The notes beneath the pieces are model-generated. The model was given only the letters and a program-made list of their open reading frames with translations. It did not search any database and was not told where the DNA came from. A stretch of DNA of 64,000 nt from contig JAGNLV010000001.1 in the NCBI GenBank assembly GCA_017999435.1, forward strand, positions 1,022,746 through 1,086,745, in the 5' to 3' direction. Source of the DNA: Candidatus Zixiibacteriota bacterium (GTDB taxonomy: Bacteria > Zixibacteria > MSB-5A5 > GN15 > FEB-12). Both the position numbers and the translations under genes were made by a program. Below are positions 1 through 64,000 of the stretch, piece after piece (the first letter of the stretch is position 1; each line of letters begins with the position of its first letter).

Positions 1-255
1 ACGGCACCAGTCTTCGTCCTCGGGACAGAGGCTCCAACTCTCCACTATCTCCCATTGGCTGTAAGTGCCCCAGTGCATGAGCAGACCGAATTTCATGTCC
101 TGGAACCATTCCAGTTTCGCCCGCACCAGCGGGTCGGTTTCCGCTTCGGCCTCCCCACCCGCCTGCCCCCAACCAACCGAGCCGACCAGCCAGAAGAACG
201 CCGCACAGACGAGACCGATTGCCGTCCGCGTATGCACGCCGGGAATACAGCGCAT
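1..255 (-). CDS. alpha-L-fucosidase-like glycoside hydrolase (GH29-like), N-terminal part; gene runs off the left edge
   Basis: Own translation of the minus strand from ATG 253-255 (GGAGGA 7 nt upstream): MRCIPGVHTRTAIGLVCAAFFWLVG...KLEWFQDMKFGLLMHWGTYSQWEIVESWSLCPEDEDWC. Signal-like N-terminus followed by the FG-x3-HWG-x-YS block typical of GH29. Absent from the ORF track because it has no stop inside the window. Confidence 0.55.
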   Translation of the reverse strand, partial: MRCIPGVHTRTAIGLVCAAFFWLVGSVGWGQAGGEAEAETDPLVRAKLEWFQDMKFGLLMHWGTYSQWEIVESWSLCPEDEDWCR

Positions 256-918
256 CACCTTGTCCTCCGCATCGCCGCGGGACGTTGCCGGATCGGGCGG
301 GCCGAAGACCAACCGGCTCCCGCTCCGCCTGAATGCGACCGCGTCATTCCGCTTTCGCGCCTGACCGCGCGTGAAGAATCCATTGTCTACAGCATACTCT
401 GATCTCCACCCGTCTGGCAAGCGGCGATTTCGGCGGCCGTGCTATGGCATCCGCCGGCCGGGAGCCGCCGGCGCTCTCGCCGGCAGGGCAGGACAGGGGG
501 TCGCAGCGCGGTGTGACCTCGAAGCGACCATTCTCGAAGCGAAGGGAGCCCGATGGAGGTCGGCGGCGCCGGCCGGGCAGAAGATGACAGGGCAACGCAG
601 GCTTGCGGTTGGCGTTCCCCCGCGACTCACGCATGTGGACAGATCTCCATTCCAGCCGATCCGGCAGCGACGGCGCCGTTTGGCTCTTGACACCTGAGGA
701 GAGCGGGGGTTACTTGAGTGACCGTGATGGGTGAGCCGTTGGCCTGAGGGCTCTTATGCGGCGCCCGCTCGCAGATGTGCGCAGCGGCTGAAAGGTTCCT
801 GGTGTTCTCATTGGACACTTCAGCATCGCGGGCAGTCCCGGGCTGTCGCCCGCACCGGCTGCCGGAGAGGTTGCGAACGCACAAAGAAGCAGGACTTCAT
901 GGAAGTCAGGAGGTCAGT

Positions 919-1614
919 ATGTTGCGAAGGGGAACGCGGCTCGCCGCGCTCATCATCTTGACGGCCGCGGCCGCCGAGGCGAAGGTGGATGTCGAACTCC
1001 AGCCGTACGGGGGGCTGCGCACGGCAACCGCGCTGGGCGAGGGTTACTACGAAAACGACCTCGCCGACAGGCTCGACGTGGCGCCCGGCGTAAGCTTCGG
1101 TCTGACGTGTGACTTTCCGGTCGGCGGGATCGGCCCCACCGGGCAACAGGCGATGATCGAACTCAGTTTCAGCTACCAGAGGTCGGATCTCCGGTTCGAA
1201 CCGGCGTCGATGGACAAAGTCCCGGATGTGTATCTCGACCGCTTCGAGGTAAAGGATGACAAGCTCATCCTGGGGGACATCGAGGTGATGTATCTCCACG
1301 GCGGCGGCCTGTATCGGTTCGGCAACTACTCCGGTTGGCTGCCTTTCGCCAACTTCGGCGTCGGCGCAACATTTTTCGCCGCGCCCGACGGCGGAGCGGA
1401 CAGCCGGACGAAATTCTCGTTCTCGTTCGGCGCCGGGGCGGCGCGGATGTTCAGCGAGCGCCTCGGCGCGCGCCTGGGTTTCCGGGGTTACATGACCAGC
1501 CTGCCGGCCGAGGAGGCCTATTGGAGAGACCCGTGGGGCGGGGTGTGGTCAATCACCGACGACAACTGGCTCTTCCAGGGAGAGCTCTCGCTCGGACTTG
1601 TGGTCCGGTTCTAG
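919..1614 (+). CDS. outer-membrane beta-barrel protein (porin-like, unknown family)
   Basis: ATG at 919 preceded by AGGAGG (909-914). Signal peptide MLRRGTRLAALIILTAAAAEA. Alternating beta-strand pattern and C-terminal ...LSLGLVVRF ending in Phe. The upstream part of track ORF 775..1614 lacks an RBS. Confidence 0.7.
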   Translation: MLRRGTRLAALIILTAAAAEAKVDVELQPYGGLRTATALGEGYYENDLADRLDVAPGVSFGLTCDFPVGGIGPTGQQAMIELSFSYQRSDLRFEPASMDKVPDVYLDRFEVKDDKLILGDIEVMYLHGGGLYRFGNYSGWLPFANFGVGATFFAAPDGGADSRTKFSFSFGAGAARMFSERLGARLGFRGYMTSLPAEEAYWRDPWGGVWSITDDNWLFQGELSLGLVVRF

Positions 1615-1623
1615 TCCTGCGGT

Positions 1624-1656
1624 GAAAATTCCGGCAGCCCGACCGCGGGCTGCCGG
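1624..1656 (-). terminator. hairpin terminator between convergent genes
   Basis: CCGGCAGCCC (1631-1640) pairs perfectly with GGGCTGCCGG (1647-1656) around a 6-nt loop. On the minus strand it is followed by AATTTTC. It lies 74 nt after the stop of the 1730..4033 gene. Confidence 0.5.
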
Positions 1657-1729
1657 ATGTCGAAGCGTTGTTTTTCCCGGGGCGGGACATCCCGTCCGCC
1701 ACCCGTGGCGACATAACACATCGAAGCCT

Positions 1730-4033
1730 TCAGCGCCGCCTGCCCCCGGAACCGCTGCGCGGCCGGGCCGCTTCGCGGCTGCTCGTCGCAGCCTGCTTCC
1801 GCTGCCGGCCGTACTGATCCGCGCGTCGCGCGCCCTGCGACCGCGCGGCGCTATCCCGCTCGAGCTGGCCGAGGGTTGACGCCGCGGACGGTGTCCCGCT
1901 GCTCGCTTTGCCCGCCTGCGGCGCGACGGCGTCTCGGGAAGGACGGTCGGCCTCCCCTTTGGCCCGCTCGCCGGCGCGGGCCGGCTTCTCCGTATCCGTC
2001 CACCCCCCGTCGCTGTACTTGCTCCAGTTACCGTTCTCGTCGCGCTTGTACACGCTGCCGTCGTGGCCGGCATAGACGTCGTCACCCTTGGCGCCGATGA
2101 ACCCGCCTCCCTGCGGACCGCGCGTGTTCACGACCGTCGCCTCATCGGTTCGCGTGACCCGTTTCGTCTGCCCGGCGGCCGCGTCCGTGTATCGCGCGGT
2201 GTGGGCCCAGTTGTCGCCGCGCTGGACGTACGATTCGCCCCAACTGCCGTACGCGTTGGCGCCCTGCCGCGTGGCCGCGTACGCGCCGGTGCGCGGATTC
2301 CAGGCTGCGGCCGCTCCCGCCGCGCCGTACGGGCCGTAGGCCACCGCGCCGCGGACGCACGTTCCCGTCCGCGGATTGTACGCCACGCCATACCGGGCCC
2401 CGCCGTACGGCCCGTAGATCCGTGCCGAGGCGGCGTAGATGCCGGTCCAGGGGTTGTACCGCACGGCATATCCGTAGGTGACCCAGCGCGGGTAGTACAC
2501 CGGATAGGGATAGCCCCAGTACACGAACGGCGGGTAGTACCATCCCGTGCCGTAGACCGGCACCCCCCAGGCGATAATGACGCCGGTATAGCCGGAGGTG
2601 TAGGAAAAGGTGACGTAGACATCCGCCGGATCGTAGTGCTCGACGACGACGTAGGTCACGTGGTGGCACTCGGAACTGGGCGGGATCTCGTAAACGGCGG
2701 CCGGCACGTCACCCGTGACCTCCCACGGTCCGGTCGGCGTCCGCGACATGAACCAGACCCCCTGGAAACACATGTAGTACAGGTCGCCGACTCTGAGAAT
2801 GTCCTTGTCCGTATTTGTGGCCTGGCGGCAGGAGGTTCCCTCGATGGGCGTGAATTCGGGATCGCCCGCATAGACAACCTCGGGCGGCTTCAGTTCCGCC
2901 TTGTTCACCCGCGCGGTCTGCGGAATCCCGGCCAGCAGGACGGCCTCCGCCGCCTCATCCGTGCCCGGCACGCACGCCAGGACGTCGGAGCGCTCGTGCT
3001 CGCGCGGGATGTTCCTGAAGTCCTCCGGGAGATCGGGCGTCGCGAATGTCCACGGTCCGGTGAAATCAGGGGCCGAGAACCACCGGCCGGAGAGCAGGAG
3101 GTACACGGTTCCGTCTGTTCCCAGGCGGAACACATCGCTCTCGGTGTTGCGGACCCAGAACAGCCGCGTTCCGGCGACCGCCTCGTATTCCGGCTCGCCC
3201 TCCAGGAGCAGCAGCTCGGCGGGTACCGTCGATACAAACACCGCCGGCGCCTCGGCGGCCGGCAGCGCGCGTCCCGGGAGGTGCGCGGCGACTTCGTTCC
3301 AGTTCCCGTCGTCGGGCAATTTGTCAAAACTCCCCGGCAGCGTGCCGGCCGGCGACCACGGGCCGCCGGCGTCGGGCGCCTGCAGCCACGAGTCCTCCCA
3401 CCTCAGGTAGAACGTCTGGGTGGGAGCGTGTGCGAAGCAGTCCCAGTTGGTGTTGACCGCAAACTTCAGGTCATTGTCCTTGATAGGACTCCAGACGGGT
3501 GCGCCGTCGAAAATGACCAATACCGCCGGGCGGGTGCTGACATAGAGGGGCGGCGGCTCGGCCTTCACCCCGTCGAGGTTCCCCGGCCCGAGCTGGCTCT
3601 TGTCGATCGCCGCGAGCAGCCGATCCAGCGCGATCACCCTCGCCGTGTCGGCGTACGAGGCCATCAGTTCGGCGAGCAGCCCGCGCACCTGGTCTTTGGG
3701 GAGCCCGGGGAAGTTCGACTCGACGATCTGGAGGTTGGTCATGCGAACGAGCCGCTCCTCGAGCGAGACCTCGGTGGCCGCATGGATCTTGATCGTGCCC
3801 AGGCGGCGCTCGGTCGCCCCGGCCGGGAGGTAGGACACGGCGCAGAATGCGACGAGCCGCTCCTGATTCTCCCAGGCGGCGACCTGCGGGGCGAAGAGCG
3901 TCATTTCGCCGTCGCTTGCGGTAGTGAAGGTCCGGGGCCAGCCCCCGTCGACCGGCGGCGCATCCTGAGCCGCCAGCGGCCAGGCGAGGACGGCAAGCAG
4001 AAGCGCCGCACCCGCCAGTTTGCAGCTTCTCAC
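1730..4033 (-). CDS. large secreted repeat protein of unknown function (W-F-x-S-x4-GPW repeats, Tyr/Gly/Pro-rich C-terminal half, basic tail)
   Basis: GTG start at 4033 with GGAGGA 8 nt upstream gives MRSCKLAGAALLLAVLAWPLAAQ (signal peptide). Track ORF 1730..4417 extends further but would overlap the upstream gene. Repeated units: RWFSAPDFTGPWTF, VWFMSRTPTGPWEV, SWLQAPDAGGPWSP. Then YPYPVYYPRWVTYGYAVRYNPWTG...YGPYG repeats. Confidence 0.7.
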   Translation of the reverse strand: MRSCKLAGAALLLAVLAWPLAAQDAPPVDGGWPRTFTTASDGEMTLFAPQVAAWENQERLVAFCAVSYLPAGATERRLGTIKIHAATEVSLEERLVRMTNLQIVESNFPGLPKDQVRGLLAELMASYADTARVIALDRLLAAIDKSQLGPGNLDGVKAEPPPLYVSTRPAVLVIFDGAPVWSPIKDNDLKFAVNTNWDCFAHAPTQTFYLRWEDSWLQAPDAGGPWSPAGTLPGSFDKLPDDGNWNEVAAHLPGRALPAAEAPAVFVSTVPAELLLLEGEPEYEAVAGTRLFWVRNTESDVFRLGTDGTVYLLLSGRWFSAPDFTGPWTFATPDLPEDFRNIPREHERSDVLACVPGTDEAAEAVLLAGIPQTARVNKAELKPPEVVYAGDPEFTPIEGTSCRQATNTDKDILRVGDLYYMCFQGVWFMSRTPTGPWEVTGDVPAAVYEIPPSSECHHVTYVVVEHYDPADVYVTFSYTSGYTGVIIAWGVPVYGTGWYYPPFVYWGYPYPVYYPRWVTYGYAVRYNPWTGIYAASARIYGPYGGARYGVAYNPRTGTCVRGAVAYGPYGAAGAAAAWNPRTGAYAATRQGANAYGSWGESYVQRGDNWAHTARYTDAAAGQTKRVTRTDEATVVNTRGPQGGGFIGAKGDDVYAGHDGSVYKRDENGNWSKYSDGGWTDTEKPARAGERAKGEADRPSRDAVAPQAGKASSGTPSAASTLGQLERDSAARSQGARRADQYGRQRKQAATSSREAARPRSGSGGRRR

Positions 4034-4056
4034 AGTCAGTATTCCTCCTCTCGGCG

Positions 4057-4851
4057 CTAACTCCGGAAAGCCTCGCCGAGGAGCAGTTCCAGGCGCGTGG
4101 AAAAGACGACGATGCGGGACCAGCTCTCGGGGATGATCTCCTGGGAGTGGGCGATATTGTTGCGGAGCGTTTCCAGTTCGCCAATCGCGGTGAGCGCCGC
4201 CCGCCGGGATGGAATCCCTCCCTGGGCCAGGAGGTCCGTCACGCGCGGGATCCTCAGCAGCAGTTGCGCCCGATCGGAGAACTGGAGGCAATCCAGCAGA
4301 TCGGCGGTGCTCCGGCGGCGCTGTCTCTCCTGCCACAGTTGCTCGGCTTTGGCCAGCCGTCCGGGCGGGATGTGGGCGCGCCAGGAATCGCCGGGGAAAT
4401 ATGTCCGAATGCCCCACGTCATGATCATCTCGAAAATAGTGATCATCCCGAAGAGGAACATCCGGACCGGGGGCTTCTCGAGATCGGCCAGCGTGATGAC
4501 GGCGCCGACTTCACCCAGTACGCTGACGAAACAGGGGCCTCCCCCCCGCATCGCCAGTATCACTTTGCGAAGGGAATCGGCCTCGGAGAGGATACACTCG
4601 GGAGGGAACGGGCGAAGGTAAGCGCCCAGGCGGCCGCGGCCGAGTTCTCGCCTGTCGGCAAAACCGCACACGAAGCCGTCGCGGCGCACACCCGCGACCA
4701 TGAGATCCCTCTGCTCCAGGAAAGCCCGGACCGCCGCCGCCGAACGGTCGTCGTCGAACGACGCGAGCGGCTCGGCGATGTCCATCGCCGAGAACCCCTC
4801 GTCAAACAGGCGCCTCAGGCGCCTTTGATTGGCCGGGCTGTTCCAGGGCAT
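4057..4851 (-). CDS. CBS-like domain protein with C-terminal HEPN (Rx4H) domain
   Basis: ATG at 4851 (GGGGAG upstream) is preferred over 4875. The N-terminal half looks CBS-like (...MVAGVRRDGFVCGF...CFVSVLGEVGAVITLADL). The C-terminal helical region carries ETLRNNIAHSQ, i.e. R-N-N-I-A-H = Rx4H at 4147-4164, as in Swt1-like HEPN domains. Confidence 0.6.
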   Translation of the reverse strand: MPWNSPANQRRLRRLFDEGFSAMDIAEPLASFDDDRSAAAVRAFLEQRDLMVAGVRRDGFVCGFADRRELGRGRLGAYLRPFPPECILSEADSLRKVILAMRGGGPCFVSVLGEVGAVITLADLEKPPVRMFLFGMITIFEMIMTWGIRTYFPGDSWRAHIPPGRLAKAEQLWQERQRRRSTADLLDCLQFSDRAQLLLRIPRVTDLLAQGGIPSRRAALTAIGELETLRNNIAHSQEIIPESWSRIVVFSTRLELLLGEAFRS

Positions 4852-5190
4852 AGCACAGACTCCCCGGTGCGGCAACAGGGAACCGTCCGCCGGTGAGAGC
4901 GGATCCTGTCCTGCTGTTCGGTTTTGGACAATGAAGGGAACCTCATGTCAGGGCCGCCGCCGGCGATCTGCGGGCGGGCGGCGGCACGAGTCCGACTACC
5001 TGCCGTCAGAAGATACGATACTATGCGCCCTCCCGAATGTCAACAGCGGCGCGGCTCTTTCCGCACCCGCGGCCGCCGCTGCGCGCCGAAGGGCGGCCCG
5101 CCGGTTTGGGAAAGCGCTTGCGGGTGAACCGCCCGGTCGGTTTCTTCCTGAGATACGGAACCATGTGGCGAATCCCAAGGAGGTCTTGGT

Positions 5191-5814
5191 ATGAGGCAGC
5201 GCCATGCACTTGCGGCCATCCTGTCGGCGGCGCTTGTCGCCGGCTGTGCCGTCGGCCCGCGCGTCGTCGACACCTGGCGCGATCCGGCCTACACCGGCCC
5301 GGCGTTCAAGAAGATCGCGGTCGTCGGCATCACCGACCGGGAATCCTCCCGGCGCATTTTTGAAACCGCTTTCGCCGCCACCCTGCGCGAACAGGGGGTC
5401 GCGGCCGTCCCCAGCTACGACGTCTACCGCACGGACGAGAAGATGCCCCGCGAAGAAATCGAACGGCTCGTCAGGGAAAACGGGATCGACGCGATCATCA
5501 CGGCGCGCGTGGTCGACCGCACCCAGCGGATCGAGATCACGCCCGCGACCGCCCTGGCCGTCCCCTGGCCCGCGCACTACCGGGGCTACTACGGGTTCTA
5601 TGACTACGCCTGGGCTTTCTATCATGATCCCGGTTACGTCACGGCATCCGACGTCGTGAGCATCGAGACCAACGTCTACGAGACGTCCGGGTTCAACATC
5701 GTCTGGACCGGCACCAGCCGGACAACCAATCCGGCAAACCTCGAAGAGGAGTCGAAGGGTCTCGCCGGCGGCATCATCCGGGAATTGATCTCAAGCAAGC
5801 TCCTCGCGCCCTGA
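5191..5814 (+). CDS. lipoprotein, unknown function (DUF4136-like size and organisation)
   Basis: AAGGAGG 7 nt upstream of ATG 5191. Lipobox in MRQRHALAAILSAALVAGC. Confidence 0.7.
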   Translation: MRQRHALAAILSAALVAGCAVGPRVVDTWRDPAYTGPAFKKIAVVGITDRESSRRIFETAFAATLREQGVAAVPSYDVYRTDEKMPREEIERLVRENGIDAIITARVVDRTQRIEITPATALAVPWPAHYRGYYGFYDYAWAFYHDPGYVTASDVVSIETNVYETSGFNIVWTGTSRTTNPANLEEESKGLAGGIIRELISSKLLAP

Positions 5815-5937
5815 GGCCGCCGGTCGCCCGTTTGACGGGCGGAGGGAACACCGAATGACGACGGCGGCCGGAAAGCATCCTGGCCGCCGTCAAACCGTAT
5901 GCCTTATCTTGCGGCGCCTGTGGCCGGACTCACAACG

Positions 5938-7596
5938 TTAATTGCGTGCCGTTGAACTCTGCTGCAGTTGCAGCATGACCTGCTCGATGTTGAAGCTGGC
6001 CGATCTTTGCCGTGGTGGAAACTCCTTGAATGTCTGCAGAAACTGCGCCACCACACCCTGCATCGGCACGAAGGCCCAGAACTTGTCGGTCATCCACCGC
6101 GCGGCCATGGGCGACTCGCCAAAAAGGACATGGTCCTCGAACGGATCCATGCGCAGGTTTACAATCTTGGGAAAGGTCTGGGGCACCGGGTCGCCGGCCT
6201 GATACCAGTCACCAGGCAGAGCCAAGTGGGCCTTCCAGTCCCGCACCCGCACGGCGTTGAGGTTCCCGTTGTCGTCAAAGTAGAAGATCTCTTGCCGCTT
6301 GCTCGGCCCGGTGCCGGCCAGCATCTCCCGCTGATCGTAGCCGTCGAGGTGAACTTTGAACGTCTTGCCGTTGGCAGTGTGCCCCTTCAGGAGTTTGTCC
6401 TTGACGTCGGGCTCACCGGCAGCCGCCAGGAACGTCGGCGTCCAGTCTTCGTGCGACATGATACCGTTGATGACCGTGCCGGGTTTCACCACACCCGGCC
6501 AGCGGATAGCGCACGGCACGCGCATGCCGCCCTCCCACGTACTGCCCTTCTCTCCCCGGAACGGCGTGGCCCCGCCATCCGGCCAGGTGGCCTTTTCAGC
6601 GCCGTTGTCGGTCGTGAAGACCACGATTGTGTTGTCGGCGATGCCGAGGTCGTCGAGCTTCTTCAACAGGGCGCCTACAACGTCGTCGAGTTCCTGCATG
6701 CCGTCGGCAAACAAGCCATATCCCGTCTTGTCCTGGTATTTGGGGGATAGTCGGGTCCAGACATGCATTCTGGTCGAGTTATGCCAGATGAAAAACGGTT
6801 TGTTGGCTTTGACGGCGCGGTCCATGAAGTCTAGTGACGCATTGAGGAACTCGTTCTCCGCGGTCTCCATACGCTTGCGAGTAATCGGGCCGGTGTCCTT
6901 GATCGTCTGTTTGCCGACCCGGCCAAAGCGTGGGTCCACGGTCGAATCGTCGACCTCCGTGGCCTTGCACAGCAACGCCCCGCGCGGGCCGAACTGCTGG
7001 ATGAACTCCGGCATCTTGGGATACTGCGGGTCTTCCGGCTCCTCCTCCGCATTAAGGTGATAGAGGTTGCCGAAAAACTCGTCGAATCCGTGCACCGTCG
7101 GCAGGAACTTGTTGCGGTCGCCGAGGTGGTTCTTGCCGAATTGGCCGGTGACGTAGCCTTCGTTTTTGAGCAGATCGGCGATCGTGGGATCCTCAGGTTG
7201 CAGTCCGAGCTCCGCACCCGGCATACCGACCTTCAGCAATCCGACGCGGAAGGGGTGTTGGCCGGTGATGAACGCGGCCCTGCCGGCGGTGCTGCTCTGC
7301 TGGCCATAGTAGTCCGTGAAGATCGCCCCTTCTTTTGCGAGCCGGTCGATATTCGGCGTGCGGCTGCCCATCATGCCCATATTGTAGGCGCTGATGTTAG
7401 ACCAGCCGATGTCGTCGCCGAAGATGACGAGAATGTTGGGCTTCTGGCCCTGTGCGGGCGCGGTCTGGGCCTGTGCCGGCATGGTGCCGGTTGCGAACGC
7501 CACCCCGCCCGCGATACCCAGCATGGCCACAGTTCGCCCGCAGCTGTTGAATTCGCCGGTAACCGTCTTCTCCGGGGGTCTGTGCGGTGTTCCCAT
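5938..7596 (-). CDS. arylsulfatase-family sulfatase, Ser-type formylglycine motif
   Basis: ATG 7596 with AGGAGG upstream. Signal peptide ...AMLGIAGGVAFATGTMPAQA. Sulfatase N-terminal block NILVIFGDDIGW...TPNIDRLAKEGAIFTDYYGQQS-STAGRAAFITG, where S-T-A-G-R fits the (C/S)-x-(P/A)-x-R consensus. Confidence 0.9.
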   Translation of the reverse strand: MGTPHRPPEKTVTGEFNSCGRTVAMLGIAGGVAFATGTMPAQAQTAPAQGQKPNILVIFGDDIGWSNISAYNMGMMGSRTPNIDRLAKEGAIFTDYYGQQSSTAGRAAFITGQHPFRVGLLKVGMPGAELGLQPEDPTIADLLKNEGYVTGQFGKNHLGDRNKFLPTVHGFDEFFGNLYHLNAEEEPEDPQYPKMPEFIQQFGPRGALLCKATEVDDSTVDPRFGRVGKQTIKDTGPITRKRMETAENEFLNASLDFMDRAVKANKPFFIWHNSTRMHVWTRLSPKYQDKTGYGLFADGMQELDDVVGALLKKLDDLGIADNTIVVFTTDNGAEKATWPDGGATPFRGEKGSTWEGGMRVPCAIRWPGVVKPGTVINGIMSHEDWTPTFLAAAGEPDVKDKLLKGHTANGKTFKVHLDGYDQREMLAGTGPSKRQEIFYFDDNGNLNAVRVRDWKAHLALPGDWYQAGDPVPQTFPKIVNLRMDPFEDHVLFGESPMAARWMTDKFWAFVPMQGVVAQFLQTFKEFPPRQRSASFNIEQVMLQLQQSSTARN

Positions 7597-7668
7597 TGTT
7601 ACCTCCTGCGAACCGGGCCTGATGGCCGCGGCTTTTCCTTGTTTGCTGTTGCGTCGCTCTGTCATTGC

Positions 7669-8145
7669 TCAACACATTGTCTCCATGCACATTCCTTTCC
7701 TATCTGCGGACCGATCGAGCCGACCGGATCGCTCCTTGACGCGCCGGCTGGTGGGCTTGAACCGGAGAACGCGCTTCCGGCCGTCCTTCATACTGACAAT
7801 CGTCCAGCCGTTGTGTTCCGCCTGAGTCCGGAGCTCATCGCTGAACATGCTGACCTCCGATTCAGTCCTGTAACGGCACTCGCGCGCGGCATCGTCGTGA
7901 TGCGCCAGCAGCATCAACCGCGAACCTCCGCGGGCCTGCGTCCACTCCAGCATCTACCGATCACCCTCCGACTTGCTGACGAAAGCGGCGGTGGCCTGTA
8001 TGGCGGGACCTTCGTTCCGCGAAGGAAGTGGGTCGTCGCCGCTCAAGTCTGTTGCGGCAGGGGCGAGGAAACCGGTCGCGAGCGTACCTGCGACCGATTC
8101 GCCGTTCAATCTAATGGCCGCTATCATTCCGATACAGGCACTTCC
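7669..8145 (-). pseudogene. remnant (C-terminal ~40%) of a HAD-superfamily hydrolase gene with an in-frame TAG
   Basis: Own translation: ...GPAIQATAAFVSKSEGDR*MLEWTQARGGSRLMLLAHHDDAARECRYRTESE...AEHNGWTIVSMKDGRKRV. It resembles the C-terminal AFGNSDGD-x-x-ML-x-WT...HHTDAERE...GW-x-V-SMK-x-DWK pattern of a HAD hydrolase subfamily (recalled from memory). TAG at 7954-7956. No room for the N-terminal half before the maturase stop at 8153. Confidence 0.45.
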
Positions 8146-8152
8146 TTACGTC

Positions 8153-9508
8153 TTACATTCGCTTGCGTGGTTGTTGCGGAGACCGGCGCAATGCGGCGGC
8201 AAGGCGCTCAACCTCAGGTATGGCGCGGGCGAAGAACTTCTTGAACCCGCGGCAGAGATAATTCAGACCTGGTTCCCCCCCGGCCGTTCGAATGATCCGG
8301 TTCTTCGGGCACTCGCCCCAGCAATCGGTCAAGTAAGGACAATCCCGGCACCACGGCGGCAGGGTTTCGCTCTTGGCATAGCCAAACCGCGCCTGTGCGC
8401 GCGAGAACACCAGGTCGACGAGCGATGTTTCGCCGATGCTGCCCAGCCGGTACTCCGGGTAGACGTAGTGATCGCAGGCGAACACCGCCCCGTCGTGCTC
8501 CACCGCCACGCCCTTGCCGCAAAACTCGCCGTAAAGGCACAGTTGTGAGCCCCGGCCCAGGCGCTGCGACACGAGCGTTTCGAAGTGGTTGACCAGCACC
8601 TTCCCGAAGTCGCGGTTCAGCCACTCATCCAGGGTCCGGCACAGGAAGTAACCCCAGTCCTCGGGATCGACCGACCAGTCGGTTACAATCGAATCCGGAT
8701 GCCCCGGTCGAGCTGCTGCCTCACCATCTCTCGGCAGCGCGTCGTTGTGCCACCTGTGCGGGGCGGTCAGCTCAAATCCCCTGTACTCGACGACGGGAAT
8801 GAACTGCATATAGGTGGATCCGACCTCATGCCGCAGGAAGCGATAAACGTCCAGCGGGCGCCGGGCGTTCATCCGATTGATGCACGTCAGCGTGTTGTAC
8901 GGAACGCCGTAGCGCCTGAGAAGCATCGCGGCTCGAAACACTCTGTCGAAGGTCGGTCGGCCTGTTCTAGTGACCCGGTACGTGTCGTGGAGCTCCCGCG
9001 GGCCGTCTATGCTCAGCCCAACCAGAAACCGATTCTCCTTGAGAAATTCGCACCACTCCTCCGTGATCAACGTGCCGTTGGTCTGAAGATCATTCTCGAT
9101 ACGCTGACCGGGCCGGGCGAATTGCTTTTCCAGGGCGACGACCCGGCGGAAGAAGTCCAGGCCGAGCAGCGTCGGCTCGCCGCCTTGCCAGGAAAAGACA
9201 ACTTCATCGCCGGTCACGCCTTCGATGTACTGCTGAATGAGCCGTGCCAGCATCTCCTGGGACATCCGCCCCCTTCCGGGCCCCCCGGGCAAATGCGCCT
9301 TGCTCAGATAGAAACAGTAGGCGCAGCCGAGATTGCAGGCCGATCCGATTGCCTTGATCATGCAATGGAACCGCCGCCGGCTGCCGCGACTCACCGCCAG
9401 GTGCGGCGCATCGTATCTGTCCAGCAGCCAGGGAGCCTCAGCGGGGTCGGCTACGTTGAATCCGTCGGGAAGTGACGGGTGCTTCTTGTCAGCGTCGGGC
9501 ACAACCAC
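8153..9508 (-). CDS. anaerobic sulfatase-maturating enzyme (radical SAM/SPASM, AtsB/anSME type)
   Basis: FHCMIKAIGSACNLGCAYCFY (CxxxCxxC radical-SAM cluster). The C-terminal Cys-rich SPASM region is ...CLYGEFCGKGVAVEHDGAVFACDHY...CRDCPYLTDCWGECPK. The GTG start at 9508 is uncertain. Confidence 0.9.
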   Translation of the reverse strand: MVVPDADKKHPSLPDGFNVADPAEAPWLLDRYDAPHLAVSRGSRRRFHCMIKAIGSACNLGCAYCFYLSKAHLPGGPGRGRMSQEMLARLIQQYIEGVTGDEVVFSWQGGEPTLLGLDFFRRVVALEKQFARPGQRIENDLQTNGTLITEEWCEFLKENRFLVGLSIDGPRELHDTYRVTRTGRPTFDRVFRAAMLLRRYGVPYNTLTCINRMNARRPLDVYRFLRHEVGSTYMQFIPVVEYRGFELTAPHRWHNDALPRDGEAAARPGHPDSIVTDWSVDPEDWGYFLCRTLDEWLNRDFGKVLVNHFETLVSQRLGRGSQLCLYGEFCGKGVAVEHDGAVFACDHYVYPEYRLGSIGETSLVDLVFSRAQARFGYAKSETLPPWCRDCPYLTDCWGECPKNRIIRTAGGEPGLNYLCRGFKKFFARAIPEVERLAAALRRSPQQPRKRM

Positions 9509-9588
9509 CTCTCAGAATGCTGTCGCAACTCTCCTCGGCCAGCGCCAATCCGCCTCGTTTTCTCTGCCGGTCCGCTCAAAGTCCGGCG

Positions 9589-10419
9589 TCAGAAATTGAC
9601 GGCTAGAAAGATGCCCGCGCCAAACTCGTCGGCATCGTACAAGTACCAGTCTGCATCACCCTTATCGTCATTTTCATAGTCAATCGCGGTATATGAGAGA
9701 TTCGGGCCAAACGAAAAATGCGGCGTCGGGGTGAAAGGCAGGCTCGTCGTAAAGTAGAAGGTTCCGTCCGAACCTCCGAAGACGGCGTCGCCGCTCGCAG
9801 TCCAGGTGAATCTGGGCGTCAGCCGGTAGCTGATTGTTGCACCGACGAGCGCGTCGGTCCACTTATAATCCCGACCCCGGAAGATCGGTGTAGACTCGTC
9901 TCCCTGAGTCACCACGAAGTCGGCGTTGATTTCATGCCTCAGGTAGCGTAGTCCGGCGTACGGGGTGAAACTGAATTTCATCTTTTTGTCGCGGTAGACG
10001 GTGCGGCCAAGCGTAATCTTGCCGTTCGTGACGTTGAACTCCACATCAACATCCAGGGTTCCGCCCCCGACCTCGGGCGGGAGATCTACTCTGCCGTCTC
10101 CGCCCAGTGTGAACACACCGAGGGAGTACTGGATTATCCACGTACCGTCAGTTGCGTACCCGGCAAAGCCGAACGCAGATTCCAAGACATCGCTGATGTC
10201 ATCCGGATCGAGGTCGAGGTCGTACTGAACCGGTCCGTAGTTGATGACGGTGTAGCCCTGTTCCCCCTGGATATTCATGAACGTGAAGCCGGTGCCGACG
10301 CCGAAGAACCAATGCTCGGCGTGCGCCGGCGAGCCGCCCAACAGCAGCAGGGCCGCGCCCGCTACGATGACCGCGCGCATGACGGCCGCTAGCATGCAGG
10401 TAGTACGATTGCTGTCCAT
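9589..10419 (-). CDS. outer-membrane beta-barrel protein, unknown family
   Basis: ATG 10419 with GGAGG 8 nt upstream. Signal peptide ...AVIVAGAALLLLGGSPAHA. Amphipathic beta-strand pattern, C-terminal ...GAGIFLAVNF. Confidence 0.7.
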   Translation of the reverse strand: MDSNRTTCMLAAVMRAVIVAGAALLLLGGSPAHAEHWFFGVGTGFTFMNIQGEQGYTVINYGPVQYDLDLDPDDISDVLESAFGFAGYATDGTWIIQYSLGVFTLGGDGRVDLPPEVGGGTLDVDVEFNVTNGKITLGRTVYRDKKMKFSFTPYAGLRYLRHEINADFVVTQGDESTPIFRGRDYKWTDALVGATISYRLTPRFTWTASGDAVFGGSDGTFYFTTSLPFTPTPHFSFGPNLSYTAIDYENDDKGDADWYLYDADEFGAGIFLAVNF

Positions 10420-10516
10420 GGTGTGAGCCTCCATTCGCTGAAAAGTTGTGGTACCCGGCGTCCCAGAGAATCGTGACTTCCGGTCTTGGCTTCCGATGTA
10501 TCGCAGAAGCTTTGGT

Positions 10517-11968
10517 TCACGGTTGCCCGCGGAGCTTGATGCCCTCCTCGATCCGAAATGATTCGGCGGCCGCGGCGTCCAGCCAGCTGCCGGCCAGCGC
10601 CTGGTGGAGAGCGATGACGCTCTTGTGGAGGTCCGCTGTGGTTTGGGTGTAGGCGAGCACGGTAGCGAAGAGCGCCCGTTCGGCATCGAGGACCTCGAGA
10701 TAGCTGGTCACGCCCTCGTCAAAGCGCATGCGGGCGAGGCGCGCGTAGGTGGCGAGGGCGGCGACGCGTTTACCCTCCGCCTGGAGCTGCTCGTTCGTGC
10801 AGCGGCGCCGCACGAGAGCGTTTTCGGTGTCGCGGAAAGCGTTGTGCACGGCCTCGACGTAGGCATAGAGCGCCTGTTTCTGCCGGCCCTCGGCCGCCTT
10901 GACCTGCCCCTTGATCTCGCCGAATCGAAATATCGGCGCGAGAACATCGCCCCCGACCCGCCACGTGCGCGTGTCGGAATTGACCAAATCGGAGAGATCG
11001 TCGCTCGCGTAACCGAGCAGCCCCGACAGCGAAAGGGAGGGGAAGTAGAGCGCCCGGGCCACGCCGATCCGGGCGTTGGCGGCGCGCAGCTGCTCCTCGG
11101 CGAAGCGGATGTCGGGCCGGCGCTCGAGGAGTTCGGACGGCAACCCGACGGGCACGGCGGGCGGCGCGAGATCCTCGAGCGTCTTCCCGCGCGCCACCGG
11201 ACCGGGGTTGCGGCCGACCAGGCAACTGATCATGTTTTCCAGGAAGGCGATGTTCTCCTCGATGAGCGGGATCTGCGACATGGCAAGCCAGTACTCCGCC
11301 TCGGCCTGGCTGAAGATGAGATCCGACAGATCCCCCTTTTCGCGCCGCACCTCGAACAGATCGAGCGCCTCCCGCCGGGTGAGGGCCGTCTGGCGCGCAA
11401 TCTCAAGTTGCCAATCCATCGAGAGCAGGTCGACATAGGTGCTCGCGACGAGGGCGACCGTGGTCAGCACCACGCCGCGGCGCGCCTCTTCGGTCGCCAG
11501 CAAGTCGGCCCGCGCCGCCTCGGTGGCCCGGCGGAGCTTGCCCCACAAATCAATCTCCCAGTCGGCCGCGAGATTCACCTGAAAGCGGTTGCGGGTGGAC
11601 TCGAGACCGCGGCCGGCCTCGTCCGACAAGAGCTGCCCGCGCGAGGCCGCGCCGGCGGCTCCGAGCTTGGGAAAGAAATCCGACCGGGCCACGCCGTACC
11701 GGCCCATGACTTCCTCCACCCGGGCGGCCGCGATCCGGACATCGGCGTTTTCCTGCAGGGCGGCGGCGATGAGATTGGTCAGAACGGTGTCGCCGAACAG
11801 GCCCCACCAGGCGGTCTCAGAGCGCACCGCGGCGGTGTCGGCCGCGAAAACGGAGTCGGGATTCTGCCACCGCCCGGGTGTCTCGATCTCCGGCCGGACA
11901 TAATTGGGGCCGACCGCGCATCCGGCCACGAGGGCCGCCGAGAACCCGGCCATGAGGAATTTCATCAT
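10517..11968 (-). CDS. efflux outer-membrane factor lipoprotein (NodT/TolC family)
   Basis: MMKFLMAGFSAALVAGCAVGPNYVRPE (lipobox plus the typical NodT N-terminus). Its ATG overlaps the pump stop (ATGA at 11965-11968). Confidence 0.9.
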   Translation of the reverse strand: MMKFLMAGFSAALVAGCAVGPNYVRPEIETPGRWQNPDSVFAADTAAVRSETAWWGLFGDTVLTNLIAAALQENADVRIAAARVEEVMGRYGVARSDFFPKLGAAGAASRGQLLSDEAGRGLESTRNRFQVNLAADWEIDLWGKLRRATEAARADLLATEEARRGVVLTTVALVASTYVDLLSMDWQLEIARQTALTRREALDLFEVRREKGDLSDLIFSQAEAEYWLAMSQIPLIEENIAFLENMISCLVGRNPGPVARGKTLEDLAPPAVPVGLPSELLERRPDIRFAEEQLRAANARIGVARALYFPSLSLSGLLGYASDDLSDLVNSDTRTWRVGGDVLAPIFRFGEIKGQVKAAEGRQKQALYAYVEAVHNAFRDTENALVRRRCTNEQLQAEGKRVAALATYARLARMRFDEGVTSYLEVLDAERALFATVLAYTQTTADLHKSVIALHQALAGSWLDAAAAESFRIEEGIKLRGQP

Positions 11969-14900
11969 ACGCCTGCTCCTTTCTCTGCGGCCCCGGCGCC
12001 GTCGTCGCAACGCCGGGCGGGCTCGGGGGACCTCTCGCGCACGAAGTATTTTTGCACCACGACGTACAGCATCGGGATCAGGAATATCCCCAGGCTGGTG
12101 GCGACGAGCAGGCCGGCGAAGACCGCCATCCCCATCACCTTGCGCGCCTCGGCGCCCGCCCCCGCGGCGAGCACGAGCGGTACGACGCCGAGAATGAAGG
12201 CGAAGGAGGTCATCAGAATGGGGCGCAGGCGGAGTTTGGCGGCCGCCAGGGCCGCCTCGACGGTCGGCAGACCCTTCTCCTTCTGCATCTTCGCAAACTC
12301 CACGATCAGAATGGAGTTCTTCGCCGCCAAACCGATCAGCGTCACAAAACCGATCTGCGCGAAGACGTTGTTGACGTACGTGGTATCGACCATCCGCGAC
12401 ACCCAGAGCCCGGTCATGGCGCCGAAGATGGCGAAGGGCGTGGCGAGGAGCACGCTCAGCGGCAGCGACCAGCTCTCGTACTGGGCGGCCAGGATCAGGA
12501 AGACGAAGACGAGGGCCATGACGAAGACAACTCCGCCCGTGCCGGCCGCCTTCTTCTCCTGGTAGGACATGTTCGCCCAGTCGTAACCCCAGCCGGCGGG
12601 GAGGACGTCCGCCGCCACCTCCTCGAGCGCGGCCAGTGCCTGGCTCGAACTGTAGCCGGCCGCCGGACCGCCCATCATCTCCGCCGATCGGTACAGATTG
12701 AAGCGGTTGGTGTACTGGGGACCCGAAACCGGTTTCATGGTCACCAGGGTGCTCAGCGGCACCATCTCGCCGTTCTTGTTGCGGACATAGAAAAGTCCGA
12801 GATCCCACGTCTCGTTGCGGTACTCGCCCTCGGCGGCCAGGTACACCTTATAGACCCGGCCGAACCGGTTGAAGTCGTTGATGTAGTTTGCCCCGAGGAG
12901 CGATCCCAGGGTGGTGTTGACGTCGGCGATGCTCACGCCCAGTTTGAGCGCCTTGTCGCGATCCACCTCGGCGTACATCTGCGGGACGCCGGCGCGGTAG
13001 AAGGTCGCCACGCGGCCGATTTCGGGGCGCTGGCGCGCCGCCGCCGCAAATTGTTCGGCCATGGCGGCCAGTTCCTGCGGCGACCCGCCGGTCATGTCCT
13101 GCAGCATGAAGGTGAACCCGGCGCCGGTGCCGAGGCCCTGGATGGCCGGCGGCCCGAACGCGAACACCGCCGCCCCGGGGATCTCGCGGGCAAAGCGCTG
13201 GTTGAGCGCCGCCACCAGACCAAACGAACTCTCCTCCCCGGTCGTTCTCTCCTCCCAGGGCTCAAGCGAAACGAAAAACGTGCCCACGTTGGAACCGGGC
13301 GCCTGGGAACTGATGCTGTAACCGGCCACCGCCGTGTAGTTGGCGACCCCCCGCGTCTCTCCGAGGATCGCCTCGATCTTCCGACAGACGGCGTCGGTGC
13401 GCTCCAGCGACGCGGCGTCGGGGAGCTGGACGGTGATGAGGAAGTAGCCGTTGTCCTCCTCGGGCACGAAACCGGTGGGAACGCCCTTCAGGAGGAGCGC
13501 CGTGGCCGCCAGCAGGATGCCGATGAAGACCACGCCGCGCATCACCTTGCGCACGAGGATGCCGGTGACGGAGAGGTAGCCGCCGGTGAACCGGCCGAAA
13601 CCGCGGTTGAACCAGTCGTAGAAACGCTGCAGCGGCGACCGCCGCCCCTGGCCCTTGGGCCGCAGCAGCTTCGCCGCCAGAGCCGGACTCAGGGTCAGAG
13701 CGTTGAAAGCCGAGAAGAGCACCGAGATCGCGATCGTGATGGCGAACTGCTGGTACAGCTGGCCGGTGATCCCGCCGATGAGGGCCACCGGAATGAACAC
13801 CGCGGTCAGGATGAGGGCGATAGCAACAACCGGTCCCGACACCTCCTCCATCGCCTTCAGCGTCGCCTCCTTCGGCGGCAAACCCTCCTCGATGTGGTGC
13901 ATCACGGCCTCGACGACCACGATAGCGTCGTCGACCACGATGCCGATCGCGAGCACCAGCCCCAGCAGCGACAGCGTGTTGATGGAGAACCCGAGGAGGG
14001 GAAACACCATGAAGGTCGCCACCAGGGACACCGGCACGGCGATCAGCGGAATGAGCGTGGCCCGCCAGTTCTGCAGGAAGAGGAACACCACCAGGATCAC
14101 GAGCAGCACCGCCTCAAACAGCGTGTGGACGATCTCGTTGATCCCCTCCTCCACTGCCCGCGTGGTGTTGAGCGTAATCTCGTGCACGAGGTCGGGCGGA
14201 AAGCGCTGCGCGAGCTCCTCCATCGTCTTGCTCACGCTCTCCTCGACCGCGAGGGCGTTGGAACCGGGGAGCTGGTACACGCCGATGACGGCGGCCGGCT
14301 TGCCGTTGTTGCGGCTCGTCTGGCCGTACATGAGAGTCCCCAGTTCGATCCGGGCGACGTCGCGCAGGCGCACCTGAGAACCGTCGGGATTGGTGCGGAG
14401 CACGATGCGGCCGAACTCCTCTTCGTTGAACAGCCGGCCCTGGGTGCGCACGGTGTAGGTGAACTCCGTCCCCGGCGGCGCCGGGGGAGCGCCGAGCTGG
14501 CCGGCCGGGCTGATGACGTTCTGTTCCTGAACGGCCCGCACGAGGTCCGACACGGTCAGCCCGAGCCGCGCCAGGGCATCGGGCCGGACCCAAATGCGCA
14601 TCGCGTAGTCGCCGCCGCCGAAAAGCTTGACGTCGCCGACACCGTTGATGCGGCTCAGCCGGTCGTTGATGTTGATAGCCGCATAGTTGCTCAAGAAGAT
14701 ATTGTCGTAGGACTCCTCGGGCGAGGTCAGGGCCACCAGGAGCAGGGGGAACACGAGCGACTTCTTGGTCGTGACGCCATAGTTCTTCACGGCCGGGGGT
14801 AGCGACGCCTGGGCCTGCGACACCCGGTTCTGGGTGAGCATGTTGGCGACGTCCAGGTCGGCGCCGACCTCGAACGACACCTGCAGCGTCATCATGCCGT

Positions 14901-15153
14901 CGCTCGTGTTGATAGACTTCATGTAGATCATGTCCTCCACGCCGTTCACCTGCAGCTCGAGCGGCGTGGCCACCGACTGCTCGACATCGATAGCCGAGGC
15001 GCCCACGTAAGTGGTGGCGATGTTGATCATGGGCGGGACGATGTCGGGAAACTGCGAGATCGGGAGGCCGCGCATGACGATCAAGCCGACGAGGACCATG
15101 ACAATGGCGATGACCATCGCGACGATCGGGCGGTTGACGAAGAATTTCGACAT
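11965..15153 (-). CDS. RND multidrug efflux permease (AcrB/HAE1 family)
   Basis: 1062 aa. MSKFFVNRPIVAMVIAIVMVLVGLIVMRGLPISQFPDIVPP..., 12-TM RND architecture throughout. Confidence 0.95.
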   Translation of the reverse strand: MSKFFVNRPIVAMVIAIVMVLVGLIVMRGLPISQFPDIVPPMINIATTYVGASAIDVEQSVATPLELQVNGVEDMIYMKSINTSDGMMTLQVSFEVGADLDVANMLTQNRVSQAQASLPPAVKNYGVTTKKSLVFPLLLVALTSPEESYDNIFLSNYAAININDRLSRINGVGDVKLFGGGDYAMRIWVRPDALARLGLTVSDLVRAVQEQNVISPAGQLGAPPAPPGTEFTYTVRTQGRLFNEEEFGRIVLRTNPDGSQVRLRDVARIELGTLMYGQTSRNNGKPAAVIGVYQLPGSNALAVEESVSKTMEELAQRFPPDLVHEITLNTTRAVEEGINEIVHTLFEAVLLVILVVFLFLQNWRATLIPLIAVPVSLVATFMVFPLLGFSINTLSLLGLVLAIGIVVDDAIVVVEAVMHHIEEGLPPKEATLKAMEEVSGPVVAIALILTAVFIPVALIGGITGQLYQQFAITIAISVLFSAFNALTLSPALAAKLLRPKGQGRRSPLQRFYDWFNRGFGRFTGGYLSVTGILVRKVMRGVVFIGILLAATALLLKGVPTGFVPEEDNGYFLITVQLPDAASLERTDAVCRKIEAILGETRGVANYTAVAGYSISSQAPGSNVGTFFVSLEPWEERTTGEESSFGLVAALNQRFAREIPGAAVFAFGPPAIQGLGTGAGFTFMLQDMTGGSPQELAAMAEQFAAAARQRPEIGRVATFYRAGVPQMYAEVDRDKALKLGVSIADVNTTLGSLLGANYINDFNRFGRVYKVYLAAEGEYRNETWDLGLFYVRNKNGEMVPLSTLVTMKPVSGPQYTNRFNLYRSAEMMGGPAAGYSSSQALAALEEVAADVLPAGWGYDWANMSYQEKKAAGTGGVVFVMALVFVFLILAAQYESWSLPLSVLLATPFAIFGAMTGLWVSRMVDTTYVNNVFAQIGFVTLIGLAAKNSILIVEFAKMQKEKGLPTVEAALAAAKLRLRPILMTSFAFILGVVPLVLAAGAGAEARKVMGMAVFAGLLVATSLGIFLIPMLYVVVQKYFVRERSPEPARRCDDGAGAAEKGAGV

Positions 15154-15156
15154 AGG

Positions 15157-16329
15157 TCAGCGCCCTCCGCCGCCCGCGAGGGAATCCGCCGGTATCTCGA
15201 CCGGCCGGACCGGCATATCGGGACGGACGCGCTGCTGGCCCTCGACGATGACTTTCTCGCCCGCCGCCAGCCCGCGGTCGATCACGGTGAAGGGGCCGGC
15301 CGAGGGCCCGACCGCGACCCGGCGCACCGCCACCTTGTTGTCTGCGCCGACCGTGAACAACATTTGCTGCCCCTGGAGTTCGGTCACGGCCCGCGCCGGC
15401 ACCACGACAGCGTCCTTGCGCATCCCGACCTCGGCGACCACCCGCGCAAACTGGCCGGGCCGCAGGAGGCGCTCCGGGTTGGGATAGAGCGCCTCAAGCT
15501 GCAGCGTCCCGGTGGCCGGATCGATCTCGCGCTGCCCGACGCTGACGCTCCCCACATGGGGGTAGCGGGTGCCGTCAGACAGGATCAGGCGCAGGGGGAA
15601 ACGCTCGCGCGCCGGCGGACCGTCGGGCGTGGCCTGCAGCCGCCGAGCCAACTCCAGATACTCGTTTTCCGTAATGGAGAAGCGGACGCGGACCGAATCC
15701 ACGCGGGAAACGGTGTTGAGGATGACGGGGCTGGGCGGACGGCCGACCAGGTCGCCGACCCGCGCGGCCGACAGGCCGATCAGGCCGTCGATAGGCGCCG
15801 TGATCGTGGCATACCCGAGCTCGATCTCGGCCAGGCGGAGAGCCGCCCGGGCCGCCTCAACCTCCCCTTGCCGTGCACCGTATTCGGCCAGAACCGCCTC
15901 CAGGTCCCGCTGGCTCACCGCTTTGGCCTCCGCAAGAGGACGGTAGCGGTTGGCGTCGGATTCCGCCCGCACGAACATCGTCTGCGCCTCGGCCACCTTG
16001 GCTTTCGCCTGAACCACCTTCTGCTCCAGTTCGGCCGGGTCGATCGTGTAGAGGAGGTCCCCCTTCCTGACCTCGCTGCCTTCGCGGAAGTGAATGCTCT
16101 CCAGCCACCCGTCGACGCGCGCCCGGATTTCGATGTCGACAGCTCCGAGGGTCTGGCCGAGCCACTCGCGGCTGACGGGCACATCTTTGGTCGCGGCCAC
16201 TGCCACCCTGACCTCCGGCGGGCCGGCGGCAGGAACCCCTTCTTTCGTGCCGCAGCCACCGGCGCCGAGGGCCGCTGCGAAAGCGATCGCAGGGATCAAC
16301 AAGAGATAGTGCTTCCTCGCGCGAGTCAT
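15157..16329 (-). CDS. RND efflux membrane-fusion (periplasmic adaptor) lipoprotein
   Basis: ATG 16329 with AGGAGG upstream. Lipobox ...AAALGAGGC. HlyD/AcrA-like coiled-coil and beta-barrel regions. Located 3 nt upstream of the pump gene. Confidence 0.9.
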   Translation of the reverse strand: MTRARKHYLLLIPAIAFAAALGAGGCGTKEGVPAAGPPEVRVAVAATKDVPVSREWLGQTLGAVDIEIRARVDGWLESIHFREGSEVRKGDLLYTIDPAELEQKVVQAKAKVAEAQTMFVRAESDANRYRPLAEAKAVSQRDLEAVLAEYGARQGEVEAARAALRLAEIELGYATITAPIDGLIGLSAARVGDLVGRPPSPVILNTVSRVDSVRVRFSITENEYLELARRLQATPDGPPARERFPLRLILSDGTRYPHVGSVSVGQREIDPATGTLQLEALYPNPERLLRPGQFARVVAEVGMRKDAVVVPARAVTELQGQQMLFTVGADNKVAVRRVAVGPSAGPFTVIDRGLAAGEKVIVEGQQRVRPDMPVRPVEIPADSLAGGGGR

Positions 16330-17023
16330 CACGATGTCACCTCCTGGGCAAAGCGAATGGAGAGAAAAAACAGTGGTGGTAAGGCCAGCGAACGCAAGCC
16401 GGATGCGGTGAACGAAAGGCTGCGGCCGCCGGCGGCGCGATACCATGCGGCGCCGGCGCACGGGCGATCGGTCCCGAATGTTCCGGCGGGAAACAACTCA
16501 ATTCCGCCGAATGGCGCGCCGCCCCCTGCCCGCCCGGGCCCGGGCGGAACGGGATCACCATCGGGAGACCAAAGCAGCGCGTCGTGACATATCGTCGGCA
16601 GGCTCAGCGCCCGAATGACTTCGACGAAGGCCCGATGTGTTCGGTCACGCATCTGCGTTTCCTCGGAGAGCCGACTCTCACGATAATGACCATTGCCTTT
16701 GATGATATTATAGTCAGCATGCCACCGGCCTGCAAGTATGTTGTGGACAAACATCACTATTTTCGTTGCATATCGGGCATAGATGTTCGGTGACAATCTG
16801 CAGTCCCAATGCGAGCTCATGTCGGCGCAGTGATCTGATCGAGGCGACATCCGCCCGCCGATTCGCGGCGAGTGTACGAGGCTGCATGCTATATCGCCGG
16901 ACTGCGGGTCCTCCTGACCGCTCTAGCGGTAACCGAGAACGATCAGCGCGGAGTGATGCTGGAGGGGAAGCCGCGAGTGGAGCGGATTCTGGGGATTATC
17001 GGGGGAGCATCCAACTTGAGTAA

Positions 17024-17097
<74 letters not shown>

Positions 17098-17110
17098 ATC
17101 AACAGACCCC

Positions 17111-17138
17111 AAGATACCCCGCCAACCCCCGTTGTCAA
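17111..17138 (-). promoter_or_regulatory. sigma-70-type promoter for the initiator tRNA
   Basis: Minus strand reads TTGACA (17133-17138), 16 nt spacer, TATCTT (17111-17116), ending 13 nt before the tRNA 5' end. Confidence 0.5.
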
Positions 17139-17241
17139 GTCCGATTCTCGTGCGCTCGTCGATTTCTTGAGAAATGATGTCTCCTCCCGAACGCGCGCCG
17201 CCCCGCCCCGGTGCGCCCGTCCAAGTTGCGTGGCCCGCCGC

Positions 17242-18105
17242 CTATCCTTTCCCCGGACAGCCCAGGCAAAGGACACCTTCTCCCTCGGGCGCATACTCCT
17301 CGCCCGCATACATCCGCTCGGTGTGATAGTCAATCGCCTGCGCCCCGAGATCGTCCCACAGCCGCGCCCGAGATTCGGTCACGAGCGGGCAGCGCAGGAT
17401 TAGCGGCCGGTCGCTCTCTGCGAAGGCGGCGTCGCACAACGCGGCCGCCGTTTCCGCCGCATCCCCCGTCCCCGGGTCGATCACCCAGGGTCCCGCCTGC
17501 CTATTGGCCGCCGCCTTGGTGGCCCACAAGTACCCCGCGACCTTCCCCTCTTTCTCCGCCAGCCACCCCCGGTGCAGGGGATTGCGCCGCACGAGGTCGA
17601 GCACCCGGCGGCGGTCCTGTCCGAACATCCGCCGGTCCAGATCGGCGATGCGGACGAGATCATCGGCCGCGAAGCGCCGCACGGCCACGCTCGGCGAGGG
17701 CGCCGCGCCGCGGCGAGTTTTTTCGAGGCGGTAGTGCTGGGTGCGAAACTGTCTTTGAAACCCGATCCGCCGGTAGAGCGGCGCCGCCTCCACCACCGCT
17801 TCGAGCACGATCGAGCGCATCCCGCGCGCGATGCAGTACCCCATTCCCTGGCGCATGAGGCGTTCCCCGAGTCCGGCGCCGCGGCGCGCCGCCGCCACAT
17901 AGAGCCACCCCAGCCAGGCGGTCGTCTGGTAGCACAAAGCGGTCACCATCCCGACCGTCTCGCCCCCTTCGGCGAGCGCGAAACACCCTCCCGGTTCATA
18001 GGCGAGATAGTCCCGCAGGCGCGCCGTGAACCATTCCCGTTCGATTCCCGGTTCTTCCCGCAGCCGGAACTCCAGCCCTGCGATTGTCAGCGGCGCGATC
18101 TCCAT
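17242..18105 (-). CDS. GNAT-family N-acetyltransferase
   Basis: ATG 18105 lies 1 nt after the antiporter stop. The acetyl-CoA binding stretch is WLYVAAARRGAGLGERLMRQGMGYCIARGMRSIVLEAV...LYRRIGF. Confidence 0.8.
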   Translation of the reverse strand: MEIAPLTIAGLEFRLREEPGIEREWFTARLRDYLAYEPGGCFALAEGGETVGMVTALCYQTTAWLGWLYVAAARRGAGLGERLMRQGMGYCIARGMRSIVLEAVVEAAPLYRRIGFQRQFRTQHYRLEKTRRGAAPSPSVAVRRFAADDLVRIADLDRRMFGQDRRRVLDLVRRNPLHRGWLAEKEGKVAGYLWATKAAANRQAGPWVIDPGTGDAAETAAALCDAAFAESDRPLILRCPLVTESRARLWDDLGAQAIDYHTERMYAGEEYAPEGEGVLCLGCPGKG

Positions 18106-18106
18106 T

Positions 18107-19621
18107 CTACGGCGTCGGCCGGCCGGCCGCACCGGACTTTTCCGCCGGCGCCTCGGTCCGGGTGGTCCCTCCCCGGTGCATCGACCAGATCAAGAGGGGC
18201 GGCGTCACCAGGGTCGTCACGATGACCATGATCACGACCGCAGCGTAAGTTTCGCTCGACACGACCGCGTGCCCGTCGAGCATGAGCGTGAGCCCGATCC
18301 CGGCGAAGATCAGTCCGACCTCGCCGCGCGGGATCATTCCCAGTCCGATCGCGAGCCGGTTGGTGCGGCGGTCGAAAATGGCCAGCGAGCAAGCCTGTTT
18401 ACCGACAATCGCGGCCAGCGTGAGCATCGCGGCAAACCCTAGAATCTCGACCCGGCCGAAGGCCGTGAGATCCACCATCATGCCCATGCGCACGAAGAAG
18501 ATCGGCACGAGGAAGGTCGCGATCGGCTCGATCAGCTCGCGGAGCGAGTGTTCCCCGCGCTCGGTGAAGCGGCGAAAATGCACTTCTTCAAGGATCAGCC
18601 CCGCCGCGAACGCCCCCACGATCGGTGCGAGGCCCGCCTTTCCCGCCGCGTACGACAGCGCGAACAGGACCAGGAGCGACACCGACAGCAGCATGCCGTG
18701 CCCGCGCAGGCGGAAAGCGACCCGGAAAACGCTCGGCAGGATGTAGTTTCCTATGACGATGGCCCCGGCGATGAACAGCACCGCCTTGCCGAGTATCCAC
18801 AGAATCCCCAGCGAGGTAATCCCTTCGCCGCCGCCGTGGGCCACGGCCGCGATCACGCCCGTCACCACCGCGAGGATCACCAGCCCCATGACGTCGTCGA
18901 TCACCGCCGCCCCGAGAATGATCTTCGCCTCCCGGGTGTGCACTTTGCCCACGTCTTTGAGCACCCGGGCCGTGATCCCCACCGAGGTCGCGGTCAGCGT
19001 CGCCCCTATGAAAATGTGGACATAGATCGACTCCTCCGGAATGAACCACGCCGCCACTCCCCAGCCGAGGAAAAACGGCGCGATCACCCCGAACGTCGCC
19101 ACCAAAAACGACGCCACTCCCACCTGCATCATCTCTCGCACGGTCGACTCCAGCCCCACCTCGAACAGGAGCACCATCACCCCGATTTCGGCGAGCACCT
19201 GGAAAATCATGTTGAGGTTCGGGTCGTGCAGGTAGGGTTGAAAGGCGACGATCCCGATCAGGTGGGCGTTGCCGACCAGCATCCCGAGCACCAGCTCGCC
19301 GAGCACCGCCGGCGCCTTGATCCGCTCGAACAGGTCCCCGCCCAGCTTGGCCGCCAGAATGATGATGATCAGTTCCAAAAGCACCGAGAGGACTTCGCTC
19401 GCATGCCCGCTTCCGGATTGCTCCCCGTGCGCGACCGGTACCCCGGCGGCCGGCCCCGGCGCGGCCGGCTGCTCGGCGCCGGTTGCCGCCTGGGCCGCCG
19501 GGGGATTCTGGTCCCCTTGCGCCCCGGCGGCGCTGCCAAACGCCAGGCTGTACACGATATAGGCGCCGATAATCGCCAGGGTCGCGAAGAAACGTCGAGT
19601 CGTGAGCAGTCGCACGCACAC
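18107..19621 (-). CDS. cation:proton antiporter (CPA1/CPA2, Na+/H+ exchanger family)
   Basis: Polytopic membrane protein: ...LLELIIIILAAKLGGDLFERIKAPAVLGELVLGMLVGN.... GGAGG abuts the GTG at 19621, so the true start may be GTG 19615. Confidence 0.85.
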   Translation of the reverse strand: MCVRLLTTRRFFATLAIIGAYIVYSLAFGSAAGAQGDQNPPAAQAATGAEQPAAPGPAAGVPVAHGEQSGSGHASEVLSVLLELIIIILAAKLGGDLFERIKAPAVLGELVLGMLVGNAHLIGIVAFQPYLHDPNLNMIFQVLAEIGVMVLLFEVGLESTVREMMQVGVASFLVATFGVIAPFFLGWGVAAWFIPEESIYVHIFIGATLTATSVGITARVLKDVGKVHTREAKIILGAAVIDDVMGLVILAVVTGVIAAVAHGGGEGITSLGILWILGKAVLFIAGAIVIGNYILPSVFRVAFRLRGHGMLLSVSLLVLFALSYAAGKAGLAPIVGAFAAGLILEEVHFRRFTERGEHSLRELIEPIATFLVPIFFVRMGMMVDLTAFGRVEILGFAAMLTLAAIVGKQACSLAIFDRRTNRLAIGLGMIPRGEVGLIFAGIGLTLMLDGHAVVSSETYAAVVIMVIVTTLVTPPLLIWSMHRGGTTRTEAPAEKSGAAGRPTP

Positions 19622-19816
19622 CTCCGGAGTCGTTGGCGGCGCGCCGGGTGGTGATCCCGAGGCGCTGCGGGGCAGTCAATTCGGCTGAAACTAGCCAAAA
19701 GCCGGAGGGCGAACAAGCCTTTTTTGGCCCGGCCCGCCCGGCGCCGGAGCCCGCGCTGCGCTCGCGCCCGTAGCGGCCGTTCTGCGCTTACTCAGGGGCA
19801 AAACTATCTTTTGTGC

Positions 19817-19846
19817 TTGACAGCCGCTGTCATCTCATCGTTATTA
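19817..19846 (+). promoter_or_regulatory. candidate sigma-70 promoter
   Basis: TTGACA (19817-19822), 18 nt spacer, TTATTA (19841-19846). It would give a ~240-nt leader before ATG 20091. Confidence 0.3.
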
Positions 19847-20090
19847 GGGTTGGGTACAGGCTGGTCAGGATCACACACCGGTTTAGCCGGACACAAGAGT
19901 TCTCAGAAGTTTGGACATAACAGGCGTGCGGCTTGGTGTTGCCGCGTGATTCACGCGGCGGCCCGGGTTGCCGTCGCTATCGATAATGCACGGTTGATCG
20001 GCAGACCGGCAAGTAGGCGTCGGTCGCGGTTGGTCGAACCAAGGGAGAGAACGCATTCGTTTGACCGAATGCAAAAGCAAGGTGTTGCTC

Positions 20091-20420
20091 ATGAAACGGT
20101 TGATTATCGGAGGAGTGATTGCGGCGATGAGCTTGGCGTTGGGCTCGAGCGCCGCGTGGGCAAGTGCGTGGGACCCGGAGCATCCGCCGGCGTGGATACC
20201 GGTGCAAATGGCATCCGAGCGCCCCAGCGGTGACGAAGGTAGCTGGGTTGACCCGCATAATCGCATCGCAAGTATATCGCCCGTCGGAGATCTGTTTCAG
20301 CGATTGCTGCTGAAAGTCACTGTGTGGTTCATTGTACCAAGTGCGCAACCGTCATCAGAGACAACCATTCCAGATATTGGGCAAAGTACCGGGGGAGTCT
20401 CCCATGTTTCAGGAAGCTGA
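20091..20420 (+). CDS. small secreted protein, unknown function (tentative)
   Basis: MKRLIIGGVIAAMSLALGSSAAWA is a clean signal peptide. The remainder has no recognisable family, the 3' end overlaps the next gene by 17 nt, and there is no strong RBS. Confidence 0.35.
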   Translation: MKRLIIGGVIAAMSLALGSSAAWASAWDPEHPPAWIPVQMASERPSGDEGSWVDPHNRIASISPVGDLFQRLLLKVTVWFIVPSAQPSSETTIPDIGQSTGGVSHVSGS

Positions 20421-22545
20421 AGCGCTCCTGAGCCAGAATCGGTTCACCGAGGTAATCGCGCTGCTCGATCGAGTTCCACCCCAATCTCTCTCGACCGAGG
20501 AACGCGGTTACTGCTGCATCTTGAAGAGCGAGGCCATGCTCTATCTCGGATTGGATCCGGGCGACCTCATCGATCAGGCGTCCGAGGTGTTCCGCATGCA
20601 TGCCGAGGCCGAGAAGTTCGCACGCGCGAAACTGCTCAAGGGCTGGTATCTGACCACCATCGGACGCTATGCCGATTCCCGCGAGGCTCTTTTGGAGGCA
20701 TATGCCAATTATCTCCGGTGTCGGCACAAGCGGGGAGCAGCCAGGGCCCTGAACCGCCTTGCTTTCGTGCACCGCCAGCTGGGCCACTACCGAGCTGCCG
20801 AGGAGAACCTGACTCGCAGTGCTGAAATCTATCGCGAACTCGCCGATGAAATCAGCATGACCGGAGTGCTGACCAACAGAGCCTACTTGTTGATGAGCGG
20901 CGGGAGTCTCCGTTGCGCTGAGACCGAGTACTCGAAGATGCGTGACACGGTCGTCCAAGCCGGAGAAAAGAACGTTGTAGCCCACGGCAACATGTCGGCG
21001 ATGTGTTACGCCCTCTTGGGCGATCTCACCACCGCCCGAAGAACCATCGACGAGGGCAAACCCTACCTCGACACCTACATCCGCGAGAAAGCCATCTACC
21101 ACGAGAACCTCGGCCTCATCGAAATTCTCTCCGGGAATTACGAGGCGGCCGAGCAGTCGCTGCAAACCGGTCTGGACATCTCGCTGCAAATCGCCCCGGA
21201 ATCCGCGCTGGTCTCGCAGATCAAGCGCCTCTTCGCCGACCTCTATATTCAAACGCAGCACTGGACGAAAGCAGAGAAGTTTGCCCGGGAAGCGCTCGCT
21301 GTGGCCGAGCAGATCAACGAGCGCCTCGAAATCGCCGCCTGCTGGCGGGTTTTCGCCCAAGTCGAGAACCACCGGGGTAATCATGACCAGGCCCGCGCCT
21401 GGTTCGACCAAGCCATCGACCTCTTCAACCAGATCGGCTCCCGCTACGAGCTCGCGGTTACGCGCTGTCTCGCCGCCCTCTCGAACCTGTACGACCGGAA
21501 CAAGCGGGTCGCGCTGCTCTACCTCGCGCGGGAGTATTTTGAGTCTGAAGGGGTGGCTCCCTGGCTGACCAGGGTGACGGAGGCTCTGGAGAACGAGGCG
21601 CCGCCGGCGCCGCGGGCCCGGCCGGCCGCAGCGGCGGCCGTCATTGTCGGGGCGGACAAGTCGCTCAGGCAGATTCTCGCGCTCGCCGAACACGCCGCGC
21701 CGACCGACTTCACCGTCTTCCTCACCGGCGAGACGGGCACGGGCAAGGACCTCCTCGCCCGGCACATCCACGCCTGTTCCGGCCGGAAGGGGGAGTTTGT
21801 CGCGGTCAACGCCGCCGCGATTCCCACCGACATGATCGAGGCCGAGTTGTTCGGCCACGTGATGGGGGCGTTCACCGGCGCAGCCGCCGACCGGCGGGGT
21901 CTCTTCGAGCAGGCCGCCCACGGCACATTCTACCTCGATGAGATCGCCGATGCGTCCCCGCTTTTCCAGGCCAAACTGCTGCAGGTGCTGGAATCGAGGC
22001 AGATTCGGCCGCTCGGCCAGAACGGACTCCGTCCGCTCACCTGCCGGTTTGTCGCGGCCACCAACCACGATCTGCACGACCTGCTCAAGAGCAATGCGTT
22101 CCGGCCCGATCTGTTTCACCGCCTCAACCACGTGCCGATCCACCTTCCGCCGCTGCGCGAACGGCTCAGTGACATTCCGCTGCTGGTGGAGCATTTCCTC
22201 AAGGAGGACGGCATTGTGGCGCGGTCTCGGAACGAAACGCTTGCGCTTGAGCGCCTCTGCCGCCTGCTGGCCGCCCGGTCGTGGCCCGGCAACGTCCGCC
22301 AGCTCCGCTCGGTCGTGCTGCGACTGGCGATGATCGGGGGGCGCGATCTGCCCCGCATGGTCGAGGCGGCGCGCGCCGACATCGACCAGCCCTGCGAGGC
22401 GCAGGATGAACTCCTGTACATGCTGCAAACCACCGGCTGGAATCGGCGGGAGACCGCCCGCCGGTTGGGGGTGAGCGAAGCGACTGTCCGCCGCCGCATC
22501 GCCGAATTCGACCTCGCGGTGCAGATTCCTCAGCCGCCGGCCTGA
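20404..22545 (+). CDS. sigma-54-dependent transcriptional activator (bEBP) with a ~400-aa N-terminal TPR-like sensor region
   Basis: ATG 20404 with GGGGGAG upstream. AAA+ core: Walker A in TGETGTGKD, the GAFTGA loop in GHVMGAFTGAAADRRG, then WPGNVRQL. C-terminal Fis-type HTH: ETARRLGVSEATVRRRI. The N-terminus is helical-repeat TPR-like and has no receiver domain. Confidence 0.9.
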   Translation: MFQEAEALLSQNRFTEVIALLDRVPPQSLSTEERGYCCILKSEAMLYLGLDPGDLIDQASEVFRMHAEAEKFARAKLLKGWYLTTIGRYADSREALLEAYANYLRCRHKRGAARALNRLAFVHRQLGHYRAAEENLTRSAEIYRELADEISMTGVLTNRAYLLMSGGSLRCAETEYSKMRDTVVQAGEKNVVAHGNMSAMCYALLGDLTTARRTIDEGKPYLDTYIREKAIYHENLGLIEILSGNYEAAEQSLQTGLDISLQIAPESALVSQIKRLFADLYIQTQHWTKAEKFAREALAVAEQINERLEIAACWRVFAQVENHRGNHDQARAWFDQAIDLFNQIGSRYELAVTRCLAALSNLYDRNKRVALLYLAREYFESEGVAPWLTRVTEALENEAPPAPRARPAAAAAVIVGADKSLRQILALAEHAAPTDFTVFLTGETGTGKDLLARHIHACSGRKGEFVAVNAAAIPTDMIEAELFGHVMGAFTGAAADRRGLFEQAAHGTFYLDEIADASPLFQAKLLQVLESRQIRPLGQNGLRPLTCRFVAATNHDLHDLLKSNAFRPDLFHRLNHVPIHLPPLRERLSDIPLLVEHFLKEDGIVARSRNETLALERLCRLLAARSWPGNVRQLRSVVLRLAMIGGRDLPRMVEAARADIDQPCEAQDELLYMLQTTGWNRRETARRLGVSEATVRRRIAEFDLAVQIPQPPA

Positions 22546-22567
22546 TCCTGTAGATTCGGCTGTCCCC

Positions 22568-22625
22568 GGCCTGCGTCATGAGCGCGGTTCCTGACGCACT
22601 CGTGACGCAGGCCTCGCTTTATTAA
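22568..22625 (+). terminator. possible terminator hairpin after the bEBP gene
   Basis: GGCCTGCGTCA (22568-22578) pairs perfectly with TGACGCAGGCC (22603-22613), followed by TCGCTTTATTAA. The loop is long (24 nt) and contains another TGACGCA. Confidence 0.35.
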
Positions 22626-22684
22626 TGCCTTTAGTTTCAACAGCTTTGCGCGGCCTGCGTCACGCTGCGTCACGCCGTGCGTCA
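22572..22684. promoter_or_regulatory. array of six TGCGTCA/TGACGCA heptamers (candidate regulator or enhancer binding sites)
   Basis: TGCGTCA at 22572, 22656, 22666 and 22678. The complement TGACGCA at 22592 and 22603. Neighbour spacings are 10-12 nt. Confidence 0.45.
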
Positions 22685-22852
22685 CAACGACGTCCCGGCC
22701 CCGGCGCGGCTGCTCGCGCACGCCCTCCGCATTCCTCGCCAACTGCTTCCCCGTCAATGCGATGCTCAGAAAGCTTTCAGGCGTCTCTCTGTTCGGCACG
22801 CGGGTTGATTATAGATCGCATGCAGACGGTTGGGTTGCGGCGGCGGTGACAC

Positions 22853-23000
22853 GAGGCATCTGCCTATCGCCGACCGCAAGCTAGGGAAGTCGCAGGCATG
22901 GTCCTCACACGGGTCGGGCCGGCTGTTCCCGCCGAGCCTACTCAACGCACCGGGAACACCGGCCTTCCCCGGGGGACCGGACACGTGGTGACCGATCAGC
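22853..23000. repeat. 148-nt conserved intergenic element, copy 1
   Basis: 142/148 identical to 27797-27944 in the same orientation, with unrelated flanks. Internal stem 22917-22931 / 22951-22964. Confidence 0.85.
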
Positions 23001-23320
23001 TCCGGCGACATGTCAGAGCGGATCGCGATGCACTTGAAGCGGCATGCGACAGGGCAGTAGCACGAAGAGCGGCTTGACGGACCGCCGGCTGGGCGACGGA
23101 ATGAGCAGCACAATGTCATGGAGAATAGCGGGGATGGCAGTGCCCCGAGGGCGATCTGAGAGTGTTCGCCCATGCCTCTTGTTCCTCTTGTGTCCAATGC
23201 ACTTCCTCCTGGACGGCGGCGGGGAGTTGACGGTTACTCCCCGCTGCCGCCAATGCCGCGGAGAGCGCGTGCCGCCCCGGACGCCGGTCTGACCGGGGAC
23301 ACTGGACGGGAAGAAGCCAA

Positions 23321-23349
23321 TGGACGTCCTGTAGATATAGCAGTATCTT
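23321..23349 (+). promoter_or_regulatory. candidate promoter of paralog P1
   Basis: TGGACG, 17 nt spacer, TATCTT (23344-23349). The AGTATCTTAC block and spacing are conserved upstream of paralog P2. AGGAGGG RBS precedes ATG 23376. Confidence 0.35.
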
Positions 23350-23375
23350 ACGACCACACAGCACAGGAGGGTACT

Positions 23376-24566
23376 ATGAGGTATCGAAGCAGACTCGCTC
23401 TCTTCGGGCTTGGGTGCATGGCGCTGTTATGGGCGACGCTTGCCTTGGCGACGCCACCGGGGGTTTTTTTGCCCTTTGCACTCGATCTCCGCATTGTCTC
23501 CTATGACCAGTCGACCGGCCGCGTCGTCCTGGATGTTGGCATTGCTACCCACGTCCCGTGCCCCGACGGCCTTTCCGCACGGGTCGACAGTTTGGATGGT
23601 CTTGCGTACTTTGGTCCTGATAGCTGGCAGTTGGCCATGGAGCCTGGCGGGGAGACCCTTTTCACGCGCGTGGAGTTCACGATTCCGACCCACGACACGA
23701 GCGGATTTGAACTCATTACTAGTTGTGGTGAGCACGTTTACGACTGGAGCCGCTACTTTGTGACGGCCGGTGATAGCATCGCCATTGTTTGTGGGGATCC
23801 CCGCACCTGGCCCGACCCCGACCCCGCCCCCGATTCCGTCGTTCGCCGACTGGTGTGGGAAGAGATCGAGCGCCAGTTAGCCGAGCAACGCCGCACCTCC
23901 CCGCCGCCTCCCCCGGAAGGATACAGCAGCACTTATATTATCATTTATCCCGGTGACAGCGCGTTGGCCGACAGCCTGACCGATGACGGCAAGCGCCGGC
24001 TGGCCATTATGCGGAGTCGCGAGCGGGAACCCCTTGTTGACAGCGATATGGACACCTGGGAAATCGAGGGCCGCGTCTTCCAACGGGCCAAAGGCGAGCG
24101 ACAGTTCCATCGCATTAAGGGACACACCACCGAGGAGTGGTGCGAGTTAGCGGTACGTATGTGGGACTCATTGGACGCCGCCGACGCCGACAAGCCCTTG
24201 GAGATTTTCGTCGATCTGCGGAAACCGGAGCAAGAGGCCTTCATGCGCTCGTTTGTCGACTCCCTCATTCCTACTGACAGCGCCGGTATCTATCGGACCG
24301 TAATCCTGTACCGCCAGCAGAAGGATTTGGAGGCCCATGGAATCCGCTACCGCAACGCCAGCGCCGGCATGTGGCGACAGCGCAGTCGCCAACCGGTAGG
24401 GAATCCCTCGCCGGAGAGCCGGGAACAGGAGGCGCCCGGTAAGTCCGCTGACAGCGGGCGCTCGTCCATGTTCTACGAGGATTTCGAGTGGGGGTCTTTT
24501 TCGAACACGTGGATCGCGATGGACACCTTGCCTCAAAACGGCCTGGACTACTGGGGAAGCATCTAG
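23376..24566 (+). CDS. secreted protein of unknown family, paralog P1 (ends at an in-frame TAG)
   Basis: ATG 23376 after AGGAGGG. Signal peptide MRYRSRLALFGLGCMALLWATLALA. Paralogous to 25117..26265 along its length. Track ORF 23172.. starts too early. Confidence 0.7.
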   Translation: MRYRSRLALFGLGCMALLWATLALATPPGVFLPFALDLRIVSYDQSTGRVVLDVGIATHVPCPDGLSARVDSLDGLAYFGPDSWQLAMEPGGETLFTRVEFTIPTHDTSGFELITSCGEHVYDWSRYFVTAGDSIAIVCGDPRTWPDPDPAPDSVVRRLVWEEIERQLAEQRRTSPPPPPEGYSSTYIIIYPGDSALADSLTDDGKRRLAIMRSREREPLVDSDMDTWEIEGRVFQRAKGERQFHRIKGHTTEEWCELAVRMWDSLDAADADKPLEIFVDLRKPEQEAFMRSFVDSLIPTDSAGIYRTVILYRQQKDLEAHGIRYRNASAGMWRQRSRQPVGNPSPESREQEAPGKSADSGRSSMFYEDFEWGSFSNTWIAMDTLPQNGLDYWGSI

Positions 24567-24923
24567 GACGATTACACGCCGTTCGGCTCTAAAGACGCCT
24601 GGTGCGCCGCGCAGGGCGACATGCCCGAAGGTATTCACTACGACAACTGGATGGACGCCTTCATGGAAGTGAAGTATCCCGTGAGTACTGAAGACCATAC
24701 TAATACGCAGTTGTGGTTTTGGGTGGATTATGACACCGAGGCAGGTAGGGATTTCCTTCAGGTCCAGTCTCAGTTCGGCGATCTGGTCTGGTATGCGATC
24801 TCGCCTCCCTACAGCGGTTCCCCGGCGACGGAGCGTCTGCTCCCGCCGCCCCCGAACCGCCCCGGCTCCGGGGGAGCGACAAGGCACCGCGAATTGCCCG
24901 ATGCGACACCCCTTGTCCGATAG
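24567..24923 (+). pseudogene. in-frame continuation of P1 beyond the TAG (probable severed C-terminal domain)
   Basis: Same frame as P1 with no gap: ...LDYWGSI*DDYTPFGSKDAWCAAQGDMPEGIHYDNWMDAFMEVKYPVSTEDHTNTQLWFWVDYDTEAGRDFLQVQ.... This is protein-like sequence for 118 further codons. Confidence 0.45.
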
Positions 24924-25065
24924 TCCGAGAGCGAAATCTTCACCGGGATGACAACCGGGAACAGAAGGGGTGAGGGAAAGAGCGGGAAGAGACGAAGCGG
25001 CAGCGCCTGGAGAAACGAGCTGACGTGCGGGAAGGTCAATGCGCACTTAAACGGGAAGACCGCCA

Positions 25066-25094
25066 TAGGCGTCCCTGTATCAGGGTAGTATCTT
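25066..25094 (+). promoter_or_regulatory. candidate promoter of paralog P2
   Basis: TAGGCG, 17 nt spacer, TATCTT (25089-25094). Homologous to the P1 upstream block. Confidence 0.3.
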
Positions 25095-25116
25095 ACATGT
25101 AACACAGGAGGGTACC

Positions 25117-26265
25117 ATGAAGTATCGAAGTGGATTTCTGATTCTCTTCGGGCTTGGGTGCATGGGCCTCGTGGCCAGCCCGGCCGAGGCGTGGAAGGAG
25201 AACTACGTCGGCTACTTTGACTGCTCGACGAAGGTAGTCAATGCAAACCCGGCGACCGGCCAGGTGACGGTAGCCGTGACCCTTACGCCCCTGTCCGGCT
25301 ATGACCGCCGATGCGAAGCGGTTTCCTTTGAGATCACCGACATCGAGGACGTTGAGATTCTCAGTCCCCTGCGATGGGACCTCCCTTTGATCGATTCGAT
25401 CACGCCGCTGGTGGCGATGATCGATCTCCGCGTGCCAACACACGACACCGCTGGTTTTGCGCTGGTGACGACGTGCGGGACATGGAACTACAAGTGGCCC
25501 CAGTTCTTCGGTCCGGCGGGAGACAGCATCCGCTGGTTTTGGTCTGATCCCCGCACCTGGCCACCGCTGGGCGCGCCCGCCCCCGATTCGGTCCGGGCCC
25601 GGCTCGCCCAGGAGCGGTCGGAGCGGTACCTCGAGTGGCTCCGCCAGCAGCCCCCGCCGCCTCCCCCGCAAGGATACAGCAGCACTTATATTATCATTTA
25701 TCCCGGTGACAGCGCGTTGGCCGACAGCCTCACCGAGCAAGGCAAAAGCCAACTCGCCGGTATGCGCAAGAGAGAGCAGAGCCCCTTAGTCGACGCCGAC
25801 TGCGAGCCGTGGTCAGTCGACGACCGGCACTTCATCCGCCACCGCGGCGAATCCCGCTTCCGTCCCGTGGAGACGTTCACCCTCGACCAGGCGCGGGAAC
25901 GCGCCCAGCGCAAGCGGGACTCTCTGGAAGTGGCTCAAGCGCACATCACCTACGAGGTGCTCGTCGACCTGCGCAACCCGGCGGACTCGCTCTGGGTGGC
26001 CGCCCACGTTGATTCCCTCATCCCGACCGACTCCACCGGCTTCTACCGGATCAAGATCAATAAACGGACGTGGCGTCAGATGGGAGAGGCGGGCGTCCCC
26101 TGGTGGGAGACTTCGACGCGGAAACCGCCGGTACCCCGCTCTCACCCTGAGCCCCCAAAACCGCCCCGCTCCGAGCGGGACGCTACCCTTCCGCTCCACC
26201 TCGCGGACGGTCGCTCGCTTCTGTTCTTTGAAGGGTTTGAGGGGGCATGGCCCGGCGCGTGCTAA
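25117..26265 (+). CDS. secreted protein of unknown family, paralog P2
   Basis: AGGAGGG RBS. Signal peptide MKYRSGFLILFGLGCMGLVASPAEA. Shares PTHDT(S/A)GF, DPRTWP, PPPPP(E/Q)GYSSTYIIIYPGDSALADSLT and VDSLIPTDS blocks with P1. It ends just after FEGFEGAWPG, where P1 continues. Confidence 0.75.
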   Translation: MKYRSGFLILFGLGCMGLVASPAEAWKENYVGYFDCSTKVVNANPATGQVTVAVTLTPLSGYDRRCEAVSFEITDIEDVEILSPLRWDLPLIDSITPLVAMIDLRVPTHDTAGFALVTTCGTWNYKWPQFFGPAGDSIRWFWSDPRTWPPLGAPAPDSVRARLAQERSERYLEWLRQQPPPPPPQGYSSTYIIIYPGDSALADSLTEQGKSQLAGMRKREQSPLVDADCEPWSVDDRHFIRHRGESRFRPVETFTLDQARERAQRKRDSLEVAQAHITYEVLVDLRNPADSLWVAAHVDSLIPTDSTGFYRIKINKRTWRQMGEAGVPWWETSTRKPPVPRSHPEPPKPPRSERDATLPLHLADGRSLLFFEGFEGAWPGAC

Positions 26266-26303
26266 CATAGAGCTACAATCACACGAATCAAAGGAGGAGC
26301 GCG

Positions 26304-27392
26304 ATGCGGCGATGGACGCGAGCATGCGGGATCATGTCGGCCGGGAGCATCCTGGCCGGATTGATGCTCATTGTCGGGCTGCTGGGGCCGGCCTGCGACG
26401 ACGACCCTACCGGCCCCGACCACCCGGATTTGCCGGACGGCAAGGACTATGTCTTCTACTACCGGGATCAGGCGACCGGGACCCTGTACGGGTACCATCT
26501 GGTCAGCGAGCGTGTGGATACGTTCACCGTTCCCTACGTGGCCCGGTTTGGGATGTTTGTGTCGGCCGACGGGCAAAGGCTCTACGTTGCCGGACCGCAG
26601 GCCACCGGGGTGGTGGCGCTCGCCACCAGGACGCTGGTGGCGGAACTGCCGTATGCGCAGTACCCGGTAGGCAACGGCATCATCTTTTCGCCGGACGGGC
26701 GGTTCATGGCTTTCCTGGGCAGTACGCTCACCATCCTCACCTACCCGGATCACGAGCCGGTATTTCGTGATACGATGGGCGCGGGGACCGGGTGTTTCAC
26801 GCCGGGCGGGGAGCGGCTGTACTATGTTCCGCCGGGGGCGGACCAGGTGCGGGTTGTTGAGACAACCGGCGGGGAGGCTCGGGTGCATCCCCGGGTGTTC
26901 AATCCCCGCCTCAGCAAGATTCGAGTGCTCTCCGACGAGTCCCGCTGGGTGCTCTACCAGAGTATCTCCTGCGACATCGGCGGCGTGGTATCGGTCTATG
27001 ACCCGATCCGGGACACGATGGAATTTCAGGAGTGGTTCTACCTGTCGTGCGGGATGCTCGCAGTGTCGGCCGATGATCGCTGGGCGTTCTATGATAACCC
27101 GGGGCCTTTGCTGAACCCTGTGCCGGGCACTCCACTTGAGTTCCGGGTTCTTAACTTGGTGACCAAACGGCTCGATCGGTTGGTCAGCACGGTGGGGATA
27201 GCGGACGGGCTCAACCCGCAGGATATGGCCGTGGGGTGGCTCTACGTGTCGCCCGACAGCCGCTGGTTGGTGGCGGCGGGCACCTGGGGGGATCAGTTTC
27301 TGGTTTTCGATGTGAGGCACTTAAAGGTAGATCGGTACATCAAGCTGGACGGTTTCTGGTCCGACATGTTTGCCGGCCAGGAAGGACTCTAG
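26304..27392 (+). CDS. beta-propeller-like lipoprotein (YVTN/YncE-like repeats)
   Basis: AAAGGAGGAG RBS. Lipobox ...LIVGLLGPAC. Repeated motifs of the type ...SADGQRLYVAG..., ...SPDGRFMAF..., ...TPGGERLYYV..., ...SPDSRWLVAAG.... Starts 38 nt after P2. Confidence 0.75.
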   Translation: MRRWTRACGIMSAGSILAGLMLIVGLLGPACDDDPTGPDHPDLPDGKDYVFYYRDQATGTLYGYHLVSERVDTFTVPYVARFGMFVSADGQRLYVAGPQATGVVALATRTLVAELPYAQYPVGNGIIFSPDGRFMAFLGSTLTILTYPDHEPVFRDTMGAGTGCFTPGGERLYYVPPGADQVRVVETTGGEARVHPRVFNPRLSKIRVLSDESRWVLYQSISCDIGGVVSVYDPIRDTMEFQEWFYLSCGMLAVSADDRWAFYDNPGPLLNPVPGTPLEFRVLNLVTKRLDRLVSTVGIADGLNPQDMAVGWLYVSPDSRWLVAAGTWGDQFLVFDVRHLKVDRYIKLDGFWSDMFAGQEGL

Positions 27393-27796
27393 ACGTTCCG
27401 AGCACAGGAGGTTCTGCAATGTACAGGTGGAGGGATTTACTCGCGTGAGGCGCAGTCGTGGCCACGCTGTGCTCGACGACGGTCGGGGAGACCCACTACT
27501 ACGCGGGAGGTGGTCCAGTCGAAATGGCTACCGACAGCGGGTGCGTCCAGGTAATGCCGGATTCGATGATTCCCGTAGACTCGTTGATCAGGCTGATCAC
27601 GCAGCTTGACGGCGTGGTCGGCCTGCCTGACGAGATTCCGTTCTCCGGCGGGTACCTTGTGTGCATCCTGACGACCGCTACTTTCGATTCCACTGTCTTG
27701 GGGTTGGAAGCGCTCATCTATTCTGCATCCCCCGAACCGCCCCGGGCCCGGGGGGAACGAGAGAAAGGAGGCGATGAGTGCATCGGGGTGAGGCCA

Positions 27797-27944
27797 GAGG
27801 CATCTGCTAACCGCCGACCGCAAGATAGAGAAGTCGCAGGCATGGTCCTCACACGGGTCGGGCCGGCTGTTCCCGCTGAGCCTACTCAACGCACCGGGAA
27901 CACCGGCCTTCCCCGGGGGACCGGACACGTGGTGACCGATCAGC
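27797..27944. repeat. 148-nt conserved intergenic element, copy 2
   Basis: See copy 1. Five of the six differences are in the first 33 nt. The sixth falls in the predicted hairpin loop. Confidence 0.85.
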
Positions 27945-28010
27945 GTGTTGGGGGTCGCGTTCGGAGCTGTCCAGCGGCTCTGTCGGCGGCGCCGCGCAAA
28001 AAACGGGTAG
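27945..28010 (+). pseudogene. remnant of the C-terminal TM-RRRRAKNG module of a small membrane protein
   Basis: Own translation VLGVAFGAVQRLCRRRRAKNG* compared with the end of the 28177..28374 product (ILVGAVFAVVYRLIRRRRAKNG*). 29 nt (27984-28012) are identical to 28348-28376. There is a stop codon immediately upstream in this frame. Confidence 0.4.
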
Positions 28011-28128
28011 CGGCGTTTAGTCGGTACTGGCCGGCTGCGCAGTCTCATCAGGCGGGAGCCGCAAGGCTCCCGCCGCCGACGCCCGCGCAAGAAAGGGAGG
28101 ATGACATCGACGTGATGTACAAACTCGC

Positions 28129-28144
28129 CGGTTACCATACTGCA
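28129..28144 (+). promoter_or_regulatory. candidate sigma-54 (-24/-12) promoter
   Basis: CGGTTACCATACTGCA. GG (28130-28131), 10 nt, then GC (28142-28143) with CTGCA at -12. The predicted TSS is ~20 nt before the RBS and GTG 28177. Confidence 0.3.
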
Positions 28145-28176
28145 GATAGGCAAATATCGGGAAAGGAGGTCCTCCA

Positions 28177-28374
28177 GTGAAAGAGACAGCCAAGTACTTT
28201 CTTTGGGGTGTAGCTCTCAGCGCTCTGCTGTTTCTTATCGACCGCCTGACCGGCATCGACGATCTACCGTACGGCTGGTCGCTCATAGCAGGAATCGGCG
28301 TCGCCATTCTCGTGGGAGCCGTGTTCGCAGTCGTCTACCGGCTGATCCGGCGGCGCCGCGCAAAAAACGGGTAG
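28177..28374 (+). CDS. small membrane protein (2 TM, basic C-terminus)
   Basis: GTG 28177 lies 7 nt after AAAGGAGG. MKETAKYFLWGVALSALLFLIDRL...WSLIAGIGVAILVGAVFAVVYRLIRRRRAKNG. Confidence 0.6.
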   Translation: MKETAKYFLWGVALSALLFLIDRLTGIDDLPYGWSLIAGIGVAILVGAVFAVVYRLIRRRRAKNG

Positions 28375-28481
28375 CGAGTCTCGTGGATGCTCGCCCCGTA
28401 CGCATTCTCATCGGGCGCGAGCGACCGGGGCGGTGGATTAGGCGGCATCGCACAGACGTCTAATAGGAGCGTTCGGAAATC

Positions 28482-28724
28482 ATGATTTCATTAGTCGCAC
28501 TGGGCCTGATGGTGATCGGCATCGTGCTTTTGGTCCTCGCCTATCGGCGGCAGCGCCCGGACGCACCGCGCCTCGGCTCGGTGGACGCGCATCAGCCGCG
28601 CACCTGGCGACCAGTCTGGCGGCAGCGTCACCTGTTTGCCGAAAAGAGAGGCTTTGTGTGCTATCTCATCGGAGCAACTCTCATTGTGAGCGGCGGAATG
28701 CTGGGCGCCGTATTCGTTTTCTGA
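28482..28724 (+). CDS. small membrane protein (2 TM)
   Basis: ATG 28482 after TAGGAG. MISLVALGLMVIGIVLLVLAYRR...FVCYLIGATLIVSGGMLGAVFVF. Confidence 0.55.
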   Translation: MISLVALGLMVIGIVLLVLAYRRQRPDAPRLGSVDAHQPRTWRPVWRQRHLFAEKRGFVCYLIGATLIVSGGMLGAVFVF

Positions 28725-28782
28725 GTCGTCCGGCGGGGCTCTTCGGGTCCCGCCGGCGACCCAACCCCTTCGCCCGCTCTCC

Positions 28783-29628
28783 TCACGCCACCTGCGGGCG
28801 CTGCGACCGGCGCCTCTCGACCCGGTCGATGAACTCCTCGATCCGCGCGTTGACTTCCCCGGCGTGCGTCACCGGCCCCATGTGGCCCAGTTCGGCGATG
28901 CGGACCAGTTCCGTCTCCGGCATCGCCGCCAGAAGGAGCTGGATCACGCGCCGCGCGGTGGCCGGGGATCGGAGGCCGCACAGGAGAAGCGTCGGGCGGG
29001 GGAACTCGCGGAACGGCACGAGGTCGCCGGGCATGCCGCACACGGCCTGGAAATCGGCCGTCACCTTGCCCATTTTGGCGGCCAGTCCGGCCCGCCGCCA
29101 TTCGGGGATACTTGTCCAGGCGCCCGCTCCCGACCAGTAGTCGACGAAATGCTGCGCGGCCGCCTCCCGCCGCCCGGCCGCGGTGCGGGTTCGGACGAAC
29201 CGTTCGACCGCGCGGATCTCCTCCCACGCGGCCCGCGAATTCGGATCATCGCGCAGAAGACCGAACATCACCGGCTCGTACAGCGTCAGGCTCGCCACCC
29301 TGTCGGGGTAGGCGACCGCCACCCGGGCCGCGACGGCGCCGCCGTAGGAGTGCCCCACCAGGTGCACCGGTTCATCGGCGGCCGCGATTTCATCGGCGAT
29401 GAGCGAAATCTCATCGTCGAGCGTCAGCGGCCGCTCACCATGCCACTCGGGCGACTGGCCGTAGCCGTACAGGTCGGCGGCCACGACCCGATACCGGGCG
29501 GCCATCCGCTCGGCGAGCGGCTGCCACTGCTTGGAGGAACTCGTGCTGGCGTGCAGGCAGAGGATGGTTGCGCCCTCGCCGTGGACCAGGCGATGGGCTT
29601 TCCGTATCGAAGTAGTTTCTGTGCTCAT
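28783..29628 (-). CDS. alpha/beta-fold hydrolase
   Basis: AAGGGAG RBS. ILCLHASTSSSKQW, the nucleophile elbow VGHSYGG, and a C-terminal His region ...AELGHMGPVTHA. Confidence 0.85.
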   Translation of the reverse strand: MSTETTSIRKAHRLVHGEGATILCLHASTSSSKQWQPLAERMAARYRVVAADLYGYGQSPEWHGERPLTLDDEISLIADEIAAADEPVHLVGHSYGGAVAARVAVAYPDRVASLTLYEPVMFGLLRDDPNSRAAWEEIRAVERFVRTRTAAGRREAAAQHFVDYWSGAGAWTSIPEWRRAGLAAKMGKVTADFQAVCGMPGDLVPFREFPRPTLLLCGLRSPATARRVIQLLLAAMPETELVRIAELGHMGPVTHAGEVNARIEEFIDRVERRRSQRPQVA

Positions 29629-29879
29629 ACTCCCTTTCTGGATTTCCCGTCATCTATCTTGGCGGCGCGGTTTGTCCCGGTCCGGCCGGAGCGGCCGCCG
29701 CAGGGGCCGGTGACGATCTCAGATAAAATCTATCCACAATACGGCCCGGTACGAAGAAAAACAAGACTTGTTTCGTCCGGTTCCGGTTATTTTTCTGCTG
29801 CGGACTCCCGCCCCGGCCGCCGGCGGCCGTAACTCTTTGCCCGAGGCCCCGCTTCGTCCCCCCAGGGGATCTTCGGCGC

Positions 29880-29908
29880 TTGACGGACACGCGGTGCGGT
29901 TGTATTGT
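29880..29908 (+). promoter_or_regulatory. candidate sigma-70 promoter, near-leaderless
   Basis: TTGACG, 17 nt spacer, TATTGT. Only 10 nt separate the -10 box from ATG 29919. Confidence 0.35.
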
Positions 29909-29918
29909 ATAAGCCCAT

Positions 29919-30890
29919 ATGAAATATCTTTCGAGAATGATCCTCCTGCTGCCGGCCGCGTTCGTGTGCCTGGCGGGCCGCCCGGCGGCGCAAGACTCGC
30001 TGAAGATTTATCTGGAGCTGGGCGGCAAGGCGATTCAGAACAGCAAGTATGACCGCGCGATCGAGGTCTACACGCGCGTCCTCCAGCTCGACTCGGCCAA
30101 CTATGAGGCGATCTCGAATCTGGGGGTGGCCTACGCCAGTCTGGGCAACTATGCGCGGGCCCGGGGGTGTCTGGAGCAGGCGCTCCGGCGCAACCCGGGC
30201 GATGCGCAGGCCGCCAACAATCTCGGCACCGTGTTCAGCAACGAGAACGACCGGACGGCCGCGATCGAGTATTTCGAGAAGGCGGTCGGGCTGGCTCCGA
30301 AAAACGCGCTGTTCCTGACCAACTTGGGACGGGAATATGCACGCGATGGCCAGGTCGGCAAAGCACTTCCGGTTCTTCGGGAGGCTCTCGTCCTGGCACC
30401 CGACAACCCGCTGATTCCCTACTCGCTGGGGTCGGCTTTCGCCTCCGCGGGTTCCCTCGACAGCGCCGAGGTCTATTTTGAGCGCAGCCTTGCCAAAGGC
30501 GGCACGGGCGTCGAATTGCACTACTTCCTCGGCACGGTCAAGGACCGCCTGGGCAAGAAGGATGAGGCGGTCAATCACTACAAGAGCGCGCTGGAAATGG
30601 AGCCTGACCATCTCAATTGTCTCCAGTCGCTCGGTCTGATCTATCTCAGCCAGGATCGGTTTCCGGAGGCGATCGAGCAGTTTCGCCGGGTGATTGCGGT
30701 CGACTCGACTCAATGGGCCGGCTGGATCGGCCTCGGCGCCAGCTATTCGCTGTACCGCATGATCCCCCAGGCCGACAGCATTCTCGGGCGGCTGTTCCAG
30801 GCCGACTCCGCGATCGGGTTTCAGATGCTCGATTTCATCGGCCAGCAGCATCGCCTCCGGCGCGACAGCACCGGCAGCAAGACGCGCTAG
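29919..30890 (+). CDS. TPR-repeat protein, secreted
   Basis: Signal peptide MKYLSRMILLLPAAFVCLAGRPAAQ. Tandem TPR units (AISNLGVAYASLGNYARARGCLEQALRRNPGDAQAANNLG...). Confidence 0.85.
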   Translation: MKYLSRMILLLPAAFVCLAGRPAAQDSLKIYLELGGKAIQNSKYDRAIEVYTRVLQLDSANYEAISNLGVAYASLGNYARARGCLEQALRRNPGDAQAANNLGTVFSNENDRTAAIEYFEKAVGLAPKNALFLTNLGREYARDGQVGKALPVLREALVLAPDNPLIPYSLGSAFASAGSLDSAEVYFERSLAKGGTGVELHYFLGTVKDRLGKKDEAVNHYKSALEMEPDHLNCLQSLGLIYLSQDRFPEAIEQFRRVIAVDSTQWAGWIGLGASYSLYRMIPQADSILGRLFQADSAIGFQMLDFIGQQHRLRRDSTGSKTR

Positions 30891-31096
30891 CCGCGGCGCC
30901 GGGGCGGCCGGGTCGCGCCGGTTCCGCTCCGCCGACAGCACTATCCAAACGCCTTGCTCTCCCCCCATACTGTGTGCCCCCGCGCCCACATCCGGGCGGG
31001 CCCGGCCGGGCTGCCCCCTTGTCCTTTGACCCGTGGCGCCCCGGCACACCGTTTGAATCCCGCTTGGACATGGATTTTGTTTCGAAAGGAGACCGT

Positions 31097-31642
31097 ATGC
31101 ACGCACGCGTTCGGGCGTTGTGTCTCGCCGGCCTGGTGCTCCTGTGTTCGCCGGCCGCTGCCCAGGATTGGTTCAACGGAGGGCCGGACACCCTGGCCGG
31201 GGCGGATCCGGCGCCGCGTCCGGAGACGATCTCCGACTTTATGCACGCGGCCGACCTGTGGCACGACGCCACGCTCAAGGGGGATCCGCGGATGATCCGC
31301 AAACGCGAGCTGCAGCTCGTGCGGTTTCTCAATGAGGACATCGCCGCTTCCCGGCGGCGCTACGAGAGCTGCGCGGCGCGGGTGGAGGCGGCCGGCGGCC
31401 CGGATTCCGGCCGGGTCGGCGTCTTCCCGCCATCGGCCCAGCGCGCCCTCGATGATCTCGCGCGCGCCGAGCAATGGCTGCGGGTGAAAAAGCGGCTCCT
31501 CCGCGGCTTTGAGCAGGGCGGGACGTTCGCGGCGCAATACCGCCAGATTATGGATTATCGGGACATTCTCCGCATGGAGTATGATCAGTGGCGCGTGCTG
31601 GTGGCCGACGGCGCCTCAGCGGACAGCGCCGAGACCAAATAG
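31097..31642 (+). CDS. secreted hypothetical protein
   Basis: ATG 31097 after AAGGAGA. Signal peptide MHARVRALCLAGLVLLCSPAAAQ. A strong terminator follows. Confidence 0.6.
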   Translation: MHARVRALCLAGLVLLCSPAAAQDWFNGGPDTLAGADPAPRPETISDFMHAADLWHDATLKGDPRMIRKRELQLVRFLNEDIAASRRRYESCAARVEAAGGPDSGRVGVFPPSAQRALDDLARAEQWLRVKKRLLRGFEQGGTFAAQYRQIMDYRDILRMEYDQWRVLVADGASADSAETK

Positions 31643-31677
31643 CTCCGTCGATTGACAACCAGGGCAGCCCTTTCGAG

Positions 31678-31710
31678 CGCCGCCGCGGTTTCGGCCGCGG
31701 CGGTGTTTTT
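31678..31710 (+). terminator. rho-independent terminator
   Basis: CGCCGCCGCGG / CCGCGGCGGTG 11-bp stem (one G-U pair), 6-nt loop, then TTTTT. Confidence 0.8.
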
Positions 31711-31720
31711 CTGCCGGCGG

Positions 31721-32578
31721 TCAGCCCCGCTCCGGTTTGCGGGCGGAGATTCTCGCCGACGCGACTTTCCCGGCAAACCGCGCGATCACGCCCCGGTCGA
31801 TCGCCCGGTCCGAGGCCCCGCAGCCGCAGGCGTCGTTGGCCAGCGTGCCCAACGACGCCTCGTCGTACGTCATCTTGTCAATCACGCGGACATCCTCGAA
31901 CCCGGCCGCGCGGATCAACTGCAAGTATTCGTCCTCTTCGGGCGCCCCGGCCAGGCACCCCACCCAGGCCGAGAGGTCGTCCCGGTACTCCTCGGGCAAA
32001 CTGTTGGTGACGATATCGGCGATCAGCACACGTCCGCCCGGCCTGAGCACGCGGAAGGCCTCGGCGAACACTTTCTCTTTGTCCGGCGAGAGGTTGATCA
32101 CGCAGTTGGAGATGATCCAGTCGACGGAGGCGTCCGGAAGGGGCATGTGCTCCATTTCGCCGGGCACGACTTCGGCATTGGCGATCCCGGCGGCGGCGAG
32201 ATTCCGCCGGCAGGTCGCGATCATTTCGGGCGTCATATCCAGGCCGATCACGCGCCCGGCGGGCCCGACTCTTTTCGCCGCCAGGATGAGATCGAGTCCC
32301 GCGCCGCTGCCCAGGTCGAGCACGGTCTGCCCCGGCTTGATCTCGGCAAAATTGACCGGGTTGCCGCACCCGAACGAGGTCACCCCGTCGGGCAGCCCTT
32401 CGGTCTCGCCCGCACGGTAGCCGGCCAGTTCCTCGTACCGCCGGGCCGCCGCCGGGTCAAGCGCTTGCGGCTGCGGGCCGCAGCAACCGCCGGTCCCTTT
32501 CGTGATTGCCGTCCCATAGTGTTCGCGGACCGCTTTGCGGATTTCCTCGGGAGATCGTTTGTCTGTCACGGCCGGCAC
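31721..32578 (-). CDS. arsM: arsenite S-adenosylmethionine methyltransferase-like protein
   Basis: SAM-binding VLDLGSGAGLD. Conserved Cys features of ArsM: GGCCGP, SFGCGNP and NCVINL. The start could be GTG 32578 or GTG 32569. Confidence 0.8.
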   Translation of the reverse strand: MPAVTDKRSPEEIRKAVREHYGTAITKGTGGCCGPQPQALDPAAARRYEELAGYRAGETEGLPDGVTSFGCGNPVNFAEIKPGQTVLDLGSGAGLDLILAAKRVGPAGRVIGLDMTPEMIATCRRNLAAAGIANAEVVPGEMEHMPLPDASVDWIISNCVINLSPDKEKVFAEAFRVLRPGGRVLIADIVTNSLPEEYRDDLSAWVGCLAGAPEEDEYLQLIRAAGFEDVRVIDKMTYDEASLGTLANDACGCGASDRAIDRGVIARFAGKVASARISARKPERG

Positions 32579-32609
32579 CTTTCGTAGAGGCCTTCGCTCG
32601 TCTTTGCCT

Positions 32610-32639
32610 ATTATAACCCGCGGGAGTTTCCCCGGTCCA
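32610..32639 (-). promoter_or_regulatory. candidate promoter for arsM
   Basis: Minus strand reads TGGACC, 18 nt spacer, TATAAT (perfect -10; plus-strand 32610-32615). Confidence 0.45.
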
Positions 32640-32652
32640 GGCGAAAAATCGC

Positions 32653-32681
32653 TTGCGCCGGGTCCGTTTCCGCAATATATG
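32653..32681 (+). promoter_or_regulatory. candidate promoter for the riboswitch-led transcript
   Basis: TTGCGC, 17 nt spacer, TATATG. Ends ~22 nt before riboswitch helix P1. Confidence 0.4.
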
Positions 32682-32703
32682 GAGAGCGACTGAAAAGACC
32701 GTT

Positions 32704-32784
32704 CCGTTGGGGGTGGCGTAAGAACGACCGCCTGAGATCATACCCCCTCGACCTGATCCGGGTAATACCGGCGTAGGGAAACGG
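32704..32784 (+). promoter_or_regulatory. TPP (THI-box) riboswitch aptamer
   Basis: CCGTTGGGGGTGGCG...GCCTGAGATCATACCCCCTCGACCTGATCCGGGTAATACCGGCGTAGGGAAACGG. Contains the CTGAGA, ACCTGATC-GG-TAATACC-GCG-AGGGA consensus blocks. P1 is CCGTT (32704-32708) paired with AACGG (32780-32784). Confidence 0.85.
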
Positions 32785-32880
32785 AGATGTTCGCATCGCA
32801 TCCCCTGGCCTTTTCCGGGCTACCTATGACGCTCAGGACGGAACCTTGCTGAATCGTCACATCGACGCGAGGTTGTTGTC

Positions 32881-35361
32881 ATGAGATGTGCTGTCCTCAT
32901 CACGATCATGCTGGCGCCGTTTGCCGCGGCGGTGGAGGCCGCGCCGCTGTCCGGCATGGTGCAGAATCCCGACGGCGAGCCGCTGGCCGCCGTCTCCCTG
33001 ACCACCAACGTCGCCGGCCTGGGAACGAGCACCGACGCCGCCGGCGCTTTCACGCTCGAGTGTCCGGGCGACGTCCGCTGGGTGACCTTCTCCTCGGTCG
33101 GCTATCAGCCCCGGCAGTACCCGGTCGACGCGGTGCCGGCGCGGGTGGTGCTGGCGTACGAGTACTCGCCGGGGGGGGATGTCGTCGTGCGCGGCGACCG
33201 CGCCCAGCCGGGTCTGTCTCCGATCGCATTCACCGACTACTCGCGGAAAGACATCGCCCGCGACTACAGCATCGGCGAGTTCCCGCTGCTCCTGCAGGCG
33301 ACCCCGAACCTCTACACGTACACCGACGGCGGGGGCGCCCTGGGCTACAGCTCGGTGCGTATCCGGGGCTTCGACGACAAGCGGATCGCCGCCTCTCTCA
33401 ACGGCGTCCCGCTGAACGACCCGGAGGACCAGGCCGCCTATTTCGTCGACCTGCCCGACTTCGCCGCCAACATCACGGACATCCAGGTCCAGCGCGGGGT
33501 CGGCAACGCGCTCTACGGCGCGGCGTCGTTCGGCGGTTCACTCAACATCGTCACCGGCGCCCTCAGCCGCGACCGCCGCGTCACCGTGACCTCCGGCTAC
33601 GGCGAGTACACCTCGGGTGGCGACCGGGTCAGCGACCTTGCCAAGTCGAGCATCGAGTACGTGTCGGGGCTGATCGACGGCCGCTGGCTGTTTACCGGGC
33701 GCTTCTCCGACCAGCGCTCCGGCGGCTACCGCCGCCACAGCTGGTACGACGGCTGGTCCTACTACCTGTCGCTGGCCCGGCTCGACCCGCGCATGACGAC
33801 CGAGCTGTACCTCTACGGGGGACCGATCCGCATGCACCTGGCCTACTACGGGGTCGATCGGGCGACGCTTGCTGTCGACCGCCGCGCCAACCCGCTGACC
33901 TACCGCAACGAGACCGACAACTTCAACCAGCCCCACTTCCACCTCCACAACACCTACCAGCTCAGCGAGCGCGCCACACTCGCCACCACCCTGTACTACA
34001 TCCAGGGGGAAGGCTACTACGAGCAACTCAAACAACTGGAGGATCCGGACGACTTCGCCGTGTACGGTCTTGATCCGGGGGAGCTTGCGGTGGATCAGCC
34101 GAGACTCGTGCGGCAGAAGTGGGTGGACAAACGCCAGTGGGGGTGGAACCCGCGGCTTGATCTCGCCCATGCCCGCGGCCGCCACAGCATCGGCGGTTCC
34201 GCCTACTACTTCACCTCCGATCACTGGGGACAGGTGGTCTGGGTGGAAGGTCTCGAAGACCGGTCCTACGGCCCGCGCCAGCGGTACTACAGGTATGAGG
34301 GGAGGAAAGTCGAGGCCAACCTGTTCGCCCAGGAATACTGCCGCCTCACCGACCGCTTGGCCGGCGAAGCCACGGCCATGCTCCGGTACCAGCGGTACGA
34401 CTTCGATCAGACCCGCATGTACTCGTTCCGGGGTTTTCGCTACGACGTCGACTGGCTGTTCTTCTCCCCCCGCCTCGGTTTCACCTACACGCTCGCCCCG
34501 GAAATCGCGCTCCATACGGCTTTCGCCGTGTCTTCGCGCACTCCGACCGACGAGGATATCTACGAGGCCGATGATCCCTTCGCCCTCCCCTCGCTGGACA
34601 TCCGTTCCGTGAGCGCCGACTCCGCGCGCTGGGAGTTCGGCGATCCGACGGCCAAGGCCGAGCGGGTGTACGACTTCGAGCTGGGCGGCGGGTACCGTTC
34701 CGACCGGTACGCGGTCGAGCTCGCCCTGTACTGGATGGAGTTCCGCGACGAGATCATCCCGGAGGGAGCGGTTGACGCCTCCGGCCGGCGCCGGACCATC
34801 AACGCCGACCGCTCGGTCCACGCCGGCCTCGAGCTCAGCGGCACGGCCCGGCCTACGGAGGCCCTGGCCCTGTCGGGCAATTTCGCCTGGGCCTACAACC
34901 GGATCCGCGACTACACGGCATCGCTCGACCTCTACGACACCGACTGGAACTACGCCGGGCAATACCGGTTCGATCTCGCCGACAAAACCGTGCCCGGTTT
35001 CCCGGCGTACCTCGGCAACGTCCTTCTGGATTACCGCTATCGCGGTCTCCGGGCGGTCTGGCGGCACCAGTTTGTCGGCGCCCAGGAGCTCGACCTCGCC
35101 AACACCGACAGTCTGCGAATCGAGCCGTTCCAGCTCGCCTCGGTGAGTCTCTCCTACCGGTTCTCCGATTTTTGGCATCTGGGCGCTCTCACTCTCACGG
35201 CCCGGGTCAACAACGTGTTCGATCGGCGCTATGAGGCGGGCGGCTACGGGTGGAACTACGCGGTTGCAGGGGATGGCGGGACGGACGTGCTCGGCGGCGC
35301 GGAGTATTTCGCCGCGCCCGAACGATGGTACTATGGAGAAGTGAAGCTGGAGATCTTCTGA
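32881..35361 (+). CDS. TonB-dependent outer-membrane receptor (carboxypeptidase-regulatory-like N-domain)
   Basis: Signal peptide. GMVQNPDGEPLAAVSLTT... N-domain. Plug region SVRIRGFDDKRIAASLNGVPLNDPE. Long beta-barrel ending YYGEVKLEIF. Confidence 0.9.
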   Translation: MRCAVLITIMLAPFAAAVEAAPLSGMVQNPDGEPLAAVSLTTNVAGLGTSTDAAGAFTLECPGDVRWVTFSSVGYQPRQYPVDAVPARVVLAYEYSPGGDVVVRGDRAQPGLSPIAFTDYSRKDIARDYSIGEFPLLLQATPNLYTYTDGGGALGYSSVRIRGFDDKRIAASLNGVPLNDPEDQAAYFVDLPDFAANITDIQVQRGVGNALYGAASFGGSLNIVTGALSRDRRVTVTSGYGEYTSGGDRVSDLAKSSIEYVSGLIDGRWLFTGRFSDQRSGGYRRHSWYDGWSYYLSLARLDPRMTTELYLYGGPIRMHLAYYGVDRATLAVDRRANPLTYRNETDNFNQPHFHLHNTYQLSERATLATTLYYIQGEGYYEQLKQLEDPDDFAVYGLDPGELAVDQPRLVRQKWVDKRQWGWNPRLDLAHARGRHSIGGSAYYFTSDHWGQVVWVEGLEDRSYGPRQRYYRYEGRKVEANLFAQEYCRLTDRLAGEATAMLRYQRYDFDQTRMYSFRGFRYDVDWLFFSPRLGFTYTLAPEIALHTAFAVSSRTPTDEDIYEADDPFALPSLDIRSVSADSARWEFGDPTAKAERVYDFELGGGYRSDRYAVELALYWMEFRDEIIPEGAVDASGRRRTINADRSVHAGLELSGTARPTEALALSGNFAWAYNRIRDYTASLDLYDTDWNYAGQYRFDLADKTVPGFPAYLGNVLLDYRYRGLRAVWRHQFVGAQELDLANTDSLRIEPFQLASVSLSYRFSDFWHLGALTLTARVNNVFDRRYEAGGYGWNYAVAGDGGTDVLGGAEYFAAPERWYYGEVKLEIF

Positions 35362-35377
35362 CCGGCCGGCGGCGGGT

Positions 35378-36778
35378 ATGCACCTCGTTGATTACGCCAT
35401 CATTGTCGCCTACCTGGCCGTGCTGTTGTACCTCGGCCTGCGCAACCCGCTGACGGGGAAAAACAGCACGGGCGAGCTGATCCTCGGGGGCCGCCTGCTC
35501 GCCCTCCCGGCCTTTGTCGCCAGCCTGGTCTCGACCTGGTACGGCGGGATCCTCGGGGTCGGGGAGTACAGCTACCGTCACGGGCTGTCCAACTGGCTTG
35601 TTTTCGGGCTTCCCTACTATCTCGCCGCGGCGCTTTTCGCGGTGCTCCTGGCCCGCCGCGCGCGCGAATCGCTCGTGCTGACTATCCCCGACCGCCTCGC
35701 CCAGGCGTACGACAACCGCACCGCCATCGCCGGGGCAGCCATCATCTACCTCATGACTGTCCCCTCCGCCTACATTCTTATGACCGGCGTTCTGTGCGAG
35801 TATCTGTTCGGCTGGCCGTTCTGGCTGGGCGTCGTGGTCGGCACCTTCTTCTCGATCGTGTACGTGTACACGGGCGGGTTCGTCTCGATGGTGCGCACCG
35901 ATATGCTGCAGTTCGTACTCATGTTCCTCGGGTTCATTGTCATGCTCGGAGCAGCCGTCGCGCGCTACGGCGGGTGGTCGTTTCTGCGCTCGGCCGTGCC
36001 GGCGGACCATTTCACCTGGCACGGCGGCAACGCCCCGTTCTACGTGGCGATCTGGTATGTGATCGCCCTGGCCACCCTGATTGAGCCAGCGTTCTACCAG
36101 CGCTGCTACGCTGCGACGAGCGTGCGGGTCGCCCGCGTCGGGATCTACATCTCCATCGCCTTCTGGGCCGTCTTCGACTTCCTCACCACCGTCACCGGCA
36201 TGTACGCCCGGGCCATCCTCCCCGAGCTCGCCGATCCGGTGTCGTCGTATCCCGCGCTGGCCTTTCATCTCCTCCCGCCCGGTCTGCTGGGGATTTTTGC
36301 GCTGGGGCTGTTAGCGACGGTGATGTCCACGGTCGATTCGTACGCGCACATCGCCGCCACCACGTTCGGAAACGACATTGTCGGCCGGGCCGCACGGCTC
36401 AAGGCGGGGGGGATCCTGTTCTACTCGCGGCTGGGGCTCGTCATCTCGTCCGTCCTCGCCATCCTCGTCGCCATCTTCTTCCGCTCGGTCGTCGACATCT
36501 GGCACGCATTCGGGTCGGTGGGAACGCCCGCCCTGCTGGTGCCGGTGGTTACCTCATTTGTGGGGCGCCGGCGGCTTCGCCCCGCGTGGGCTTTGTTATC
36601 GATTGTCGCGTGCGGCGGGTTGTCGGCGCTCTGGCTGGCGGCGAGCTATGTCCGCGCCGACGGCGGCTACTGGTTCGGGATCCAGCCGATTCTCCCCGGC
36701 CTTGTGCTTTCGCTGCTGCTCTTTGCCCTCTTTTCCCGCCCCGTTGCCCCTGGAAACTTGCCAACTCCCCCGGATTAG
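35378..36778 (+). CDS. sodium:solute symporter (SSS) family transporter
   Basis: 466 aa polytopic protein. MHLVDYAIIVAYLAVLLYLGLRN...LALPAFVASLVSTWYGGILGVGEYSY.... Starts 16 nt after the receptor gene. Confidence 0.85.
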   Translation: MHLVDYAIIVAYLAVLLYLGLRNPLTGKNSTGELILGGRLLALPAFVASLVSTWYGGILGVGEYSYRHGLSNWLVFGLPYYLAAALFAVLLARRARESLVLTIPDRLAQAYDNRTAIAGAAIIYLMTVPSAYILMTGVLCEYLFGWPFWLGVVVGTFFSIVYVYTGGFVSMVRTDMLQFVLMFLGFIVMLGAAVARYGGWSFLRSAVPADHFTWHGGNAPFYVAIWYVIALATLIEPAFYQRCYAATSVRVARVGIYISIAFWAVFDFLTTVTGMYARAILPELADPVSSYPALAFHLLPPGLLGIFALGLLATVMSTVDSYAHIAATTFGNDIVGRAARLKAGGILFYSRLGLVISSVLAILVAIFFRSVVDIWHAFGSVGTPALLVPVVTSFVGRRRLRPAWALLSIVACGGLSALWLAASYVRADGGYWFGIQPILPGLVLSLLLFALFSRPVAPGNLPTPPD

Positions 36779-36786
36779 CGTATTAT
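36758..36786 (+). promoter_or_regulatory. candidate promoter giving a leaderless greA mRNA
   Basis: TTGCCA, 17 nt spacer, TATTAT. Only 7 nt separate the -10 box from ATG 36794, and there is no SD. Confidence 0.45.
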
Positions 36787-36793
36787 AAGGCGT

Positions 36794-37270
36794 ATGAGCG
36801 AACCGATTTACATGTCCAAAGACGGCGTCCGTAAACTCGAGGTGGAGTTGACCCGCCTGAAGTTTGAGGAACGACCGAAAATCGTAGCCGACATCAAGCG
36901 CGCCCGCGAGCACGGCGACTTGTCCGAAAACGCCGAATACCACGCCGCCAAAGAGGCCCAGGCCCACCTCGAGCGACGCATCGCCGAACTGGAGCTCAAA
37001 CTCTCGCGGGTCCAGACGATCGACACCGACGCCATCCCCTCCGACCGGGTGTACCTCTATGCGAAAGTGCTGGTGGAGGACATGGTCGACGGGGAGCAGA
37101 TTCAGTATGCCGTCGTCCCCCCGGCGGAGGCCGACGTCGACAACGACATCATTTCCGTCGAATCCCCGATCGGCAAGGGTCTGCTGGGCAAAGCGGAGGG
37201 GGAGGTGGCGGAAATCGCTGTTCCCGCCGGCATGCTCCGATACAAGATTCTGAAGATCTCGCGCGACTGA
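36794..37270 (+). CDS. greA: transcription elongation factor GreA
   Basis: MSEPIYMSKDGVRKLEVELTRLK...AREHGDLSENAEYHAAKE...ISVESPIGKGLLGK.... Confidence 0.95.
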   Translation: MSEPIYMSKDGVRKLEVELTRLKFEERPKIVADIKRAREHGDLSENAEYHAAKEAQAHLERRIAELELKLSRVQTIDTDAIPSDRVYLYAKVLVEDMVDGEQIQYAVVPPAEADVDNDIISVESPIGKGLLGKAEGEVAEIAVPAGMLRYKILKISRD

Positions 37271-37468
37271 GCGGCACCCGCGTTGGGCCGCCTGCGTTCC
37301 GCAGGGAGTTCGATGGCGGGGGTTTTTCCCGGCGCCGGGAACGAGCAACCCATCGCGGCCCTCCCCCGAGGCGGGCAACCTGCCCGCGGGTCCGTGTGAT
37401 CCCTTGAGTCCCTGCGCGAAGCTCCCCCGATTCCCTTGCGGCGCGCCTCCCCCGGCGGCGCCGCTCAA

Positions 37469-37642
37469 TCACTCGTCGTCGTCCCCGAACGTCCCCTCCA
37501 CCGGGTCTTCTTCGAAGTAGTCCTCGTCTTCTTCCGGTTCGAGTCCGGCGGCAAGATAAGCGCATTCAAGGGAGCAGTATATTTCCCCCTCTTGTTTCAC
37601 CGGTTTCCCTTTGATCTCTTCGCCGCACTGTGCGCACTGCAT
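37469..37642 (-). CDS. small Cys4 zinc-ribbon-like protein with acidic tail
   Basis: MQCAQCGEEIKGKPVKQEGEIYCSLECAYLAAGLEPEEDEDYFEEDPVEGTFGDDDE. GAGGG lies 9 nt upstream of ATG 37642. The track ORF extends to 37735, which is an alternative start. Confidence 0.5.
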   Translation of the reverse strand: MQCAQCGEEIKGKPVKQEGEIYCSLECAYLAAGLEPEEDEDYFEEDPVEGTFGDDDE

Positions 37643-38140
37643 GCTGGTATCCCTCAGGTTATGACCTTCCTGCCACTTTTGTGCGCGGGTGCGGTGACCC
37701 GCGCCGCGGTCAGGTTTTTCGACGTCTTCTGCCATCGCTGATTTACGGCCGATGACTCTGTCGGGCGGCCGTTTTCAGTCCCCATATAGAACGGGTGAAT
37801 TTCCCCGCGCAACTGATTTTTCCATGTCGGGCGCGGTTTTTGACCTCTCCCGGCGCGCCCCGAAAGCCCGCCCGCCGCACGACTTCCGGGCCGGCACGCG
37901 CGGTCAAGCGGCGAATTCATCCGGCTGAGCCACCGGCCGGGTTCAGGGAGCGTCCGGTGCGTCAATTTCAGTCGAACTATGACGGAATTCGACCGGCTGC
38001 GCACCCTTCCGCCGCTCCGGAGGCGGCCGCCGCGTTCCCGCGTTTTCCTGTTCCGGCGGTCCCGATTGCGCCGGTTTTCCTATGGGTAGCCGCGTGCGGC
38101 GCGGAGTACGGCCGCCGCCTGCAGGCGCGCCCGATTTCGG

Positions 38141-38168
38141 TTGACCTCGCATTCCTGCGTCCTATATT
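38141..38168 (+). promoter_or_regulatory. candidate sigma-70 promoter for DUF1015-serA-serC
   Basis: TTGACC, 16 nt spacer, TATATT. Confidence 0.45.
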
Positions 38169-38218
38169 GTACGCAAGTTGTGAAATCGTTCACATTAGGC
38201 CCCAAAGCGAGGATTGCA

Positions 38219-39463
38219 ATGTCGATTGTCAGGCCCTTCAAGGGGCTTCGCCCCCGACCCGAATACGCCGGCCAGGTCGCCGCGCCGCCGTATGATGTCC
38301 TGTCCTCGGACGAGGCGCGCGCGATGGCCGCCGGCAACCCGATTTCATTTCTCCACGTGAACAAGCCGGAAATTGATTTCCCGCCGGACCAGGACCCGAC
38401 CGCTCCCGCCGTTTATGAGGCCGGGCGCAAGAATCTCCAGGCGCTGGTCGACCGCGGCGTCATGTGCCGCGACACCTCCCCCTGCCTCTACCTGTATCGT
38501 TTGACCTGGCGGGGGCGGAGCCAGACCGGTCTCTGGGCGCTGACGTCGTGCGATGAATACAATCGCAACCTGATCAAGAAACACGAGCACACCCGTCCGG
38601 CCAAAGTCTCCGATCGGGCCGACCACATGGAGACACTCGGCGCCCAAGTGGGACCGGTCTTCTCCTGCTTCCGGCACAACGAAGAGATCCGGCGGCTTTT
38701 CGACCACGTCAAGAAGGTACCGCCGATGATCGACATTACGACCGAGCAGGGCGTGCGCCACGAGCTCTGGGTGATCAGCCACCGCGACACACTCGACAGC
38801 CTGGCGGCGGCCTTCGGCCGGCTGCCGTACCTGTATATCGCCGATGGCCACCACCGGTCGGCCGCGGCGGCCGAGGTGGCGGGCCGCCGGGCGGCGAAGA
38901 ACCCGCACCACAGCGGCGACGAACACTACAACTTCTTTATGAACGTGATCTTTCCCGACGACGAGCTTCGCATTCTCCCGTACAATCGCGTCGTCCGGAG
39001 CCTCAACGGCATGACCCTCGAGGAGCTCTTTGCGCGGGCCGGCGACACCTTCACGTTCGCGCCGTCGGACGCTCCGGTCGAGCCGCAGAAACCGTACGAG
39101 TTCGGCCTCTACGCCGCCGGCCGCTGGTACCGGATGAGCGCCCGGCCGGGGAAGGTGGCGGCGGCCGGTCCGGCTGAGGCCATTGACTCCGCCGTCCTGA
39201 CCCGGCACTTTCTCACGCCCTATCTTGGCATCAAGGATATTCGCACCGACGACCGGATCGACTTTGTCGGCGGCATTCGCGGCGTGAACGAGCTTGAGCG
39301 CCTGGTCGACTCCGGCGCCTTCGCCATCGCGTTCTCGCTTTTCCCGGCGACGGTTGACCAGCTGCTGGCGGTGGCCGACGCCGGCGAAGTCATGCCGCCC
39401 AAGTCTACCTGGTTTGAACCCAAACTCCGTAGTGGCCTCGTGGTGAACTACCTCGATGAATAG
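38219..39463 (+). CDS. DUF1015-family protein
   Basis: ATG 38219. MSIVRPFKGLRPRPEYAGQVAAPPYDVLSSDEAR...YIADGHHRSAAA... is characteristic of DUF1015. Confidence 0.85.
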   Translation: MSIVRPFKGLRPRPEYAGQVAAPPYDVLSSDEARAMAAGNPISFLHVNKPEIDFPPDQDPTAPAVYEAGRKNLQALVDRGVMCRDTSPCLYLYRLTWRGRSQTGLWALTSCDEYNRNLIKKHEHTRPAKVSDRADHMETLGAQVGPVFSCFRHNEEIRRLFDHVKKVPPMIDITTEQGVRHELWVISHRDTLDSLAAAFGRLPYLYIADGHHRSAAAAEVAGRRAAKNPHHSGDEHYNFFMNVIFPDDELRILPYNRVVRSLNGMTLEELFARAGDTFTFAPSDAPVEPQKPYEFGLYAAGRWYRMSARPGKVAAAGPAEAIDSAVLTRHFLTPYLGIKDIRTDDRIDFVGGIRGVNELERLVDSGAFAIAFSLFPATVDQLLAVADAGEVMPPKSTWFEPKLRSGLVVNYLDE

Positions 39464-39480
39464 ATGAAAGGGATGGATGT

Positions 39481-40359
39481 ATGTTGATTCTCATTTCCGA
39501 CGCGTTTGATGCTTCCCTGCCGGGCATTTTGTCCCGGTTCGGCGAGGTGACCGATGACAAGTCCCGTCTGGCCGACGCCGAGATCGTGCTGATTCGGAGC
39601 AAGACGAAAGTGACGCGGGAGTACATCGACTCGGCTCCCCGTCTGCGCTACGTCATTCGGGGCGGCGTCGGCCTGGACAACGTCGATGTCGCCTACGCCC
39701 GGACCAAGGGGATCAAGGTCGACAACACGGCGGATGCCTCCACCACCGCGGTGGCCGAGCTGGCGTTCGCCCTCATGATTGCGCTGCCCAACCACATTGC
39801 CGCCGCCGACGCGTCCATGCGCCAGGGGAAGTGGCTGAAGAACGAGCTCAAGCGCACCGAGCTGTACGGCAAGACGCTGGGGATCCTCGGCATCGGCCGG
39901 ATCGGCCTGTCGCTGGCGGTCCGCGCCCGCGCTTTCCAGATGAGAGTTCTCGGGTGGCACCCCGATGTCTACTTCACCGACTTCGCCGAGATCTGCCCGA
40001 CCATGGAAGAGGTGCTCGAGCGCTCCGACTATGTGTCGCTCCACATGCCGCTCGTCGATTCCACCCGCGGCATCATCAACAAGGAGACGCTCAAGAGATT
40101 CAAGGACGGCGCCTACCTGATCAACACCGGCCGCGGCAAGTGCATCGTCGAGCAGGATGTCGTGGACGCCCTCAAGAGCGGCAAGCTCCGCGGGTATGCC
40201 ACCGACGTGTGGAATTCCGACCCGCCAGAGAATTCGCCGCTGCTGGGCGCTCCGAACACGATTCTTACGCCGCACATCGGCGCCTCCACCAAGGAGAACA
40301 TGATCCGCATCGGCATCATTGTCGAGCGGCTCATCGAAGACTACACGGCCAAGAAGTAA
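39481..40359 (+). CDS. D-isomer-specific 2-hydroxyacid dehydrogenase (short 3-phosphoglycerate dehydrogenase-like)
   Basis: NAD-binding GILGIGRIGLSLA. Catalytic region LINTGRG...TPHIGAST. Sits next to serC. Confidence 0.8.
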   Translation: MLILISDAFDASLPGILSRFGEVTDDKSRLADAEIVLIRSKTKVTREYIDSAPRLRYVIRGGVGLDNVDVAYARTKGIKVDNTADASTTAVAELAFALMIALPNHIAAADASMRQGKWLKNELKRTELYGKTLGILGIGRIGLSLAVRARAFQMRVLGWHPDVYFTDFAEICPTMEEVLERSDYVSLHMPLVDSTRGIINKETLKRFKDGAYLINTGRGKCIVEQDVVDALKSGKLRGYATDVWNSDPPENSPLLGAPNTILTPHIGASTKENMIRIGIIVERLIEDYTAKK

Positions 40360-40386
40360 CCGCTCACGGCATAGGGAGAAAATCTT

Positions 40387-41469
40387 ATGGCTCATCGTGT
40401 CTACAATTTCAATCCCGGGCCCGCCGTCCTCCCCCTGGAGGTCCTCGAGACCGTCCAGAAGGAGCTTCTGGATTACAAGGGCACGGGGATGTCGATTCTC
40501 GAGAGTTCCCACCGCGCGGCCGAGTACACCGAGGTCAACGACCAGTGCATCGCCCTCGCGCGCGAGCTCTTCGGCCTGCCCGCGGATTACCACGTTCTGT
40601 TCATGACCGGCGGCGCCTCCACCCAGTTCGCACTTGTCCCCATGAACTTCCTGAACGGCAAGACGGGCGCCTACATCGACACCGGCTCCTGGTCCAACAA
40701 GGCGATCAAGGAAGCCAAGATCGTGGGGAAAGCCCACGTCTGCTACTCCGGCAAGGAGGGCGGCTACAAACACATTCCGACCCAGAAGGAACTCGATATT
40801 CCCGCCGACGCCGCCTATCTCCACATGACCACCAACAACACGATCTACGGCACCCAGTTTTCCTCCATTCCGGACAGCAAGGGGCTGCCGTTGATCGCCG
40901 ACATGTCCTCCGACATCGCCTCGCGGCGGCTCGACTTCACGAAGTTCGACCTCATCTACGCGGGCGCCCAGAAGAACATCGGCCCCGCCGGCGTCACCCT
41001 CGTCCTCCTGAGGGACCGGCTGCTGAAGACGGCCAATCCGAACCTGCCGACCATGTTCAAGTACGGCACCCACGCCGAGGAGAAGTCGCTCTACAACACG
41101 CCGCCGGCATTCGGCGTCTACGTCATGAAACTCGTCTTCGAGTGGATCAAACGGCAGGGCGGCCTGGCGGCGGTCGAAAAGGTCAACCTGGCCAAGAAGG
41201 AACGGGTGTACCAGATAATGGATCTGTACCCCGATTACTACCGCGGCCACTGCGACAAGGAAAGCCGCTCCTGGATGAACATCACCCTCCGCCTTCCCAC
41301 CGAGGATCTCGAGAAGAAGTTCCTCGCGGAGGCCAAGGCGCAGGGGTTCATCGGGCTCAAGGGCCACCGCAGTGTCGGCGGCATCCGGGTCTCCGCCTAC
41401 AACGCCCTGCCGCTTGAAGGCGTCGACAAGCTCGTGGCGTTCATGGAGAAGTTCAAGAAGCAGAACTGA
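40387..41469 (+). CDS. serC: phosphoserine aminotransferase
   Basis: VYNFNPGPAVLPLEVLETVQKELLDYKGTGMSILESSHR...YAGAQKNIGPAGVTLV.... Confidence 0.95.
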   Translation: MAHRVYNFNPGPAVLPLEVLETVQKELLDYKGTGMSILESSHRAAEYTEVNDQCIALARELFGLPADYHVLFMTGGASTQFALVPMNFLNGKTGAYIDTGSWSNKAIKEAKIVGKAHVCYSGKEGGYKHIPTQKELDIPADAAYLHMTTNNTIYGTQFSSIPDSKGLPLIADMSSDIASRRLDFTKFDLIYAGAQKNIGPAGVTLVLLRDRLLKTANPNLPTMFKYGTHAEEKSLYNTPPAFGVYVMKLVFEWIKRQGGLAAVEKVNLAKKERVYQIMDLYPDYYRGHCDKESRSWMNITLRLPTEDLEKKFLAEAKAQGFIGLKGHRSVGGIRVSAYNALPLEGVDKLVAFMEKFKKQN

Positions 41470-41496
41470 CCCGGCCCGTGCATCCGGTCAACATCC

Positions 41497-41529
41497 GCGG
41501 CGAGGCCCCAGCCTCGCCGCTTTCTTTAT
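41497..41529 (+). terminator. rho-independent terminator after serC
   Basis: GCGGCGAGGC CCCA GCCTCGCCGC followed by TTTCTTTAT. Confidence 0.8.
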
Positions 41530-41763
41530 CCGGCCCGACCGGGCGGCCCGCCGGCGCCGCATCGGGCCGGGAGTCCCGGTTCCGGATCGCCGGCGGCAAG
41601 CGGGGCGATCGCATTCGTGGATTTCGCTCGCACCGTCCCTCGCGAGGGTGCGCCCGGCCTTCGATTCCGGTGGGCGGGTGAGGGCGGCCAGGCGGGGGGA
41701 GTTCAGCTCTAAGATGTTATTTCGCAAGAGGTAACGATCTCCCGAAGCGAACCGGCTATTAAC

Positions 41764-41792
41764 TTGACAAACATACCCAGAATGGCTTTCAT
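41764..41792 (+). promoter_or_regulatory. weak candidate promoter upstream of the SPT-like gene
   Basis: TTGACA, 17 nt spacer, TTTCAT. Confidence 0.25.
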
Positions 41793-41836
41793 AGACGGTT
41801 CGGACGGAGTGTGCCAACCGCAACAAAGGAGTTGAC

Positions 41837-43069
41837 TTGCCAGCCGAGAAGAAGGCCGCTGTGGTGACGTCATACCCGGACCTGTTCGAGAAGTGCTACG
41901 CGTACACCGAACCGCAGAAGGTGCAGGCGATGGGGATCTATCCCTATTTCCATCCCCTGCAGTCGGCGCCGGGCAACGAGGTGATTGTCGACGGTAAGAA
42001 GTGCATCATGGTCGGCTCCAACAACTACCTCGGCCTGGTCGACCATCCCAAGGTGAAGGAGGCGGCGGCCGAGGCGGCCCGCAAATTCGGTTCCGGGTGC
42101 ACCGGTTCGCGCTTTCTCAACGGCACGCTCGACCTGCACCTGGAGCTGGAGGAGCGGCTGGCCCGGTTCATGCAGCGCCCGGCCGCCCTGGTCTTCTCCA
42201 CCGGTTTCCAGACCAACCTGGGGACGATTGCGACGCTCGTGGGTAAGAACGACGCCGTCGTGATCGACCGCAGCGACCACGCGAGCATAGTCGACGGCAC
42301 CCGGCTCTCCTTCGGCAAGGTGTACAAGTTCGCCCACAACAACACGGAGGATCTCGACCGGGTGCTCGCCCGCGTCCGGCGCGAGATCACCCGCGGCGGC
42401 GTTATCATTGTCGTCGACGGCGTCTTCTCCATGGAGGGCGACATCATCAATCTCGCCGACCTGGTCCCGGTGGCCGAGAAGTACAACGCGCGGGTGCTGG
42501 TTGACGACGCCCACGCGGTGGGCGTTCTCGGCAAGACCGGCGCCGGCACGGCCGAGCACTTCGGCCTGATCGACCGCGTCGGCATCACCATGGGCACGTT
42601 CTCGAAATCGTTCGCCTCGCTCGGCGGATTCATCGCCGCCGACTGGGAAGTCATCAACTACATCAAGCACCGGGCGCGGGCGCTGATCTTTTCCGCCTCC
42701 ATCCCCCCGTCCAACGCCGCCGCCGTGCTGGCCGCGCTCGACATCATCCAGGCGGAACCGGAACGGCGCGAGCGCCTCTGGAAGAATGCGCTGCGCATGC
42801 AGAAGGAGTTCCGCGACCTGGGCTTCAACATCTGCCACTCGCAGACCCCGATTGTCCCGCTCGTCGTCGGCGACGACCTCGATGCGTTCGCCTTCTGGAA
42901 AGCTCTCTTCGACAACGGCGTTTTCACCAACCCGGTGATTTCTCCCGCCGTGCCGCCGGGCCAGGCCATGATCCGCACCTCCTACACCGCCACCCACACC
43001 GACGACCAGCTCGACCGCGTGGTCGAGGTGATCGCCAAGGTCGGCCGCGAGAAGGGGATCATTCCGTAG
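41837..43069 (+). CDS. alpha-oxoamine synthase, serine palmitoyltransferase-like (PLP-dependent)
   Basis: TTG start after AAGGAG. GSGCTGSRFLNGT..., STGFQTNLG, DDAHAVG, the PLP-lysine motif GTFSKSF, and RERLWKNA. By recollection it is closer to bacterial SPT than to BioF or Kbl. Confidence 0.8.
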   Translation: MPAEKKAAVVTSYPDLFEKCYAYTEPQKVQAMGIYPYFHPLQSAPGNEVIVDGKKCIMVGSNNYLGLVDHPKVKEAAAEAARKFGSGCTGSRFLNGTLDLHLELEERLARFMQRPAALVFSTGFQTNLGTIATLVGKNDAVVIDRSDHASIVDGTRLSFGKVYKFAHNNTEDLDRVLARVRREITRGGVIIVVDGVFSMEGDIINLADLVPVAEKYNARVLVDDAHAVGVLGKTGAGTAEHFGLIDRVGITMGTFSKSFASLGGFIAADWEVINYIKHRARALIFSASIPPSNAAAVLAALDIIQAEPERRERLWKNALRMQKEFRDLGFNICHSQTPIVPLVVGDDLDAFAFWKALFDNGVFTNPVISPAVPPGQAMIRTSYTATHTDDQLDRVVEVIAKVGREKGIIP

Positions 43070-43075
43070 ACGCCT

Positions 43076-44206
43076 ATGCCGAACAACGTCCAGGTCGTCG
43101 AAGTTGAGTCGCGCGCGCAGTTGCGGGATTTCATTACCTATCCCAACCGCCTCTACCGGGATGATCCGTGCTACGTCGTTCCGCTGCTGAGCGAGCGCCT
43201 GGAGTTCTTTGATTTTGAGAAGAACCCGTTCTACCGGGCCGCCCGGGTGCGGCTCTTTCTCGCCAAGCGGGGGGAGGTAACGGTGGGGCGGATCGCCACC
43301 TGCATCAATTATGCCCACAACGAGTTCCACGGCGAGAAGACCGGGTTCTTCGGCTTCTTCGACTGCCCCGACGACTACGATGTTGCGTTTGTCCTGCTCA
43401 AGGTTGCCATGATCCGGCTCAAGATGGAGGGGATGGAGAAGATGCGCGGCCCCATGAACTTCTCCACCAACCACGAAATCGGCTTCCTGGTCGAGGGTTT
43501 TGACGAGCCGCCCCGCATCATGATGCCCTACAACCCGCCGTACTTGCCGGAGCTCGCGGCCCGTTTCGGCCTGCGCAAGGCGATGGACCTCCTGGCGTAC
43601 AAACTCACCGATGAGACCCCGATCCCCGAGCGCGTGGAGACGGTGATCGGGAAGATCCGGCAGCGCGGCAATCTGGTCGTCCGCCCCATCCGCCTCCGCG
43701 ACTTCGACAACGAGGTCGACCGGGTGAACCAGGTCTACAACCAGGCCTGGCAGAACAACTGGGGGTTTGTGCCGATGGGCGACGCCGAGTTCCGCTGGAT
43801 CGCCCGCAATCTCCGGCAGGTGATCGATCCCGACCTCGCCCTGCTGTGCGAGCACGAGGGCCGCCCGGTCGCCTTCATCCTCGGCATCCCCGACATCAAC
43901 CAGGCGCTCGCCCGCCTCCGCGGCCGCCTGTTCCCGCTCGGGCTGCTCCGGCTGCTCTGGCACACCAAGATCCGGAACAAGATCGACGGCGTGCGGGTGC
44001 TCACCATGGGAGTCATTCCCCCCTACCAGCGCCGCGGCATCGACATGATGCTCTACACGGAGGTCTACCGCCGGGGCGTCAAGAAGGGGTACCGGTGGGC
44101 CGAGCTCTCGTGGATTCTCGAGACCAACACCCTCATGCGCAGCGCCGCCGACGCGATCGGCGCCAAAGTCTACAAGCGCTACCGCATCGTCGAATTGCCC
44201 CTCTAG
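43076..44206 (+). CDS. large GNAT-like acyltransferase of unknown specificity
   Basis: Starts 6 nt after the SPT-like gene. 376 aa. N-terminal ...FITYPNRLYRDDPCYVVPLL...TGFFGFFDC. C-terminal GNAT core ...VLTMGVIPPYQRRGIDMMLY.... Confidence 0.65.
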   Translation: MPNNVQVVEVESRAQLRDFITYPNRLYRDDPCYVVPLLSERLEFFDFEKNPFYRAARVRLFLAKRGEVTVGRIATCINYAHNEFHGEKTGFFGFFDCPDDYDVAFVLLKVAMIRLKMEGMEKMRGPMNFSTNHEIGFLVEGFDEPPRIMMPYNPPYLPELAARFGLRKAMDLLAYKLTDETPIPERVETVIGKIRQRGNLVVRPIRLRDFDNEVDRVNQVYNQAWQNNWGFVPMGDAEFRWIARNLRQVIDPDLALLCEHEGRPVAFILGIPDINQALARLRGRLFPLGLLRLLWHTKIRNKIDGVRVLTMGVIPPYQRRGIDMMLYTEVYRRGVKKGYRWAELSWILETNTLMRSAADAIGAKVYKRYRIVELPL

Positions 44207-44247
44207 CCCCGCCGGTCGGGGCGCGCCGGCGGCCGCCCGAAACGCCG

Positions 44248-44276
44248 TTGACCTGGCGCGCGCCAACCGCTATACT
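44248..44276 (+). promoter_or_regulatory. sigma-70 promoter giving a leaderless mRNA
   Basis: TTGACC, 17 nt spacer, TATACT. Only 6 nt separate the -10 box from ATG 44283. Confidence 0.5.
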
Positions 44277-44282
44277 GTCCCC

Positions 44283-44852
44283 ATGCCGAACGTTCTGCCG
44301 CGCAACACCCGGGCCGTGCTCGGCGCCGTTCTCCTGGCCGCCCTTCTCGGCGCCGCCTGCACCAGCCGCTACCGCATGGAGCTCTACTACCTCGCCGACG
44401 CCGAGCGGTCGCGCATCGACGTCGAGCAGGCTCTCTTCACGCCGGCGACCCGCCTGAATGATCCGCTCGCCGTCCCCGACATCGTCAGCGGCGAGGGGAG
44501 CACAGCCGTGATCACGGTCGGCAAACGGGGCGAACGATACCCGGGTACCGGCGCCTACCGGGCCCTCTCGTTCGACCAGTACCTGCAGTACCGCATCTAC
44601 CTGGAGTTGCCGAGCCCTCCCTGGGACGGCCTTCCCGACACGATCCCGGTCGTCGGCCGATCCTACGTGCGCCTCATGCGGTTCTACGAGCGGCCCCCGG
44701 CCGAGCGCACCTACGGGCCGGAGACCGGCGCGTTCGTGATCGACTCGGTGCGCGGCAGCAGCCTCTACGGCACGTTCGACGGCGCTCAGTGGGTCAACGG
44801 CGCCGGCCACCGCGTCGGCTTCGAGGGCCGCGTCAAGATGCGTGTGAAGTAG
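44283..44852 (+). CDS. lipoprotein, unknown function
   Basis: Lipobox in MPNVLPRNTRAVLGAVLLAALLGAAC. Confidence 0.65.
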   Translation: MPNVLPRNTRAVLGAVLLAALLGAACTSRYRMELYYLADAERSRIDVEQALFTPATRLNDPLAVPDIVSGEGSTAVITVGKRGERYPGTGAYRALSFDQYLQYRIYLELPSPPWDGLPDTIPVVGRSYVRLMRFYERPPAERTYGPETGAFVIDSVRGSSLYGTFDGAQWVNGAGHRVGFEGRVKMRVK

Positions 44853-44873
44853 AGCGCGGCGGTCCCGCCGTGC

Positions 44874-45395
44874 TCACCGGTGTGCCTCCGCCGCCTTCAG
44901 AAACGCCCGGTACCCGAGTTCATCGTACAGGCAGAAGACCACGCGCTCGAGGTGCCGCGCCTCGGTGCGGAAGCCGCGGGCTGCTTTGACCATGATGTTC
45001 GCGCAGGCGGTCATGGGGAATCCCCCCACGCCTGTCCCGAAGGCCGGCAGCGCCACCGACTTGAGCTGCAGGCGGTCGGCCAGGTTCAGGCTCGCGATGG
45101 TCGCCTGGCGGATGTAGCGGTCGTTTGTCCTGAGATCCTGCCCCATCACCGCGGCGTGGATGACATACTTGTAGCGCAGCCGCCCGGCGGTGGTCGCCAC
45201 CGCCTGGCCGGGCGGGATCGGTCCCTTCGCGATCGCCTCCTGCTCGACCGATTCTCCGCCGGCCGCCTTGATCGCCCCGGCAACGCCCGCTCCCATCCAG
45301 AGCTTCGTGTTGGCGGCGTTCACGATCGCTTCGGCCAGAGCCTCGACGATGTTCCCTTTCACGATCTCGACCGTGAACGCTTGATTTTCGGTCAT
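44874..45395 (-). CDS. macro-domain protein (ADP-ribose / O-acetyl-ADP-ribose binding or hydrolase)
   Basis: ATG 45395 overlaps the upstream stop (ATGA). IVNAANTKLWMGAGVAGAIKAAGG...ALPAFGTGVGGFP. Confidence 0.85.
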   Translation of the reverse strand: MTENQAFTVEIVKGNIVEALAEAIVNAANTKLWMGAGVAGAIKAAGGESVEQEAIAKGPIPPGQAVATTAGRLRYKYVIHAAVMGQDLRTNDRYIRQATIASLNLADRLQLKSVALPAFGTGVGGFPMTACANIMVKAARGFRTEARHLERVVFCLYDELGYRAFLKAAEAHR

Positions 45396-46006
45396 CACTC
45401 CCTCGCTTTCTTCCCATCGGCCGATTCGTTGGGCGGGATGCAGCCCGGCCGGGCGCGCCGCTCGGCCATCCTCGTTTCGACCCAGCGGTATCCCTGGGCC
45501 GCCGCCGTCCCGATCGCCGCTCCGAGGAGCGTCCCCACGGCGACGTCCCCGACATAGTGGACGCCGACGAAGACGCGGCTGAGTGCGATCACCGCCGCGA
45601 GGGCGAGCAGCAGCCACCGCCACCGGGGCGCGGCCAGCGCAAACAGGGCCGCCTGTCCGAACGCATTGGCGGCGTGCGAGGAGGGCATGGCTTTGCCGCC
45701 CCCGCAGGCGACGAGCAGGTGAATGTCGGTCAGCGCCTGGCACGGCCGGGGCCGCGCGATGAGCGGTTTGAGCACCGCCGAGGATAACTGGTCGGTGAGC
45801 ACGAGCGCGGCCGCCGAAAAGAGCACCACCCGGCGCACGCGGGCGTCGCCGCGCAGCAGCAGGATCACCATCGCCGCCCCATACCCCACCCGCAGCAGCA
45901 CGTCGGAGGTCACCACCGGCATCAGGAGGTCGGTCACCGGGTTCGCCAGCGTCATGTTGACGAACAAGAAGAGCGCCCGGTCGACGGCGTTCAGCGTCTC
46001 AAGCAT
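45395..46006 (-). CDS. PAP2-family phosphatase (undecaprenyl-diphosphatase-like)
   Basis: ATG 46006 overlaps the upstream gene by 8 nt. PAP2 motifs: KPLIARPRP, PSSH and SRVFVGVHYVGD. Confidence 0.8.
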   Translation of the reverse strand: MLETLNAVDRALFLFVNMTLANPVTDLLMPVVTSDVLLRVGYGAAMVILLLRGDARVRRVVLFSAAALVLTDQLSSAVLKPLIARPRPCQALTDIHLLVACGGGKAMPSSHAANAFGQAALFALAAPRWRWLLLALAAVIALSRVFVGVHYVGDVAVGTLLGAAIGTAAAQGYRWVETRMAERRARPGCIPPNESADGKKARE

Positions 46007-46883
46007 ACGTCTCCGGCGGCCGCTGGAGGAATTTCCGCAGTTGGGACAGGGTGGGCATCCCGCCGCGCGCTCCCGGCCTCGTGCACTTGAGAGCCGCCGC
46101 CGCGCTCCCCAGGCGCAGCCGCTCGGCCATGTCCTTCCCCCGCAGCAAACCGTACAGGTACCCCGCGTGGAACGCATCCCCCGCCCCGGTGGTATCCACC
46201 GCCTCGATCCGGTACGCGGGGTGGTGGCTGCGGCGTCCCGCCTCCAGTCCTGTCGCGCCGCGGATTCCCTCCGTGATCACGACCGTCCCCCCGCAGATTT
46301 CGGCCAGTCGCGCCAGCGCCCGGGGCGTCTCCCGCTCGCCGGTGTAGGGCAGCGCCCACGAATCGGCGACCACGAGGTGATCCACGAGCGGCAGCACCGG
46401 CGTGACATCGTTGCGCATCGATCCGATATCGAAAGTCACCGTCGCCCCCGCCCGCTTTCCCCACCGGGCCAGCCGCACCGTCGCCTCGATATCCCGCCCG
46501 TCGAGATGCAATACCCGGGGGACCGGGTAGTGCGAGAGTCTGAGATCCCTCGGCTCGATGAAGATCCGGCGGTGGAGAACAATTGTCCGCCGTCCGTCGG
46601 GCTCGATGAACCCGTACGCCGTGGCCGACGGCGTGCGTTTCTTGACGATCATGTGGGCGGTCTCCACGCCCTCCCGGGCCAGTTCGGCCAGCAACACCTG
46701 TCCCGGGTGATCATCGCCAATCGCCGCGATCACTGCCGTCCGACAGCCCATGCGCGCCAGACCGACCATCGCATTCGGCACCGGCCCGCCCCCCTGCACC
46801 GTCATGTGCGTCGCATCGGCTTTCCCCCCGAGTTCGGGGAACCGCGGAATAGCCGCGAGGTAATCCAGCGGGATGATCCCCAT
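45999..46883 (-). CDS. PfkB-family carbohydrate/nucleoside kinase
   Basis: DTTGAGDAFHAGYLYG signature plus ribokinase-like N-terminal GIIPLDYL. The start at ATG 46883 is uncertain (weak RBS). Confidence 0.75.
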   Translation of the reverse strand: MGIIPLDYLAAIPRFPELGGKADATHMTVQGGGPVPNAMVGLARMGCRTAVIAAIGDDHPGQVLLAELAREGVETAHMIVKKRTPSATAYGFIEPDGRRTIVLHRRIFIEPRDLRLSHYPVPRVLHLDGRDIEATVRLARWGKRAGATVTFDIGSMRNDVTPVLPLVDHLVVADSWALPYTGERETPRALARLAEICGGTVVITEGIRGATGLEAGRRSHHPAYRIEAVDTTGAGDAFHAGYLYGLLRGKDMAERLRLGSAAAALKCTRPGARGGMPTLSQLRKFLQRPPETYA

Positions 46884-46893
46884 CCCGAGGGCA

Positions 46894-47526
46894 TCAAGCG
46901 GTGTCGTCGTCGTCTGCCGCAATGGTTGCTTTGCCTCCGGATATTTGCACGATGTCGCGGCGGAGCGCCACCGCCCTTGACCGGCGCACGGCGATGACGA
47001 GCCGGACGCGGTCGGTGAACTCGGCCTCAACCTGCTGCGCCTCGTGCTGGTGCATGGCCTTGGCCACGAGGTCGTACAGGGGGAACTCAATCCCCACTTC
47101 GAGGCGCTCCGTAAGATAGTTCGCCCGTGTTCCCGCCGCGTCGAGCGCGCCGGCGGCCGTCTCGCTGTACGCCCGCGCCAGTCCCCCGGGGCCGAGTTTG
47201 GTCCCGCCGAAGTAGCGGGTCACGACCACGATCGTGTTGGCCAGCCCCCGCCCGATTACGGCGTCGTAGATCGGCCGCCCGGCTGTTCCCGACGGCTCGC
47301 CGTCGTCCGAGTACTTGAACATCGCCCCCTCGCTCAGCCCGACCGTGTAGGCGAAGCAGTGGTGGGTGGCGGCGTGCTCCCGCCGGCGGATCCCCGCGAG
47401 GAACTCCAGCGCGGCCGAGGGTGTTCCCGCTTCCGCACACTCGCCGATGAACCGCGAGGCTTTGACCTTGATCTCATGCCGCGCCGGCCGGGCGATCGTA
47501 TGGTAGACGTCCTCCATGCGGTTCAC
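46894..47526 (-). CDS. yigZ: IMPACT/YigZ-family protein (UPF0029)
   Basis: KASRFIGE...ATHHCFAY...DDGEPSGTAGRPI...VVVTRYFGGTKLGPGGLARAY. Confidence 0.85.
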   Translation of the reverse strand: MNRMEDVYHTIARPARHEIKVKASRFIGECAEAGTPSAALEFLAGIRRREHAATHHCFAYTVGLSEGAMFKYSDDGEPSGTAGRPIYDAVIGRGLANTIVVVTRYFGGTKLGPGGLARAYSETAAGALDAAGTRANYLTERLEVGIEFPLYDLVAKAMHQHEAQQVEAEFTDRVRLVIAVRRSRAVALRRDIVQISGGKATIAADDDDTA

Positions 47527-48431
47527 ACGAGGGCGGCGATGATCTGGTCCGCCTGCTCCGGAGAGTCCAGCGGCACCGCCCCATACTCGGTCAGCCGGTC
47601 CATCGCCGCCGAGTCCGACAGCGGACCGAGCCGGTGGTGCGCCACGATGAACACCAGCTTGCCGATCTGGCTGCAGAACTCGACCAGGTCGAGGGCCTCC
47701 CGGGAATCGGCGTAGATCTCGGTCACGACCACGGCGTTGCTCAGGCCGGCGAGGAGGCGGTTGGCCGCGGCGAAACCGCCCTGCTCGTGCCCCTGGTCCG
47801 GGGCGAGTTCCGACAGGACGCCTCCTCCGCGCAAGGCGTCGATCGCCACCGGCAGTTGCTCGGCGGCGTCGATCCGGTCGAGCCCCGATTCGATCACCGC
47901 AAACGATCCCTGCTCCGCCGCCCGCGCGCCGAGATGGGCGGCGGCATCGATCCCCCGGCGCAGCGACGCCACGACCTGGACGCCGTCCGCCGCGAACCGC
48001 CGCGCCAGATCGACCGTCAGTTCGATCCCCTCTGCCGTGGCATCCGAGGCTCCCGCGAGCGTAACGGCCTTCCGATCATTCGCCGGCAGACTTCCCCGCA
48101 CGTAGAGCAGCGGCGGCGGGTCGTTGAGTTCCTCGAACCGCCGGGGATACTCGGCATCGAGGCGCGTCACAATGCGGATGTCGCGCTCGCGCAGACGGTC
48201 GTACTCGGCCTGCGCCTCGCCCAGATGGGTCTCGGCCTGCCGGATCTGTTCCGCCCGGTCGTCCTCCAGGTCGTCAATCGCGTGCAGCGAGGACGCCGAC
48301 ACCGCGAAGATCGCATCGAGGCTGCCGAACCGCCCCATCAGGAGGTCAAACAACCGGGGTCCCACCCCGGCGTAGCGGCAGAGGGCGAGGACTCTCACGG
48401 CCTGGTTGTATCCGGGAATATGTTCTTCCAT
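47523..48431 (-). CDS. dprA: DNA-processing protein DprA/Smf-like
   Basis: Follows the DprA Rossmann-like pattern ...VTLAGASDAT...VVASLRRGIDAAAH...FAAANRLLAGLSNAVVVTE.... Several canonical residues diverge. Confidence 0.7.
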   Translation of the reverse strand: MEEHIPGYNQAVRVLALCRYAGVGPRLFDLLMGRFGSLDAIFAVSASSLHAIDDLEDDRAEQIRQAETHLGEAQAEYDRLRERDIRIVTRLDAEYPRRFEELNDPPPLLYVRGSLPANDRKAVTLAGASDATAEGIELTVDLARRFAADGVQVVASLRRGIDAAAHLGARAAEQGSFAVIESGLDRIDAAEQLPVAIDALRGGGVLSELAPDQGHEQGGFAAANRLLAGLSNAVVVTEIYADSREALDLVEFCSQIGKLVFIVAHHRLGPLSDSAAMDRLTEYGAVPLDSPEQADQIIAALV

Positions 48432-48439
48432 GTTCCAAG

Positions 48440-50017
48440 CTACGGCCGCGTGCGGGCAATGTCAACGGCCGCGTCCGGCGCGCCGGTCCGGGATCGCTCG
48501 CCCGCCATCAGATACCCCATGCGCTCGGCCATCTTTCGCGCGCCGTCCGCCGCGGGCCCCGTCTCGGCCAGGGAGAGGTAGTAGTACAGGGCCGCCTGGT
48601 CGGGGTCCTCGTGCAGCGCCGTCCGGAGCAGCCGGGCGGCGGCGGCCCGCCGCCCCGCCGCCAGCAGACCGACGGCGTCGGCCGCCTGCAGGAACGACGT
48701 CCGCCCGACCGCCTCGCGAAGCCGCTTCCGGTCGGCCGGGTGGTCGATCCCGGACAGGAACTGGTGGAAGAAGCCGGGGTAGTCCGCCACCCCGTAGGCC
48801 GTGGAATCGAGCACGCGCGCCACCGTAGCGAGGTATTCGGCGGGGTCGTCAAACCGTAACCGGCCGGTCAGGGCCGCGCCGATGATCTTCTCATTGACCC
48901 GGTCAAAGGCCGCCGCGTTCACCCAGTTCGCGCCGTGCGCCATGACCGAGTTGACATCGGACACGTGAATCCCTCCCAGGGCGTGGCCGATCTCGTGCAG
49001 CAGCGTCAGCGCATTCGCCATCGCCTGCCACAGCGTGTCTCCCGGCGCCGCCGCCGGCAGCAAGTCCATGTACACGCGCCGCCGGCCAAGCTGGGCCATG
49101 CCGATCTCCTCCCGCACTCCGCCGCCGAAGTATTGCTCGCGCGAGAGCATCCGGTGGAAAGCGACGGCCAGCGTGTCGGCGGAGACGGACACGGCCCGGC
49201 GAAATTCGGGGTACCCGGCCGCCAGCGATCCTTCATCGGCGGCGTTCTCCGGCAGAGGCGCCGCCGAGACGATGCGCAAGGCGACGCCGAACTGGGCGGC
49301 GAGGTGTGTCGAGGCGAGGTCGACGATCCGGCGGATGAGCGCCATTGCCGCGCCCGAATCGGCCGCCAGCTCTTTCCCGAGGTAGACTTTCACCGGCGCG
49401 GTCGCGCGGAGGGCGCGGGCCAGGGGTTCGGCCGGGGGAAGCTCATCCCCGATCTGCGCGACCAGCCGCTGCACCACACGTTCGTAGGGCTCGCCGGCAA
49501 GCGTGCGGCCGGGGCGGCGGCGGGCGTTCGGGTCCGGCCGCCCCGCCGCGGCCGCAGTTCCCCCGGCTGCCACCTCCCAGCCGTGCGCGGTGAGCTGCCG
49601 CCGTTCGTACGCGGCCTCGATTTGGAGGCAGTCCTCGACCACCGCTTTGTACCGTCGCCGGTGGGCGTCGCGGATTTCACCCGTCCGCTCCCCCGCCCGC
49701 CCGCGCCAGCGGACCACCAGCACCTCTCTCACCCCTTCCCCGGCCAGCGAGTCCAGGAGACCGCGGTCCTCCGCCGGCGTCTCCCGCAGGGTCACCGTCA
49801 CCCCGCGCCCGGTCATGGCGGCCAGGTGCGCGAGGTGGTTGGCCAGCGACCGCCCGAGCCGGTCGGCGAGCGCCGCCGGCTGATCGGCGGTGCTCTCCGT
49901 ATCCATCGGCGCCACCACCGCCACCGGCGCCTGGACTTTCGGATGGCTGCTGTCGACCGCCTGCACGGGGGAAGACGCGAGCAGCACCGACAGGAAAAGG
50001 GCGGGACGAGGGACCAT
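48440..50017 (-). CDS. secreted putative zinc metalloprotease (metzincin-type HEXXHXXGXXH motif)
   Basis: ATG 50017 gives the signal peptide MVPRPALFLSVLLASSPVQA. Zinc motif LLHEIGHALGGIHVSD. The rest has no recognised family. Confidence 0.6.
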   Translation of the reverse strand: MVPRPALFLSVLLASSPVQAVDSSHPKVQAPVAVVAPMDTESTADQPAALADRLGRSLANHLAHLAAMTGRGVTVTLRETPAEDRGLLDSLAGEGVREVLVVRWRGRAGERTGEIRDAHRRRYKAVVEDCLQIEAAYERRQLTAHGWEVAAGGTAAAAGRPDPNARRRPGRTLAGEPYERVVQRLVAQIGDELPPAEPLARALRATAPVKVYLGKELAADSGAAMALIRRIVDLASTHLAAQFGVALRIVSAAPLPENAADEGSLAAGYPEFRRAVSVSADTLAVAFHRMLSREQYFGGGVREEIGMAQLGRRRVYMDLLPAAAPGDTLWQAMANALTLLHEIGHALGGIHVSDVNSVMAHGANWVNAAAFDRVNEKIIGAALTGRLRFDDPAEYLATVARVLDSTAYGVADYPGFFHQFLSGIDHPADRKRLREAVGRTSFLQAADAVGLLAAGRRAAAARLLRTALHEDPDQAALYYYLSLAETGPAADGARKMAERMGYLMAGERSRTGAPDAAVDIARTRP

Positions 50018-50100
50018 AGGGCATATATTACGGCCGGAGGGCTTGAAATTCAAGCCGCGTGTTCCTATCATATGCGCGAACCGACAGCCTGAGAGGATCT

Positions 50101-50949
50101 ATGCTGCGACTGCTCCCGATCGTCCTGGCCGCCCTCCTGATCGCCGGCTGCGGCGGCGAACCCAAGACGGAGGCCGAGCTTCGCGAGGCCGGGAAGAAAG
50201 CCTTCGTCAAGGAGGATTTCGCCAAAGCCCGCGACTACCTCGGCCGGCTCGTCCGCCTCCATCCCTCCGACCGCGACGCGCTCTATTTCCTCGGGATGGC
50301 CTACTCGAAAGACCTCAAGTATGATTCGGCCCTCTACTACCTCGAGCGCGTCAACACTCTCTACGAGGACGACCGGGAGGCGAATCTCGAGCTCTACCGG
50401 ATCGGCATGCTCACGCAGGATGCGAAGGTTGCCAAGGATGCCATCGGCGCCCTCATCCGCACGGGCGACCCGGCCGACATGTATTACGAGGACCTGGCCC
50501 GGTTGAGCCTGATGCTCAAGCAGTATGCGCTCGCGACCCGCTATTTTCGCATCCTGCTCGAGCGCGAGCCCGATCAGCCGCAGCGCTATCTCGACGCCGC
50601 CAACGCCGTCGCCGGGCTCGACTCCCTCGCCGTGGCGGTTGCTCTCCTCGACTCCGCGGCGGCCCGTTTCGGCGCGCGGCCGGAGTTCCTGCTCAACAAA
50701 TCGCTCTACCTGACCGCCCAGGAGAAGTACGGGGAGAGCGAGGCGATCATCCGCGGGCTCATCGCCGCCGACACCGGCAATCTCGGGTACAAGGTCAACC
50801 TCGCCCACGTCCTCTCGTCGACTGACAGCGAGGCGAAGCGGCGCGAGGCCTACGCGCTCTACCACGACCTGAAGGGCCGGGTCGACGCCCGATTCGCGGT
50901 CGATTCCCTGATGGCGGATCTCGCCCGGAAGCTCGACAGCGCGCAGTGA
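50101..50949 (+). CDS. TPR-repeat lipoprotein
   Basis: ATG 50101 after GAGAGG. Lipobox MLRLLPIVLAALLIAGC. TPR-like repeats. Confidence 0.8.
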   Translation: MLRLLPIVLAALLIAGCGGEPKTEAELREAGKKAFVKEDFAKARDYLGRLVRLHPSDRDALYFLGMAYSKDLKYDSALYYLERVNTLYEDDREANLELYRIGMLTQDAKVAKDAIGALIRTGDPADMYYEDLARLSLMLKQYALATRYFRILLEREPDQPQRYLDAANAVAGLDSLAVAVALLDSAAARFGARPEFLLNKSLYLTAQEKYGESEAIIRGLIAADTGNLGYKVNLAHVLSSTDSEAKRREAYALYHDLKGRVDARFAVDSLMADLARKLDSAQ

Positions 50950-50972
50950 CCGTGCGCGGGCCGCGCCCGGCC

Positions 50973-51003
50973 AAAAAAAGGGCCGGCGGATGAACCGCCG
51001 GCC
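50973..51003 (-). terminator. rho-independent terminator after secF
   Basis: Minus strand reads GGCCGGCGG TTCAT CCGCCGGCC(C) followed by TTTTTTT. Lies 20 nt after the secF stop. Confidence 0.75.
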
Positions 51004-51023
51004 GCTGCCAGAAGATCAGCTTC

Positions 51024-51950
51024 TCATTTGAAGCGCTTGGGTCGGCGGGCCTCCCATTCGACCACGATCGGGCTGGCCACGAACCAGGAGCTGTATGTCC
51101 CGACGATAATCCCCAGCACCATCGCCACCGAGAACGTCCGGAGCACCTCGCCGCCGAAGATGGTGAGGGCGAGAATTGACACGAGCGTTGTGCCGCCGGT
51201 GTTGATCGTCCGCGAGATGATCTCGTTGATCGACCGGTTGACGGCGCCGGCGAACTCCCCTTTGGTCCGCCACTTCTTGAGATTCTCCCGGATCCGGTCG
51301 AACACGACCACCGTGTCGGTCAGCGAATACCCCGCCAGCGTCAGCAGCGCCGTCACCAGCAGGAGGTCGAATTCGAAACCGAGCAGGAGCATGATCCCCA
51401 GAACCGCCAGGACGTCGTGGAAGGTAGCGACGGCTGCGGCCACGCCGAACCGGAAGTCGAAGCGGATCCAGATGTAGACGAGGATGCCCAAAAGCGACAG
51501 GAGCACCGCTTTCTGGGTATCGCTGCGGAGCGATTCTCCGACGGCCGGGCCGATGATGTGTTCGGACACTTTCTCGAACGAGTTGTCGGTGAAACGCTGC
51601 CGGATCGCCCCCTCGATGGCCGTGAGCCGCTGCTGTCCCTCTCCTTCCACGGTCGGTCGCTTGGTCTTGAGGATGAAAGCGTTCGGCTTTTCGAAATTCT
51701 GCAACTGGGTGATCTGGGCATCAGGCGCGGCCGAGCTCACTGCCATCCGCAGGTCCTCGATCGCGACCGGCTTTTCGAACGCGGCGTAGATCATCGTCCC
51801 GCCGGCGAAATCGATTCCCAGGTCGGCCTTGCCCGTCCAGACCAGGACCGTGGCGAACAGGCCGCCGATCACCAGCACGATGGAGATCGCGAAGGCGATC
51901 TTCCGCGCGCCGATGAAGTTGATGTTGGTCTCGGGTACTATTGTGAACAT
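51024..51950 (-). CDS. secF: protein-export membrane protein SecF
   Basis: NINFIGARKIAFAISIVLVIGG...GIDFAGGT...SLTDTVVVFDRIREN.... Confidence 0.95.
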   Translation of the reverse strand: MFTIVPETNINFIGARKIAFAISIVLVIGGLFATVLVWTGKADLGIDFAGGTMIYAAFEKPVAIEDLRMAVSSAAPDAQITQLQNFEKPNAFILKTKRPTVEGEGQQRLTAIEGAIRQRFTDNSFEKVSEHIIGPAVGESLRSDTQKAVLLSLLGILVYIWIRFDFRFGVAAAVATFHDVLAVLGIMLLLGFEFDLLLVTALLTLAGYSLTDTVVVFDRIRENLKKWRTKGEFAGAVNRSINEIISRTINTGGTTLVSILALTIFGGEVLRTFSVAMVLGIIVGTYSSWFVASPIVVEWEARRPKRFK

Positions 51951-51969
51951 GTCGTCTTCTCTCTCCGTT

Positions 51970-53694
51970 CTAGATGCTCAGCGACCGGTACGATTTGCGA
52001 ATGTCGAAGATCTGCTTGGTCACCACGTAGGCGGTGTAGAGCGAGATCGCCACACCCCAGAACAGCGTGACCGCAAATCCCTTGATCGAGCCCGACCCGA
52101 GCAGGAACAGCGCTCCGGCCGTGATGAGCGTCGTCACGTGCGAGTCGAAAATGGCGACGAAGGCGCGGTCATAGCCCGCCTCGATGGCCGCCCGCACCGT
52201 CTTCCCCGTGCGCAGCTCCTCGCGGATGCGCTCGAAGATCAGAATGTTCGAGTCCACCGCGATACCCATCGTGAGGATGATACCCGCGATCCCGGGCATC
52301 GTGAGGGTCGCGCTCAGCCCGGCCATCACGGCCAGCAGGAAGAAGATGTTGAAGAGCAGGCCGATGTCGGCGATCAGCCCCGAGATCCGGTAGTAGACGG
52401 CCATGTACAACAGCACCAGGCACAGCCCCAGCAGGGCCGAGTAGAACCCTTTGCGGATCGAGTCGGCGCCGAGGGTCGCCCCCACGACGTTTTTCTCGAT
52501 GATGTTCACCGGGGCCGGCAGCGCGCCCGCCTTGAGCACGATCTCGAGGTTCTGGGCATCCTTTATCGACGCTCCCCCGCCCATCGTGATCTGCCCGTTG
52601 GTGCGGATTTTGCTGTTGATGATCGGGGCGGACTCCACGCGGTTGTCCAGCACGATCGCGAGCGGCTTGCCGATATTCGCGCCGGTCAACTGCGCGAACC
52701 GGGCCGAGCCGTCACCCGACAGCGAGAAATCAACGGTGTACTCGCCGTACTGGCCCTGGCCGAGGCGGATGTTCTCCAGAAACCTGCCCAAAAACTGCAC
52801 CTTCCGCTTCAGCAGGTACAGCGTGTAGACCTCGCGCGACTCCCGAATCTCCGACCGGGTCGACCACGCCCACTGCACGTCGATCGGCATGAGCGCCTGA
52901 ACCTCCGGGAGGCCGATCCACCGGTCGATTCTCTCCTTCTGATCCTTGGCCACGTAGAACCCCGGCCAGCCCTCGCCGCTCTGCGAGGAGTACAGCGCCG
53001 GCGACAGCCGCGAGGACAGCGGTTTCTCGTTCTCCGCGTCGGCCGTGTTCTCATCGAACGCGAACGGATCCTCGGTCGTGTCCTTCGTTGCGGAATCCCC
53101 CATCAGTTCGGCCATGACGTCCGGCTCCTGGGCCGCCGAATCGGCCGTGGGAGCGGTCGGCGCAGGCTCGCCCGGAGTTTCCGGCGCCGCCCCGGCCTTC
53201 GCCTTCTCATAGCCGAAAACGGCCGAGTCGATCTTGGTCAGGAGGAGCTGCGCGTTGTCCATTGTCTCCAGGAGCTTGAACTCCAGCAGCGCCGTCTGCC
53301 CGATGAGCTCCTCCGCCCGGTTGGCGTCGGTGTAACCGGGGAGGTCGACGATGATGCGATCGGTCCCCTGTTTCTGAATGGTCGGCTCGGCCACCCCCAG
53401 GCCGTCGACACGGTTGCGGATAATCGCGATCGCCCGATCCACCGCACCGTCGCGCTCGGCCGGGGCCAGCTCCGCCATGTCGACGCGGAGCACGACGTGT
53501 ATTCCTCCCTGGAGGTCGAGGCCCAGCCGGATCGCTTTCTGCTGCAATTTCAGCAGCTCGCCCGGTTGTTCCTCCTGCATCCGCGCCTTCTCGGCGTCGC
53601 TCATGGTCCAGAGGCTGAACGTGTGCCAGAAGGCGAAGAGGGCCGCGACCACGAGCACCAGGGTCAGGCCGATACGCCAGTTGTTTTTGGACAT
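51970..53694 (-). CDS. secD: protein-export membrane protein SecD
   Basis: ...LGLDLQGGIHVVL...GIAGIILTMGIAVDSNILIFERIREE.... Confidence 0.95.
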   Translation of the reverse strand: MSKNNWRIGLTLVLVVAALFAFWHTFSLWTMSDAEKARMQEEQPGELLKLQQKAIRLGLDLQGGIHVVLRVDMAELAPAERDGAVDRAIAIIRNRVDGLGVAEPTIQKQGTDRIIVDLPGYTDANRAEELIGQTALLEFKLLETMDNAQLLLTKIDSAVFGYEKAKAGAAPETPGEPAPTAPTADSAAQEPDVMAELMGDSATKDTTEDPFAFDENTADAENEKPLSSRLSPALYSSQSGEGWPGFYVAKDQKERIDRWIGLPEVQALMPIDVQWAWSTRSEIRESREVYTLYLLKRKVQFLGRFLENIRLGQGQYGEYTVDFSLSGDGSARFAQLTGANIGKPLAIVLDNRVESAPIINSKIRTNGQITMGGGASIKDAQNLEIVLKAGALPAPVNIIEKNVVGATLGADSIRKGFYSALLGLCLVLLYMAVYYRISGLIADIGLLFNIFFLLAVMAGLSATLTMPGIAGIILTMGIAVDSNILIFERIREELRTGKTVRAAIEAGYDRAFVAIFDSHVTTLITAGALFLLGSGSIKGFAVTLFWGVAISLYTAYVVTKQIFDIRKSYRSLSI

Positions 53695-53781
53695 ACTGTT
53701 TCCCTTTCAGTCTTTTATCAGCACGTTCGAGAAATGTCGGAACTGCGGTCGGCGCCGGCAGAGCGGCGCGGGGACGGGCGG

Positions 53782-54216
53782 TCAGCCCGTGCCGGAGGGT
53801 TTGGCGCCGACCAGCGTGAACTGGCGGCCCAGAAGAGGGTGCACCGCGGCGGTCGAAGTGCAGGGGGAGGTGCGGTCGCGCACTTCGCCCGCCCGGCGGC
53901 AGGTGTGAAAATACGCCCGGTCGGCGGCCGCCGGACGCTTGTCTGAGTTGTCGGTCTTGATGATGAGCGGGAGGATGAGATGGTCCGAGGGTTCCCCCGG
54001 CGGCTGCCCGTTCGGGGTCATGCTCTGCTGCCCCCCGTGGCCCGCCGGGGGGTAGGTGCAGGCGTACCCGTCGCCCGGCCCCTCCCAGTCGGTCCCCGCC
54101 GACCAAGTTATCCCGGCGACAAACAGGCCCGTGCCGCCGATAATCAGAAAGACCAGCCCGGTGAGGCCGGTCCGGGCGCTCCGGCGGAGCAGTTCTATCC
54201 GGTCCCGTTTCGTCAT
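53782..54216 (-). CDS. membrane-anchored hypothetical protein
   Basis: MTKRDRIELLRRSARTGLTGLVFLIIGGTGLFVAGITW (one TM). Has a good promoter directly upstream. Occupies the position where yajC often sits but is not YajC-like. Confidence 0.5.
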   Translation of the reverse strand: MTKRDRIELLRRSARTGLTGLVFLIIGGTGLFVAGITWSAGTDWEGPGDGYACTYPPAGHGGQQSMTPNGQPPGEPSDHLILPLIIKTDNSDKRPAAADRAYFHTCRRAGEVRDRTSPCTSTAAVHPLLGRQFTLVGAKPSGTG

Positions 54217-54226
54217 AAGTTGCGTG

Positions 54227-54254
54227 AATATACCATGTTATCCGGGGTTGTCAA
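54227..54254 (-). promoter_or_regulatory. sigma-70 promoter, near-leaderless
   Basis: Minus strand reads TTGACA (54249-54254), 16 nt spacer, TATATT (54227-54232). 10 nt separate the -10 box from ATG 54216. Confidence 0.5.
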
Positions 54255-54281
54255 CGCCAAAATTCCGCCCCCGCGGGCCGG

Positions 54282-54310
54282 TTGACATCCCTCCCGCCCC
54301 GGTATACCTT
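54282..54310 (+). promoter_or_regulatory. candidate divergent promoter for the M16 peptidase gene
   Basis: TTGACA followed by TATACC (15-nt spacer) or TACCTT (17-nt spacer). Confidence 0.3.
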
Positions 54311-54372
54311 AGCATCGGCAGATCGTCGGCTCGACCAAACCGCCGCGAAGGCAAAAAGAACCGGGAGTTCAT

Positions 54373-57144
54373 ATGTCGAAACCCGTCCCCGTCATCGCCG
54401 TCCTCCTCGGCGCGCTTTCGGCCCTGGTGGCAGGCCCCGCCGGCTCCTGCCGTGCCGCCGAAACCTACGAGCTGGACAACGGCATGACCGTGATCCTCAA
54501 AGAGCAGCACGGCGCGCCCATGGTCTCCAGCATCGTGTTCGTCCGCTCCGGAAGCAAGTATGAGTCCCGGTTCGAGAACGGCATCACCCACTTTCTCGAG
54601 CACCTGCTTTTCGACGGCACGGCGACCCTCGCCCGCGAGCAGCTCGACGCCTCGATCGGCGATCTCGGCGGCTACATCAACGCCTTCACCCGCAAGGAGC
54701 TCACCGCCTACCTGGTACTCCTGCCGAAGCAGTACATCGAGTACGGCATGACCGTGCAGGCCGACATGCTCTTCAACTCGGTCTTCCCGGAGGCGGAGTT
54801 GGCGAAGGAACGCAAGGTCGTGGTGGAGGAGATTCGCCGCGACGCTGATGCGCCCGGTGCGGCAGCCGAGGCGTTTTTCACAGACCGGGCCTACGCCGGC
54901 ACGGATTACGCTCGCCCCGTGCTCGGCTACCCGGCGTTCATCGAGAACATCCCCCGCGCCGCCGTGATCGACTACTGGCGGCGCTACTACATTCCGCGCC
55001 GCATGACGCTGCTGGTGATCGGCGATTTCGAGCCCGCGGCGATGAAGAAGACGGTGGCCAACGTCTTCGGCCGCTTTACCAACCCGGCCTCGGCGGCGGA
55101 CTCCGCCGCATCCGCCTCGCCCGCTCCCGCCCCCGTCCTCGAGGGACAGACCATCTACGACACGGCGGCGCAGGTTCCCTCCACCTACCTGAATCTCTCC
55201 CTCGCCGCCCCGCCCATCGGCAGCGCGGAATACTACGCCATGGATCTGCTCGCCCGGTACCTCGCGATGGACGCCGTCTCCCCCCTCATGGTCGCGCTGA
55301 AGGGGGGCGCCGAGCCGCTGGCCACCGAGGCGTCGGTGAGCCTTGTCCCCTATGAGGAATTCTCCCGCCTTGAGATCTCGGTGATCACCGAACACCCGGA
55401 GCGGCGCGACTCGATCATCACCGTCATCTTCGCCAACCTTGCGGCGATGGCGCGCCACGCCGCCGACCCGGGATCGATTGCGGGACTGCAGACCTCGGTG
55501 CAGACCGACGACATCTACAGCGAGGCCAAGCTCCACTACTACGGCTTCATGATCGCACCCTACCTCATGACCGCCGGCTGGGATTTCGTGCAGACCTACG
55601 CGGAGAAGATGGCCGCCGTCACCTGGGCCGACTGCAACGCCGCGGCGGACCGGTGGCTGGCGCGGCCCGCGTACATCGGCACCGTCGTGCGCCCGGCGAC
55701 GGATTCCGCCGCCGCGCCCTACCGGCCCGAAGAGATGTCGGCCGACGAGGTCCTCGCCCACTTCGCCGAAGCGACGTTCCCGGAACACGAGCTGGTCGCC
55801 GGGCACACGATCACCTATCCGCCGACCGACTCGATCAGCTTCACGCTGACCGACCGCGCCTCCTACCGCCGGGAGCAGCTTCCCAACGGCATGACCGTGA
55901 TCGTGAAGACGGTCCCCGACAACGAGGTGTTCGCTTTGATGGTGCTCGGCAGGAACCGCAGCGCGAACGAGCCGCCCGGCCGGGCCGGCATCACCGAGTT
56001 CGTCAACCGCTGCCTCGAGCGGGGGACCGCCACGCGCTCGGCGAAAGAGCTGGCCGACGCCCTGGCCGGGATCGGCGCCCAGGTGACGCTCTACGACAAC
56101 CCGTGGATTCCTTACGACGACCGCTACACGGCGCGGGCGTTTTCGTTTTTGAAATTTGAGACGATCGAGGCCTTTGCGCGGAAGGGATTTGCGCTCTTCA
56201 GCGAGGTGGCCTTTTCCCCCGCTTTCGATTCCGCCGAGGTCGAGAACGTGCGCCAGGCGATGATCGGCGTGCTGCGGCGCCAGGGGACCTCTCCCCGCGA
56301 GGCCGCGCGCGACCTGTTTTACACCACTCTCTTCGAAGGGAGCGCCTACGCGCGTCCGATCATGGGGGATTTCGAGAGCCTGAACGCGATCACGGTCGAC
56401 GATCTTCGCGCCCACCACCGCCGGATCTACGCCCCCGAAAACACGATTATCGCGGTCGTCACCAGCCGCCCGGCCGACGAGATCCTGGGATGGTTTGCCG
56501 AGGGGCCGGGCCGGTTCGCCCCGACCGGTTTTGTGAGCGCCGTCCCCGCCCCTCCGCAACCGGTCCGGCAGATTATCGCGGCCCAGGTGCCGCTGGAGAA
56601 GGAGCAGGTCGCCATCTACCTCGGCGGCCCCACCCCGGGCGCGGAGAGCCCCGACGCCCTCGCTCTGGAAATGGCCGCCGGGATTCTCTCCAACCGGCTC
56701 TACCTGAACCTGCGCGAGAAGCAGGGGCTGGCGTATTCGGTCGGCGCCGGGGCCGACGCTGACCGGGGGTTCGGCTGGTGCTATGCCTCGATGCAGACCG
56801 GGGTCGACAACTACCGCCAGGCTGTCGGCGGAATCCTCCTGGAGATGGACAAGCTCCGGTATGACGGTCCTTTGGCGTCGGAGGTCCGGCGCGCGCGGAA
56901 CGAAATCTGGGGCCGCCTCATGAGCGCCAAGCTCTCCGCCATCAATCAGGCGTTCTACCTGGCGGTCGATGAGTTCCTCGGCCGTCCGCTGCCGTACGAT
57001 CGGACGCTGCTCGACCGGCTGGGCGCGATCGACCGCGAAGGCGTGCGGCGGGTGGCCGCCCAGTATTTCCGCACCGACGCCTACGTGATCGCGACGGCCG
57101 GCAGAACGCCGGCGGAAACCGCCCCGCCCGCTCCGGGGGAGTGA
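54373..57144 (+). CDS. M16 (pitrilysin/insulinase) family zinc peptidase, fused two-unit form
   Basis: Signal peptide. Inverted zinc motif HFLEH in GITHFLEHLLFDG. A second M16 unit begins around residue 480 (YRREQLPNGMTVIVK...). Confidence 0.9.
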   Translation: MSKPVPVIAVLLGALSALVAGPAGSCRAAETYELDNGMTVILKEQHGAPMVSSIVFVRSGSKYESRFENGITHFLEHLLFDGTATLAREQLDASIGDLGGYINAFTRKELTAYLVLLPKQYIEYGMTVQADMLFNSVFPEAELAKERKVVVEEIRRDADAPGAAAEAFFTDRAYAGTDYARPVLGYPAFIENIPRAAVIDYWRRYYIPRRMTLLVIGDFEPAAMKKTVANVFGRFTNPASAADSAASASPAPAPVLEGQTIYDTAAQVPSTYLNLSLAAPPIGSAEYYAMDLLARYLAMDAVSPLMVALKGGAEPLATEASVSLVPYEEFSRLEISVITEHPERRDSIITVIFANLAAMARHAADPGSIAGLQTSVQTDDIYSEAKLHYYGFMIAPYLMTAGWDFVQTYAEKMAAVTWADCNAAADRWLARPAYIGTVVRPATDSAAAPYRPEEMSADEVLAHFAEATFPEHELVAGHTITYPPTDSISFTLTDRASYRREQLPNGMTVIVKTVPDNEVFALMVLGRNRSANEPPGRAGITEFVNRCLERGTATRSAKELADALAGIGAQVTLYDNPWIPYDDRYTARAFSFLKFETIEAFARKGFALFSEVAFSPAFDSAEVENVRQAMIGVLRRQGTSPREAARDLFYTTLFEGSAYARPIMGDFESLNAITVDDLRAHHRRIYAPENTIIAVVTSRPADEILGWFAEGPGRFAPTGFVSAVPAPPQPVRQIIAAQVPLEKEQVAIYLGGPTPGAESPDALALEMAAGILSNRLYLNLREKQGLAYSVGAGADADRGFGWCYASMQTGVDNYRQAVGGILLEMDKLRYDGPLASEVRRARNEIWGRLMSAKLSAINQAFYLAVDEFLGRPLPYDRTLLDRLGAIDREGVRRVAAQYFRTDAYVIATAGRTPAETAPPAPGE

Positions 57145-57157
57145 GCGGAGGGGACCG

Positions 57158-57838
57158 ATGTTTCGGAGGCTGAGAGAACTCTTCGGGTCGGAGGACCTGC
57201 TCCAGGCGGCTTTCGCGACCACTCTGACCATGCTAGAGATGGACCTCCGCATGTTCGAGGCCTCGAGCGCCGCGCTCCGCCGGTCGGACTCGGCCGAACT
57301 CCCCTTTGACGTCCGGCAGGAGGACCGCCGCATCAACAAGTACGAGCGGGAGGTGCGCCGCAACGTCCTCACCCACCTGTCGGTTGCCGGCACCCAGAAC
57401 ATCGTCCCCGGCCTCGTGCTCGTGTCGATCGTCATCGACGTCGAGCGGATCGGCGACTACACGAAGAACATCGCGGAGCTCGCCCAGTTGCACCCGGGCC
57501 GGCTCGAGGGCGGCCCGTACGAGGGGGAGGTGGCGGAGATCGAAAGCCAGGTGAACCGGATTTTCCCGCTCGTCCTGCGCGTCTTGCGGGAACAGGAGGC
57601 CGAGCTCGCCCGCAACATCATGGCGCGGGAAGACCGCACGGGCAAGATGGCCGAAGCGATCGTCCAGTCGCTGATTTCCGAGAAGGGCCGGGGCCTGCCG
57701 GTCGCCGAGGCCGTGTCGCTGGCACTCTACGCCCGGCACCTCAAGCGCATCAACGCCCACCTCACCAACATCGCCAGCGCGGTCGGCAATCCCTTCCCCC
57801 GCCTGGGCTTCCGCGCCAAACCGGACCAGGGCGACTGA
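57158..57838 (+). CDS. PhoU-domain protein
   Basis: Two PhoU-like helical repeats: DVERIGDYTKNIAE and ARHLKRINAHLTNIA. Confidence 0.8.
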   Translation: MFRRLRELFGSEDLLQAAFATTLTMLEMDLRMFEASSAALRRSDSAELPFDVRQEDRRINKYEREVRRNVLTHLSVAGTQNIVPGLVLVSIVIDVERIGDYTKNIAELAQLHPGRLEGGPYEGEVAEIESQVNRIFPLVLRVLREQEAELARNIMAREDRTGKMAEAIVQSLISEKGRGLPVAEAVSLALYARHLKRINAHLTNIASAVGNPFPRLGFRAKPDQGD

Positions 57839-57896
57839 ACTTGAGAGGCGAACCTGTTGGGTGAGGGGCGACGAGGCGGAGGCTGGATCCGGCCGT

Positions 57897-59135
57897 CTAT
57901 GAGGTTCCCGGGCGTCCCCGGATCCCCAGCCCGATCCGCGCCGCCGGCAGGAGGTGGCGCCGGTTGACCCAGTGCCAGATCACGGCGAGCACGATGTACA
58001 CGGCCGCCACTTCCATGCGGATATCCTGCCACACCAGTTGGAGCGCAAACAGCCCGAACAGCAGCACGCCGTCCCAGCGGGTGAGGACGAGATTGACCAG
58101 CACGGCCACGGCGAAGAGCGACTGGGCCGCCGTCAGGATCAGCTCGTGCGTCTGCACGTCGGTCGGCCCCTCGCCGTAGGGAACATCGAGCACAAAGGGG
58201 CGGATCTCGCCGGCCGAGATGGCGTACACCAGTGGGATCGTGCCGACCAGGAGAGTCCACTGGTTGACTTTCGACGAGATGAGGGCTTTGAGCGCCGCTC
58301 CGGCCTGCCCGCGGAGCGCCCAGGTGGCGGCGACGATGAACTCGGGCGATTCCGAGGCGATCGGGGCCAGCCACTGCACGAGGAAGAACTCATCGATCCC
58401 GAGGTGTCCTCCGCTCTCCACGAGCGCGTGGGCGAACGGCTCGGCGACGAGGAAAATGACGAACCCGGAGAACAGGAAAAACAGGGCCGTGAACAGGCGG
58501 CGGGGAACGGTCGCGGCGTTGGCCACGATCTTCACCGGCCCCACCATCTCCGGCTCCTCCTGCGGCATCTGCGCCGCCCGCCGCGTGTACAGCCCGAACA
58601 GGGTCACGAGCACAACGGTGTCGATCAGGTTGAGGCTCCCCTTGAGCGGGATCGTGAACGAGTACAGGGTCGCCATGGCGAGATAGAAGATCTCCACGCG
58701 CTGGGTCTCATCGAGCCGGACCTCGCGGCGGCGCTTGGCGAGGATGTACAGGAAGAGCACAGCCGGCCAGCCCAGCCCGACGAGGAGCCGGTTCGCTCCG
58801 GTCATGTTGGCGAGCGCGTAGTGCGCCTGGGTCGGATCGTGCGCCGCTTTCCACGTAAAGACGAAGTCCACGGCGTACTCGGGGAGCACCGCCACGAGTG
58901 CGAGGATGGCCACCGCCAGCGACTGCGACATGTCCATCTGCGCCACCTCGGCCGCCCACGAGAGGATGAAGGCGGCCCCGAAAATGGCCACCCCGAACAC
59001 GACCGCCGCGTAGGGTGCGTAGAGGTGTTTCCCGGCCGCGACGAGGTACAGCCCCGGCAGGCAGGACAGGAACGTGCCAATCAGAATCAGCCACAGGTAG
59101 GGGTCGATGTCGTAGCGGTGCGGTCTGTCTGCCAT
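57897..59135 (-). CDS. Ca2+/cation antiporter (CaCA, sodium/calcium exchanger family)
   Basis: Polytopic protein with two alpha-repeat-like regions (...ILSWAAEVAQ..., ...LAPIASESPEFIVA...). Confidence 0.75.
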   Translation of the reverse strand: MADRPHRYDIDPYLWLILIGTFLSCLPGLYLVAAGKHLYAPYAAVVFGVAIFGAAFILSWAAEVAQMDMSQSLAVAILALVAVLPEYAVDFVFTWKAAHDPTQAHYALANMTGANRLLVGLGWPAVLFLYILAKRRREVRLDETQRVEIFYLAMATLYSFTIPLKGSLNLIDTVVLVTLFGLYTRRAAQMPQEEPEMVGPVKIVANAATVPRRLFTALFFLFSGFVIFLVAEPFAHALVESGGHLGIDEFFLVQWLAPIASESPEFIVAATWALRGQAGAALKALISSKVNQWTLLVGTIPLVYAISAGEIRPFVLDVPYGEGPTDVQTHELILTAAQSLFAVAVLVNLVLTRWDGVLLFGLFALQLVWQDIRMEVAAVYIVLAVIWHWVNRRHLLPAARIGLGIRGRPGTS

Positions 59136-59162
59136 CCGGTCCTCTCCGCGGGCTTTGGCCGC

Positions 59163-60068
59163 CTAGCCCCGAATAATCATGTTCACGATGTCCTTGCGCA
59201 GGAGGATCCCGACGAGGTTGTCGTTCTCGGTGACGAACACGCGCGTGAAATCCTTGAAAATCATCATCGCCGCCACCTCCACGATGCGCGTCTCCGGCGT
59301 CGTGGTCTCGAAATCCTCCCGGTAGAGCTGCGACACCTTGATCTTGTCCTCGCGCTTGAGCAGTTCCTCGAACGGCTCCACGTCGAGCGAGTAGTTGAGA
59401 TTCGAGATGAGCGTCCGGTAATCGGGCAGGGCGGCCTTGATGAGGTCGCGGTCGCTGATCACGCCGAGCAGGCGGTTGTTCTCGTCGACCACCGCCAGCG
59501 CCGACAGACGGTGCCGGAACATTTCGTTGGCGACATCCTTGAGGGTGTCGTCCGGCCGCACCTTGGCCACGTCGTGCCGCATGATGTCCTTGACCATCAA
59601 CTCCTTGTCGACCGTCACCCCGGTGTCGGCCACCAGTTTCACCAGGTCGCGCGGGTTGATGATCGACCGCACGCGGTCGAGCGAGCCCGGCATCCGGGCG
59701 AACGTCGCCAGCCCCGACAGCGTCTGGAGGTAGAGCTTGGCGATCGCCGAGGGGGTGAGGAGAAGGCAGACGACGTGCACCGGCACGCCGTCGGGACCCC
59801 CCTCGTCGAGCCCCTCCCGCGACACGCCGATGAGGATGTACAGTTCGCTGACCGCGTTGGTCCGGGCGTGGGGGAAGGCGAATCCCCGGCCGTAGGAGGT
59901 GCTCTCGATCTCCTCGCGGATGCGCACCGATCGCACGATGTCGTCGTAATCCAGCGCCACCCGCTCGGCCCGGAGCAGGTCGAGCAGTTCGTCCACGGCC
60001 TCGGCCTTGGTGTGGGCCTTCAGATCGATTCGGATCCGGCGATCCATGAGCAAATTCGCAAGCTTCAC
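59163..60068 (-). CDS. PTS EIIA(Ntr/fructose-type)-like domain fused to a CBS pair
   Basis: N-terminal ...KAEAVDELLDLL...GRGFAFPHARTN... (EIIA_2 His region). C-terminal two CBS motifs (VKDIMRHDVAKVRPDDTL...ALAVVDENNRLLGVISDRDL, ...VFVTENDNLVGILLRKDI). Confidence 0.8.
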   Translation of the reverse strand: MKLANLLMDRRIRIDLKAHTKAEAVDELLDLLRAERVALDYDDIVRSVRIREEIESTSYGRGFAFPHARTNAVSELYILIGVSREGLDEGGPDGVPVHVVCLLLTPSAIAKLYLQTLSGLATFARMPGSLDRVRSIINPRDLVKLVADTGVTVDKELMVKDIMRHDVAKVRPDDTLKDVANEMFRHRLSALAVVDENNRLLGVISDRDLIKAALPDYRTLISNLNYSLDVEPFEELLKREDKIKVSQLYREDFETTTPETRIVEVAAMMIFKDFTRVFVTENDNLVGILLRKDIVNMIIRG

Positions 60069-60709
60069 GGTAACCCCTTACTGCCGGTGTCGGCATCCTT
60101 GGCGGACCGTTCTTTGAGGAGCGCCGGCGTCACCACGCCCCCCGAGACAATGAACTTGACCCCCTCTTCGATCGTCATGTCCAGCGGCCACACTTGCTCT
60201 TCGGGAATGATCACGACCATCCCGGAGATCGGCGTGGGCGTCGAGGCGATAAACGCCACCGCGCACTTGCGCACGGCTCCGTTGAAGAGCGTCTCGGTGC
60301 GCCCGGCGATAAACACCATGCTCCAGAGGCCGAGCCTTGGGTACTCGATGAGCGCCACCTCTTTGAAGGCGTTCATCTTGGGCCCGGCCAGCGCCTCCAG
60401 GAGCTGCTTGGCCGCCGAGTAGATCGGCCGTATCAGCGGCAGCCGCACGAGCCATCGTTCGCCCAGCCCGTAGAGCCGGTGGCCGACATAACTGCGGACC
60501 AGGACCCCGGCGACGAAGATCAGCACGATGAGCGCGACGAAGCCGACCAGCGGAATGTCGCGGCCGATCAGCTTGGCCAGGGGGGGCCGGAGGATGCCGT
60601 CGAGCGTCTCCAGCAGGAAGCGGAGGACGAGGTAGGTCAGGATCAGGGGTACGACGACGAGCACCCCGGACAGGAAATTCCGTTTGAGCATCGACCCGAT
60701 TCCGGCCAT
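60065..60709 (-). CDS. DUF502-family membrane protein
   Basis: ATG 60709 (or 60691). ...FLSGVLVVVPLILTYLVLRFL...PGMVVIIPEEQV... pattern. Its stop overlaps the next gene's start by 4 nt. Confidence 0.8.
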   Translation of the reverse strand: MAGIGSMLKRNFLSGVLVVVPLILTYLVLRFLLETLDGILRPPLAKLIGRDIPLVGFVALIVLIFVAGVLVRSYVGHRLYGLGERWLVRLPLIRPIYSAAKQLLEALAGPKMNAFKEVALIEYPRLGLWSMVFIAGRTETLFNGAVRKCAVAFIASTPTPISGMVVIIPEEQVWPLDMTIEEGVKFIVSGGVVTPALLKERSAKDADTGSKGLP

Positions 60710-60747
60710 CCGCGTCCTTGCCTCACCATTCGGCGCAATCTGTTCGG

Positions 60748-60776
60748 AGAATATCACTTGCCGGGGGGTCTGTCAA
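60748..60776 (-). promoter_or_regulatory. sigma-70 promoter for the DUF502 / EIIA-CBS unit
   Basis: Minus strand reads TTGACA (60771-60776), 17 nt spacer, TATTCT (60748-60753). Confidence 0.5.
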
Positions 60777-60871
60777 GCAGAACCGGAGCGGGGACCGCTG
60801 CCCCGACATGGCCCCGCCCGGTGCATCGTGCGATGCGCCGGGCGCTTGATCCTTCCCCCGCTTCTCCCGCC

Positions 60872-62377
60872 CTACGGAATCACCAGAAACGAATGGGTGA
60901 TGTCGGCCGCGAGCCGCAGCACCGGCTCGGGATACAGCCCGAAGACGAACAGCCCCGCCAGGCCGATCGCCAGCACCGCCAGCGCCGGGGGAGTGTACTC
61001 CATCCGATAGGGCGACTCCTCCTTGGCGAAATACATTGCTTTGATGATTCTCGCGTAGTAGTACAGCGCGAACACCGAGGTCAGCAGGCCGATCCCAACC
61101 AGCCAGTAGAGCCACCCGGCGGAGGCATCCGCCTGAGCCGACTGGATGGCCGCGGCGAAGACATAGTACTTGGCGAAGAATCCGGCGAGCGGGGGAATTC
61201 CGGCCAGCGAGAGCAGAAACACCGCGAACGTGGCCGCCATCAGGGGCGAGGTCCGGGCGAGTCCGTTGTAGCTGTCGATCTGGACCGAGCCGGTGCGGTC
61301 CTCGAAAATCGCCACACAGGCGAACGCGCCCATGTTCGCGAAGAGGTAGGCGAAAATGTAGAACGCCATCGACCCCATCCCGAACCGGTTCATAGCCACC
61401 AGCCCGACCATGATGTAGCCGGCCTGGGCGATCGAGGAATAGGCGAGCAGGCGTTTGATGTTGGTCTGGCGGATGGCCACGGTGTTGCCCACGATCATGG
61501 CCGCCGCCGCGAGCATGGCCGCGAGTTTGCCCCAGTCGTTCGGGGCCATGTAGGTCGGGTGAAAGGCCTCCATGCCCTTGGCGAATACCTTCGCGAAGGC
61601 CACCAGCCCCGCGCCCTTTGAACCCACCGACAGAAACGCCGCCACCGGCGTCGGCGCTCCCTCGTACACATCGGGCGCCCACTGGTGGAACGGCGGCAGT
61701 GCGAGCTTGAACCCGATACCGGCCGCCATGCAGACAATCGCCAGCACGAGGATGAAGCCGAGCGTCCCCACCGCCTGGTGGGTCGTCGACAGGGAAATCT
61801 TCAAAAGCAGCAGGTCGGTCGTGCCCGCCATGCCGTAGAGGTAGGAGATCCCGAACAGCAGCAGAGCCGAGGAGAACGCCCCGACGATGAAATACTTGAC
61901 CCCGGCTTCGACCGAGAGCTTGTTGTCTTTGTAGAATGCCGCCAGCACGTACAGCGGGATCGTCGTCAGCTCCAGCCCGACATAGATCGTGAGCAGTTCG
62001 TTGGCCGAGGCGAGGAACATCATCCCCACCGTCGACAGGAGGATCAGCCCGAAGAACTCCCCCCGGTGGTGCGTGATCCGCTGCCGCATGATCCCGAAGG
62101 AGCTGCCAATGGCCATGAACGCCGCGCCGAGGAAGACCATTTTGAAGAAGCGGGCGGCCGTGTCCTGGACAAACATCCGCCCCCACCCCGCCCCGTCGCC
62201 GGTGAAGGCCAGGAGCAGGCCCGTCACCACCAGCCCGAAGAGCGCGAGGTACCCGGCCCCCGTCTCGCTCCGCCGCCGGCTCGCGGCGTCGTAGGCGATC
62301 ACCACGCACGCCCACAGGAACAGGAACATCTCGGGGAGCATGTAGCGAAGGTTGATGTCGGGATACTGCACGTCCAT
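60872..62377 (-). CDS. nuoN: NADH-quinone oxidoreductase subunit N
   Basis: 501 aa polytopic. ...LLSTVGMMFLASANELLTIYVGLELTTIPLYVLAAF.... Follows nuoM. Confidence 0.95.
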   Translation of the reverse strand: MDVQYPDINLRYMLPEMFLFLWACVVIAYDAASRRRSETGAGYLALFGLVVTGLLLAFTGDGAGWGRMFVQDTAARFFKMVFLGAAFMAIGSSFGIMRQRITHHRGEFFGLILLSTVGMMFLASANELLTIYVGLELTTIPLYVLAAFYKDNKLSVEAGVKYFIVGAFSSALLLFGISYLYGMAGTTDLLLLKISLSTTHQAVGTLGFILVLAIVCMAAGIGFKLALPPFHQWAPDVYEGAPTPVAAFLSVGSKGAGLVAFAKVFAKGMEAFHPTYMAPNDWGKLAAMLAAAAMIVGNTVAIRQTNIKRLLAYSSIAQAGYIMVGLVAMNRFGMGSMAFYIFAYLFANMGAFACVAIFEDRTGSVQIDSYNGLARTSPLMAATFAVFLLSLAGIPPLAGFFAKYYVFAAAIQSAQADASAGWLYWLVGIGLLTSVFALYYYARIIKAMYFAKEESPYRMEYTPPALAVLAIGLAGLFVFGLYPEPVLRLAADITHSFLVIP

Positions 62378-62381
62378 ACGG

Positions 62382-63860
62382 CTACCGCACCATCAGGTTG
62401 ACGAGGTTTTGCAGCGTCGCCCCCATGAGCACCTCCACCGGCTTGGGGTACACGCCGATGGCGATAGTCAGCACGGCCAGGGGCGCTACGCAGATCAGTT
62501 CGCGGAGGTTGATGTCGGTCAGCCCGCCCCAGCGGGCCAGGTCGAATTCGCCGAGGAACACCCGCTGCACCATACGGAGGATGTAGGTCGCGCCGAGCAC
62601 CACGCCGAGGACGGAGATGCCGACGAGGATCTTGTTGGTCCCCATGAAGGCGCCGACGAAGACCATGAATTCGCTCACGAAGCCCGACATGCCGGGCAGC
62701 CCGAGCGAGGCCATCCCGAACAGCACCATGAGGCCGGTGTACACCGGCACCTTGACGCCCAGCCCGCCGAAGGCGGCGATCTCGCGCGTGTGCGCCCGGT
62801 CGTAGAGCACGCCCACCAGGAGGAAGAGCGCCCCGGTGATCAGCCCGTGGGAAATCATCTGGAACATCACCCCCGCGAGCGCCGTCACCGACGTGTAGGC
62901 CCCGAGCGCGAGCATGCAGTACCCCATGTGGGACACCGAGGAGTAGGCCACCAGCTTCTTGAGATCCTTCTGCGCCATCGACACAAGCGCCCCGTAGATG
63001 ATGCCGATCGCCCCGAGCACCGCGATCCAGATCCCGAAGGTCGCCAGGGCCGAGGGGAACATCGGCCACGAAATCCGCAGCATCGCATACGTCCCCATTT
63101 TCAGCAGCACGCCCGCCAGGATCACCGACACCGCCGTGGGCGCCTCGACGTGGGCATCCGGCAGCCAGGTGTGGAACGGCCACACCGGCACTTTGATCGC
63201 GAAGGCAATGAAGAAGAAGGCGAAACAGACCATCTGAAGCCCGTGCCCCAGCCCCGGCCCGGTCTCCAGGAGGGTCACCATGTTGAGCGTGTGGGGGGTG
63301 GAGGAGAAGTAGAGGATGAGGATGGCGACCAGCATGAAGATCGACCCGAACAGGGTGTAGAGGAAGAACTTGATTGCGGCGTACTCCTTGCGCGGCCCGC
63401 CCCAGATGCCGATGAGGAAGTACATCGGCACGAGCATGACTTCCCAGAAGACGTAGAAGAGGAAGAAATCGAGGGCCACGAACACGCCCATCATCCCGGC
63501 CTCGAGGAGGAGGAAGAACGCGAAGTACTCTTTGACCCGCTTCTCGATGTTGAACGACGCGAGCAGCGAAATGCTCGAGAGCAGCCCGGTGAGGGCGAGC
63601 ATGGGCACCGAGATCCCGTCCACGCCGAGATAGTACTGGATGTTCAGCGAGGGAATCCAGTCGAACGGCCCCTCGACATACGCGAGCATGTGCGACGCGG
63701 CCTTGTTCACGAAATAGTCCCACGTGACCCAGAACGACAGGACCATCGGCACGAGGCTCACCCCGAACGCCGTCCACCGGATGGCCGCCTTGTTGTCTTT
63801 CGGCAGCAGCATCACGATGAGCATTCCCGCCAGGGGGACAAATACCAGGAGACTCAGCAT
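62382..63860 (-). CDS. nuoM: NADH-quinone oxidoreductase subunit M
   Basis: ...YYLGVDGISVPMLALTGLL...FYVFWEVMLVPMYFLIGIWGG.... Confidence 0.95.
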   Translation of the reverse strand: MLSLLVFVPLAGMLIVMLLPKDNKAAIRWTAFGVSLVPMVLSFWVTWDYFVNKAASHMLAYVEGPFDWIPSLNIQYYLGVDGISVPMLALTGLLSSISLLASFNIEKRVKEYFAFFLLLEAGMMGVFVALDFFLFYVFWEVMLVPMYFLIGIWGGPRKEYAAIKFFLYTLFGSIFMLVAILILYFSSTPHTLNMVTLLETGPGLGHGLQMVCFAFFFIAFAIKVPVWPFHTWLPDAHVEAPTAVSVILAGVLLKMGTYAMLRISWPMFPSALATFGIWIAVLGAIGIIYGALVSMAQKDLKKLVAYSSVSHMGYCMLALGAYTSVTALAGVMFQMISHGLITGALFLLVGVLYDRAHTREIAAFGGLGVKVPVYTGLMVLFGMASLGLPGMSGFVSEFMVFVGAFMGTNKILVGISVLGVVLGATYILRMVQRVFLGEFDLARWGGLTDINLRELICVAPLAVLTIAIGVYPKPVEVLMGATLQNLVNLMVR

Positions 63861-63861
63861 G

Positions 63862-64000
63862 CTATCGTTTCTCCTCCACAGTCACTTGAAATTCTTTGGC
63901 CTCGGACGGTTCGTCCGGTCCTCCGGCATCGCGGCCGGAGCGCGCGAACAACCCCAGCAGGATCACGCCGGCCCCGAAAATTACGGTCAGGTAGGGGAAG
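63862..64000 (-). CDS. nuoL: NADH-quinone oxidoreductase subunit L, C-terminal end (partial at window edge)
   Basis: Own translation ...FPYLTVIFGAGVILLGLFARSGRDAGGPDEPSEAKEFQVTVEEKR* with TAG at 63862-63864, 1 nt before the nuoM ATG. The identity is inferred from gene order. Confidence 0.65.
   Translation of the reverse strand, partial: FPYLTVIFGAGVILLGLFARSGRDAGGPDEPSEAKEFQVTVEEKR

Follow-up and report, generated by a model that had tools for sequence, protein, structure and literature searches.

A two-copy hairpin repeat in a Zixibacteria activator cluster: a possible sigma-54 leader segment and its local duplicate

Several described systems come close to the locus analysed here, a 148-nt repeat present twice in a 64-kb stretch of DNA (the window, by which we mean the whole stretch). 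In bEBP-controlled sigma-54 leader operons, an activator gene, clustered sites, a GGCACG-N4-TTG promoter and a long untranslated leader follow one another. The window shows the same order; unlike in such operons, however, the second copy of its repeat (copy B) stands without a sigma-54 promoter, and the leader, which is predicted here, is not conserved with those of related clusters. MITEs and ERIC/REP repeats are, like the window repeat, short, non-coding and intergenic, with a stable imperfect palindrome. The window repeat differs from them in having neither terminal inverted repeats (TIRs) nor target-site duplications (TSDs), in its two copies, and in a palindrome that forms the central 79 of its 148 nt. 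Templated patch insertions and ectopic conversion tracts likewise place a short stretch from a few kilobases away at the breakpoint of a truncated gene, and in the window a second patch, between P1 and P2, lies nearby; unlike in these cases, no junctional microhomology is evident in the flanks of the window repeat, and the mechanism is here a proposed one. Finally, three related Zixibacteria clusters (L030, L031 and L033) resemble the window in carrying direct repeats with sharp ends in two long gaps of one cluster, but theirs span activator sites and promoter whereas the window's covers only +33 to +180, and the two kinds share no homology.

The two copies of the window repeat are:

22853-23000, plus strand: repeat copy A, 148 nt, at about +33 to +180 of a predicted sigma-54 transcript.
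27797-27944, plus strand: repeat copy B, 148 nt, identical to copy A at 142 of 148 positions.

Realignment bore out what a sequence-only reading had proposed, namely two same-strand copies with a single difference in their last 115 nt. The copies differ at 22864, 22865, 22867, 22881, 22885 and 22933 (element positions 12, 13, 15, 29, 33 and 81), where the substitutions from A to B are C/T, T/A, T/C, C/A, G/A and C/T, respectively. The divergence is thus uneven, with 5 of 33 positions differing in the 5' part against 1 of 115 in the 3' part. This pattern hints weakly at selection or conversion (p about 0.04 if four events are counted), and its statistical signal is weak because three of the differences are grouped in one cluster, CTAT>TAAC. 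The ends of the repeat are sharp and the flanks unrelated, as the same reading had held: Smith-Waterman scores of upstream against upstream and of downstream against downstream flanks fell within the range of shuffled sequences. The copies lie 4.9 kb apart in direct orientation, and no third copy was found in the 64-kb window by a gapless family search, by blastn with a 7-nt word or by nhmmer. Both copies are identical across five independent assemblies (L001-L005), so that the repeat is not an assembly artefact; a sixth (L006) has copy A only, again identical. The window itself is identical to a 516-kb JGI contig. The assemblies that carry the neighbouring proteins include activated-sludge metagenomes and others that, going by the JGI sample series, we take to be anaerobic digesters, and NCBI annotates these proteins as belonging to candidate division Zixibacteria MAGs.

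The surroundings of copy A are those of a regulated transcription unit, and comprise the following features:

20404-22545, plus strand: activator gene (bEBP) encoding TPR, sigma-54 AAA+ and Fis-type HTH domains (PF00158, 1.5e-56; TPR families; HTH_8).
22573-22684, no strand assigned: six TGCGTCA/TGACGCA sites by motif count, a probable upstream activator sequence for the adjacent activator.
22794-22810, plus strand: predicted sigma-54 promoter cGGCACGcgggTTGAtt, 19.3 bits, with a predicted start near 22820.
23214-23252, plus strand: strong GC-rich hairpin (inverted match 23214-23249) between copy A and the conserved upstream region of P1.

The 830-nt gap that follows the activator gene thus holds the TGCGTCA sites, then the promoter, then copy A. 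TGCGTCA/TGACGCA occurs 44 times in the window, six of them within the 112 nt at 22573-22684, where an inverted-repeat structure is present, and no other 300-nt span has three or more. The promoter weight matrix was built only from the promoters of related clusters, without the window site; the predicted promoter at 22794-22810 ranked second in 128 kb, and the next unrelated match reached 13.1 bits. With the usual −24/−12 geometry, a start near 22820 would place copy A at about +33 to +180. The predicted distance from promoter to first gene is 566 nt in the window against 389 and 417 nt in two relatives. The hairpin at 23214-23252 may be a terminator or a processing site. As a separate observation, the strongest sigma-54 match, CGGCACACCGTTTGAAT (21.3 bits), lies at 31042-31058, about 40 nt upstream of a 181-aa gene (31097-31642); this predicted promoter probably answers to a different activator, since no TGCGTCA sites accompany it. 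We also observed that a mini-ORF precedes each copy (22820-22849 and 27774-27791); its stop codon is the TGA of a GGTGA common to both sites and lies 3-5 nt short of the element. The one before copy A, MQTVGLRRR*, begins at the predicted transcription start, and the one before copy B, MSASG*, stands behind a strong Shine-Dalgarno (SD) sequence; their presence before both copies may be a coincidence.

We compared this arrangement with that of related Zixibacteria clusters, chosen for activators 50-53% identical to the window's. In all six clusters, the window's included, the activator stop codon is followed on the same strand, at a distance of 190-600 nt, by a GGCACG-N4-TTG(A/C) promoter. Moreover, in all three relatives with enough sequence the sigma-54 regulatory region is duplicated in direct orientation in a second long intergenic gap of the same cluster, 3.2-4.7 kb downstream:

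L031, 10121-10736 and 13309-13924: 616 nt, 98% identical, covering activator sites, promoter and about 300 nt of leader.
L033, 9710-9910 and 14377-14582: 206 nt, 86% identical, covering about −70 to +130.
L030, 10205-10751 and 13803-14367: about 570 nt, 65% identical (81-88% in the core), covering activator sites, promoter and the first ~130 nt of leader.

The clusters are related to the window's, since its 80-aa gene has homologues in L030. As the regulatory region is duplicated in three relatives, a repeat in two long gaps is, on the sequences compared, a recurrent feature of these clusters. The likeness of the window repeat to these duplicates nevertheless appears to be one of architecture only. 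The relatives' leaders have in common a TTGAGCGT motif about 50 nt after the promoter and gave no Rfam match; their RNAalifold consensus showed no shared structure, and alignment of the window leader with them gave no credible homology. A motif common to the window and L031, GAAAGGAGGYGATG, was judged an SD-driven coincidence. We found no literature linking Zixibacteria with sigma-54, and this recurrent cluster design, in which a TPR/sigma-54 activator, its binding sites, a sigma-54 promoter and a long leader form a block repeated in the cluster with up to 98% identity, is apparently undescribed. These duplicated sigma-54 blocks are of more interest than the window repeat itself. Should the leaders prove to be functional RNAs, these clusters of an uncultured phylum would be a good place to seek new sigma-54-linked riboregulation; otherwise, the locus exemplifies how local duplication, conversion and decay yield repeats that resemble structured RNAs. 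In L030 (7727-8059), L031 (7724-8056) and L033 (6718-7038), a further ORF of about 105-110 aa, whose start is signal-peptide-like, runs into the 5' end of the activator gene; its products are homologous among the three. The window has a similar ORF at the same position (20092-20420), whose product gave no blastp match to the relatives' at E<=1e-3; the ORF may be a conserved partner of the TPR/sigma-54 activator.

Within the repeat, the most conspicuous property is its fold:

22900-22978, no strand assigned: core imperfect palindrome or hairpin of copy A, 27 pairs, −47 kcal/mol, z −4.9 on the plus and −4.6 on the minus strand.
27844-27922, no strand assigned: core hairpin of copy B, −48.1 kcal/mol, z −5.1.

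A 14-bp helix with one bulged C, pairing 22917-22931 with 22951-22964, had been noticed from the letters alone; it recurs within the minimum-free-energy fold, as part of the larger GC-rich hairpin of 79 nt. None of 200 shuffles was as stable as this core, and the lone core difference between A and B, a C>T, falls in the apical loop region. The fold does not tell the strands apart, because the minus strand folds about as well (z = −4.6), and that of the full 148-mer is unexceptional (z = −1.4 plus, −2.3 minus). The hairpin occupies the middle of the repeat, with 47 nt on its 5' side and 22 nt on its 3' side. It has no match among known RNA families, in agreement with the earlier impression: at the gathering threshold, Rfam gave only a TPP riboswitch and tRNA in the whole window and nothing at the repeat, and at E<=10 the four matches within 22400-28500 (E 1.2-9.6) overlapped neither copy. 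A covariance model of both copies found no match in seven related loci. No homologue that could supply covariation was found, and the six differences between A and B include no compensatory pair. A conserved cis-regulatory RNA or riboswitch gained no support on these two counts, the lack of a homologue in other genomes and of compensatory changes. Each copy also contains the shared 34-codon ATG frame that had been described with reservations, and the reservations were upheld: the frame has no AGGAGG-type SD, non-coding codon statistics and no homologues outside the locus. A small-protein reading was rejected, with GC at the three codon positions of 0.78/0.59/0.61 against about 0.63/0.47/0.77 in real genes.

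The surroundings of copy B are of another kind, and include the following features:

27763-27780, plus strand: orphan Shine-Dalgarno GAAAGGAGG, a motif seen at this one place in the window, with an ATG/GTG after it that opens no long ORF; copy B begins 17 nt further downstream.
27945-28060, plus strand: truncated copy of the last 21 codons of a 65-aa gene and of its downstream region, 76-81% identical to 28313-28422.
28177-28374, plus strand: 65-aa membrane protein gene, downstream of copy B.

The homology of the gene remnant starts at the first base after copy B. The orphan SD arrangement resembles the start of the 65-aa gene, GGAAAGGAGG-N7-GTG, and may be the 5' stump of a disrupted small gene; no significant similarity to the 5' half of that gene was found upstream of copy B. 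We read copy B as occupying the middle of what looks like a wrecked paralogue of the 65-aa gene. The site is a replacement in which about 40 codons were lost, and not a clean insertion. In the copy B gap, the best sigma-54 match reaches 10 bits and lies within sequence of coding-like codon-position GC, and no TGCGTCA sites accompany the copy. The proposal that the repeat is a cis-regulatory or small RNA is supported for copy A alone, which begins about 33 nt after a predicted sigma-54 start; no equivalent promoter precedes copy B. A recombination footprint, which had been offered as another candidate, fits copy B best, its 3' end adjoining a truncated paralogue and the orphan SD and start codon lying just upstream.

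The reading that we prefer, with a probability of about 0.45, is that the repeat is a segment of a sigma-54 leader whose hairpin would act in cis, and that copy B is a duplicate produced by local rearrangement and probably not under sigma-54 control. The adjacent TPR/sigma-54 activator would bind the TGCGTCA cluster and fire the promoter at 22794-22810. Copy A would be the resident copy, its transcript carrying the hairpin at about +80 to +158, where it would most plausibly serve as a stem that stabilises the transcript or directs its processing, or else as a pause or attenuator. Copy B would have arisen by a local copy-and-paste event, either templated repair or ectopic conversion, in which it replaced the middle of the paralogue of the 65-aa gene, probably remaining outside sigma-54 control. 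The duplication would then be part of a general tendency of Zixibacteria activator clusters to duplicate their regulatory region internally. We count in favour of this scenario the sharp-ended repeat with its hairpin, the activator gene, TGCGTCA cluster and high-scoring predicted promoter ahead of copy A, the presence of such a promoter in all six clusters, the lack of the element upstream of P1-family genes in other genomes, the coincidence of the paralogue's breakpoint with the 3' end of copy B, the partial duplications and the nonsense-split P1 in the same cluster, the duplicates in the relatives and the lack of any homologue of the repeat. Against it, copy B has neither promoter nor TGCGTCA sites, unlike the relatives' duplicates, which always include a promoter; the element has no detectable homology, in sequence or in structure, with the leaders of the relatives; and all but one of the six differences are confined to the first 33 nt, a weak signal. 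Selection or gene conversion could account for the likeness of the 3' 115 nt, and copy B would then have a function.

The main alternative, though an unlikely one, is that both copies have a function, either as cis-regulatory RNA modules or as a small RNA encoded twice, and that they coordinate the two halves of the cluster, with selection or conversion preserving their likeness. It would follow the same logic as the duplicated sigma-54 regulatory regions of the relatives, and repeats between two long gaps recur in three related clusters. The high stability of the hairpin, the contrast between 1 of 115 and 5 of 33 differences in the two parts of the repeat, and the setting of each copy, which points the same way as the genes beyond it and has first a GC hairpin and then a gene on its 3' side, all agree with it. 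However, no promoter was found for copy B, which interrupts a gene remnant instead of lying within an intact leader. Without a homologue in other genomes there is no covariation support, the six differences contain no compensatory pair, and the element is missing from the conserved region that P1-family genes themselves have upstream. A more specific version, which we hold to be less likely still, is that the hairpin unit is a lineage-specific regulatory RNA module, that every species maintains two near-identical leader copies within one cluster through concerted evolution, and that both copies in the window are functional. If this were true, the copies might act, for example, as a common binding or processing site coupling the two halves of the cluster. 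Its host could then be a widespread and undescribed type of Zixibacteria/FCB cluster, made up of a small ORF, a TPR-sigma-54 activator, activator sites, a sigma-54 promoter, a leader of roughly 400 nt and small membrane proteins.

The distribution of the repeat bears on whether it is mobile. Two of its six reading frames are open through the element. The plus-frame translation, searched against 5.8 billion proteins, and the minus-frame translation, searched against 1.8 billion representatives, each returned ORFs from the two known contexts or hybrids of these, and no others. This genome may hold further copies, because an ORF search is indirect and spurious ORFs are called only occasionally. 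An exact 20-mer scan of 185,579 GTDB species-representative genomes gave 13 matches of 20-26 nt, all due to chance, so that either the GTDB set does not include the source species or its representative does not include the locus. The same scan of metagenome contigs gave one relevant contig and one chance match, and plasmid, phage and IMG/VR collections gave no match to the repeat. Within the collections searched, the repeat is therefore an orphan, apparently known from one uncultured Zixibacteria species. As a lineage-specific intergenic repeat or leader hairpin it is of a familiar kind, to which it adds a new instance; with two copies, one species and no family, the element alone matters little.

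In keeping with this distribution, we consider it improbable that the repeat is a small non-autonomous mobile element, MITE-like or derived from the end of an insertion sequence (IS), inserted once in a leader and once in a small gene. Its sharp boundaries, the same in both copies and set in unrelated flanks, would suit such an element, as would the disruption of a gene by copy B and a window leader that exceeds those of two relatives by about 150-177 nt, roughly the length of the element. The non-autonomous element that had been suggested nevertheless finds little to sustain it. Terminal inverted repeats are absent, as originally noted: the inverted repeats are internal only, and the ends, GAGGCATC... 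and ...GATCAGC, are not complementary. We looked for a target-site duplication and found none, the flanks (GTGACAC and TCCGGCG for copy A, GAGGCCA and GTGTTGG for copy B) having no common direct repeat. No transposase or reverse transcriptase occurs among the gene calls of 15117-36265, about 7 kb either side, which agrees with the earlier remark on this point. Recombinases are limited to one serine recombinase, which varies between strains and lies some 6 kb off, beside a tRNA-Met gene. In comparison with IS200/IS605 elements, PATEs and REPs, the hairpin is central and not subterminal, and neither TnpA/TnpB nor RAYT is encoded within 15117-36265. Only two copies are known, 4.9 kb apart, and none besides these appeared in the window, in the collections mentioned above or among read-through ORFs. 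Moreover, copy B sits in a replacement with a loss of some 40 codons.

Four short contigs from four assemblies (L024, L025, L026, which equals L022, and L036) join the upstream flank of copy B to the downstream flank of copy A through one element; two of them cross over at element positions 82-148, the remaining two at 34-80. Such a junction is the one expected from a circle or a tandem duplication of the 4.9-kb P1-P2-P3 segment. One could thus imagine that the copies are direct repeats for excision or tandem amplification of this segment by homologous recombination, and the occurrence of the join in four assemblies, with crossovers at two places, points in that direction. We regard this as very unlikely, however. 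All four contigs are 2.6 kb or shorter, and one (L022/L026) has a coverage of about 2x. The order is canonical in every long contig fetched (41 kb to 516 kb; contigs of up to 2.9 Mb are on record). The copies have just two long stretches of identity, of 47 and 67 nt, and it is there that the crossovers fall; low-k graphs form junctions in such stretches, and tip clipping at low coverage can yield such joins, judging from how assemblers work. An analogous deletion contig, L027, crosses a 29-nt identity. Furthermore, the contigs were found through cluster members of ORFs that read through the element, so that only contigs with the copy B upstream flank were retrievable and the sample is biased. 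The junction contigs are therefore best regarded as probable low-coverage assembly chimeras, given their shortness, the crossovers in identical stretches, the L027 analogue, the canonical long contigs and the biased sample. L027 (ERZ926494) itself joins window positions 25670-28059 to 28348-28542, without the 65-aa gene, within a 29-nt identity common to 27984-28012 and 28348-28376; the contig represents a true deletion variant or else a chimera due to low coverage.

Two further classes were rejected: a template/variable (TR/VR) pair of a diversity-generating retroelement, since the differences are not adenine-specific and no reverse transcriptase occurs in the neighbouring gene calls, and integron attC or other att sites, as no GTTRRRY-type cores were seen and the crossovers of the junction contigs lie at two different positions.

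Signs of turnover were also observed elsewhere in the cluster. The P1 and P2 proteins are 41-45% identical, and a 96-nt patch between their genes (23889-23983 and 25642-25736) reaches 95% DNA identity, which suggests gene conversion within the cluster. The 396-aa P1 and the next ORF of 100 aa form one frame (23376-24923), split in all assemblies by a TAG at 24564-24566, which aligns with a tyrosine of a relative, P0015. P2 stops at the start of the C-terminal domain into which P1 and this relative extend. P1/P2-family relatives in L028 and L029 have a conserved 80-nt upstream region without the element. P0015, the closest relative of P1, is encoded on a 1.6-kb contig of L029 (GCA_049322935.1, JBMOPV010000127.1) binned as Candidatus Micrarchaeota; the contig is likely mis-binned, given its bacterial-type upstream region. 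A GC-rich palindromic motif, CCCCGAACCGCCCCGGnnCCGGGGG, occurs three times at the ends of genes or ORFs (16522-16554, 24849-24874 and 27730-27762) and is likely a terminator hairpin without a U-tract. Other strains (L001, L003 and L004, positions 1-1860) diverge from the window exactly at 16977, beside the tRNA-Met gene at 17023-17098 on the minus strand. At least L001 carries a gene for a 557-aa large serine recombinase at this site, where the window has RND efflux genes; the site looks like that of a strain-variable integrated element. Further downstream, a TPP riboswitch (72 bits) at 32699-32796 lies directly upstream of a TonB-dependent receptor gene (32881-35361).
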